Shown: in pieces, positions 1 to 64,000 of the stretch
Layout: the number at the start of each line of letters is the position of its first letter
Numbering within the stretch: position 1 is the stretch's first letter
DNA from: Eledone cirrhosa
Taxonomy: Eukaryota
Length of the DNA: 64,000 bases
Direction of reading: 5' to 3'
NCBI GenBank assembly: GCA_964016885.1
Contig: OZ024743.1
Location: 176,266,001-176,330,000, forward strand
The notes under the pieces: model-generated
Seen by the model: the letters and a program-made list of their open reading frames with translations, nothing else
Databases searched by the model: none
Told to the model about the DNA's origin: nothing
Position numbers and translations under genes: made by a program

Positions 1-556
1 TACTAGAGCCGCATGCTACCATTCTATTATACAGCGATGTGAGACTGCTTTTTCTATAACCTAATTTTCACTAACTTGTTGATTTAGACACATTGGCTGA
101 GACTTATAACGGGAGCAGAACTATTGGATTTCTAATCTACTGCCATCACGTGAATTTATAAATCGGTGGCCGGTCGGGGACAGCATTGTATCAGATCCCA
201 GTTGCTAATCACTTTACTGTTCTGGCCGTCACAAGCAGTCATGGCCGGCACGGGCTGGAGTCGAATTCTGTCGATCGATTGGTTATTGATTAGGCGAAAC
301 CTGCTGATGAAGCCACATGCACCGATTATGCATTGTTGCATACTATTTGGGGACAGAGGGCGCCGTGCACTCTGCTGCTGCATAAAGTGTGGCAGAAACT
401 CGAATTCGGAAACTACTATAGGTACCCGTTTACGTGTGTTGTATTGAAGCGAATAACTATGCGTACACTCTGGGAGTATATTTAACATTACCTATTGAGT
501 ACGCTGAGATGCAACCGGTCTTCGCATTCATACAATTACTTGGTTCGTCAACTTCT

Positions 557-603
<47 letters not shown>

Positions 604-701
604 CACACACACACACGTATATATCTATATCGTCATCTTTACATATATTTATATATGACACACACACATACACACACACATACACACACATACACACACA
701 C

Positions 702-822
702 ATATATATACATACGAATCATTACACAGATAGATAGACAAATAGATAGATTGATAGATAGATCAATCTATCTATCTGTCTATCTGTCTATCTATCTGTG
801 TAATGATTCCTATATGATATAT
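702..822. repeat. Inverted repeat with a (GATA)n to (TATC)n flip at its centre
   Basis: atacatacgaatcattacacagatagatagac (~707-738) is mirrored by gtctatctatctgtgtaatgattcctatatg (~786-816). The same left arm recurs directly at ~1161-1195. Confidence 0.75.
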
Positions 823-997
823 GTGATATATATGATATAGTTGATATATCTCATATGAAATAATACAGCTAATTATCCACACAATACAATATAGTTAGCA
901 CCCCAAACGTTTAATTTGGGAATATACTCAGGTATTTCCTAATGTTTGTTGAGTCAGTTGGAATTTGGCCGGAGTATCGCTTTTAGCTTTCTCCGAT

Positions 998-1047
<50 letters not shown>

Positions 1048-1197
1048 TAATTGAATAAACAAGAGAGATGAACACTAATATAAACATACATGTGTTCGAA
1101 TCGTAAGGACCAAAATTGTAAGAGACTAATTGTAAGAGACTACCGTGAGTTCTTAACTCAATATATATACATACGAATCATTACACAGATAGATAAC

Positions 1198-1835
1198 TTT
1201 CTTTTTATTTGCCACCAGGGTGTCAAAGAGTGGGACAAGTACAATGGGGGAGTTTACATAAAAAGGCGTCCTCAATAAGGAGGAGGCAATAACAAAATAT
1301 AAAAATATAAGATATAAAATATAACAAAAATAAATTGAATAACAAAATCCTCAATAGGGAGGAGGCGCCTTGTGGGGGTCGCAAACAACCCCGAAAAAGT
1401 GTGCAACCCTTCTCCTCAAGAGCACAGAGAGAAGGTGCTCCCTTGATCTTTCATCTTTCTCACCTACAGTCTGATGTAGAGTGAAGGCCCTTTCACACAG
1501 GCCATTCTCGCCACTTTCACCCATCTTTCATAAAAACGGCTGGGGTGCAGCACCTCTCTCTCCATCCTGATCCTTCTTCCGAAATGATATCGGAAAAACG
1601 GACCAGTTGTTGGCCAGAGAGAAATGTGTCTGACCTCAGTCCTTTCAGAGGCGTCCACCATACAACCTCTTTCGCCATGGCTATTACGCACAGAAACACC
1701 GCCTCTTCTTCGTTTTTGAAGAGGGAAGGCGGCTTGATCGTTACAATAGACTCGGTGGTCAACCTGATCGGTCCCACCCTTGACAGCAGTTGTTCGATAT
1801 AGCCCCACAGATCGGCAATGCCCGAACAGTGTACC
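1198..1835 (-). mobile_element. 3' fragment of a non-LTR retrotransposon, probably Tx1/L1 clade
   Basis: Frameshifted minus ORFs (FLCVIAMAKEVVWW...; FFRYHFGRRIRMERE...FYERWV) resemble the ORF2 C-terminus of Tx1/L1 elements. AATAAA on the minus strand at 1204-1209. GATA repeats on both sides. Confidence 0.55.
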
Positions 1836-1963
<128 letters not shown>

Positions 1964-4332
1964 CTCTTTATGTTTGAGAGTTTCACAAATCTGATTTATT
2001 TCTCAGTATTTATAACTCTATATGTGGGAGTTGTATTTGTCTGACAAATAATGTGATCAGTGATTGTGTGGTGAAACTAAAACAATTACATCTCGGAAGT
2101 GTTATTTTAGGCTTTAAAACACATACAAACACTGTTAACTGCACTTTATATTTATCATGTCTTTGTTAATGTCAAAATTTTCGTAGCATTATTTCCAGCC
2201 TTGTCGACGATACTAAGTTTCAAATAAATTGCAATGGAATTCTGTTAATGCTCATGTCGCAAAAGGTGCGACGAATGTTTTGACAGCAATAAATAGATTA
2301 TTTAGGGGAAGAAACTATGTGTATACACTCCCAGAGTATACACATAGAAAAGATGATAGGCAGAATTGACCTCAGTGGAAATTGAACTCAGAATGTAATG
2401 AGTCCGAACATATACGACTTCGCCTCTGCCAACCTACCACACTAACACCGGGAAAGAAAAAAACACATGGAAAGTAGACGTTTAATTGGGGTGGTTGGGT
2501 GGGTGGAAATATGAGATTATGAAAGTATGCACGGTTGCATAACTCCTGATGGAGTTATTGAAAAGGGGGGTGGGGGTGTAGTTACATCCAGCGTGGGCAT
2601 TTAAAACTTAGTGAAACATATCCGTACTCTGCTCTTAACGCAGTCGATTTCTTCCAGAGAAGGAAAGGGTGTGATAGGGAGGTTGTGAGAGAAAGATATA
2701 GAAGAAAAATCAACACGGGTAGTTTTTTTTATTGACCTCGATGTGAGGCAAGGTTGATATCGATGGATTTGAACTCAGAGAGTCGGAACAAATACCGCAA
2801 ACATTTTATCCGGCGTTCTAGTTCGCCACCTACTTCGAATGTAAGGAAACAAATAATGAATACAGAGTTTTGCTTTGTAACAACGTAGTTTCAAGTTCGA
2901 TCTTAGTTTGCGGTACTTTGATCTTTCATCATAGTTTTGATGAGGCAGAGAGCCTGTATGAACTCACCAAAACTGCTGAAAATAGCAGCTAAATTTTCTT
3001 CAGTATACACCGACTCTAAAATGCTGGATAAACCCTGACAAGTTTTCTACGGCAGGACTGCCTTTAACAATAGATATGCTCCATAAGTGTTAACCTGGAA
3101 GCTAAACCAAAAGCATCAACAATTATAAACTCATATCATCCAAAACCTTGTCAGTGAAATTTATGAATCTGTTGCAGGAATCATACAAGTTCTTGGCTGG
3201 TAGAAGTAATCTGTTCTCCGGTTTAACATCACCACACAGGTTTTGGTGCCTTTATCGAAGTCTACACTGCCAAATATGCAGGCCAGGTCTGAGGATTAAT
3301 GATATGATCCTCCCTTCATCCCAGCCTGAAAACAGTCACAGTTGTTGCTATACTTCCTCCTTCAACTATGTGCGTATTTGTAGACCAGTATCCCCAGATG
3401 GAGTCGTAGGAATGTTGTCGTGACATACAGCGTTTCTTGGGCTCTTCACATCTGGCGGAGCACATCCCCACTCTAGGTCTGGAGAAAGTAATAAAAAGGA
3501 AGTGAGAAAGAGTTATATAGGAAGAAACGGCCCAAGTACTGGACTGGAACTTTTTTTCAATCTCACAAAAAATGAAAGACAAAGTTGGCCTCGGCGAGAA
3601 TTGAACTCAGAAAGAACCGAAAACCCGAACAAACACCGCAAACATTACATTCTAACAAAACAACAAATTCAATGCACCTCCTCTAACTAAGCGATAAAAA
3701 AAAACGAAAAAAAAAACTGAGGGTCAGGGGAAATTGTCTGAATATATTATTAGCAGAATTGATTTCTGAGGTCAATATGATTTTGGATCGAACTTTACAT
3801 TCATTCCTCCTAAATTGTTGGTAGAAATCTCAGAAGATAGTAATTCTAGTTACTGAAAGTTAAAAAGAAAAATAGGAGTTGCATAATAAGATTATCAATT
3901 TATTTAGTAAAAGGAAATCTCTCGGGTTTCTATTTACAATATACGCTGTAATAAGGTACCAGTTAAATCGAAGAGTAATAGTAAATGTCCTTTGTAAGAA
4001 AGAGAGAGAATAAGGGGGAGGTACCATAAATGTATTGAGCTAATGAATACATTGAAACTAGAGAGAATCTTTGAGAATATAAGTCAGTTTATTGTTGGAT
4101 ATTCGAATATGACAGCGACTGGAGATCAATTTGGAAATAAATAACTGTGAACATTTATAAACGATCCATTACTTGGTATTGGCTTTAAAAGACACAGATT
4201 TATTCATTCACACGGAAGACGTGAATCAATTGCAGAGCGACGTCAGTTGGACGCTAATTTCAATATAATGAGGATATATCTATGTCATTGCTTAATTGTA
4301 CGGAATAAATGAATAAGGAAAAAGGCAATATA

Positions 4333-4447
<115 letters not shown>

Positions 4448-4659
4448 ATATATATATATATTTATAGGAGGAAGACAAACATAGACGGTAACTGTAATTG
4501 TCCTATGAAGTAAAGAGTAAAACTATTTGTGTAATTGGATATAACAGAAGATTGTAAACAAATGTATATACAATCTCTCCGTGGGAAGAATAAGAGGTAT
4601 CGCCCAAACATTTTTTACCGTTTTCTCTGCTATTATTTCTACCCACACAAGATCGGTTT

Positions 4660-5030
4660 ATTGGTAGAATCAATAGACCGTCGGACACCATGATTTTCAG
4701 CATAGAGTTACGGCCTTTTACGTTTTGAGTTTAAATCCTGCTGAGGTTAGCTTTGCCTTTCATCCTTACGGGGTCGATAAAATAAAGCACGAGTAATGCA
4801 CTAGATCGACTTTCCCCGCCCCTAAAATTATTGGCCTTGTGCCTAAATCAGAAACCATTACTTCTATCCACATTAGGGTGGTGGTTTGATAGAGCGTCGA
4901 ACAAAATTCTACTTTTTGATGTCAAATCCCGCCGAAGTCAACTTTGCCTTTCGTTCATTTGTGTCATGTACAGGAGTCAATTTAATCGACTTTCCTTTCC
5001 TCCCAAATTACTGGCCCTGTATTACTGTTA
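4660..5030 (+). mobile_element. Two tandem degenerate tRNA-derived SINEs (family 1)
   Basis: B-box-like gagtttaaatcc and the core gcctttcatccttacggggtcgataaaataaag shared with the 39.1-39.8 kb copies. Confidence 0.75.
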
Positions 5031-5439
5031 GAATTAATTACTTCCACCACTGTCTCGTTCCTAATAATCTGATATTTGTTTGACCTTCCCTCCTGTTGCA
5101 TACACTTGCTTCAATTTCCAATAATGTTGTCCATAGCAGCTCTTCAAAGTGTTTCGTGAACAAATGACCTGCGAGGTGCCGTGTATCTTTCTATACATTT
5201 GAAGAATTAGTTCAATGTTATGTTGTATTTTAAGCTTTGTAGGTATGCAGAATATAGTTGGAGAAAGATATTAAACATTTGGAATTACGTCAACCTGCCA
5301 TAGAACAGTAAGCAGACGGAAAATCGATTAAGATGTTGCCTAAAGAGGTCAGTTTTTACTGTGAGAATAACAAGTTATAGTTATACTCTGAAATAATAAC
5401 TGTTCTTTTCTATCTAACCAGCATAAGAAATCAGAAGAA

Positions 5440-6420
5440 ACTAGCTTCATTGGCCGCTGTCCAATCAAATCAAAGACGAATCACCAGACAGTGATCGACT
5501 ATATCTAAAATCCAATGTTGTCTATAAATTATCTTAGCTATACTGAGAAACATATTATAGGCGAGAATAAAGCAGTTATATGTCATAATAATGTCACAGT
5601 GGCGGAATAGATATGCAAGGCAGCGTCATCTAGAGAAGTTTTATTTAGCACAGATTAACATGGTGAAATAAATTTAAGAATATATGTCATGACAAATATC
5701 TTACAGACTATAAGTAACCAAAATTCATAGCATCTATACATTAACCCTTTCCAGACTTGTTTCTAATAAAATTCAGTCACTCCAATTAAACAATGAAGAA
5801 ATTTGAGTGAATGATGAAAATTATTAACTATTTCATGAATAATATAGCAACTTAATATATGGTTCTTTTAAAAATTTATGATCGAAAATTTTAATTTCAA
5901 TAGGGACCCTTTAAACTGGTTAGTTTTATTTCCCAGAACCACAACGGGTTTAGGCCGAGTTGTTATCAACAGACTAAGGGTAGAAGCCTATTCGTAAACG
6001 CAGAGGTAAGTTGGACAATTGAAAATGCATATTTAATATAACTGATCAGTGAAAGTATGTGCTCTTGTACTTCTGACACAATGTATCAATTGAAACAAAG
6101 AGCAATCTGTCCGATGAGGACCGATGAAGCAAGAAACGCTAACAGCTTCAGTGTTAAAACTTACATAAAATTAGCAATAGTCAACAGTTATGTCAACATT
6201 GTAAAGTTATTTTGCCACTTAGCTATATTTCGTTGTTGCTATAGTTATTAGGCTCTTCATATAATCGTCATGTAAGTTATATTGAGATGCACCGACCTAC
6301 AACTCACGATACACAGGTGTGTGCGTGCTGAGGAAGGGTTCTGTTTGAAACTGGTTAGACCATTACTCAACAGAGTACTCGATACTCGGGCTAGTAGAGT
6401 ATGGTTACATTAAAAATTGA
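5440..6420 (+). mobile_element. Decayed Penelope-like element 3' part (GIY-YIG relic plus degenerate hammerhead motifs)
   Basis: 5508-5565 translates with stops and a frameshift to KSNVVYKL...IGE, a PLE GIY-YIG-like signature. Degenerate HHR cores at ~6107-6146 and ~6328-6358. Confidence 0.45.
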
Positions 6421-6586
6421 TTTGGTTTATCCTTGCCCGTAGGGGTTTACTCTTTTACCTGTTTCAGCCATCCGGCCGAGGCCATGCTGGGGCACCGCCC
6501 TTGATATATTTAAAAATAAAATCAATTTTCTTGAAAATACAGAGTACTAATAGTGTTATTAGTTTCAATTAATAACATCATATTTT

Positions 6587-6875
<289 letters not shown>

Positions 6876-7590
6876 CAACTCTTTGCTAGCAATGCGATTT
6901 CTTAAGCAATTTTCTACGTGACAAGTGACATTCCCATTCCAATTACATGAAATTACTTTAATGTTATTAATAAAAAAAATGCTAGAGAGACTTGAATAAA
7001 AACAAAATCGGTAGTCATCTTTGAATATTCACTCCTGCCTCGGGAAAATCTTTACAAATTGCTTCAACTGATAAATCCTTGTGTATTTTGAAGTGGAGAG
7101 AAGACATTTCGCTTAAATGCTTTTAATGTCGTCAATCCCAGAGAGGATTATGGGATATAAGCGGGAATAATGGCACTTAGAAAGATAAAATATAGATATC
7201 TACGTATAGTTGCACTGAATTAATCATTCAACTAAATTAGAAGACGTCTCGTAGTTCAACAAAACTGTCACACAACTAATCATGGTCCACACGAAAGCAT
7301 ACTAAAATAAGATGAAAGTAAAAGATAACGAATCTACATACTAAATTTTTATACATCATTCATACATGCATACATATATGCAGTCATACATACAAACATA
7401 CATACATACATACAAACATACATGCAATCATACATACATACATACATGCATACATACATGCAGTCATACATACACACATACATGCATACATACATGCAGT
7501 CATACATACATATATAAATACATACATACATGCAGTCATACATACATACAGTCATACATACATATATAAATACATACATACGGTCATACA

Positions 7591-8161
7591 TGATGGCTGC
7601 CCCCTCGTTATCGAGTATGGCCATTGCACGATATACCATAATTAATAATTATCAATTAATTCTATCGTGCAATGCCTGTGCGTGAAGATATTTTTTTAAA
7701 GTGAGGAAAGACTGTGCACTGAGCCAATCCCACTCTCTGAGCGACAGTAGCTATAACTCCAAAAGAAGAAAAGATCAACATCATCGGTAACTACTGAGCC
7801 GCAGGTTTTATATCGGAGTTATCCCAGTTTCCAGAGTTGCCCTCTCCCAGAAGAATGCCCTGACAAAGGCTAGGGGTCCTTCACTCCCAGTTGTTTAACC
7901 GCGCGATCGGGTGTCCAGCCCGACTATTTCTATGTCCCCGCGCATATACACACACACATGCAGCCATGTATATACACATATACATATACATACACATTTA
8001 CATGTGTATATACATATTTACACACCTTTGGATGGCCGTTAACTCTTATGAGTTCTTCCGCCCTTTGTCAGGTTTTGTTTTTTGTCCTGCAGGGTGTCCA
8101 AAATCACCTCCTCACCAAGTTAACTTGGTGGAGTTGCCGGTTTAGTCGCCGACGACCCGAC
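7591..8161 (-). mobile_element. Non-autonomous RTE derivative, subfamily B (5'UTR plus 41-nt 3' tail plus (TGTA)n)
   Basis: 5' part matches 21023-21301 upstream of the long RTE. Tail tgatggctgccccctcgttatcgagtatggccattgcacga is identical to 8291-8331 and 15999-16039. Confidence 0.8.
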
Positions 8162-8290
8162 ATACAGTCATACATGCATATATACATACATACATGCATA
8201 CATACATGCAGTCATACATACATACATACATACATACATACATACATACATACATACATACATACATGCATACATGCATACATGCATACA

Positions 8291-10222
8291 TGATGGCTGC
8301 CCCCTCGTTATCGAGTATGGCCATTGCACGAGGAGAAAGAAAAAAAAAAAAATAATAATAAATAAATAAATAAAAATAAAAAAAAAAAAAGCAATATATA
8401 TATATATATACATATACATACACATATACACACACGCACACCCACACACATACTCACACACACATATACACACACATACATTAATAACAATAATAATAAC
8501 AACAACAACAACAATAACAATAACAATAACGACAACAACAATAATAATATACATATACATATATATATACACACACACGCACACACATAAGCATATCTAC
8601 ACACACCCACACACACAATAGCAACTAACAGCGCTGCGATCGAATGTGCCTTTTTAGCCCAGCCAATGATCTAAAATGTCTTGCACAGAGTCGGCAACCA
8701 AAACATTCACTGGGAATAGTCGGCTGTGGTTGGAGTTCGTGTACTTTTGCATGTCGCTTGAGCACTCCTGCTGATTTACATTCTTTACCACATGCTTGGC
8801 AAGCATGATGGGTAGCATCTCCAACAGCAGCCTGGTAGTCAACCACTGGTCTTACTTTATGACTGCGAAGATGACTTTCGAGTCCAGCTTTGCTTAGGTA
8901 GAGTCTCGCACAGACGCTGCATGTCAGCACCATAGGAGGACCCTCGCCGCCTGGAAATGCAACAGCAATGCCCTTCCTCACATCCCGCTTTACTTTCTCG
9001 TATGCGATTCGAGATGCTTCAAAGGCAACTTTTCCCTCATATACAGTCTTTCTCCATTTATTACGATCAGCAGCAATATTCTCCCACGTATCAGCAGAGA
9101 TGTTAGCGTCTTTCAGAGAGGCTTTCAAGGAATCCTTATACCTCTTTTTTTGGTTTATGTGGCAGTCGTTTTCCTTTAACCAACTCTCCATAAAAGAGTT
9201 GTTTTGGTATTCTAGAATCCTTCATCCTGGCAAGTTGACCACTCCAACGGAGTCGTTGCTTAAGCACAAGAGCTTCTATACCGTCACACATAGAGCTTTC
9301 CAAAATCTCGACATCACTGATGTGGTCCCTCCAGTGAACGCCATGGATCCGTCTGAGACACATCTGATGGAAACGCTCCAATTGCTTAAGGTGGTGTCGA
9401 TATGTGACCCAGGTCTCGCAGGCATAAAGAAGACAAGAGAGCACACATGCCATGTACACCTTTGCCTTTGTCCTCCTGCATATGTCTCGCCGACCCCAGA
9501 GTCGCCTTTCTAGCTTTCCGAAAGCATCACTTGCTTTCCTAATCCTAAGTGAGATTTCACTGTCAAGGTTGCCGTATCGATTGACAGTGCTTCCCAGGTA
9601 GGCAAACTGATCAACCACTCCAAGTCGTTTGCCATACACATAGATGTTTGGTTCAGTGTACTGCTTTCCAGGGGCAGATTGGTACATGACGACGGTTTTC
9701 TTGAGACTGACAGTCAGACCAAGGGCAGTGTAAGCGTCAGAAAAAATGCATTCAAAATGTGCTGCATATCACTCTCTGTGTGCGCTACAAGATCGCAATC
9801 ATCTGCATACAAGAGGTCTCTTATGATTGATGTAAATACTTTTGTCTTCGCAGCAAAGCGCCTGATGTTAAATATGCTGCCTGAGGTTCGATATCGGATG
9901 TAAACACCATGCTCGCAATTACTGAATGCAATACAGAAAACCATTGCAAAGTATATGGCAAACAGGGTCGGTGCTGGAATATCCCCCTGTTTCACTCCAT
10001 TTTTTACTGAGATAGGCTCCGACATGTTACCCCCGACATTAACCCAAGCCTTCATGCCGTCATGGAAAGACCTAGCTAAAGCAAGGAACTTATCAGGGCA
10101 ACCAAGTTGCTGGAGAACCTTCCATAATGCCTCTCTGTTTACAGTATCGAAAGCTTTTGTCAGATCGACAAAAATCTGATACAGATCCAAGCCCTGTTCC
10201 ATGCACTTCTCCTGGAGCTGTC
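8291..10222 (-). mobile_element. 5'-truncated RTE LINE (RT C-terminal half, C2H2 fingers, microsatellite-rich 3'UTR, 41-nt tail)
   Basis: ORF pieces carry FVDLTKAFDTV, GVKQG and LLYADD plus three C2H2 motifs. Near-identical to 17367-18963, with frameshifts. Confidence 0.93.
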
Positions 10223-10290
10223 TACATACATGCATACATACATACATACATACATACATACATACATACATACATACATACATACATACA

Positions 10291-10320
<30 letters not shown>

Positions 10321-10321
<1 letters not shown>

Positions 10322-13300
10322 GGCGACCGTTGTGGTCTGTGTCCGATAATCGGACGTGTGTAATCACGGCTTACATGAAGGCAACATACCATATATTGGA
10401 AAAAGTTGAGCTACATTACGCGGTAAGATTACATACAATAATTCTACATAAGTGTTTGAACTGTAAGTGTGTTGTAAAACACCTATTTATATGAACGATA
10501 CATACACTTATGATATATGAACGATACATACACTTTAACATATAAATGCAACGTTGTTATATTACATTTATAAAGAAATATAAAAGTAACGTTTTCGATT
10601 CAGAAACAAAAATATAAGTGTTTGAACTGTGAATGTTGTGAATATGTTGTAGAACACCTATTTATATGAATGATACATAAACTTTAACATATAAATACAG
10701 CGTTGTTATATTATATTACATTCGTAAAGGAATATACTAAGTAACGGTTCTTTTTGTTCTCGATTCAAACGATTCAAGAACAACGTTTAAAACACAGTTG
10801 TAGAATTTAAAACTAACTGAAAGGAAATATTACCCAAGCTGTGAATAACTTTAAATTTGATTCTGACAGAACTTTGTCGTAACTTTTAAAGAAGATCATC
10901 GACTATTTTTAAAAAATAAATACGAAATATTAGTGAATAGACGAACTCATCATGGCAAAAAGTACAAGTCTCCTTCGACCAAATCGCAATTACAACCGTT
11001 GTATACAGTGGAGCTACGAGCTTAACAAAGAATTATATGAAGCATACAAACAATCTGAACCCCAAAAGTTCGGTTTTATGCAAAGGCTAAAAACTTTATG
11101 GAACTCCAAACACCCAGAATTAGACGTTTCTCCAAAGCATCTAAATGAACAGGCAAAACGTATCATTAGATGTAAATTGATACATCTAACGGAATCGAGT
11201 GATACTACAAATACAGCCCTTGTAGACAACCACCCCACCTCCACTGACAGACAAAGAGAATGGCCAGCTAAATCTAACAGTGAACAGCTCACCAACAATT
11301 TTGCTGAAATCCATCCCACTTCCACTGAAGAACAGCGAGAAAGGTCAGCTGACTCTAGTAGTAATTGTCACCACATCAACAACGAGGCTGCAATTCATGA
11401 CTCTACTGAACAAACAGAGCACCAAAAACTTGTGGGCACCCTACAAGTGATATGGAACGATATGTTTCAAGAGATACACAGCCTTAATGTGAGTGACAGA
11501 CCATACAACACTAGAGTCAGTAAAGAACCCACTAAATTGGAATTGGAAGCAGTGAACGAAATAGCTGGCAATTATCTGAAGGCTATACGATCTAAAGGTG
11601 TAGAAACGACATTTGAAACGCTCAATGTTTTGTTATATGTTTCAGCTGTCACATTGCTATCATATAACACACATCTAAAACCACGCAATCAAGATACAAA
11701 CAGAAAGCCTGAACCAGCGTGGATGCGAAATTTAAAAACCAAAATTTTGTCCCTGAGACGAAGTATCTCACACATCGCAGTCGTTATGAAATGCAACATA
11801 GAGAGAAACTTCACACGACACCAGGAAGACCTGAAGAAAAAGTTAGAGAGACGATTTGGAGATACCAAATCTAAAACTTTGAACTCCAAATTACACCAGT
11901 TGAAACAACAACTCACAGCTACAACAGAAAGACTAAAATATAAGTCAACAGCCCATAAACGACAAGTGCTAAATAGATTGTTTGCCAGAGATCCTAAATC
12001 AGTTTATCGCAGCTTCGGTGGCAAAAGCTCAATCCCTGTAAACGACACCCCTTCAAAAGAACAGGTTGAGAACTACTGGAGATCTGTATGGGAAACGGAT
12101 GACGGATTCAACAGACAAGCTAATTGGCTAAAACAACTGGAACAGGACTACTGCCAACATGTCCAGACAAAACAATATGACATAGATGGGTCAATACTGG
12201 AAACAGCTCTACAGAAAATGTCGAATAGGAAATCGCCAGGCCCAGACCTCATTACAGGATACTGGTTGAAGAATTTCACTTTCTATCGGCAAGATCTCAT
12301 ACGGCTGTTTACAGAAACCATTAAGGGCACACAAGAACTGCCCAGATGGTTATCAACTGCCACTACTCTCCTCATTCCCAAAAATAGCCAAACCACCCTT
12401 GCTAAAAATTACCGCCCAATTGCCTGCCAAAACATCATGTATAAATTATATACTGGGTGCCTTAACCTGTTCTTACAGGATCACTGTGCTACCAACAACA
12501 TCATAACACCTGAGCAAGCTGGTGGAAAGAGGGAGGTGTGGGGTTGCATAGATCACCTACTAACTAACAAAATGATTCAGGAAAAAACAACAAAGAATCG
12601 CAGAAACATGACTGATAGCTGGACTATCAAAAAGCATTTGATAGTGTACCTCATGGGTGGATTATTAAGGCTTTACAGTTAGCTAAAGTCCCACAACCAT
12701 TAGTAGCTGCTGTTGAACGCCTGACCAAGAACTGGTACACCAATTTGATCCTTAGAGGTGAGAAGGAGCAGGTTAAGACTGATAGGATACATTACCAGAA
12801 GGGCATCTTTCAGGGTGATAGCTTGTCAGTACTACTCTTCGTTCTCTCACTGAATCCACTATCTTACCTACTCAGGAAACAAGGTGGACAAAGAAGTGGG
12901 CCCAGAAGTATCTCCCATCTTTTCTTTGTTGATGACCTGAAGTTGTATGGGCCAAATATCAATGACATCAAGAAACAATTGGACCTCATTACACAATTTT
13001 CAACCGACATCAAAATGAAATTTGGTGAGTCCAAGTGTGCATATTTGGCAGTAAAACGTGGAAGAGCTGTGCCCTCCTCTAGAAATCTAGAGATGAACGG
13101 CCTGACAATACAACCTCTGCAGTCAGGTGACAACTACAGATATCTTGGACAGGATGAGAATGTCAGATATGATGGACCCATAAATAAGGAGAGAACCAGA
13201 ACTGAATACCTCAGAAGAGTAAAAAAAATATGGTCATCAGAACTGTCAGCATACAACAAATACATTGCCCACAATACCTATGCTGTGCCAATTCTAACGC

Positions 13301-14537
13301 CAACATTTGGCCTACTGAACTGGTCATTGCAAGAACTAAGTGAGATGGATGTTAGAACTCGAAAACTTCTCAGTGTTACTGGGAACTTTAACATCAATGG
13401 TGATGTGGATAGGCTATACTTCTCACGCAAGGAAGGTGGCCGGGGTCTAAAATCAATATTAACAACATATGAGACCCGGATAGTAACACTGAAGCAACAC
13501 CTTCAACAGAGGAAAAAGGTTGGCGACCATCTTGCTCAGGTTTATGAGCATGAAAAAAGAAATATCATTAGAATAGCGACTGATCTGGAGGAGAGATATG
13601 GAATAAAGCCTGATATAAATCTCTCACCCAGAGAAATCGGAAGATCCTATTCAATGTTCAAACAAGAAAAAAAATTGACCAATTTACAGAGAAAGTTGTG
13701 CATGGATACTTGAGGCGTAAAACACAGACCATAGAGGGGATAAACCACTCAAAAAGCCTGGCATGGAGTTCCGACAAGTTTATGACATCACACCTTGAGG
13801 GATATCTCGATGCAATACAGGAACAAGAACTCCCTACCAAATATCTGCTGCACAAAAGAGGAGGGCCAGCAGCTGACAATAAATGTAGGCTACTTAAAAC
13901 AAAGATCGAGGATGTAAGCCACATTGTTGCCAGCTGCGAAAGAATGTCATCTCGCTACTACCTCCCCATGAGACACGATGGGATAGCTAGAACTATCTGG
14001 AACGCACTTCGGAAAACAAAATTAACAACAAACGAGGAAGAATATATTGAGACAGATGGCACTAAGGAATACTGGTGGAACCTGAAAATAAAAACTGCCA
14101 CCAAATTAAAGCACAACCGGCCTGATATTGTAGTTTGGGACCACACATTGAAAACGTGTTCTGTTGTGGAGATCAGCTGCCCACTTGATGTAAACGTTGT
14201 CAGAAAAATACAGGAGAAGGAGGACATCTACGGACCATTGATGAGGAGCTTACAAATCCAGTATCCAAGATACACCTTTAGCTTCATACCCATCATTATT
14301 GGTGCTACGGGTTATATACCAACCCGCTTGGACCAAAGTATGACCGAACTTGGATTTGCGGACAAAAAGCGCAGCTCCCTAATTCATAGTCTACAAATGG
14401 CTGCGATAGCTGGCACCTTCAAAATATGCAAAACATTCTTGCGATTCAAGGGATGACAATTTCTTTTCTTTTACAACCTTGCCACCAGGAAGGTGGCTGG
14501 TCAAAAAAATATACTCGAAATTAAGAGAAAGAGAAAA
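10321..14537 (+). mobile_element. Near full-length R4/Dong-type non-LTR retrotransposon (RT plus restriction-like endonuclease)
   Basis: KSPGPD, NYRPIAC, GIFQGDSLS, HLFFVDDLKLY, a degenerate CCHC (CRLL..H...C), RHD and HNRPDIVVWD..VVEISCP. Flanked on both sides by (CATA)n. Confidence 0.92.
10952..14456 (+). pseudogene. Dong/R4 RT-RLE polyprotein broken into three ORFs by frameshifts (~12620, ~13690)
   Basis: ORFs 10952-12682, 12745-13713 and 13698-14456 carry consecutive RT and RLE motifs. Confidence 0.88.
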
Positions 14538-14570
14538 CATACATACATACATACATACATACATGCATAC

Positions 14571-15208
14571 ATGGTGGCTGCCAACTCGTTTTCGAGTACG
14601 GCCACTACTTTACATCCATGTAGGATAACCCCTACCGAAGCGCTGAACGAGTGTGACTTTTTAGTCCAGCCAGCGACTTGAAACCTCTGGTACAAACACT
14701 ACACCTGTGACAATCATTGACACATAGTGCTGGGCCCATGGTAGGACAATCATTGACACATAGTGCTGGGCCCATGTGAGGACAAGTGCAGAGAGATCTC
14801 CAGATATAAAGCAATGCCTGTGCCGTGAAGCTTTTATAGTGAGCAAAGGCACTGCACAAAGCCAGTCCCACTCTCTTAACCAAGATGATATTTACCAAAA
14901 AGAAGAACAAGTCAACATCATTGGATACCATCATGGTTGCAGGTGTTATATCAGAGTTTTCCTTCTCCTAGAATTCTGCCTTGACAAAGGCTAAGGGGTC
15001 ATCTCTCTCGGTGATTTTGGATGGCCATTGACTCTTAAGAGCTCCTTTGCCCTTTGACAGGTTTTGTTTTTAGTCCTGCAGGATGTCCAAAGTCACCCTC
15101 CTCACCAAGAAACCTTGGTGGGGTTGCCAGTTTAGTCGCCAACGACCCGACCATGAGACAGGTTGTACTGGGATACATGTTACCAGTAGCACCAACTGGT
15201 GACCTGAC
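14571..15208 (-). mobile_element. Non-autonomous RTE derivative, subfamily A (~640 bp; RTE 5'UTR plus last zinc finger plus tail)
   Basis: Minus strand has the RTE-5'UTR-like ctaggagaaggaaaactctga, a terminal CSVCTRGFKSLAGLKSHTRS finger, the stem-loop actcg-aaaa-cgagt and a (TGTA)n tail. Confidence 0.82.
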
Positions 15209-15417
15209 ATACATACATACATACATACATACATACATACATACATACATACATACATACATACATACATACATACATACATACATGCAGTCATACATAC
15301 ATAGATAGAGTCATACATACATATATAATTACATACATACAGTCATTCATACATATATACATATATACATACATATTTACGTACATACATACATGCGTAC
15401 ATATGTACATATATACA

Positions 15418-15863
15418 TGATGGCTGCAAACTCTGTTAAGTGTACTACAATCGCTTGTCAGATTATAGAGTTTGGTGCACCTTTAGGCTACGGCCAGTCA
15501 CACAAACCTCTAAAACATATCCTGAACAAGCAATGCCTGTACTTTGAGGGTTTTTTAAGTGGGGAAAGGTCTTGCACTCGACCAATCCCACTCTCTGAGC
15601 ATTGAAAACACTACCCGAAAAGGAGATCTTGTTAATATCAACGGATGCTTCCGAAGCCGCAGGATTTTTTCGGAGTTTCCCTCTCCTATAGAGGTGTTCA
15701 GACAACAACTGTGGGCCTTTCACTCCCAGGCCTCCAAAACAAAAGTACTATTTGGATGGCCGTTGACTTTGCTGAGTTCCTCCGCCCTTTGCCAGGTCTT
15801 GTATTTCATCCCGCAAGGTGTCCAAATATCCTCCTCCTCACCAAACAAGCTTGGTGGAGTTGC
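15418..15863 (-). mobile_element. Diverged RTE derivative, subfamily C
   Basis: Colinear similarity to subfamilies A and B (gcaatgcctgt..., cccactctctgagc, ttggatggccgttgact..., tcaccaa). Confidence 0.65.
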
Positions 15864-16176
15864 ACGCATACATGCATACATAAATACATACATACATACA
15901 GTCATACATATATATAAATATATACATGCATACATATATATATACATAAATATTTACGTGCATACATACGTACATATATACATATATACATATGTACATG
16001 ATGGCTGCCCCCTCGTTATCGAGTATGGCCATTGCACGAGAAGAAAAAAAATAAGATAAATAAAATAAAATAAAATAAAATAAAATAATAATAATAATAA
16101 TAATAATTATAATAAATAAATTTAAAAAAAAATAAAAAAAAATAAAAAAAAAGAAATATATATATATATATATACG

Positions 16177-17141
16177 TGGTGGTGGCTGCCAACTCGTTTT
16201 CGAGTACGGCCACTACTTTATATCCATGTAGGATAACTACTGATGCGCTGAACGAGTGTGACATTTTAGTCCAGCCAGCGACTTGAAAACTCTGGTACAA
16301 ACACTACACTTGTGACAATTATTGACACATAGTGCTGGGCCCATGGTACCATATGATGACAAGTGCAGAGAGATCTCCAGATATAAAGCAATGCCTGTGC
16401 CGTGAAGCTTTTATAGTGAGCAAAGGCTCTGCACAAAGCCAGTCCCACTCTCTTAACCAAGATGATATAACATATATAGATATGATGATATACACATATA
16501 TATACATACATACATATATACATACATATATATATATATATGGTGGCTGCCAACTCGTTTTCGAGTACGGCCACTATTTTATATCCATGTAGGAGAACCC
16601 CTACCGATGCGCTGAACGAGTGTGACTTTTTAGTCCAGCCAGTTGAAAACTCTGGTACAAACACTACACTTGTGACAATTATTGACACATAGTGCTGGGC
16701 CCATGGTACCATGTGACGACAAGTGCAGAGAGATCTCCAGATATAAAGCAATGCCTGTGCCGTGAAGCTTTTATAGTGAGCAAAGGCACTGCACAAAGCC
16801 AGTCCCACTCTCTTAACCAAGATGATATTTACCAAAAAAAGAACATGACAACATCATTGGATACCATCAGGGTTGCAGGTGTTATATTAGAGTTTCCTTC
16901 TCCTAGAATTCTGCCTTGACAAAGGCTAAGGGGTCATCTCTCCCGGTGATTTTAGATGGACATTGACTCTTAAGAGCTCCTTTGCCCTTTGACAGGTTTT
17001 GTTTTTAGTCCTGCAGGATGTCCAAAGTCACCTCCTCACCGAGAAACCTTGGTGGGGTTGCCAGTTTAGTCGCCAACGACCCGACCATGAGACAGGTTGT
17101 ACTAGGATACATGTTACCAGTAGCACCAACTGGTGACCTGA
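16177..17141 (-). mobile_element. Two subfamily A RTE derivatives (partial 16177-16468, full 16540-17141)
   Basis: Near-identical to 14571-15208. Confidence 0.85.
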
Positions 17142-17366
17142 CATATATATACATACATACATATATACATACACACATACATACACATACACATATATAC
17201 ACACACACACATACATTAATAACAATAATAATAATAATAATAATAATAATAGCAATAATAATAATAACGACAACAACAATAATAATATACATATTCATAT
17301 ATATATACACACACACGCACGCACATAAGCATATCTACACACACACACACACACACACGATAACAA

Positions 17367-17933
17367 CTAACAGTGCTGCGATCGAATGTGCCTTTTTAGC
17401 CCAGCCAATGATCTAAAATGTCTTGCACAGAGTCGGCAACCAAAACATTCACTGGGAATAGTCGGCTGTGGTTGGAGTTCGTGTACTTTTGCATGTCGCT
17501 TGAGCCCTCCTGCTGATTTACATTCTTTACCACATGTTTGGCAAGCATGATGAGTAGCATCTCCAACAGCAGCCTGGTAGTCAACCACTGGTCTTACTTT
17601 ATGACTGCGAAGATGACTTTCGAGTCCAGCTTTGCTTAGGCAGAGTCTCGCACAGACGCTGCATGTCAGCACCATAGGAGGACCCTCGCCGTCTGGAAGT
17701 GCAACAGCAATGCCCTTCCTCACATCCCGCTTTACTTTCTCGTGTGCGATTCGAGATGCCTCAAAGGCAACTTTTCCCTCATATACAGTCTTTCTCCATT
17801 TATTACGATCAGCAGCAATATTTTCCCATGTATCAGTAGAGATGTTAGCGTCTTTCAGAGAGGCTTTCAAAGAATCCTTATACCTCTTTTTTGGGTTTAT
17901 GTGGCGGTCGTTTTCCTTTAACCAACTCTCCAT
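17367..17933 (-). CDS. RTE ORF C-terminus with three C2H2 zinc fingers (frameshifted continuation)
   Basis: KKRYKDSLK...WENIAADRNKWR; CSVC..H...H, CQTC..H...H, CRLC..H. Confidence 0.75.
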   Translation of the reverse strand: MESWLKENDRHINPKKRYKDSLKASLKDANISTDTWENIAADRNKWRKTVYEGKVAFEASRIAHEKVKRDVRKGIAVALPDGEGPPMVLTCSVCARLCLSKAGLESHLRSHKVRPVVDYQAAVGDATHHACQTCGKECKSAGGLKRHAKVHELQPQPTIPSECFGCRLCARHFRSLAGLKRHIRSQHC

Positions 17934-20922
17934 AGAAGAGTTGTTTTGGTATTCTAGAATCTTTCATCCTGGCAAGGTCACCACTCCGACGGAGTCGTTG
18001 CTTAAGCACAAGAGCTTCTATACTGTCACACATAGAGCTTTCCAAAATCTCGACATCACTGATGTGGTCCCTCCAGTGAACGCCATGGATCCGTCTGAGA
18101 CACATCTGATGGAAACGCTCCAATTGCTTAAGGTGGTGTCGATATGTGACCCAGGTCTCGCAGGCATAAAGAAGACAAGAGAGTACACATGCCCTGTACA
18201 CCTTTACCTTTGTCCTCCTGCATATGTCTCGCTGACCCCAGAGTCGCCTTTCTAGCTTTCCGAAAGCATCACTTGCTTTCCTAATCCTAAGTGAGATTTC
18301 ACTGTCAAGGTTGCCGTATCGATTGACAGTGCTTCCCAGGTAGGCAAACTGATCAACCACTCCAAGTCGTTTGCCATACACATAGATGTTTGGTTCAGTG
18401 TACTGCTTACTAGGGGCAGGCTGGTACATGACGACGGTTTTCTTGAGACAGACAGTCAAACCCAGGTCAGTGCAAGCGTCAGAAAATGCATTCAAAATGT
18501 GCTGCATATCACTCTCTGTGTGCGCTACAAGATCGCAATCATCTGCATACAAGAGGTCTCTTATGATTGATGTAAATACTTTTGTCTTCGCAGCAAAGCG
18601 CCTGATGTTAAATATGCTGCTTGAGGTTCGATATCGGATGTAAACACCATGCTCGCAATTCCTGAATGCAATACAGAAAACCATTGCAAAGTATATGGCA
18701 AACAGGGTCGGTGCTGGAATATCCCCCTGTTTCACTCCATTTTTTACTGAGATAGGCTCCGACATGTTACCTCCGACATTAACCCAAGCCTTCATGTCGT
18801 CATGGAAAGACCTAACTAAAGCAAGGAACTTATCAGGGCAACCAAGTTTCTGGAGAACCTTCCATAATGCCTCTCTGTTGACAGTAACGAAAGCCTTTGT
18901 CACATCGACAAAAACCTGACACAGATCCAAGCCTTGTTCAATGCCTTTCTCCTGGAGCTGTCTAGCTGAGAAGATCATATCAGTAGTGCCGCGTCCAGCA
19001 CGAAAACTAGCTTGACTTTCAGAAAGAACACAATCTGCAATGTGTGTCAGCAGAGGGTCCAGAAGCACCCTACATAAAACTTTCCCTACGACAGAAAGCA
19101 ATGATATACCTCTGTAGTTCCCACAATCATTCCTGTTACCCTTTCCCTTGTACAAGACCACCATTACTGCATCTTTCCAGTCCTCAGGTACGGATTCATT
19201 AGCCCATATCCTTCCAAACAAAGAGTGCAGAGGTTGCAGGAGTCTCTCACCACCATATTGTAGGAGCTCAGCATGTATGCCATCCATACCTGGAGATCTT
19301 CCACTGTTCAGCTTCGAAATAGCCACTGGAACCTCCACAAGCGTCGGAGGTTCTGCGTGAGCTACTTTCACAGGACTTTCTGGAATGAGATTGCGGAAAT
19401 CTTCACTGACGACAGACGGCTGATTCAAAAGATCATCAAATTGCTCTTGCCACCTTCGTAGAATTCCCTGTGAGTCACGAAGAAGTTCTTTGCCATCCTT
19501 GCTGCGAAGCGGTGTCACCAGAGAAGAAGACGGTCCATAAACCTCACGCAAGAGACTGTACAACAGCATTGCGTTATTGGAATCAGACGCAGTTTGTATC
19601 TCACCAGCCTTCTCACTCCACCACTGATCCTTCATCTGAGAAAGACTCCGCCTAACACGTGATTTTACATCCCTGAGCTCCTCATGCAACGTATTCCTCT
19701 TCTGTGGTTTTGCCGTCAAGTAGCGTGACAGAGCACGCCTCTTATCAGCCAACAAGTCTTCTATATGTACATCATTCTCATTAAACCAGTCTTGATGTTT
19801 TCTCTGCGCCAATCCCAGAACACGCCTGCCTACATCATAAACCGACTTTTTAAGGGTCGGCCAATCCTCACCAAGATCTGCAGCCTGCATCTCTTCTTCC
19901 AATGTCCTCTTCACATTTTTATCCTTAAGACTAGCAGCATTCAATTTTTGGGGCAGGGTAACACCAGGAGCCCGGATTTTACGTTTGGTGATTAGTTTCA
20001 CTTTTGCGCGTACCAGGCGGTGGTCCGTCCAGCACTCAGCTCCACGAAGAACACGAACGCACTGCACATCCTGTCTGTCTCGCATCCTGACTAGGACGTA
20101 GTCTAAAATATGCCATTCTTTAGATGCAGGATGCATCCATGTGGTCTTGAATTTGTTCTTTTGTTGGAACATGGTGTTGGTAACACACAGATCCAGCTCC
20201 TCACACATCTGCAGCAGGAGCATACCATTGCTGTTACACTTTCTTACCCCATGCCTTCCGATTACATTCCATGTGTTAAAATCCCTACCCACTCTAGCAT
20301 TAAAGTCACCAAGCACGATGACTTTGTCTGCCTGAGGGATATTTCTTAGAACACCTTTCAAGGCATGGTAAAAGGACAGTTTTTCTTCATCGACAGAATT
20401 CATAGTTGGAGCATACACACTCACCAGGGTAGCATATCTTCCTTTGTCCAGCGGAACTCTCATGGACATAAGACGCTCACTAATCCCTACTGGGAATTCT
20501 TCTAATTTATTCACAAGTACAGTCTTAACAGCAAATCCTACTCCAGCCTCTCTTCTGGTTCCTTCATCTCTTCCTTTCCAGAAGAATGTATATTCTCCAC
20601 AAAATTCCGTAAGATGACCATCTCCAGCTAACCTCGTCTCAGATAAAGCCACGATGTCAAGATCGTAACGTCGAAGCTCCTTTGCAACAAGAGCGGTCCT
20701 CCGTTCAGGACGCTCCAAGGAATCCCTGTCAAGCAGCGTCCGTACGTTCCAGCAGCCAAGACTAAATGCCTTGTTTGGCTCTATTACAATGGCACGATGA
20801 CGAGCGGGCCCAGGCTGTGATAACCTGGGGGGGGGGGGGGCTCTGCCCTTATTGCCAATGATCTTTTTTGTTCCAGAACCTAAATTGCCAATTATCTCTT
20901 TTACATTGTTCTGGAACATCAT
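17878..20922 (-). CDS. RTE-clade apurinic endonuclease / reverse transcriptase
   Basis: WNVRTL, LSETRL, VYAPT, LGDFNARVG, LDY and TDH (APE); NYRGISLL, QG and YADD (RT). Open for 1014 codons; the true start is uncertain. Confidence 0.9.
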   Translation of the reverse strand: MMFQNNVKEIIGNLGSGTKKIIGNKGRAPPPPRLSQPGPARHRAIVIEPNKAFSLGCWNVRTLLDRDSLERPERRTALVAKELRRYDLDIVALSETRLAGDGHLTEFCGEYTFFWKGRDEGTRREAGVGFAVKTVLVNKLEEFPVGISERLMSMRVPLDKGRYATLVSVYAPTMNSVDEEKLSFYHALKGVLRNIPQADKVIVLGDFNARVGRDFNTWNVIGRHGVRKCNSNGMLLLQMCEELDLCVTNTMFQQKNKFKTTWMHPASKEWHILDYVLVRMRDRQDVQCVRVLRGAECWTDHRLVRAKVKLITKRKIRAPGVTLPQKLNAASLKDKNVKRTLEEEMQAADLGEDWPTLKKSVYDVGRRVLGLAQRKHQDWFNENDVHIEDLLADKRRALSRYLTAKPQKRNTLHEELRDVKSRVRRSLSQMKDQWWSEKAGEIQTASDSNNAMLLYSLLREVYGPSSSLVTPLRSKDGKELLRDSQGILRRWQEQFDDLLNQPSVVSEDFRNLIPESPVKVAHAEPPTLVEVPVAISKLNSGRSPGMDGIHAELLQYGGERLLQPLHSLFGRIWANESVPEDWKDAVMVVLYKGKGNRNDCGNYRGISLLSVVGKVLCRVLLDPLLTHIADCVLSESQASFRAGRGTTDMIFSARQLQEKGIEQGLDLCQVFVDVTKAFVTVNREALWKVLQKLGCPDKFLALVRSFHDDMKAWVNVGGNMSEPISVKNGVKQGDIPAPTLFAIYFAMVFCIAFRNCEHGVYIRYRTSSSIFNIRRFAAKTKVFTSIIRDLLYADDCDLVAHTESDMQHILNAFSDACTDLGLTVCLKKTVVMYQPAPSKQYTEPNIYVYGKRLGVVDQFAYLGSTVNRYGNLDSEISLRIRKASDAFGKLERRLWGQRDICRRTKVKVYRACVLSCLLYACETWVTYRHHLKQLERFHQMCLRRIHGVHWRDHISDVEILESSMCDSIEALVLKQRLRRSGDLARMKDSRIPKQLFYGELVKGKRPPHKPKKEV

Positions 20923-20930
20923 TGAATTTG

Positions 20931-20964
<34 letters not shown>

Positions 20965-21432
20965 TAATAATAGTAATAATAATAATAATAATAGTAGTAC
21001 ACTATTAATAATTATTAATGGACTCGTGCAATGCCTGTGCGTGACGAATATTTTTAAAGTGAGGAAAGACTGTGCACTGAGCCAGTCCCACTCTCTGAGC
21101 GACAGTAGCTATAACCCGAAAAGAAGAAAAGATCAACATCATCAGTAACTACTGAGCCGCAGGTTTTATATCGGAGTAAACCCAGTTTCCTGAGATGCCT
21201 TCTCCTAGAAGAATGCCCTGACAAGGGCTAGGGGTTCTTCACTCCCAGTGGTTTAACTGCGCGATCGGGCATCCAGCCCGATTATTTCTATGTCCCCGCG
21301 CAAAAAAAAAAAAAAAAATCACTTATTGACACTTATACGTACGACATACACACACACGCATACATATGCGCGCACACAGCAACACATACATACAAACAAA
21401 CACACACACACGCTACTCTACTCACTTACACG

Positions 21433-21505
<73 letters not shown>

Positions 21506-22547
21506 CCGTCATTACTGATACAAGATTACAAGATTATGTCAACTGTTGACTTTCAAGAGTTTGTATAGTTGAAGCCGATCGTACTACAGTCCAGTATTAT
21601 TATAATTGCTTTACAGCATAGAGTTATGGCTCCCCACGCTCTGAGCTCAAATCCCGCCGAGATCAACCTTGCCCTTCATCCCCACGGAGTCAACAAAAGA
21701 GAGTACCAGTGATGCGCTGGACCAGTCGCTGGATCCGTGCCAAAAGCAGAAAAATTATTATTAAAGTTGTTTTCTTAAGGCCCGGTCGCTGGTGATGGTG
21801 ATGGTGGCGGCGGTGGCGGTGGTGGTGGCAGTTGATGTTGTTGTTGTGTTGTGTGCGTGTGTGTGTGTGTGTGTGTTTTGTTATTTTGAGGGGTTTTTTT
21901 TTTCCTTCCCTTTTCTTTTCTTTTCTTTTCCCTTCCTTTTTTTGTTTTGATGCCGCTGTTGTTGTTGTAAATATTCATTTCAGTTCATTCTGAAGCTGTT
22001 GTTGCTGTAAACATTAGTGCCGGTGTTGTTGTTGTTGTAGATGTTGGGGTTGAAATCTGGTCGTTTGACTGAGTGATGTATATACACACATATACATACA
22101 CACACATATATATACATACACATTCAACAGAGAGTAGAGAATTTGACAACAAGTCGATGACTTTAGTCTAGATAAGGTATGGTATGGTAATGATATGTGA
22201 TGGTGGGGAGAGAGTGTAGACGTTATTGTGGTGGTGGGGACAGTGAGATGTATCTAGTTCATTTGACCGTTTTCTTCTCTTTGCAAAATTTGAATTTTAG
22301 CCATGTTATATTGAGATGTAAGTAAATGTAAAATGTAAGATATAAATAAGGATTGCTCTGCTAAAATATACTAAAATATTTGTGTAACTTCCACAAACTT
22401 CTGTCGTGACATTCCCGAGTCCAGTGACCAAAAGGTTGTTGTATTTTGATGTTTCAGAATACAAAAATTAATTAAAAACTTACCCCACGAAAAGACAGCG
22501 TGTGTTGTCCTATCTATAAGCTCCCTCATACATATGTACATACATGT

Positions 22548-23190
22548 TGCCAGGAATCTCCAGAGTGAGAGTAATATAGATAAGGAAAGTAGTCTATCTT
22601 GGACCAACAACCGCTATATTGGCTCCCACTTTGAAGGATAGGCTTTTGCAATCCAAGAACAGGAGATTAACACGAAATACCTGATTCACAAAAGAGATAG
22701 GGATGCAGGCAAAACACCTAGATGTGATAACAAGTGCAGACTCTGCAGAACTAACATCGAGGATATCACCCATATCATCAGCAGCTGTCCAAAGATGTCA
22801 TCGTGGTACTATCTACCTATGAGGCATGATGTAGTGGCCAAAATACTGTACAATGCAGTTCGTAAAAAAGATAGCCCCGATAATAAACACATTAAAAGCT
22901 ACAGCAATGTGGAATACATCCATGTACATAATATGAAAGAGTACTGGTGGAATGTTCCAGTAAAACCCCAATAAAATGCAGGCATAACAGACCAGATATT
23001 ATGATATGGGACAGGGAGAAGAAAGCATGCACAGTAGTGGAAATTAGCTGCCCAGCAGATGCCAATATAATATCAAAGGTTAGCGAAAAGGAAAATATTT
23101 ATGTAGAACTGATGAGAAATCTGCAGATACTCCACCCTGATTACACCTTCAGATTTATGCCTGTGATGATTGGGGCACTGGGGTATGTTA
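22548..23190 (+). mobile_element. Fragment of a second Dong/R4-type element (CCHC plus RLE)
   Basis: Translates to AIQEQEINTKY...KCRLCRTNIEDITHIISSC...MRHD and HNRPDIMIWD..VVEISCP. Confidence 0.85.
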
Positions 23191-23463
23191 GAACATTTTG
23201 CATCTACAACTGCATATACTCATGTATACAAAGCATATACACATGCACACATACAACTGAAAACATCCACATCCACACATACAATAACATTCATATCTAC
23301 ACATGCATGCATGCATTCATAATCTACCTAGTTGATGTGTAAATTCCAATGAGAGAGTCTTTTGTCTATGTTAGAAACCGACTCTCTCTCTATTGAGAAA
23401 ACATTCGTGAAATTATAAAACCAGAAGAATATACATACGTACATATATACATACATATATACA

Positions 23464-24283
23464 TGATAGCTGCCCCCTCGTTATCGAGTATCGTTGCACG
23501 ATATAACACTATTAATAATTATTAATTAATTCTAATTGGCAATATCAGTAGAGGGTCGTACGCCATGCTTTCCAGCATAGTTACGTCCCTTTACGATCTG
23601 AGTTCAAATACCGCCGAGGTTGACTTTGCCTTTCATCCTTACGGGGTCGATGAAATAAAGTACCAGTAATGCACTGGCTAATTGCTGGCCATGTGCCTAA
23701 AATAGAAACAATTAATTAATTCTATCGTGCAATGCCTGTGCGTGAAGATATTTTTTAAAGTGGGGAAATACTGCACTGAGCCAATCCCACTCTCTGAGCG
23801 ACAGTAGCTATAACCTGTAAAGAAGAAAGGATCAACATCATCGGTACTACATCGGTACTACTGAGCCGCAGGTTTTATATCGGAATTATCCCAGTTTCCT
23901 GAGTTGCCTTCTCCTAGAAGAATGCCTTGACAAAGGCTAGGGGGTCCTTCACTCCCAGTTGTTTAACCGCGCGATCGGATGTCCAGCCCGACTATTTCTA
24001 TGTCCCCGCGCGTATGCATACACATGCACCTATGTAGGTATATACTCATATACATACATATGTACATGTGTATATACATATTTAGACACTTTCGGATGGT
24101 CGTTGACCCTTATGAGTTCTTCCGCCCTTTGTCAGGTTTTGTTTTTTGTCTTGCAGGGTGTCTAAAATCACCCTCCTCACCAAGTAAACTTGATGGGGTT
24201 GCCGGTTTAGTCGCTGACGACCCGACCATGCGACAGGTTGTACTGTGTTACATGTTACCAGTAGCACTCAAGAGTGACCCGAC
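23464..24283 (-). mobile_element. Full-length subfamily B RTE derivative interrupted by a SINE
   Basis: Matches 7591-8161 and extends to the 5' end (gagtgacccgac). Confidence 0.82.
23535..23710 (+). mobile_element. Family 1 tRNA-derived SINE with a 14-bp TSD
   Basis: B box gagttcaaatacc. TSD attaattaattcta at 23521-23534 and 23711-23724. Confidence 0.85.
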
Positions 24284-24727
24284 ATATAAAGGAACATGCA
24301 TATATATATATACGTACATACATACGTACATATGTACATACATACTTACATACACACGTTCGTGCGTACATACAAACATATATGCTCATACATACACACG
24401 CATACTTACATATATACATACAAACATACATTCATACGATCATATATACACACTTACATACATACACGCTCATAGATAAACATATATACATATCTATCCA
24501 CACACTCAACGCACGTATTGGCGAATTTACATTATATATCTTCATTCTACACTCATACACAGATGCATACACAAATATAAAAATACTCATATACTCATAT
24601 ATATATATATATGTGTGTGTATATATATACTCTTTCATTGCTTTCAGACGGCAGAATGCGGCTATGCTGGGCACAGCTTTCATGCAACCCACCAAATCGA
24701 CATCCACACAAACAGGAACAAACTAAG

Positions 24728-24803
<76 letters not shown>

Positions 24804-24965
24804 AATTTATAAATTTGTGTATATTTGAAATTGGGGTAACCTTATAGATAGGATGTTGACACCATAAACATGTAGTTGTGGACCTAATTTCACAGCGAAA
24901 TTAGATTTAGTGATACACCAGGATTGGAATTTAGTAGATATTATCTACGGGGACGGCCGTCTGAC

Positions 24966-25063
<98 letters not shown>

Positions 25064-25332
25064 GTATATAAATATATGTATATGCTGGTTTGTTTACAAT
25101 CTGTGGACGACATTTGTAAATGTGTCTGGTTTTTGAAAAGCGGCCACAATGCAGATAAACTATTTATAGTAGCCGAATAAGTTTGGTAAAAATGCCGCTG
25201 CCGACGGAAAATAGGGAGCACAACCGCCAGCAAAAATCGAAATACGGATCTGTCGTTTACTGACAGAGCAGAATTTTTAAATGTTTGTGAAGCAGATCTT
25301 GGAAGCACTCACAGAGAGAAATGTTTAAACAA

Positions 25333-25465
25333 GAGCAGATCTTTCGATTGATTAGAGAGCAGACCTTTCGATTGATTAGAGAGCAGACCTTTCGATTGAT
25401 TAGAGAGCAGATCTTTCGATTGATTAGAGAGCAGATCTTTCGATTGATTAGAGAGCAGATCTTCG
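25333..25465. repeat. 24-bp tandem repeat (agagcagatctttcgattgattag), ~5.5 copies
   Basis: Direct reading; no spacers. Confidence 0.95.
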
Positions 25466-25639
25466 AAGCATTTGTATAAGTCTTCATACAACCTGTTGCA
25501 AAATCTAAATCGCAATATATATTGATACAATCAGATACAGCTATTAATTCAATTTGTCAAATTAATATATTAAGAGCATGGTAATAGAAACAACAGATGT
25601 TACTTCAACTTGATGCAGTATATTTAAGATATACGATCG

Positions 25640-25860
25640 TAATGATTGGGTTCGATTCCTGGATTGCGTGTTGTGTTCTTGAGCAAAACACTTGCTTCAC
25701 GTTGCTGCAGTATACTCAATTAAAATTAAGTACCAGCAATAGCTGGAGGTTTAACCCTGCGATGGACTGGCGTTCTGTCCAGGTAAAGGAGTGAGCTTTG
25801 TACTGTAATCGCTTCATGCCACAAAACCGGGATTAGCATCAGCCTAACGAGCCTTCTGGC
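25640..25860 (+). mobile_element. Family 2 tRNA-derived SINE
   Basis: gggttcgattcc B box followed by cttgagcaaaacacttgcttcacgttgc, shared with 27580-27830, 41340-41540 (-) and 45753-45900. Confidence 0.65.
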
Positions 25861-26607
25861 TTGAGACAGACTTTAGACTCAAAGTACACCTACAGAATTG
25901 GCAGATTCATAAGGTCGGATAAAATTCTCTGCATTCTGAGTTCAAAACACACCGCGGTCAACTTTTCCTTTCATTCTTTTGCGGTTGATACTGGGGTCGG
26001 TTGACCCTCTATATCTCCTTCTCATTTAATCTCTCTTTCTTTCCTTCTCTCCTTCTCTGGAAGAAATTGGCTGTGTTTAGACCTGTTTAGATCGGTTGTG
26101 ATCAGCCAGGTTTAAAATGTCTTAACAGCGGTCCTACGATACTATCATGAGTTACAGGTATATACATACATGTAAAATGATATGAACTGACTGCATATAT
26201 TTGGCATGAATATCACCCTATCAACAGAAATAAATAAATAGAAATATTTACACCTGAGATATTTTTGCTGTTATCTCCATATCGAGCCGGATCTAGGAAA
26301 TCTGTAAACTACGTTATACACAGTGTCCTTACTTTTTATTTACGACGGCTTGGTAAGATATGAAGGAGATTTGACTACTGTTTATAGCAGATATGACAAC
26401 CCTTGCTTAACTTTACGAAATGTTAGAGTAAATTGTTAAGGGTTTTTTCTCCATCGATAAATTTAAGTACTGGTTTTAATTATATCAGATGCATATCAAC
26501 GAAACGAGGTTACACACACACACATATATCACAAAAAGCGTGTGGTAAGATACAGGGAGGACCATAACGTACCAGAGTACTCAATAGTTAGCGTAGTAGA
26601 GTGGGTA

Positions 26608-26732
26608 ATAGGAAAAGAGTCAGGACCCCGACGGCTGAGCGCCGGCCGTTTCGACAGCTAGATCTGAACTGTTCGGATGTAGCTGTCGAAACGGCTGGAG
26701 CTCAGCCGTCGAGGTCCTGGCTCTATTCCTAT
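26608..26732. repeat. GC-rich palindrome carrying hammerhead 3' halves (PLE-type inverted terminus)
   Basis: Arms of ~53 bp. Right arm GAAA-CGGCTG-gagct-CAGCCG-TC at 26688-26710, followed by (TA)n. Confidence 0.75.
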
Positions 26733-28361
26733 ATATATATATATATAACAAATACAAAAACCTATATCCAGAGAGGACTCGATAGGTGTTATGTATATAT
26801 ACTTATATATAAATACGTGCTGCAAAAGAGGATTTCCCTCCGATATGAATACATATATGTATGTACGTGTATGTGTATGTATGCGCACTTGTCTTTGTGT
26901 GTGTTTGTGTAATAATGGATACAAGACTGCTTTAAATTTATCTTTCTTGCAAAGGTTTTCCATATTTTTGGGGAGTTCAATGTAGTCTGTTTAGAACAGA
27001 AATATTCTTGAATCCATATGTTCCAAACAGAATCCATCTGTTCCAAACATATATGAAGCAAAAAAAAAAAAAAAAAAAATTAAGAGGATTTGATAAAATT
27101 GATAAAACTACAACACGGACGCGCATTGAAGAAAGTGTTATATATTGAATAATGCGTAGACTTTGGAATACTCCATTTCATTTCTTTATACTTAGTGGTA
27201 GATTAAATAAATATAAGACTTCCAATATTTCGAATATTTTGAATACTGTTGTATGGAATTATTCAAATTTCCCATTTATAGCTTACAGGAGATCTTAAAA
27301 GATATTTGCAAGCTAGAAATATTTTAGTCTCTTTAACGAGCAACTGGAATTTTTTCTGTTGTAAAAAAAGTAGACTGCTACATATAAAGAAAAGCTTTTT
27401 TTTAATAACAGAGACAGCAATAGACTAATGTGTTTGAATATGGCATTTAGCCAAAGAATATTAAAAATTAACGTCATGTATGTCAGGATACCGCATTAGC
27501 AAGAGAATTTTGAGAAGCATGAATTCAAACTATGACCGCATCACATTAAAATGTAAAGACTTTTGCTCTAATACTGTGATTTTGATTCTCGGACCAGGCT
27601 GCGCATTGAAACCTTGAGCAAGACACGTTGCCGCATTCCACTGTATCCTTGAGTAAGACATTTTATTTCACGTTGCTCCAGTTCACTGTATCCTTGAGCA
27701 AGACACTTTATTTTACACTGCGCCAGTCCATTCAGCTGGCAAATATCGGTTGTACCTGTAATTCACAAGGCCAGACTTGTCATACATTATGACAGACTGA
27801 CTCTCCCTGAGAGCCATTAAATATTCATTTCACGAGTAGGCAGTTCCGTTGATTGAATCAACGGTAACAATCATCTTCGGGAGCGACTGTAGGCCACTAT
27901 TGTTGTTGCAGTTGTCAGCTTCTTGATCAAGGAGGTCTATGTTTAAAAATGATCTAGCTGTGAACAACTCCACCATTTGAGGGTTATCTAAGATAGCCTT
28001 TCCCAATGAATCTTTCAATAATTATTCAAACATGAGTGTGGAATTTATGGTAATTTCACTTCTATTTTTAGTAACTCTAACGTCTAATTATAGACACCAA
28101 CAATCATTCACATTACTTCAACCACGTCACTTTTAATGCGTAATTTGAGATGTAACTCCTTCCTCATCCACACAGCCGGTCATTGCTCTGCAATACATTA
28201 TTAATGTCGGTATATAATTAATACGTAATGTTATCCTATAAATCTTACATTCAGAGAATGTGCAAATACACACAAGTATAAACACGTATAGACGTAAGGA
28301 GCGACACAAACTGTTATATACTCATAGATGCATACAATAGAATATATAACAATATATATAT

Positions 28362-28415
<54 letters not shown>

Positions 28416-28420
28416 TTATG

Positions 28421-28457
<37 letters not shown>

Positions 28458-28811
28458 TTATGTATATATATGTATATATATATATTTTTTTTTTCAATCA
28501 CATATATTTTTAATCACATATATTTTTATTTGTTTGACCCGAATTACTTGGTCGTTTTTTTTGCTGTGCGGATGATTGTTTAACCATCGTCTCAGTGTGT
28601 TTGGCCTTTAACGTATGTTGTAGCTCTGGTTCATCTGAATCATTGAGCGCTTGCCACACATCTCGGAAGTTGTTTTTCGTTAATTCTTAAGCCGAAATAC
28701 GATTCTCGCTAATTTATATTTGTATATATATATATATATATATATGTTTATCCCGGGTTCAATCAGGGGTAACCAAAGTAAGTAAGGTACTCAATACATA
28801 GCAGAGTATAA

Positions 28812-28942
28812 ATATTTAATATAAAAATTGGCTTCTACAGGACTAGAACTGTCTCATTCGGAGGAAATCGTTAGGAATGCCCGATGATTTCCTCCGAATG
28901 AAACATTTCTAGTCCTGTAGAACTCATTTCTATATTAAATAT
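28812..28942. repeat. Palindrome of two divergently oriented degenerate hammerheads (family H2)
   Basis: ttctacaggactagaactgtctcattcggaggaaatc mirrored by gatttcctccgaatgaaacatttctagtcctgtagaa. Confidence 0.8.
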
Positions 28943-28975
28943 ATATATATAAAGCAATGTTTTATATATATATAT

Positions 28976-29582
28976 ATCGTTCCTGTGTCAGTGTTGAACA
29001 AAAAGGTGACGTGGTTGCCTTAACACCGTACGGCATAAATTCAGGCTGTTCAGTTTGTTTACAAACGAACAAAGCGGGCGCTATAATAAGCGTCCGCTAA
29101 ACTGATACGTACATATATGTATGTGTACCTGTATGTATATATATATATATGCATGCTACTGTACGTCTGTATACATACATGTATGTACGTATACATACAT
29201 ACTTACATTTAAGTAAGTGCCGAACGAAGAGTGAGAAATGAAATTTCGTTTTCATTTTATTACAACTCATCGTTTTCAGTGCGCCTGAGCGATTTAACTC
29301 ACTCGATATGCAAATTAGGTTGCTCAGCCGTTAATTTTGATAAGGAAAGTATATACTTTCGAACGTTCAACCATCTGGCAGAAGGGTATACGGTGCTGAT
29401 GATAGCTAACAAGCTTGAAACTAGTACATCGTTCCTGTGTCAGTGTTGAACAAAAAGGTGACGTGGTTGCCTTAACACCGTACGGCATAAATTCAGGCTG
29501 TTCAGTTTGTTTACAAACGAACAAAGCGGCGTTATAATAAACGTCCGCTAAACTGATACGTACATATATGTATGTGTACCTG

Positions 29583-29662
<80 letters not shown>

Positions 29663-29713
29663 TGCTACTGTACGTCTGTATACATACATGTATGTACGTA
29701 TACATACATACTT
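28976..29713 (+). mobile_element. Retrozyme / Penelope pseudo-LTR-like element: 452-bp unit plus partial second unit, in (TA)n
   Basis: 28976-29203 is repeated at 29428-29713, with the hammerhead at the junction. Confidence 0.75.
29390..29432 (+). ncRNA. Minimal type I hammerhead ribozyme (predicted cleavage after GUA at 29426)
   Basis: ACGGTG-CTGATGA-T-AGCT-aaca-AGCT-T-GAAA-CTAG-TA-CATCGT: 6-bp stem I, 4-bp stem II, palindromic stem III. Confidence 0.85.
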
Positions 29714-30247
29714 ATATATATATATATATATATATATATACGAATATAGACGAACCGAGAGTGTTTTTGATTGAATACTTATAAAAATGAGAAAGCTCCT
29801 CGCTAGAACAACCAATAAGTTTTTTTCTTTGTTATATGTATTCATATATATTTATGTGGATATTCTGTGGTACTGTGATTGGAAGACCACAAATCAAAGA
29901 AGTACTCGGTCAATAGTAAAACGAGGAGATGGTACATTAGTAGAAGTAGAAGATCTGCCTCGAGGTGGGTGGTTTCGGCTAGTTACCTCTATATTATTTA
30001 TTTAACTTCATGCATGGAGTAAAAGCGTTACCTAAGGTTTCAATGCCCTATTTTGACTAGGTGACAAGATTGGAACAGGGCCTGACAACTAGATCTAAAA
30101 TTTTATAGAAATGGTCATATTTGGGCATTGAAACCTTGGTTAGTGCTTTTGTTCTGTGTATGAACATAAATAATTAATATAACAGCCCTTATACCTGATT
30201 GAGTACTCTTTTGCTTTTTCCTTTATCACATCAGCCAATATTTTATT

Positions 30248-30281
<34 letters not shown>

Positions 30282-30366
30282 TGTATATATAATATATACG
30301 CACACACATATAATATATATATATTATATATATAATACGCACACACACACATATATTGCATATATA

Positions 30367-30937
<571 letters not shown>

Positions 30938-31997
30938 ATATCTCCCCATTTTTTCACATATATTTACCTAAACTGCGATTCTGTTTTTCTCTCTCTCTCT
31001 CTTACTGCTCCCTCGTTCTCTCTGTTTCTCTTACTTTCTTTCGACCCCTCTGTCATGTCAGTTAACACTTTCTCTCTACTGACCTCTTCCTCACACTTCC
31101 ACTCACTCACTCACTGTTTCTTCCCTTCTCACTTCACCCCGTTCGCGACGAAAACAATTTCCTTCTTTCTTACATTTGGATTCATCTCGAAAGGTCTCTT
31201 TTCTACGCGCTCATATATTCACTCAGCTTATGCTGACAGAATAACTATGTAGCTTGTGCCCTTCCTATCTACGGTTAGCTTTCCTCTTTGTTGTTACTTG
31301 TCTCACTTGCTTTACGCGTTTTAATTGTCCTAATAACTTAATTTAGTTATTATTGCACCAACGTGAGGTATATAATTTTTAATGCAATGATATATCTATG
31401 ATCGTTGGCAAATCACTGATGAGGGACTCATTTTATAACATGTTATCCATGTGCAGCCTGCAGTATTCTTCTCCCCATTTTTTCACATATATATATATAT
31501 ATACATACGTACATACTTCTTTACTTATATACATGCATACATACATGCACACGTGTTTGTGTGAAAGTATGTGTGTTTGCAAGTATATATATATTACTGT
31601 ATCTCCATATAGCTTCAAACCATATTTCTCATTCTTTAGAATATCACTTTTATTTTTTGTATTTTATTTCATTTTATTTATGTATTTATTCATCTGTTGT
31701 TTTTTAAACTTCGTTCAGAAGAGTTAGTCTTACTTTTATCTATTCACTCATAAACACCCTTTAGTCTAGAGTAATATTTTTTCCGAATTTCTTTTAACTA
31801 GTTGTTTACTAGTATAAATTTCCATCAAACTAATTTTATCTACCTCATAACCATTAGTTATATTTACCGTATTTCAGTGAATATAATTAATTTACGTTTC
31901 TTTTGTGCCAGAAATACTATACTGTCTACACATTTATGTCTAGAACTAATAAATTAGTGTTATTAGCTTAGACTTTTTCTCTATTTATTATATTATG

Positions 31998-32460
31998 GAG
32001 TTGTGTAGCTTAGTGGTTAGGGGTGTTAGCCTCATGATAATAATTGTTTCTACTTTTGGAACAAGGCCAGCAATTACCCAGTGCATTACTGGTACTTTAT
32101 TTTATCGACCCCGTAAGGATGAAAGGCAAAGTTAACCTCGGCGGGATTTGAACTCAGACCATAAAGGGCCGTAACTCTTTGCTGCAAAGCATTGCGTCTG
32201 ACACTCTACCGATACTGCCTACCAGGCGAAACTTTGTGTCTTTCAGTAAGACATTTTTATTTACAGTTGCTGCTTTCCACTTAGCAGGAAAACAATAAAT
32301 TGCACCTGTAATTCAAATGGCCAGCTTTGCCATACCCCGTGTCACCCTGAATCTCCCTGAGAACTATGTTAAGATTAGTCCTACCTGTAAGGTTCTGATT
32401 TACTTGCACGTGTAGTCTATTTCGTTGATCAAAACACTGGAGAACTCGTCGTCGAAAGCG
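31998..32460 (+). mobile_element. Family 2 SINE interrupted by an antisense family 1 SINE (~32043-32225)
   Basis: A box tagcttagtgg; the body resumes at ~32235 (agtaagacatttttattt); inner copy has ggatttgaactc and tttatcgaccccgtaaggatgaaaggc. Confidence 0.7.
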
Positions 32461-33455
32461 ATGGAGACCTAACACACATTTAATACATTACTTTTGCTAT
32501 AACATATATTTCCATTCTTATGTGTATATTTCTTGTTCCTTCATCTTTTCTCCATCTCTTCGACTACCCCTTCTTATTTATAAACATACACATATAATCT
32601 TATATCTTTTTATCTCTACACCCTTACACACACACACGCACTCTCTCTCTCTCTCTCTGTCTCTCTCGTACATACACACACATACACACATATACACAGA
32701 CACATACACACACATTCTTTCTCTCTCCCACTCACTCTATTCCTAAATACCACAAAGCGTTTTGTCGGATGCTCTAATGATTACGGGAATTAATGATAAT
32801 TTCTCCCCTAGAGACAAGGCCACAAATTCGGGAGAAAGGTTGGTACATTAAATTAGTCTCAGTATTTGATTAGTATATTATTTTATCGGCCCCAAAACGA
32901 TAACAGGAAAAGCTGACCTCGGCAGGATTTGAACTACATATCTAAAGAGTCGAAATACATCCCACAATGTTTGTTCGATGCTCTACGGATTCTGCTATTT
33001 TTCTGGGGTAACGAAAGGGAACAGGCCATTAAATGGGTGCAGTATATAAGCTACTGCAGCCGTCACTCGCAATAGACTATGATTCGGCAGTATGTACCAT
33101 GATTTTCTTAAGGGTTTAGGTGCCCAAGCAGTTGCGAGTTGACACAGAGATCCTCTCCACCCTCGTTCGCTTGATTCAGTGGAACATCCAGGCTGTGACT
33201 GCTGGAAAGAAAGAGGGCAGCACCAGTATTGGGTCTAATCTTTCTTTATCAACCCAAAAGGGTAAAAACAAAATGAATCCTAGCTGGGTTTAAATTAACA
33301 ACGCAGAGCCCTTGAATAAATATCCAACGCTCTAACACTCTGCCAATTTTAACCCCTTGGAACACGTACATAATGCATTTTATGAACTCACACATACACA
33401 CATACTATATAGGCATACATACATATGTACATGCATACATACATACACAGATACA

Positions 33456-33714
33456 TGATAGTTGCCCCCTCGTTATCGAGTATGGCCATTGCACGATATA
33501 ACATTATTAGTAATTATTAAATAATTCTATCGTGCAATGTCTATGCGTGAAGATTTTTTTTAAAGTGAGGAAAGACTGTGCACTGAGCCAATCCCACTCT
33601 CTGAGCGACAGTAGCTATAACCCGAAAAGAAGAAAAGATCAACATCATCGGTAACTACTGAGCCGCAGGTTTTATGTCGGAGTTATCCCAGTTTCCTGAG
33701 TTGCCTTCTCCTAG
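33456..33714 (-). mobile_element. Subfamily B RTE derivative, 5'-truncated
   Basis: Matches 7591-7850. Confidence 0.82.
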
Positions 33715-34574
33715 TTGCCTTCTACATATGTGCATCTATACATACATACATACATATATACATACATATATACGTGCATACATACATACATATATACATA
33801 CACACATACATACTATACATACATACATACATACGTACGTAAGTACATACATACAACGTTGACATCCGATTCCCAATTTATACACCGAACATTAAAGTAA
33901 CGTAAATGAAGCCCGTAAAACATTAAATCCGGCTCGTTTCCTTATCTGACATGCACTCTGGAATAAATGGAAACCAAGCTAATTAGGTGCAAAATATACA
34001 ATTTACTGTGGCACTTCTCAACACTGTAATTATAATAAAGATGTTCCCCACACTTTTAAAAAGCTGGTAAGAAACAAAAATATACAATCCGACGTTCACA
34101 AATTATCTTCATAATACATTACTGTGCACGCACAAATAAACACACACGCATGTGCGCACACACTCGAAGAGAGGGAATTCATAAACACATGCACACACAT
34201 ACACATATATATATTTGAATATACGTATGTATGTATTTATGTATGTATGTATCTATGTATGTATGCATGTATGTATATATAGTATGTATATATATATATA
34301 CATATATGTATGCAGATTTAAATTTTGGAATCAGAGCCAAAATTAGTTATAACATAACGATTGGGTATAAATCATGAGAAACATTCTTGAAAATTGGAAA
34401 ACAACAACAATATATAAGAACAGCATATAACAACAACAACATCAATCAACAACAACAACATCATACAACAACGACATCAAAAAACAACAACAACATCAAA
34501 CAACAACATACAACATCAACAAAAAACAACAACAACACAACGAAATTTTTTGTTATTATTACTGATATCAGTAT

Positions 34575-35000
34575 GGGTAGTTCAAATCCCGCTGTGGTTA
34601 GCTTTTTGGCGGTTAAATCGACCCCAGTGCATTACTGGTGGTACATTTTTTTATCGACTCTGTAAGGATGAAAGGTAAAACTAACCTCGACAGGATTTGA
34701 ACTGAGATCGTCAAGGGACGTAACTCTATGCCATAAAGCATGTTGTCCGACGCTCCACCGATACTGCCAATCCACCGTAGGTGTTTAATATCAAACTCTG
34801 TAGAAGTATGGTAGAACATCTGATACAATTCTATTGCAATAATTATTCTGACTCTTGACATTCAACTCCCATTATGGTCAACTTTGCCTTTCATTCTTCT
34901 ACGGGTTAATAAAATAACGTACCACTCAAGTACTGGGTTGATTTAATCAATTTCAGGCTTTCCCCAAATTTGCTATCATTGTGCCTATATTAGAAATCAA
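34575..35000. mobile_element. Two family 1 SINEs in opposite orientation (34600-34778 minus, ~34850-35000 plus)
   Basis: Shared core and B box with the 39.1 kb copies. Confidence 0.7.
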
Positions 35001-36118
35001 TATTAGCCTATACAGCTTAAGATAATTCACACGTTGATGGATATTTCTATCATCTTATCAATCTCGACAGTTACTATCAACAGTTATAATTCACTGAGTA
35101 TGTACACCAGACACAAATCCTGGTAAAAGTCAATGTCAAGAACAATAAAGCTATAAGTAGACATCGTTCAAAAGTTCAATAATTAGATTTACCATTGTGT
35201 TGACTCTCTTTTCAAATTTTTCTCACTGAAACAAAGACGTCCTCCGTGGTTGATAGAAAGAAAGATGGAATTTCATTGGAATCAATAGTATAGACCCGAA
35301 TACTTGAAACATAGCGAACTTCGTAAAAGACAACTAGGCTCGGGGTGTGTTAAACCGAGCGACGGATTAAGTCTAGCAGTAAAGAACAGGAATAATCCCT
35401 TCTTCCACCAGATTTTCTGTTATTCTCAAATTGATTTCACACAGAAAGCTTTGGAAAGATCTTGTCAAAGGTGATGTGCAGGGCAATCGAACCAAAGACT
35501 TCGAAGTCGAGAAGCTCTTAAACATAGAACAAATGATGCTGCGACCGTTAAATTCTTTTTTAATCACGGCAGGATGGGGAAAGGATGGGCTCCACTGAGA
35601 TTTTGAATGGCCAAAACACGGCATGTGTCAGAACTGTGCCCCGACAACTCAAAGAGTCGTTATGGGTCTAATCTTCTCTTCTATCATCAGATAGATATCA
35701 AGGTATTTCTTGTCTCTCTTCTCTTTCATTCAGCGATGGTTAGCAGACGTATCTTTGATCCGTCTCCAATCAAATGTGAACTCACTATTCATGTTGTTGT
35801 GTATATTAGGAATAAAGCAGCTGGCATACCAGTATTTAACTCAATCAGTCATGTTCATGGTCATAATTGCCTTCGTCTTACAGTCTCTGATTATTATCCT
35901 GATTAATTATAGCTTTGTCCTTGGTGGTTTAGTATTTGATTTGTACTGACAACAAGCATAATCATCATCACCAGCAGCTATTACAACAGTGACAACCACA
36001 ATCATCCTCATCAGCAGCTATTGGACATAATAGAAACCGATCGTAACACCGGGATTTAAAAATAACGTTAACAATAACCAAAAAACTTCTTCTACCACCA
36101 CCACCACAACAACAACAG

Positions 36119-36166
<48 letters not shown>

Positions 36167-36987
36167 GTGCTGCTGCTGCTGCTGCTGCTACTACTACACT
36201 ACATCCAGTCAACAAAGCCAGACCACAACTTCATCAGTCATTCATAACAATGGGGGGAAATGGTAGTGGCAGGGATATTGGTGAAGACAAACGATACCAA
36301 ATAAACCTTCAAGTATCGGCCATCTTTCTCTTCTCTCAAATTACTGTTAAATGTATGGCTAAATGAGGAGGTGAAATGGATACCTAGCGTTTGTTCAGTG
36401 AGCAACAATTGACCGATTGACCAAGCGTTCGATACACCAATTACCATGATGAATGCCAATATTAAAATGAAACTCCAGCTTCAATATCACCCACAAGAAA
36501 AGGAATATAATAAATATATAAATAAACCAATGGGGAAAAATCGATTAAAACGACGAAAACAATGCAACAATGCAGAAGAGAAAAGAGAAGGAACCCCCCC
36601 CCCCCCCCAAAAAAAAAAAAACATTTCGAAAATAGAAACCAACAACAAAAGATCAAAATAAAATCACTTTTAACTGTCTTTTCTCATTAGATTTATTAGA
36701 TATCTGTTGGAGCTGACGACTGTCCTACACAGATTTTAAACGACAAATTATAATAGAAGGGAAAATAAAGGAACTGAAATTTTAAAAAGAAAGTGGAAAA
36801 AGGGACGAAAGAATTCAATATAATGATTTGAGATTTTCAAAGCTCAAGTTGAAATTTCTCAATGAAACTGCAGTAGGGACACTGAGTAGATAGGTAAATA
36901 TTTCTTTATCTCATTTGCGTTTCCCAAATTTATTTGTATATGTATATATATATATGTATATGTATATATATGTATATATATATATAT

Positions 36988-37603
36988 ATGGTGGCTGCCA
37001 ACTCGTTTTCGAGTACGGCCACTACTTTATATCCATGTAGGAGAACCCCTACCAATGCGCTGAACGAGTGTGACTTTTTAGTCCAGCCAGCGACTTGAAA
37101 ACTCTGGTACAAACACTGCACTTGTGACAATTATTGACACATAGTGCTGGGCCCATGGTACCATGTGACGACAAGTGCAGAGAGATCAGAGATCTCCAGA
37201 TATAAAGCAATGCCTGTGCCGTGAAGCTTTTATAGTGAGCAAAGGCACTGCACAAAGCCAGTCCCACTCTCTTAACCAAGATAATATTTACCAAAAAGAA
37301 GAACAAGTCAACAACATTGGATACCATCAGGGTTGCAGGTGTTATATCAGAGTTTTCCTTCTCCTAGAATTCTGCCTTGACAAAGGCTAAGGGTCATCTC
37401 TCCCAGTGATTTTGGATGGCCATTGACTCTAAAGAGCTCCTTTGCCCTTTGACAGGTTTTGTTTTTAGTCCTGCAGGATGTCCAAAGTCACCCTCCTCAC
37501 CAAGAAACCTTGGTGGGGTTACCAGTTTAGTCGCCAACGACCCGACCATGGGACAGGTTGTACTGGGATACATGTTACCAGTAGCACCAACTGGTGACCT
37601 GAC
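36988..37603 (-). mobile_element. Full-length subfamily A RTE derivative
   Basis: Near-identical to 14571-15208; flanked by TA-rich microsatellite. Confidence 0.88.
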
Positions 37604-37622
37604 ACATATATATATATATGTG

Positions 37623-37654
<32 letters not shown>

Positions 37655-37661
37655 TATGCAT

Positions 37662-37852
37662 CAGACCTGTCAACTCTCCCCGTCGGACGGGGACATCTCT
37701 CACCCACCTTGGAGTGGGTGAGAGATGTCCTCTCATATGAAAATGTGTATAGCTGTAATCCCCCCCCCCCCATTTTGACTCATTTCTCCCCGTTTTAGGA
37801 CACTTTGTTTCGTGGTACTCCTCATCTGGGTTTTTAGAGGTTGGCAGGTCTG
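37662..37852. mobile_element. hAT-like MITE
   Basis: TIRs cagacctgtcaac / gttggcaggtctg; imperfect 8-bp flanks atatgcat / atatatat; internal perfect 17-bp hairpin. Confidence 0.7.
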
Positions 37853-37879
37853 ATATATATATATATACATATATATATA

Positions 37880-38033
37880 AGTTGAAATAAAATGAAAACG
37901 AAATTTCATTTCTCACTCTTAGTACGGCACTGTATGGCATAAATCATGCTGTTCAGTTTGTTTACAAACGAACAAAGCGGCGTTATAATAAGCGTCCGCT
38001 AAACTGATACGTGCATAAATGTATGTGTACCTG

Positions 38034-38073
<40 letters not shown>

Positions 38074-38127
38074 TGCTACTGTACGTCTGTATACATATAT
38101 GTATGTACGTATACATACATACTTACA
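37880..38127 (+). mobile_element. Second copy of the 29-kb hammerhead element, with an inverted 5' segment
   Basis: 37931-38127 matches 29027-29207; 37880-37930 is the reverse complement of 29217-29266. Confidence 0.8.
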
Positions 38128-38162
38128 TATATATATATATATATTATTAAAATAACAGATTA

Positions 38163-38215
38163 AAGTTTAAGCAAAGAATCGCTGCTTTCACCCTTAACGG
38201 GATCTTCTGAAACTC
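38163..38215 (-). ncRNA. Type I hammerhead variant (core CAGAAGA) in a ~140-bp palindrome (38143-38284)
   Basis: Minus strand: GAGTTT-CAGAAGA-T-CCC-gttaa-GGG-T-GAAA-GCA-loop-TGC-TT-AAACTT; all three stems pair. Confidence 0.65.
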
Positions 38216-38379
38216 TTCAGAAGATCCCGTTAAGGGTGAAAGCAGCGATTCCTTGCTTAAACTTTAATCTGTTATTTTAATAATTATTTGCTCTACGGTT
38301 CTTATATATTTGTTATATATATTTATCCTTATCGAGCCCTCTTTGAATTTTAGTCTTCAAATTTATTATTATTACTATA

Positions 38380-38454
<75 letters not shown>

Positions 38455-39128
38455 GAGTAACGGGCTCAATCAGGGACAACCACAGTTAGTAATAGTAAGG
38501 TATTCTACATTAGTAGGGAGTAAACATCAAGTTTAATATAGAAATGGCTTTTACAGGAATAGAACTGTTTCACTCAAAAGAAATCATTAGGATGCGTGGC
38601 TCAAGATCCTTTTAAATGCAATAGACCGACTCCAGCCCAGTCTGCACATCACATTTTTTAATGAAGCAAAACCAAAATCTCATAACATGAAACATTGTTT
38701 TGATTTTAATATATACACTCTGCCACAGCACAGGTTACTGATTTTGGTACCTTTCTCAGTAAACCACGAATCTATATAACACCAATAGCACTAACACAGC
38801 ATCGTTCTTGTATTTGTTGCAAGTGAGTAAATGTTCCCGATGACGAATAAAGCTTCAGAGACAGTTGTGTGGCAGTCTGAGAGAGCCGAGATGACAACTA
38901 AAACATTCATAGCGAGACTGTTTCATGTTTCTAATACATAAACATATCGTATATGTTTTTATATACATCTTTAATAGTATATACATTTTCAACTGGTGGG
39001 AAAAGGATGTGGGTCTTGTTTTAACACATAATAACAGGCGTGATGGGTGTGGTTAGATAATGGATTACTAGATTTTTTTTTCTAGATCAAATATCGGATT
39101 ATGTTCGTTGTTATTATTTATATATCTA

Positions 39129-39755
39129 AGGGCGGTGGATTGGCAGTAACGGTAGAGGTTCGGACGCCATGCTTTTGATCTGAGTTCAAATCCTGCCGAG
39201 GTTAACTTTGCCTTTCATCCTTACGCGGTCGATAAAATAAAGTACCAGTCATGCACTGAGGTCAATTTAATCGACTTTCCCCTCCCCCAGAATTGCAGGC
39301 CTTGTGCCTATATGAGAAACCATTATTTATATATCTATTAGGATGGTGAATTGGCAGTATCGGTAGAGCCTCTGACAACACGCTTTGCAGCATACAGTTT
39401 ATTAGCCTTTACGCTTTTTGTTCAAATCCCGACGAGGTTACCTTTGCTTTTCATTCTTACGAGGTCGTTAAAATAAACCACCAATAATGCATTGGGGGTC
39501 GATGTAATCAACTTTCCCCTCCTCCAAAATTGTTGGCCTTGTTCCTAAATCAGAAACCGTTATTTAGCAGTGGATTGGCAGTATCGGTAGAGAGTCGGAC
39601 GCCATGTTTTCCAGCACAGCTACGTTCCTTTACGGTCTGAGATCAAATCCCGCCGAGGTTCACTTTGCCTTTCATCCTTACGGGGTCGATAAAATAAAGT
39701 ACCAGTATTGTACTGGGTAATTGCTGGTCTTGTGCCAAACGTAGAAACAATTATT
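39129..39755 (+). mobile_element. Three tandem family 1 tRNA-derived SINEs
   Basis: A box tggcagtaacgg, B box gagttcaaatcc, core gcctttcatccttacggggtcgataaaataaagtaccag, and an AT-rich tail. Confidence 0.88.
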
Positions 39756-40159
39756 TATTTAGCTACTTTTGTTCTTTACAAAGACGTTTGAATTATACTT
39801 TATTGGTATATTACTGGTATTTATTTATATTTACTTTCGGAGAGTTTAAATGTTCGTCTGAATCAAACGGTTAATGAACTTAGATGATTAATGGCCTTAG
39901 GTAACTTGAAACTTTAACTTATTTAGCATGGCGTTCTATTGATTTTCCCATGTCTGGCAATAAAATATTTAAAACATATTGTTTAATAAATAAATAAATA
40001 AGATTACTAGTGGTCGTGTATATATTTTATGTAGAACGAGGTGGAATACTGTCTGGTCACAATATGGTGAAAAGAGGACTTAATTAAAGATTTCCCAATT
40101 ATACATATCATATTATATGAGATATTATCACCATTAATTCAAGACAATGAAAATCGAGC

Positions 40160-40400
40160 CCGTTAATGAGCTGGCCAGCCGCAGGTGTGAGCCTCGCGAG
40201 ATGGAATGGCTTTCCAGCGCATCTCCCTTACCATCCTCCGGGGAAACGCGTTCTCCATTCTGTCCGCCGGGGCTGTGGGACGGCCAGCACATGGGACCCC
40301 ATTTTCTCACAATACAGAGAGATGGGGAGGGCGAGAGAGATGGAGGCGATGACAGTGGGAGTTCGGCTCTTCCGTGTTCGGACACATTACACCTGTCATG
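40160..40400 (+). mobile_element. 3' fragment of an RLE-type (CRE-like) non-LTR retrotransposon
   Basis: GC-rich island. EPREMEWL, then a frameshift, then FQRISLTILRGNAFSILSA, resembling the C-terminal QRxSxxxxRGNA motif of CRE-like elements. Confidence 0.6.
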
Positions 40401-40777
40401 TGGATCTTGTGATAATTAGTTGAAATCAATGATAAAAAATGGTGTACATAGAGTGTTGAATTATTTTTACTGAAATAAAAATATAATAGTAAAAATAAAA
40501 GTAAAAATTGTATCGAACTATTGATGCATATAGAATCATCATATTCATTATCGCCATTGCCTTACAAATGAAGAGAAAATGTTTAACACAAAATAGGCAT
40601 ATATTTATGTCCCACGGTCATGGTGTTGATGGAGGTAGGGACACTTCAGAAAATTATAAGAAGTTACATGTTATCTTAGCGTGTGATCTACCGCAGTATC
40701 CGTAGTCTACAGAGTGTAATGATCTGACCTCTATGTCGGGTTAGAATTAGCGTTAGAGTTAGTATTAGGTTTTGTAG

Positions 40778-41075
40778 TTGAGGTAGACTGCATACGGAAC
40801 TGTAAATTTGCAAGTGGACTGCATGGTAAACTGTAAATGGGTAGGTAGACTGCACGCCAAAGGGAGGGAGAGAATCTGTTTCTATTTACATCAGATATAT
40901 GCGGGGCCCCTCAAGCGTTAAAGTTAGGATTAAGTTTTATAGTTGAGGTAAACTGCACACTGAAATGTAAATGTGTAGGTGGTCCACATGCAAAACTTCA
41001 AATGTCCAGGTAGACTGTACGCTAAATTGTAAATGACCAGGTAGACTGTATGCTGAACTGTAAATAACCGGGTAA
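40778..41075. repeat. Degenerate ~30-bp tandem repeat (aggtagactgca...ctgtaaat)
   Basis: About 7-8 units in two blocks, each preceded by gttag-rich sequence. Confidence 0.75.
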
Positions 41076-42044
41076 ACAAGAGTCTAAACGAGGATATGTT
41101 ACTGTCTCAGTACAAATCTTGAGAAGCTGGGATTTATAGTACCAGAAAGGGCACTAATTGAACCCCTTTCTTTTAGAATTTGGGCACAATTTTCGCGAAT
41201 TGTATAGTTTTGACTGTTGTGCTGTTGTTGTTGAACCCCTGTCTGTTCTGACGACTACTGTTCCAGTTGATCTTTCATGTGAAATTAATATGCAAATGGC
41301 TGAGCATTCCACATACATGCATACACTTAGCGTAGTTATGAGATAAAATCAGCAGCACAGTGTGTGACAAGGCTAGCCCTTTTAATTACAGGTACAACTC
41401 ATTTATTTCCAGTGGAGTGGATGTCAGCAACGTGAAATATAGTGTCTTGTTCAAGGACACGACACGCTCCCGGGTATCGAACTCAAATCTGTTACGATCA
41501 TGAGCCGAGTCATCTAATTACTTAACCACGCGCCTTCACAGTGTAAATGTAACAAGGTCTAATTCATATTTATTTACCTTCCACTATAAAATGGACACTT
41601 TATGATGATCAAACATCATATATCATCAATGATTTGTGTAAAGGAGTTGCCAATGTCTTTAAACAAACAAATCATTCATAAGGACTTCACTGTTTCATCT
41701 GTATTTTTCACCACAAACAATTAATTTCAAGTAATTATCGTTCATAAATTGATTTTTATAGTTCTTCAACTCTTTACCAACATCCTACCCACAACAATTC
41801 GCCATCTATTCATCTCTATACAACATATCTCGTAAAAGCCATGCTCTACTGCAATATACAAATACGTTAAAAACAGTAAAGACGAAAACAGGTTTACCTT
41901 AATATCATTAAACATGTTATATATTTTAGGCGTATAAGCTGTTTTTATCGAGATTGTCCATCAATTGTTTGCTAAATTATTCATTGTGTGTGATAAGCAT
42001 GTAGACTTTCTAACAATCAATATATATATATATATTTTGTATTC

Positions 42045-42313
<269 letters not shown>

Positions 42314-42534
42314 TTGGTAAACGGAATAGAAAATGCTGACAAATTGTTCACAGTTGAAAAATGGTTTAATTAGGAATAAAAGAGTATTAGTGATTGTATG
42401 GGTTAGTATTCAGTCGTGGTTTTAAGTTTTTAAGTTTTTACCGGTTGGGCATTTCTAAATGCTTTTCAAAAATAATTTTGAGATAGAGTGTCCGTGTTGT
42501 TTGCTCTGATCTGATTAGTTTTGGGAATTCTACC

Positions 42535-42782
42535 TGTTTTTATGTTAAAAAAGTGGCTCCAGCGTTACTTTGGTGTTGCAAAAATTCTTGTGGTCAAAAC
42601 AATTTTGATTGGTCGGTAGAGGTCATGTGAATGTAAGAAATTGATTTTGCGCCAAGACTGTTTTTATGTTAAAAAAGTGGCTCCAGCGCTACTTGGTGTT
42701 TGCAAAAATTCTTGTGGTCAAAACAATTTTGATTGGTCGGTAGAGGTCATGTGAATAAAAAATTGGTTTTGCGCCAAGATTG
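42535..42782. repeat. ~124-bp direct tandem duplication
   Basis: tgtttttatgttaaaaaagtggctccagcg...gcgccaaga occurs twice. Confidence 0.85.
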
Positions 42783-42815
42783 TGAAATGACTCTTTCACA
42801 ACAAATGTGTGTGTG

Positions 42816-42852
<37 letters not shown>

Positions 42853-42920
42853 TAGTAGTAAGGTGTTCGATGTTGTGATAATGGTTAGCAGGGATGTGTG
42901 TCAAATGACTATTAAGATAA

Positions 42921-43028
<108 letters not shown>

Positions 43029-43388
43029 ATATAGCAGATTAATTCGTGGTAGCAGGGATGGTCAGTAAGAATGTGTCTGAAAGCAATGGGGGGTATTTTA
43101 GCATGTCAAAAGATATTTTTCAGCTTTTGTCTTATACGGAGAAGTGCGTGTGTGTGTGTGTGTGTATAAGTCTCTTTGTATGTTAATGTACGCGTGTGTA
43201 TGTGTGTGTGTATATATGTGTGTGTGTGTGTGTGTGTGTGGGTGGACCACTATTTTTTTCCCCCTGGTAAAATGGTGTACATTATTCGATTTTTTCAGTA
43301 AAATCGGTTCTCTTAATAGAACATCAAAAATCTTAATAATAAAAGGTGTGAAATGATATTCACTATATATATATACACATACATATAT

Positions 43389-43455
<67 letters not shown>

Positions 43456-43944
43456 TTTTTTTCTGTTGCACCATAGAGCATGTGTGTTTACACACACGCA
43501 CTACTCCGTATAAGACAAAAGCTGAAAAATATCTTTTGACATGCTAAAATAATTGTAAGATATGCACTCAATATTTTGAGTTTGTCTACAGAATTCTCTA
43601 AACCTTTGTCACTTAGTAGAACCTTAATGAATTTAGCTTTAAAAGAATCTCCCTTTCCTTTAAATCTATCTAGCATGACTGACCCCCCCCCCCCCCCACT
43701 GATCTTATAGACACCTGTTAGCTTAAGAGAAACTTAATAACAAGGATTGGCATGCCATCCTGAACCTGTTTATAGAATTCTGTCTGCCTTTGTTACTCTA
43801 AAAACAAAAATAAACTATAGCTTTGTAGAATTAGCTTTTAATGAATTCCCTTTTCTATCAACCAATGACCTACACCCATCCCACCCCCACCCTCTCCTAC
43901 CACTTGTAGAGACCTATAAATACCATACTTATTTTTTGATACCC

Positions 43945-43995
43945 AGATTCCTGATTGTTTCTAAAGAATGAAACAGTTCTAGTCCTGTAGAATCT
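43945..43995 (+). ncRNA. Family H2 hammerhead with mutated core (CTGATTG)
   Basis: AGATTC/GAATCT stem I, TTC/GAA stem II, GAAA, CAG/CTG stem III and a GUA triplet. Confidence 0.6.
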
Positions 43996-44012
43996 CATCT
44001 ATATTAAAACTA

Positions 44013-44053
<41 letters not shown>

Positions 44054-44117
44054 AAAGAAAATAAGGGTTCTTTTTTAATGAAATAAACGAGATGTCCTAC
44101 ACGAGTGAAAGTATAAG

Positions 44118-44337
44118 GAAATCGTAAATGCAACTGGAGTCTTTTAAAGAATATTTATTTGTTTCCTTTGTCGGTTTCACAGTTCTTATGCTTTTCAAAA
44201 TTAGAATTGAGATGGAGGGTTTGTGGTTTTTCAAGTCTTCCATCTCAATTCTACATTTGAAAAGCATAAGAACTGTGAAACCGGTAAAGGAAACAAATAA
44301 ATATTCTTAAAAAGACCCCAGTTGCATTTTCGATTTC
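44118..44337. repeat. ~100-bp-arm palindrome with degenerate U3-A8-type hammerheads
   Basis: Right arm TTGAAAA-GCA-taagaac-TGT-GAAA-CCGG-TA at ~44257-44286; flanked by (TA)n. Confidence 0.75.
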
Positions 44338-44427
44338 TTTTTCATATATACATATATATATAGTGGTAGAGCACTGGAAGGTAATATCCGTAGTGGTAGA
44401 GCACTCAGTCCATGGGACGAGTTAGGT

Positions 44428-44933
44428 AGAAGTGGTTACACAACAGTTAGTTAACCATACCGAGAACAATTGTTCCACCTTAGCGGATCCTCAGCTCGTA
44501 ATGGACATGGTTATACGGAACAGGAAGGACAACCGTACGAACGCGCATGTGCAGAAACCGGTCACTTTACACAGGCAATACTAAAATGCGTGCGAGAGGT
44601 GTAAGGGAGATAACTGCGAAAGTCCGAAAAGTTTTTAGTTGATAAGAAAATTATGATGCTGTTGTATAATTCAATCCGGAGCTTTGTAGTTATGTAAGAG
44701 GTGTTTCGAGACGTGTGGACAACGTGTGAATAATTCATTTCTCGTGTTTTGGCAATCACTATTGCATAATCTCTAAAGAGACCGGTTTCTGCGCATGCGC
44801 GTTCGTACGGTGGTCCTTCCTATTTCTGCGCATGCGCGTTCGTACGGTTGTCCTTCCCATTACGAGCTGAGGATCCGCTAAGGTGAAACAATTGTTCTCG
44901 GTATGGTGAACTAACTGCTGTGTAACCACTTCT
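44428..44933. mobile_element. ~500-bp element with long inverted arms, each carrying a hammerhead
   Basis: 44428-44563 is the reverse complement of 44779-44933 (with an indel and a 37-bp duplication); ends in (TA)n. Confidence 0.78.
44863..44900 (+). ncRNA. Minimal type I hammerhead ribozyme (predicted cleavage after GUU at 44896)
   Basis: CGAG-CTGAGGA-T-CC-gctaa-GG-T-GAAA-CAATTG-TT-CTCG. Confidence 0.8.
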
Positions 44934-45752
44934 ATATATATATATATACACATATATAAAGAGATATATGTATATGTATGTAGAGACAGAGCCATATATG
45001 GCACAAGAAACACGGTATATAGTATATATACCAAATACATATTCTGTAGAAGAATACCTACACAAGTGGAATCAAAAGTGAAACCTTATAGCGCTATTTT
45101 ATACCTGTATATTATGGCTAAAGATCGATCTATGTAATCGATCATCGTAATAAAAAAATAAAAATCAATATATTCGATCATCGAGCACAAACTATTGATT
45201 AAAATTAGACCACATGAGACTCAAGTACTCATCAGAGGTTTAGTTTTACCATTCTAATGGAAATATAGAATGAATATGTTAAATAAATCAATATACCTGG
45301 GAATATCCAAGCTAAGTCATATATATATATATATATATATATATGACTTAGCTGTTGATATTCCCAGGTATGTTGATTTATTTACCATATATATGTGTGT
45401 GTATATAATGTATACACTTTTATAATCATATAATATTTCTGCTGCTCGTAAACGGTGACTGCCAAATGAGAATGGAGACAATTTTGTTAGTAAAAGAGAG
45501 GACATATTAATGAATATAAGGTCATGGCTAGTAGAGAGGAGGATATGACTAACGTGGACAGATAAAATAATAAAGAGTGAGAAAATAATGCTACGAAGTA
45601 ACTTTGGAATAAAAATTTGCGGCAAAATTTTATAGGAATATATATGAAAAGACAGTCAGTTAAAATAGAAAACACACACAAAGGTGTTTACAATTTCTTC
45701 AGATAGAAGAATCAATAGAAACAGAGCCGGTTTTTAATATAATGACATATAT

Positions 45753-46141
45753 ATGGAGGCACATTGCTTAGTGGTTAGAGCATTGGCCTTGCAATCGAAA
45801 GGCTGTGAGTTCAATTCTCAGACCGGGTGATGGTTGTTTCCTTGAGCAAGACACTTTATTTCACATTGCTCCAGTTTAATCAGCTGTAGAAATGTGATGA
45901 TAGGGACTGGGGTCCCTATCATTCCACTGCAAAGTGGTCGTGGAGGTGCCACGGCAAAAAAAGCAGTCAGCCCACACTGTAAAGTGGACGTGTAGGTGCT
46001 ACGGAAAAAAAGCACCCAGCTCTCACTGTAAATGAGGTTGGCGTTAGGAAGGGCATCCAGCTGTAGAAATCAAGCCAGAATCAGTTCCCTTGCAAGCAGG
46101 GAAAAGCGGACGTAAAATGATGATGATGATGATGATGATGA
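45753..46141 (+). mobile_element. Family 2 SINE head joined to a SINE 3' part ending in (GAT)n
   Basis: A box ttgcttagtgg, B box gagttcaattc, ggcgttaggaagggcatccagctgtag and a (tga)n tail. Confidence 0.75.
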
Positions 46142-46691
46142 CAAGCCTCTTTCATTAAAATTTAGACAACACCAACTCAGTAATTTTGACTCTGTGTGTG
46201 CATGTGTGTGTATGGCTGTCATTCCAAGAGTGGATCTATATGATTTTAGTATTATGTGAAAATATACGTATGTTACTATTCGTGTGTATATGCCGTCATT
46301 ACATGCTAATTTTCAGGGAAGTTTTACATATTTTTACAGTTCCATTGAATTGTACATGCCGTATCCTAAGCCGTTCTCTTTCTGCTACTGTAAAGCCCAG
46401 CTGCTCAAGATTTGTGCGGAGACAGTGAGTAAAATATCCAAGTGCATCAATAATCATAGGTGCAAATATAAACTTACACTCAGGGTAGAGTATCTACATG
46501 TTACTCATTAGTTCGGCATAAATATTCTCCTTTTCAATAATATTTGACATTACATTAACATCTGCTGGACAACTGATTTCTACTACACTGCATGCTTTCT
46601 TTTCTCTGTCCCCTGACAATGTGCTGTTCCGTTATGTCTATATTTTATTGGGGTTTCGACTGGATATACATACATATATATATATATATAT

Positions 46692-46791
<100 letters not shown>

Positions 46792-47832
46792 CACACATAC
46801 ACACACAGACACATATATACACACACAGACGCACACACACACACACACACAACATATGGTTGTAATGGTGATGGCCATGTTACCAGCTAATAAAAAGAAC
46901 CACACGCACCATATGATTTTATCTTTTTCACTTTATATTTATCACTAATTATTCGTTAGTTCATCGAGGTTCTTTCGTCACATTTTTTGTAACCTCTTCA
47001 ATGCCTAGCTGTTCTCTTTTGTGCCTCATCTTCTTTCCGGTTTTAATCTGCTACTTCATCTTGTATGTGTGTTTGTATGTATGTATTTATTTATGTATGT
47101 ATATATGTTTGTATGTATGTATGTATGTATGTATGTACGCATGTACGTTGTATGCATGTATGCGCGTATGTATGTACCTATGTAAGTGTGTGTATGTATA
47201 TATATAGAGAGAGAGAAAGAGAGAGAGAGATACATATACACACATATTATACATATATATGCGTGTGTTTGAAAGGATATGTCTTGGTGTATGTGTGTAT
47301 GTGTGTGGTTGCAGGATTGTGTTTGTGTGTGTGTGAGAGTGCGTATGCCTGCGTTTGCGGGGTTGTGTTCCACTCTGTGTTTATAGTCAGAAACAACTAA
47401 AGACGTACAATGTACTTTTTCAAAGCGAGATTTCATCTAAGTCATCTTTTCTTTGAAGCATGTATTTTCATTAATAAAACATCCAAGATATTATCCATAA
47501 TCCTCTCTCTCACCCCCTCTTCCTCTCTTTCTCTCTCACTCAATATTTCTCCCTCTCTCATCTTTCTCTCACTGACTCTTTCTCCCTCTCTTTCACTTTC
47601 TTTCACTTACTTACTCTTTCTCCCTCTCCTCTCTCATCCACTTTTTTCTTTCTCTCTAACATCCTTTCTTTTTCTTTCTCTTTCTTCCTTTCCTTCTCTT
47701 TCTCTCTTTCGCCCCCCCCCCCCCCACCCCCCCCTCTATCTATCTATATCGTCGGAATAGGTCACCAATCAATATGATTTCTACTTAAATAACTACAATA
47801 CTTTATTTGGTTATAAGACACACAACCTTTAA

Positions 47833-48505
47833 TGTGTGTATGCGAGTGTGTATGTGTGTGTATGCATGTGTATATATGTGTGTATGGATGTGTATATGTG
47901 TGTATCAATGAATGTGTATAGGTGTGTATCTGTGAATGTGTATAGATGTGTATCTGTGAGTGTGTATGTGTGTGTGTATGCAATGCATGTGTATATGTGT
48001 GTATTTGTGAGTGTGTAGTGTGTGTATGCATGTGTATATGTGTGTATCTATGAATGTGTATGTGTGTGTGTATGAATGTGTATATGTGTGTATTTGTGAG
48101 TGTGTATGTGTGTGTATGCATGTGTATATGTGTGTATCATTGAATGTGTATATGTGTGTGCATGCATGTTTATACGTGTGTATCGGTGAATGTGTAGTAT
48201 GTGTATGCAATGCATGTGTATATTTGTGTATCAGTGATTGTGTATGTGTGCGTATGTGCATATGTATATGTGTGTATCAGTGAATGTGTATATGGGTGTG
48301 TATAAATGTGTATATGTGTGTATATGTCTGTATGCATGTGTATATGTGTCCATCTGTATGTATGCATGTGTATCTGTGTTTGTGAATGTGTATTCATGTG
48401 TATGCCTGTGTCAGTGTATGTATGTGTGTATCAGTGAGTGTGTATATGCATGTGTATCCATGTATATGGCTGTGTCTGTGTGTGTATGTATGTATCTGTC
48501 TATGT
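47833..48505. repeat. Degenerate TG/TA minisatellite
   Basis: Recurrent gtgtatatgtgtgtatc..tgaatg and tatgcatg units. Confidence 0.85.
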
Positions 48506-48570
48506 ATTTCTGTACGCTTTCTCTGCTCCATTTACCCAATGCTCTCCCCTGAACATTAGTGTTTCTTTTA

Positions 48571-51153
48571 TTGTTACCTCACCCTCTATATTACTTACTA
48601 CCTCTCTCTCTAACTGTTACCTCACCCTCTATATTACTTATTACCTCTCTCTCTCTTTAACTGTTACCTCACCCTCTATATTACTTACTACCTCTCTCTC
48701 TAACTGTTAACTCACCCTCTATATTACTTACTACCTCTCTCTCTAACTGTTACCTCACCCTCTATATTACTTACTACCTCTCTCTCTAACTGTTACCTCA
48801 CCCTCTATATTACTTACTACCCCTCTCTCTCTCTAACTGTTACCTCACCCTCTATATTACTTATTACCTCTCTCTCTCTAACTCTTACCTCACCCTCTAT
48901 ATTACTTACTACCTCTCTCTCTAACTGTTACCTCACCCTCTATATTACTTATTACCCCTCTCTCTCTCTAACTGTTACCTCACCCTCTATATTACTTATT
49001 ACCCCTCTCTATCTCTAACTGTTACCTCACCCTCTATATTACTTACTACCTCTCTCTCTCTAATTCTTACCTCACCCTCTATATTACTTACTATCTCTCT
49101 CTCTCTAACTGTTACCTCACCCTCTATATTACTTATTACCCCTCTCTATCTCTAACTGTTACCTCACCCTCTATATTACTTACTACCTCTCTCTCTCTCT
49201 CTAATTCTTACCTCACCCTCTATATTACTTACTACCTCTCTCTCTCTAACTGTTACCTCATCCTCTATATTACGTATTACCCCCTCTCTCTCTAACTGTT
49301 ACCTCACCCTCTATATTACTTACTACCTCTCTCTCTCTCTAACTGTTACCTAACCCTCTATATTACTTACTACCTCGCTCTCTAACTGTTACCTCACCCT
49401 TTATATTACTGACCTCTCTCTCTCTCTCTAACTGTTACCTCACCCTCTATATTACTAATCTCACTCTCTAACTGTTACATCACCCTCTATATTACTTACT
49501 ACCTCTCTCTCTAACTGTTACCTCACCCTCTATATTACTTACTACCTCTCTCTCTAACTGTTACCTCACGGTCTATATTACTGACCTCTCTCTCTCTAAC
49601 TCTTACCTCACCCTCTATATTACTGACCTCTCTCTCTCTCTCTAAGTGTTACCTCACCCTCTATATTACTTACTACCTCTCTCTCTAACTGTTACCTCAC
49701 CCTCTATATTACTTACCTCTCCTTCTCTCTCTCTAACTGTTACCTCACCCTCTATATTACTTACTACATCTCTCTCTCTCTAACTCTTACATCACCCTCT
49801 ATATTACTTACTACCTCTCTCTCTCTAACTGTTACCTCACCCTATATATTACTTTCTACCTCACTCTCTATATTACTTACTACCTCTCTCTCTCTCTAAC
49901 TGTTACCTCACCCTCTCTATTACTTACTACCTCTCTCTCTAACTCTTACCTCACCCTCTATATTACTCACTACCTCTCTCTCTCTCTAAATGTTAATCAC
50001 CCTCTATATTACTTACTACCTCTCTCTCTAACTATTACCTCACCCTCTATATTACTTACTACCTCTCTCTCTCTCTAACTGTTACCTCACCCTCTATGTT
50101 ACTTACTACCGCTCTCTCTAACTATTACCTCACCCTTTATATTACTGACCTCTCTCTCTCTCTAACTGTTACCTCACCCTCAATATTACTTACTACCTCT
50201 CTCTCTCTCTAACTGTTACCTCACCCTCTATATTACTTACTACCGCTCTCTCTAACTATTACCTCACCCTTTATATTACTGACCTCTCTCTCTCTCTAAC
50301 TGTTACCTCACCCTATATATTACTTACTACCTCTCTCTCTCTCTCTAACTGTTACCTCACCCACTATATTACTTACTAGCTCTCTCTCTCTCTAACTCTT
50401 AACTCACCCTCTATATTACTTACTACCTCTCTCTCTCTCTAACTGTTACCTCACCCTCTATATTACTTACTACCTCTCTCTCTAACTGTTTCCTCACCCT
50501 CTATATTACTGACCTCTCTCTCTCTCTAACTGTTACCTCACCCTCTATATTACTGACCTCCGACTCTCTCTAACTGTTACCACACCCTCTATATTACTTA
50601 CTACCTCTCTCTCTCTCTAACTGTTACCTCACCCTCTATATTACTTACTATCTCTCTCTCTCTCTAACTGTTACCTCACCCTCTATATTACTTACTACCT
50701 GTCTCTCCACCTGTTACCTCACCCTCTATATTACTTACTACCTCTCTCTCTCTCTCTCTAACTGTTACCTCATCCTCTATATTACTACACTACCTCTCTC
50801 TCTAACTGTTACCTCACCCTCTATATTACTTACCTCTCTCTCTCTCTCTCTCTAACTGTTACCTCACCCTCTATATTACTTACTACCTCTCTCTCCACCT
50901 GCTACCTCACCCTCTATATTACTTACTACCTCTCTCTCTCTCTAACTGTTACCTCACCCTCTATATTACTTATTACCCCTCTCTATCTCTAACTCTTACC
51001 TCACCCTCTATATTACTTACTACCTCTCTCTCTCTCTCTAATTCTTACCTCACCCTCTATATTACTTACTACCTCTCTCTCTCTAACTGTTACCTCACCC
51101 TCTATATTACTTATTACCCCTCTCTATCTCTAACTCTTACCTCACCCTCTATA
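48571..51153. repeat. ~40-bp satellite, left block: ctaactgttacctcaccctctatattacttactac(ct)n
   Basis: About 60 tandem units. Confidence 0.97.
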
Positions 51154-51839
51154 TCTGTTAGAACACGAAAAGTGTGAAACAACAGAATGTTCACTTTTCG
51201 TGTTCTAACATATATGCCTAACATCTTCATAAATTTTTCGGGGATAGCCGTGGTGGTGGTGATCGTATGTCATTGGCTAATTTTCAACCAATCAGAGTAA
51301 GTGTTGATATATATATATATATATATATATATACTATTCCCCCTCTCTCTATATATATCTTACGCTTTCGCTTTACACTCCTCCCCTTCAATAACACATT
51401 TCCCCCTCTCTATATATCTCTTCCACTGTTACTTACGCCTGTTTCTCTCTATCTGTTCCGTCTCTATATATATATCTCTCTTACTCTTTCGCTTTGCACT
51501 CCTCCCCTTCAATACCATCTCTCCCCCTCTCTATATATTTGTTACTCTATCGCTGCACGCTCCTCTTTTTCAATATATCAATTACACACGCTTTACACTC
51601 CTTTATCCCCAGCGCCCCTATATATACACCCCCCTCCCGCATCTATATTTTAATGTTCCGTTGCACCGTGAATATATGTGTCTATATATATATACATATA
51701 TATTGTATATACACATTCATGTATGTGTATACACACTCATGTATGTATATACACTGGTTTTATGTGTGTATTGTAAATTTGTACTGTTAAAACACGAAAC
51801 TAACATTCGATTGACACTTTGATTACCTGTACAGGCAAT

Positions 51840-51889
51840 AGTTATTAGAATGCTGTTGAAGTGTGTATATATTTTTGGGGGACATCCTG
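51840..51889. mobile_element. Tc1/mariner-like single terminus
   Basis: ...ttttgggggacatcctg followed by TA. Confidence 0.4.
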
Positions 51890-52665
51890 TATATACACAC
51901 ATTATATATAATACAATAAACAGATAAATACACACATATATATATGAGCTTATTTAATTATAAATATTGTGAATTTTATATATATTGTGAATTTTATATA
52001 TATAAATGGCTTCTACAGGACTAGAACTGTTTCATTCGAAAGAAATCATCATAATATTGAGAGGGGGGACTAGATAAAATATTTCAAATCAAATGTGTAT
52101 AAGTTATAAGTTAAAATGTATAAATAGAGACGATAGTGGAGGTATATCTGTTTAGTGGAACAGTAGACGATAGAATTAAATACAGACGAGAATCTCCCTT
52201 TAATGAAACAGCAGACGATAGAATTAAGGCAATTTAAATTTTAAGCATTTGCATTTCATCGTTACGGGGTCGATAAAATAAAATACCAGTAATACACTGT
52301 CACTATAAGTAGACGACTTTCAAATTGAATTGTTGGTTCCATTTCTTTAGTATTTTCAATTGTAGTTATCTACTTAAAAAGCGTTACACGGTTAGAGACA
52401 TAATTCGTAAGTTATATCTTCCCTATTAAACCATTGCATTATTTCGCCTACAATATAACAAAAATGAAATGTTCTTTAAAGAAACAGGAATATAACTTTA
52501 TAAAAAAAAAAGTTGCATCCGCTTCTTTTATCATTGATAATTTTTTCGTTTTAATATTAATTGTTTTTTGTAGTTGTTTATATTAAAAATCTTACTGTAA
52601 TATTTACTTAAACGAAGGCAGACATCTAAACTTATAGATTAATCTTGAGCGAAGGACTAGATAAA

Positions 52666-52978
<313 letters not shown>

Positions 52979-53067
52979 TTGAATTTCTCCTAAGTATTCA
53001 ATACTCTGTTGAGAAATACATTTTACATAAACAGTCTTTGTACCATTTATACGGTATGAATTACTTA

Positions 53068-53110
<43 letters not shown>

Positions 53111-53134
53111 CGTATGATTAGAACTGTGTTTATT

Positions 53135-53248
53135 ATTAATATTTTAATGGATTTAATGAAAAATTTTAGGTGTTCATATATATATTCTAAAACTGCGCGA
53201 AATCGTGAATCCGCGATAGTTGAACCGCCAAGTAGCGAGGTATCACTG
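53135..53248. mobile_element. pogo/Tigger-like terminus fragment
   Basis: ...ccgcgatagttgaaccgccaagtagcgaggtatcactg followed by TA. Confidence 0.55.
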
Positions 53249-53677
53249 TATATATGTTTAAATATATAGTGTAGCTGTGATGTATCTCGCGAGTGAATCG
53301 AGACCTGTCACTGATTTTGGTGTCCCCACTGCCGATGTGAATGAGCAACGCTGCACTTGTGAATTGGGTCTTGATGTTGCAGGCAGTTCATATACTTACA
53401 ATGATGCGGTCCCACAAGCTTGTTCACATTCCTGTGCTAATAATCTAGATGGGCGTATTAAATTGGATGTGAAAGCAGCTTACCGGATGCGGAATCGGGA
53501 GAAGTTGAGACAAAAACAGGCCGATTATAGAGCTGTGAATTTTGCTAAATTAACACAAAAACAGGCCAAGTATAGATGTTCAAAACGGTATGAGTTGGCT
53601 AAAGAGCAGACCGAGTACAGATCTGCAAATATCTTATTGCACAAACAATAATTCTGCACAAATGTTGCTCCATTATT

Positions 53678-53858
53678 TTGGCAGTATTGGTAGAGGGTCG
53701 GATGCCATGCTTTCCAGCATAGTTACGTCCCTTTACGATCTGAGTTCAAATCCTGCCGAGGTTGACTTTGCCTTTCATCCTTACGGGGTAGATAAAATAA
53801 AGTACCAGTAATGCACTGGGTAATTGCTGGCCTTGTGCCTAAAGTAGAAACAATTATT
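53678..53858 (+). mobile_element. Family 1 SINE (another at ~55165-55340)
   Basis: A and B boxes and core. Confidence 0.85.
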
Positions 53859-54039
53859 AGATCTAATGTTGCAACGATACAGTTAAATGTTGTCTGTGTA
53901 TTTTAAAAAAGATTTGCTTATAATCTTTTCAAATTTCATTACGCCAATGATTCAAGCTCAAATTGACATTATCTAAAAAATTGTACAAACAGCGGTGGAT
54001 TAGCAGTAGTGAACAGATAAATCAGTCAATTTATTAAGA

Positions 54040-54697
54040 TTGACTTGGCATCAATCAGCAAGACCTTCATTAGCTGCTCTCCAGCCATCTATTTAAAGCT
54101 GTATACATCTATGGTACGAATACACTTGGAGTTCGCGTCATCAGTCTGGAACCCCTATCTTGCTCAGAACATTGACCTCCTGGAAACTGTTCAGAGACAT
54201 GCAACCAAGCGCATACCCTCCATCAGACACCTACCATACCCTGAATATTTTGCTTCCCTCTGGCAATGGACTTGGTATACACCCACAAAGTTATTAACCA
54301 TCCGACCAACAACAACCCCGAACACCTTTTTGATCTCCATGTGTCTAACACGTGGACATGCCTACAAAGTCAGAAAACAACACAGCTCCCATGACTTTAG
54401 GAAATATTTCTTCATGCTCAGAGTTGCTGAAGGATGGAACAAACTTCCTGCATCAGTTGTTAGCTGATGACACACTGCATCCTTTAAAACCATCATACAT
54501 TCCGAAATACACCAAAACTACACCTGATGTCCCCCTTCCATACACATGCACATATGTGTATATCATGACTCATGCACTGTTCTTTTTTCCTGACGTTTTT
54601 ATATTACCCTATGTATTATATATGCACTTTTGATGAGTTGTAGTGCACCTCAGCATTGTACACAATATTTTCATTATTATTATCATTATTATTATTA
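54040..54697 (+). mobile_element. 3' fragment of a CR1-group LINE
   Basis: LYTSMVRIHLEFASSVWNPY...LETVQRHATKRIP...TRGH..K...RKYFF..RV...WNKLP, with an (ATT)n tail. Confidence 0.85.
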
Positions 54698-55887
54698 CAC
54701 TCATTGATCCATTTTGCACTAACTCTGCATCAAGCACCCTCACCTAAATATTAACCAATCAAGGATCCAATACAGCTATCTGTTGGATGAGTATTGTATA
54801 GTGCCAAAAACGAAACCAATCAGTTTAGCAGAAAATTTCCAGACAAGAAACACGCATATTTTGCTATCCTCAAACACGTTTACACATGGCATGAAATATA
54901 ACTAATCCGAGATGGCTAGGTTTCATCTTCTAACTGGATATACGAAATCCATTATGTCTTGACAACAACATGAGGTAACATTATGTTATTCACAGACACA
55001 CTTTGTACACTGTTCCATATCAGAATGTATTTCCTTCGTCACATTCACAAACAGTATTGAAAATATGTTCTTCGGCAAATAAAAATGTTTTGTTCATAAT
55101 ATTTCAACTAGCGATTGCTCTACTCCACGCACGACCACCATAAATTAATGACCAGCTCAACACAAGTATTGGTAGAGCGTCAGACACCATGCTTTGCAGT
55201 ATTGTTATGGTCCTTTGCATTCTAAGTTCAAATCCTGCCGAGGTTAACTTCGACTTTCATACTTACTAATTCGATAAAATAAAGTACCAGTAATGGACTG
55301 CCGTAATGGATTTGTGCCGAAAAATAGAAACACTATTAATGTGCAATAAGAGCAAAATATAACGACATTGCTCAATTATTTTATCTAATGTTGTAATAAC
55401 ACAAGGAAATGTTGTTTGTGTATTTTTTTTTATATTTGCTCATAGGCTTTTACAATTTCGCTCAGCCAACAACTATTAAAAAGTGAGTTGCTTAAGATAA
55501 CAATTTAATCACAAATTGTTGCTATCTTTTAATACACTCCAACAAGTCATCAAATTATGTACAATAAAAACAAATCTTATTAATTTGCTCAGGGAATATA
55601 AAGAAAATGTATATACACTGATAATTGCAATTGTATGTAAATATTTTGTTTTTGTATTGTTTATTTTATGTATTCTATTATGTATAATATATTGATTTAA
55701 TATTGATTGTTTTTTGTAGTTGTTTATATTAAAAGTCTGAAAATATTTTTATACATCTTACACTAATATTTATAAGATAATTTATAATAACAATTACATA
55801 ATCTAATTACATTACAACGATAATTTATTATTAATATATATCCTCTTTAACTAGAGTTATTACAAGCGTTGCCTTAAAAAAATATTA

Positions 55888-56846
55888 AACTAGACATGAA
55901 AAATGCGCAAGCTCAAAAGTGCCACAGAATGTTATAATAAACCTTCAAAAGTGTGGGACTAGAGTTGTTGCTAAAAAATATTGTAATCATTATATATCGT
56001 ACATTCTGTGGCATCCTTTATAAAAATAGCTTAAACCAACGAAGCCTTTATTTTTACGCTATTTCACTTAGTTAATTCTTAGAGTGTAACATATAAAAAT
56101 AAATACATCTATGTTTAATGTAATAACAGCTATAAATAATAACGTAATATTATTATCATATACTCATAGTAACAAAATAATTGTGTTGAAAATTAATATG
56201 ATGCTTATATGAACGATCAAATCTATAATGATAATTTCTTAAATATACTAATAGTAAAATAATTTAGTTATCTATTGTTACATTTTCATAGAACTATAAT
56301 ATTAACAATCGTATTGCATTATCAAATTTTTATCACTACAAACTTTCATATTGGAATTACCTTAAGCCACTTATTATTACTTCGCTTTCGTACTTTTACA
56401 GCTGTAGATATTGCGCTGTATCTTATATCTAATATCAATATCTCATGGTAATTTGCATGCAGTGTAAAATAGGTTTATTAATAACTTTAATATGAAATGT
56501 ATTATACAGGGCTGCGGAGTCGGCCAAAAATTGACTGGCTCCAACTCAGGATCCGATATTCCCTTATTTCCTAAATTTCAGCTCCGCAGCTCTGTTATTA
56601 TATTAATTAATTTATTTTATAGTTGTAAATCATATTTTTATATGTTACACTCTAAGAATTAACTAAGTGAAATAGCGTAAAAATAAAGGCTTCGTTGGTT
56701 TAAGCTGTTTTTATAAAGGATGCCACAGAATGTACGATATATAATGATTACAATATTTTTTAGCAACAACTCTAGTCCCACACTTTTGAAGGTTTATTAT
56801 AACATTCTGTGGCACTTTTGAGCTTGCGCATTTTTCATGTCTAGTT
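55888..56846. repeat. ~214-bp near-perfect inverted repeat (55888-56101 / 56633-56846)
   Basis: aactagacatgaaaaatgcgc...gtaacatataaaaata and its reverse complement. Confidence 0.92.
56507..56594. mobile_element. 88-bp hAT-like mini-MITE
   Basis: TIRs cagggctgcggag / ctccgcagctctg; 8-bp flanks gtattata / ttattata. Confidence 0.7.
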
Positions 56847-59800
56847 ACTTAATACCTCTCTCTCTCTCTCTAATTCTTACCTCACCCTCTATATTACTTA
56901 CTACCTCTCTCTCTCTAACTGTTAGCTCAGCCTCTATATTACTTATTACCCCCTCTCTCTCTAACTCTTACCTCACCCTCTATATTACTTACTACCTATC
57001 TCTCTAACTGTTACCTCACCCTCTATATTACTTACTACCTCTCTCACTAACTGTTACCTCACCCTCTATATTACTGACGTCTCTCTCTCTCTCTAACTGT
57101 TACCTCACCCTCTATATTACTAATCTCACTCTCTAACTGTTACCTCACCCTCTATATTACTTACTACCTCTAACTCTAACTGTTACCCTCACCCTCTATA
57201 TTACTTACTACCTCTCTCTCTAACTGTTACCTCAAAGTCTATATTACTAACCTCTCTCTCTCTAACTCTTACCTCACCCTCTATATTACTGACCTCTCTC
57301 TCTCTCTAAGTCTTACCTCACCCTCTATATTACTTACTACCTCTCTCACTCTAACTGTTACCTCACCCTCTATATTACTTACTACCTCTCTCCCCCTCTA
57401 ACTCTTACATCACCCTCTATATTAATTACTACCTCTCTCTCTCTCTAACTCTTACCTCATCCTCTATAATACTTACTACCTCTCTCTCTCTAACTGTTAA
57501 CTCACCCTCTCTCTCTAACTCTTACCTCACCCTCTATATTACTTACTACCTCTCTCTCTAACTATTACCTCACCCTCTATATTACTGACCTCTTTCTCTC
57601 TCTCTTTAACTGTTACCTCACCCTCTATATTACTTAATACCTCTCTCTCTAACTATTACCTCATCCTCTATATTACTGACCTCTCTCTCTCTCAAACTGT
57701 TACCTCACCCTATATATTACTTACAACCTCTCTCTCCAGCTGTTACCCCACCCTCTATATTACTTACTAGACCTCTCTCTCTCTCTAACTGTTACCTCAC
57801 CCTCTATATTACTTAATACCTCTCTCTCTAACTTTTTACATCACCCTTTATATTACTTACTACCTCTCTCTCTCTCTAACTGTTACCTCACCCACTATAT
57901 TACTTACTACCTCTCTCTCTCTCTCTAACTCTTAACTCACCCTCTATATTACTTACTACCTCTCTCTCTAACTGTTACCTCACCCTCTATATTACTTACT
58001 ACCTCTCTCTCTAACTGTTACCTCACCCTCTATATTACGTATTACCTCTCTCTCTCTATTTAACTGTTACATCACCCTCTATAATACTTACTACCTCTCT
58101 CTCTAACTATTACCTCACCCTCTATATTACTGACCCCTCTTCTCTCTAACTGTTACCTCACCCTCTATATTACTTATTACCCCTCTCTCTAACTGTTACC
58201 TCACCCTCTATATTACTTATTACCCCTCTCTCTAACTGTTACCTCACCCTCTATATTTATTACTACCTCTCTCTCTATCTGTTACCTCACCCTCTATATT
58301 ACTAACCTCTCTCTCTCTGTAACTGTTACCTCACCCTCTATATTAATTACTACCTCTCTCTCTCTCTAACTGTTACCTCACCCTCAATATTACTTACTAC
58401 CTCTCTCTCTCTCTAACTGTTACCTCACCCTCTATATTACTAACCTCTCTCTCTCTGTAACTGTTACCCCACCCTCTATATTACTTACTACCTCTCTCTC
58501 TCTCTCTAACTGTTACCTCACCCTCAATATTACTTACTACCTCTCTCTCTCTCTAACTGTTACCTCACCCTCTATATTACTTACTACCTCTCTCTCTAAC
58601 TGTTACCTCACCCTCTATATTACTTACTACCTCTCTCTCTCTCTAACTGTTACCTCACCCTCTATATTACTTACTACCTCTCTCACTAACTGTTACCTCA
58701 CCCTCTATATTACTGACCTCTCTCTCTCTCTCTAACTGTTACCTCACCCTCTATATTACTAATCTCACTCTCTAACTGTTACCTCCCCCTCTATATTACT
58801 TACTACCTCTAACTCTAACTGTTACCTCACCCTCTATATTACTTACTACCTCTCTCTCTAACTGTTACCTCACAGTCTATATTACTGACCTCTCTCTCTC
58901 TCTAAGTGTTACCTCACCCTCTATATTACTTACTACCTCTCTCTCTAACTGTTACCTCACCCTCTATATTACTTACCTCTCTCTCTCTCTCTCTAACTGT
59001 TACCTCACCCTCTATATTACTTACTACCTCTCGCCCTCTCTAACTCTTACATCACCCTCTATATTAATTACTACCTCTCTCTCTCTCTCTAACTCTTACC
59101 TCATCCTCTATAATACTTACTACCTCTCTCTCTCTAACTGTTACCTGAACCCTCTCTATTACTTACTACCTCTCTCTCTAACTCTTACCTCACCCTCTAT
59201 ATTACTTACTACCTCTCTCTCTAACTATTACCTCACCCTCTATATTACTGACCTCTTTCTCTCTCTCTCTAACTGTTACCTCACCCTCTATATTACTTAA
59301 TACCTCTCTCTGTAACTATTACCTCATCCTCTATATTACTGACTTCTCTCTCTCTCTAACTGTTATCTCACCCTATATATTACTTACTACCTCTCTCTCC
59401 GGCTGTTACCTCACCCTCTATATTACTTACTAGCCCTCTCTCTCTCTCTAACTGTTACCTCACCCTCTATATTACTTAATACCTCTCTCTCTAACTGTTA
59501 CCTCACCCTCTATATTACTTAATACCTCTCTCTCTAACTGTTACATCACCCTCTATATTACTTACTACCTCTCTCTCTCTAACTGTTACCTCACCCACTA
59601 TATTACTTACTACCTCTCTCTCTCTCTAACTCTTAACTCACCCTCTATATTACTTACTACCTCACTCTCTCTCTAACTGTTACCTCACCCTCTATATTAC
59701 TTAATACCTCTCTCTCTAACTGTTACCTCACCCTCTATATTACTTAATACCTCTCTCTCTAACTGTTACATCACCCTCTATATTACTTACTACCTCTCTC

Positions 59801-62800
59801 TCTCTCTAACTCTTAACTCACCCTCTATATTACTTACTACCTCACTCTCTCTCTAACTGTTACCTCACCCTCTATATTACTTACTACCTCTCTCTCTATC
59901 TGTTACCTCACCCTCTATATTACTAACCTCTCTCTCTCTGTAACTGTTACCTCACCCTCTATATTACTTAATACCTCTCTCTCTAACTGTTACATCACCC
60001 TCTACATTACTTACTACTTCTCTCTCTAACTGTTACCTCACCCTCTATATTACTTACTACCTCTCTCTCTCTAACTGTTACCTCACCCTCAATATTACTT
60101 ACTACCTCTCTCTCTCTCTAACTATTACCTCACCCTCTATATTACTTACTACCTCTCTCTCTAACTGTTACATCACCCTCTATATTTCTTACTACCTCTC
60201 TCTCTAACCGTTATCTCACCCTCTATATTACTGACCTCTCTCTCTCTCTAACTGTTACCTCACCCACTATATTACTTACTACCTCTCTCTCTCTCTAACT
60301 GTTACCTCACCCTCTATATTACGTACTACCTCTCTTTCTATCTAACTGTTAACTCACCCTCTATATTACTTACTACCTCTCTCTCCCTCTAACTCTTACC
60401 TCACCCTCTATATTACTTACTACCTCTCTCTCTCTCTAACTCTTAGATCACCCTCTATATTAATTACTACCTCTCTCTCTCTCTCTAACTCTTACCTCAC
60501 CCTCTATATTACTTACTACCTCTCTCTAACTGTTACCTCACCCTCTCTATTACTTACCACCTCTCTCTCTCTATAACTCTTACCTCAGCCTCTATATTAC
60601 TTACTACCTCTCTCTCTTTCTAACTGTTATCTCACCCTCTATATTACTTACTACCTGTCTCCCCACCTGTTACCTCACCCTCTATATTACTTACTACCTC
60701 TCTCTCTCTCTAACTGTTACCTCACCCTCTATATTACTTACTACCTCTCTCTCTCTCTAACTGTTACCTCATCCTCTATATTACTACACTACCTCTCTTC
60801 TCTAACTATTACCTCACCCTCTATATTACTTACTACCTCTCTCTCTAACTGTTACATCACCCTCTATATTACTTACTACCTCTCTCTCTAACCGTTACAT
60901 CACCCTCTCTATTACTGACCTCTCTCTCTCTCTAACTGTTACCTCACCCACTATATTACTTACTACCTCTCTCTCTCTCTAACTGTTACTTCACCCTCTA
61001 TATTACGTACTACCTCTCTCTCTCTCTAACTCTTAGATCACCCTCAATATTAATTACTACCTCTCTCTCTCTCTCTAACTCTTACCTCACCCTCTATATT
61101 ACTTACTACCTCTCTCTCTCTAACTGTTACCTCACCCTCTCTATTACTTACTACCTCTCTCTCTTTCTAACTGTTATCTCACCCTCTATATTACTTACTA
61201 CCTGTCTCCCCACCTGTTACCTCACCCTCTATATTACTTACTACCTCTCTCTGTAACTACCTCACCCTCTATATTACTTACTACCTCTCTCTCTCTCTAA
61301 CTGTTACCTCATCCTCTATATTACTACACTACCTCTCTCTCTAACTGTTACCTCACCCTCTTTATTACTTACTACCTCTCTCTGCACCTGCTAACTCACC
61401 CTCTATATTACTTACTACCTCTCATTCTCTCTAACTCTTACCTCACCCTCTATAATACTTATTGCCTCTCTCTCTAACTGTTACCTCACCCTCTATATAA
61501 CTTACTACCTGTCGTTCTCTCTAACTCTTACCTCACCCTCTATATTACTTATTGCCTCTCTCTCTAACTCTTACCTCACCCTCTATATTACTTATTACCC
61601 CTCTCTCTAACTGTTACCTCACCCTCTATATTACTTATTACCCCTCTCTCTCTCTAACTGTTACCTCACCCTCTATATTTATTACTACCTCTCTCTCTAT
61701 CTGTTACCTCACCCTCTATATTACTAACCTCTCTCTCTCTGTAACTGTTACCTCACCCTCTATATTAATTACTACCTCTCTCTCTCTCTAACTGTTACCT
61801 CACCCTCAATATTACTTACTACCTCTCTCTCTCTCTAACTGTTACCTCACCCTCTATATTACTAACCTCTCTCTCTCTGTAACTGTTACCCCACCCTCTA
61901 TATTACTTACTACCTCTCCCTCTCTCTCTAACTGTTACCTCACCCTCAATATTACTTACTACCTCTCTCTCTCTCTAACTGTTACCTCACCCTCTATATT
62001 ACTTACTACCTCTCTCTCTAACTGTTACCTCACCCTCTATATTACTTACCACCTCTCTCTCTCTCTAACTGTTACCTCACCCTCTATATTACTTACTACC
62101 TCTCTCACTAACTGTTACCTCACCCTCTATATTACTGACCTCTCTCTCTCTCTCTAACTGTTACCTCACCCTCTATATTACTAATCTCACTCTCTAACTG
62201 TTACCTCCCCCTCTATATTACTTACTACCTCTAACTCTAACTGTTACCTCACCCTCTATATTACTTACTACCTCTCTCTCTAACTGTTACCTCACAGTCT
62301 ATATTACTGACCTCTCTCTCTCTCTAAGTGTTACCTCACCCTCTATATTACTTACTACCTCTCTCTCTAACTGTTACCTCACCCTCTATATTACTTACCT
62401 CTCTCTCTCTCTCTCTAACTGTTACCTCACCCTCTATATTACTTACTACCTCTCGCCCTCTCTAACTCTTACATCACCCTCTATATTAATTACTACCTCT
62501 CTCTCTCTCTCTAACTCTTACCTCATCCTCTATAATACTTACTACCTCTCTCTCTCTAACTGTTACCTGAACCCTCTCTATTACTTACTACCTCTCTCTC
62601 TAACTCTTACCTCACCCTCTATATTACTTACTACCTCTCTCTCTAACTATTACCTCACCCTCTATATTACTGACCTCTTTCTCTCTCTCTCTAACTGTTA
62701 CCTCACCCTCTATATTACTTAATACCTCTCTCTGTAACTATTACCTCATCCTCTATATTACTGACTTCTCTCTCTCTCTAACTGTTATCTCACCCTATAT

Positions 62801-64000
62801 ATTACTTACTACCTCTCTCTCCGGCTGTTACCTCACCCTCTATATTACTTACTAGCCCTCTCTCTCTCTCTAACTGTTACCTCACCCTCTATATTACTTA
62901 ATACCTCTCTCTCTAACTGTTACCTCACCCTCTATATTACTTAATACCTCTCTCTCTAACTGTTACATCACCCTCTATATTACTTACTACCTCTCTCTCT
63001 CTAACTGTTACCTCACCCACTATATTACTTACTACCTCTCTCTATCTCTAACTCTTAACTCACCCTCTATATTACTTACTACCTCACTCTCTCTCTAACT
63101 GTTACCTCACCCTCTATATTACTGAATACCTCTCTCTCTAACTGTTACCTCACCCTCTATATTACTTAATACCTCTCTCTCTAACTGTTACATCACCCTC
63201 TATATTACTTACTACCTCTCTCTCTCTCTAACTCTTAACTCACCCTCTATATTACTTACTACCTCACTCTCTCTCTAACTGTTACCTCACCCTCTATATT
63301 ACTTACTACCTCTCTCTCTATCTGTTACCTCACCCTCTATATTACTAACCTCTCTCTCTCTGTAACTGTTACCTCACCCTCTATATTACTTAATACCTCT
63401 CTCTCTAACTGTTACATCACCCTCTACATTACTTACTACTTCTCTCTCTAACTGTTACCTCACCCTCTATATTACTTACTACCTCTCTCTCTCTAACTGT
63501 TACCTCACCCTCAATATTACTTACTACCTCTCTCTCTCTCTAACTATTACCTCACCCTCTATATTACTTACTACCTCTCTCTCTAACTGTTACATCACCC
63601 TCTATATTACTTACTACCTCTCTCTCTAACCGTTATCTCACCCTCTATATTACTGACCTCTCTCTCTCTCTAACTGTTACCTCACCCACTATATTACTTA
63701 CTACCTCTCTCTCTCTCTAACTGTTACCTCACCCTCTATATTACGTACTACCTCTCTTTCTATCTAACTGTTAACTCACCCTCTATATTACTTACTACCT
63801 CTCTCTCCCTCTAACTCTTACCTCACCCTCTATATTACTTACTACCTCTCTCTCTCTCTAACTCTTAGATCACCCTCTATATTAATTACTACCTCTCTCT
63901 CTCTCTCTAACTCTTACCTCACCCTCTATATTACTTACTACCTCTCTCTAACTGTTACCTCACCCTCTCTATTACTTACCACCTCTCTCTCTCTATAACT
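56845..64000. repeat. ~40-bp satellite, right block, with higher-order structure; runs off the window
   Basis: Same unit as 48571-51153; diagnostic variants recur at an offset of ~3.42 kb. Confidence 0.97.

Follow-up and report, generated by a model that had tools for sequence, protein, structure and literature searches.

A copy of a high-copy repeat with hammerhead motifs on both strands, most likely a 5'-truncated Penelope-like retrotransposon with an inverted pseudo-LTR or a non-coding derivative moved by one

Organization of the locus

The window, by which we mean the whole 64-kb stretch of DNA analysed here, is AT-rich and contains many microsatellites and LINE-like frames (the LINE label was assigned by eye), features that mark it as animal repeat DNA. 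Long frames with breaks, which resemble LINE-type reverse transcriptases by eye, are found at 8625-10370, 10937-14456 and 17367-21108. Downstream of the element described here lies a segment, 45745-45880, which we take to be a tRNA-like SINE head.

The element consists of a repeat copy and an inverted duplicate of its own end, set between two (TA)n flanks (Table 1). Its arms are 143 nt (left) and 161 nt (right) long and mismatch at 7 of 129 aligned bases. The left arm runs 66 nt further before it meets (TA)n, and the right arm meets (TA)n directly, without a tail; a target duplication would be indistinguishable within the (TA)n repeat. These boundaries differ from those of the initial annotation, which had let the element start at 44428 and so left out the tail at 44361-44426, had given the spacer as ~215 bp where 204 nt were measured, and had described CpG-rich repeats as enclosed by the arms, whereas the repeats, including the 37-bp tandem duplication, belong to the arms themselves.

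Table 1. Coordinates of the element, its parts and its flanks within the window
Feature	Position	Strand	Basis or remark
Whole insertion	44361-44934	-	5'-truncated repeat copy plus inverted copy of its own end
Left (TA)n flank	44344-44360		Target
3' tail	44361-44426	-	66 nt; internal 15-nt repeat 30 nt apart; on one arm only
Left arm	44427-44569	-	Likely part of the 3' pseudo-LTR; bears the mutated hammerhead
Type I hammerhead with A13G at 44475	44461-44498	-	Core pattern; change private to this copy
Spacer	44570-44773	-	204 nt of further family sequence, cut off at 44774
Inversion junction	44770-44781		Palindrome with 5-bp arms and a 2-nt loop
Right arm	44774-44934	+	Tail-less inverted copy of the element end
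Tandem duplication	44786-44859	+	37 bp, inside the right arm
Two copies of palindrome GCGCATGCGC	44791-44800, 44828-44837		NRF1 consensus
Type I hammerhead, core intact	44863-44900	+	Core pattern and fold
Right (TA)n flank	44935-44960		Target

The palindrome GCGCATGCGC corresponds to the NRF1 consensus as given in PMC10810270. In the left arm, its copy carries a change at 44550 that is private. The two right-arm copies lie just upstream of the right motif, so that outward transcription may be possible. The palindromes can be regarded as a possible internal promoter element.

The spacer contains one open frame of 70 codons on the minus strand, a length with a chance of ~0.06 over six frames. 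In the search for relatives of this 70-aa frame, none of 10 candidates scored and no match was found among 1.84 billion representatives, and one Pfam match, at E 0.12, was below the cut-off. The frame was rejected as the end of an ORF, as it has no relatives and the family continuation shows stops in frame (by eye). No ORF start was seen in the pseudo-LTR (pLTR) or the tail, and an RT or GIY-YIG ORF is absent from this short copy.

Hammerhead motifs on opposite strands

The initial annotation had predicted two outward-facing hammerheads, one intact at 44863-44900 and one with a GGAA change at 44461-44498, and core matching recovered both in these places. The right motif combines CUGAGGA with GAAA, and the left motif, its inverted copy, reads GGAA owing to base 44475. 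Compared with the type I definition (CUGANGA, GAAA, an NUH triplet, three helices and ends in helix I), the right arm agrees throughout, and the left arm departs from it by A13G. The two hammerheads are 364 nt apart, and the right one is predicted to cut after 44896. The 23-nt core pattern has two matches in the 64-kb window, a number reached in none of 100 shuffles (shuffle mean 0.00), and a strict type I descriptor has one match, as against none in 100 simulated windows. The two motifs are not due to chance by these counts.

None of 4227 Rfam families reached its gathering score in the window. At E values up to 10, the interval 44300-45000 gave 22 weak matches, all of them over the TA flank and none to a hammerhead family. 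As no hammerhead match was obtained from Rfam, it is the core motif, and not an Rfam model, on which the ribozyme call is based; judged by this motif, the assignment of both sequences as putative hammerhead ribozymes holds.

Helix I of the right hammerhead has 4 pairs, and 4 more are possible beyond a 2x2 internal loop (44857-44906). The 38-nt motif as first delimited thus does contain the hammerhead core, but its helix I can extend past those limits. Helix II is made up of a U-U mismatch and 2 bp, and helix III of 2 bp over a palindromic loop. In Penelope-like elements (PLEs), the hammerheads are reported to be of type I, to have a very short, palindromic loop 3 and to act as dimers in tandem RNA (PMC6765202, PMC4209133). 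The hammerhead fold of the monomer is predicted at -6.9 kcal/mol, compared with -10.7 kcal/mol for the minimum-energy fold, and the folding z-scores of the motif by itself (-0.69, -1.91 and 0.53) are unremarkable. Pairing of the helix III palindrome between two copies is predicted to give a self-duplex of -6.4 to -8.2 kcal/mol, as would be expected of dimer-type motifs.

The description of the motif as "extremely minimal" proved overstated, since the axolotl ribozyme HHR_Amex2 has a similar design and cleaves, at 22% in 1 h as a monomer and better as a dimer (PMC7229834). HHR_Amex2 shares with the motif a 2-bp helix III with a tetraloop and a U-U at the base of helix II; this likeness covers helix III and the U-U. 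The genomic setting differs, as Amex2 is described in 350-bp head-to-tail arrays that are expressed as circles, whereas the copies considered here are dispersed and the present one is inverted.

Predicted folding of transcripts

According to the initial annotation, a ribozyme would have been encountered whichever strand was transcribed. The folding model does not support this for a working ribozyme. RNA reading through the element, which makes the antisense arm first, is predicted to fold into a single hairpin, at -290 kcal/mol for the plus strand and -278 kcal/mol for the minus strand, that pairs each motif with its antisense. Of the 38 motif bases in the plus-strand RNA, only one is left out of this pairing, and the probability of helix I is 0.0. 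For RNAs begun at 44700 or later, the predicted probability of helix I is 0.5-0.6, and for those begun at 44600 it is 0.03; that of helix III is at most 0.04 in RNAs begun inside the element. On this model, the right motif could fold only in an RNA started inside the element, and would then have no partner on the same strand. Since the two motifs lie on opposite strands, no same-strand dimer is possible, and ribozymes with a short helix III are reported to need one (PMC4209133, PMC6765202).

Copies of the family in public runs

Part of the stretch is present in 8 of 11 public runs, and copies were analysed in four of the 11 (X1, X4, X6 and X9) at 82% likeness. The runs may not be from the window's own species, and X4 and X6 are labelled as two other organisms. 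Contigs of the family number 7,754 in X1, 39 in X4 and 16 in X6, and 29,908 of the 12.5 million reads of X9 belong to it, X9 being a RAD library, in which depth depends on cut sites and does not measure copy number. The element therefore belongs to a high-copy repeat family. None of the listed public-run records spans this locus, the 64-kb window contains no further copies of the family, and metagenome scans for family copies gave no match.

Past 44774, other copies continue into different, mutually matching sequence (31 contigs in X1, 1 in X4 and 2 in X6), with a median continuation of 117 nt in X6. Depth in X9 drops across the junction from 1022 at 44744-66 to 14 at 44790-812, and 34 molecules start at 44797, whereas the equivalent position of the left arm has 1755 and 4085 such starts; X9 reads with differences at the right-arm site carry at least 13 other changes. 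As other copies run past 44774 and almost nothing crosses it, this inversion point is not a fixed feature of the family, and the two-armed unit is consequently not what amplified.

Left-to-right-arm joints with different breakpoints make up 9 of the 15 joints listed (of 73) and point to recurrent inversions, although false joints are possible among them, each of which is supported by a single read start or by 1-3 contigs and has sides of 24-38 letters at 82% likeness. One listed joint folds back at 44620-44625. Two kinds of 3' end are found among the copies, one at 44427, seen in 30 contigs of X1, and the other past the tail; there are also joints that skip 64-65 nt. Copy ends of both kinds lie mostly against simple repeats, many of them in (TA)n.

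Most family reads leave the locus sequence at 44638-44652, and depth is back near 44675. The interval 44630-44675 is thus either a variable, indel-rich stretch or the site of a subfamily difference.

Decay of the left motif

The share of depth with the GAAA base at 44475 is 0.93, 1.0, 1.0 and 0.98 in the four runs analysed (4/4), so that GGAA is private to the present copy. It is one of at least 8 near-fixed differences from the family within 414 nt. The copy is ~2% from the family, and the divergence between its arms gives 2.7% per arm; at the measured divergence, the chance of a change somewhere in the 22 core bases is 0.35-0.45. The GGAA change is ordinary private decay, at what we infer to be a neutral rate.

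Conservation of the core among copies had been proposed as a check on the ribozyme, and it was borne out in the 40 of 138 difference rows covered. These rows record single positions rather than pairs of positions, and the differences within the motif are the reversion to GAAA, N7 and a loop-3 base. N7 is described as the one free core position of the hammerhead (PMC2837043), and its variant has a share of 21% in X1. For the loop-3 base, the share in X9 is probably too high, since this site is where reads end.

Other hammerhead-like repeats in the window

The window contains a second intact type I hammerhead, which belongs to another family (29390-29432, plus strand) and also has a U-U at the base of helix II and a palindromic loop 3. 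The strict descriptor bars G-U pairs in helix I and misses this hammerhead, at 29396, which a relaxed descriptor finds. It is held in a direct repeat with a 452-nt period (28976-29715, plus strand), the first copy of which begins 1-3 nt after the predicted cut (28976 against 29427). Such a start would be expected if a ribozyme-cut or circular RNA was the template. Another piece of this repeat family, at 37877-38011, is formed by two parts in opposite orientation.

At 38145-38282 there is a head-to-head palindrome (96%) of a sequence unrelated to that of the element. Both of its arms carry a full type I-like fold with one core change, A at core position 4, and with a helix II of U-U and 3 bp and a 5-nt loop like that of the element; its junction lies ~5 nt before the core. 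A further repeat family, found at 28807-28947, 38532-38592, 43966-44008 and 51991-52050, yields 5 aligned pieces whose majority sequence gives a hammerhead-like core; there are changes in each piece, helix I is not recoverable, and 28807-28947 is a head-to-head pair.

Beside the element, 44115-44340 forms a hairpin with 109-nt arms, the right one having GAAA followed by a short palindrome, and is perhaps a relic of a hammerhead-bearing repeat. Additional inverted repeats are found at 26611-26729, 45274-45390, 52768-52977, 43094-43551 and 55888-56846, the last of which has 214-nt arms that are 99.5% alike and ~530 nt apart. No exact hammerhead core was found in those further inverted repeats that were scanned.

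Origin of the element

We consider it very likely that the element is a copy of a high-copy repeat with its end duplicated in inverted orientation, and specifically either a 5'-truncated Penelope-like retrotransposon with an inverted pLTR or a non-coding derivative moved by one. Several marks of EN+ PLEs are found at the locus and in its family: a pLTR with a type I hammerhead and a short palindromic helix III, a 5' truncation next to which a truncated copy lies inverted, head to head, two 3' end points with a tail confined to one end, and an AT-rich or (TA)n target, seen both in the flanks and in the loose ends of copies. The motif departs from the min-HHR consensus of PLEs (PMC4209133), in which position 9 is followed by an additional base and G10.1 pairs with C11.1; here, a U-U occupies the base of helix II. 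As no RT or GIY-YIG gene linked to the family was found in the copy, among protein relatives or in metagenome scans, membership of the PLEs in the strict sense is presumed.

This architecture is already described in the literature. Insertions of PLEs are reported with 5' truncation, an inverted truncated neighbour copy, a one-end tail and microsatellite targets, with (TA)n targets given for Naiad and the microsatellite bias attributed to Neptune (PMC8557442). Head-to-head copies with junction palindromes have been read as the outcome of self-priming (PMC3846280), and the tail has been ascribed to reverse transcription starting at either of two internal sites, which leaves two 3' ends (PMC11167929). 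The present element resembles the Penelope of Adineta vaga (PMC3846280), the PLEs of PMC8557442 and Poseidon of Anolis (PMC11167929) in its 5' truncation and head-to-head inverted end, as well as in its junction palindrome, one-end tail, two 3' end points and AT-rich target; it differs from them in that its tail is 66 nt long compared with the usual 30-40 bp. Similarly, dual minimal hammerheads of type I, on opposite strands and within 100-700 bp of each other, are described for Cercyon-type PLEs of Schistosoma mansoni, where they have a palindromic helix III and were read as truncated PLE copies (PMC4209133). In those elements helix II, of 7-8 bp, includes G10.1-C11.1 and one additional base, in contrast to the U-U and 2 bp found here, and a parent ORF was shown; none was found for the present element. 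Passages of PMC13282606 list Penelope-like families without mention of hammerheads.

For a Penelope-like origin, the following course of events can be proposed. The endonuclease of the element would have cut the (TA)n target, and reverse transcription, starting from the tailed end of the RNA, would have run for ~415 nt. Synthesis may then have folded back or switched template at the short palindrome and copied the element end again, up to the second, tail-less end point. The 37-bp slip in the right arm would have occurred then or later, and the copy would subsequently have accrued ~2-3% neutral changes, one of them at A13. The ribozyme would act in active copies rather than here: in their head-to-tail precursor RNA it would probably work as a dimer or together with the protein of the element.

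Other origins can be weighed against this one. The locus could be a partial inverted insertion of a non-LTR retrozyme, that is, of a non-coding unit spread via ribozyme-cut circular RNA with borrowed PLE enzymes. Formation of the locus would then overlap with the course proposed above, and the parent element would differ. No coding sequence was found in the element, the family is present in very many copies, its spacer is rich in indels, the hammerhead is built like axolotl HHR_Amex2, and the window contains the 452-nt direct-repeat unit of another hammerhead family, all of which would suit a retrozyme; animal retrozymes have, moreover, been argued to be PLE-derived (10.64898/2026.07.22.740005). 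We nevertheless regard this origin as possible but rather unlikely, since the head-to-tail repeat is absent at the locus, where the arms are inverted, and the end of many copies, whether at the tail or at 44427, lies in (TA)n. The unit would also be longer than 530 nt (414 nt here plus at least 117 nt), compared with the 150-450 bp given for tandem retrozyme repeats (PMC7229834).

Production of the inverted arm after insertion, by fold-back or gene conversion during host DNA repair, is improbable in our view: the junction palindrome and the 37-bp slip would fit repair synthesis equally, but the right arm stops exactly at the equivalent of the family end point 44427 and is followed by (TA)n, rather than ending at random or past the tail, and the arrangement is routine for PLEs. 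The long inverted arms, TA flanks and non-coding middle recall instead a MITE-like unit, amplified whole, with hammerheads in fixed terminal inverted repeats and a ribozyme guarding each strand. In a MITE family, numerous copies are uniformly built and bounded by symmetric terminal inverted repeats. The element does not conform to this, as its junction is not common to the family and its ends are asymmetric by the 66-nt tail. Read-through RNA is, in addition, predicted to bury both motifs, one of which has decayed at an apparently neutral rate, and we find this origin hardly credible. A MITE with hammerheads would be unusual if true, as a literature search on this combination listed a single paper, a review on plant TEs.

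Significance of hammerheads in the repeats of this genome

The locus itself matters little, being a decaying copy of a published architecture, and is of use as a pointer. The role of the hammerhead in EN+ PLEs is stated as unclear (PMC8557442), and hammerhead cleavage was dispensable for insertion in vitro (PMC11167929). Inversion junctions lie a few bases upstream of the core at 28807-28947, at 38145-38282 and in several contigs of the family (44501-44503), few loci in all. Together with the repeat copy that begins 1-3 nt after its predicted cut site (28976 against 29427), they could be taken to suggest that in this genome the start or fold-back point of insertions is determined by the hammerhead, which would be a footprint of ribozyme action in vivo; we think this unlikely. 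The joint table is biased towards junctions near 44859, since the match of the right arm to the family begins only at that point. Such a footprint, if true, would bear on what the hammerheads of PLEs do. With two intact and several relic hammerheads from three or four repeat families in one window, all missed by Rfam, this genome would be well suited to a count of 5' ends relative to the predicted cut sites.
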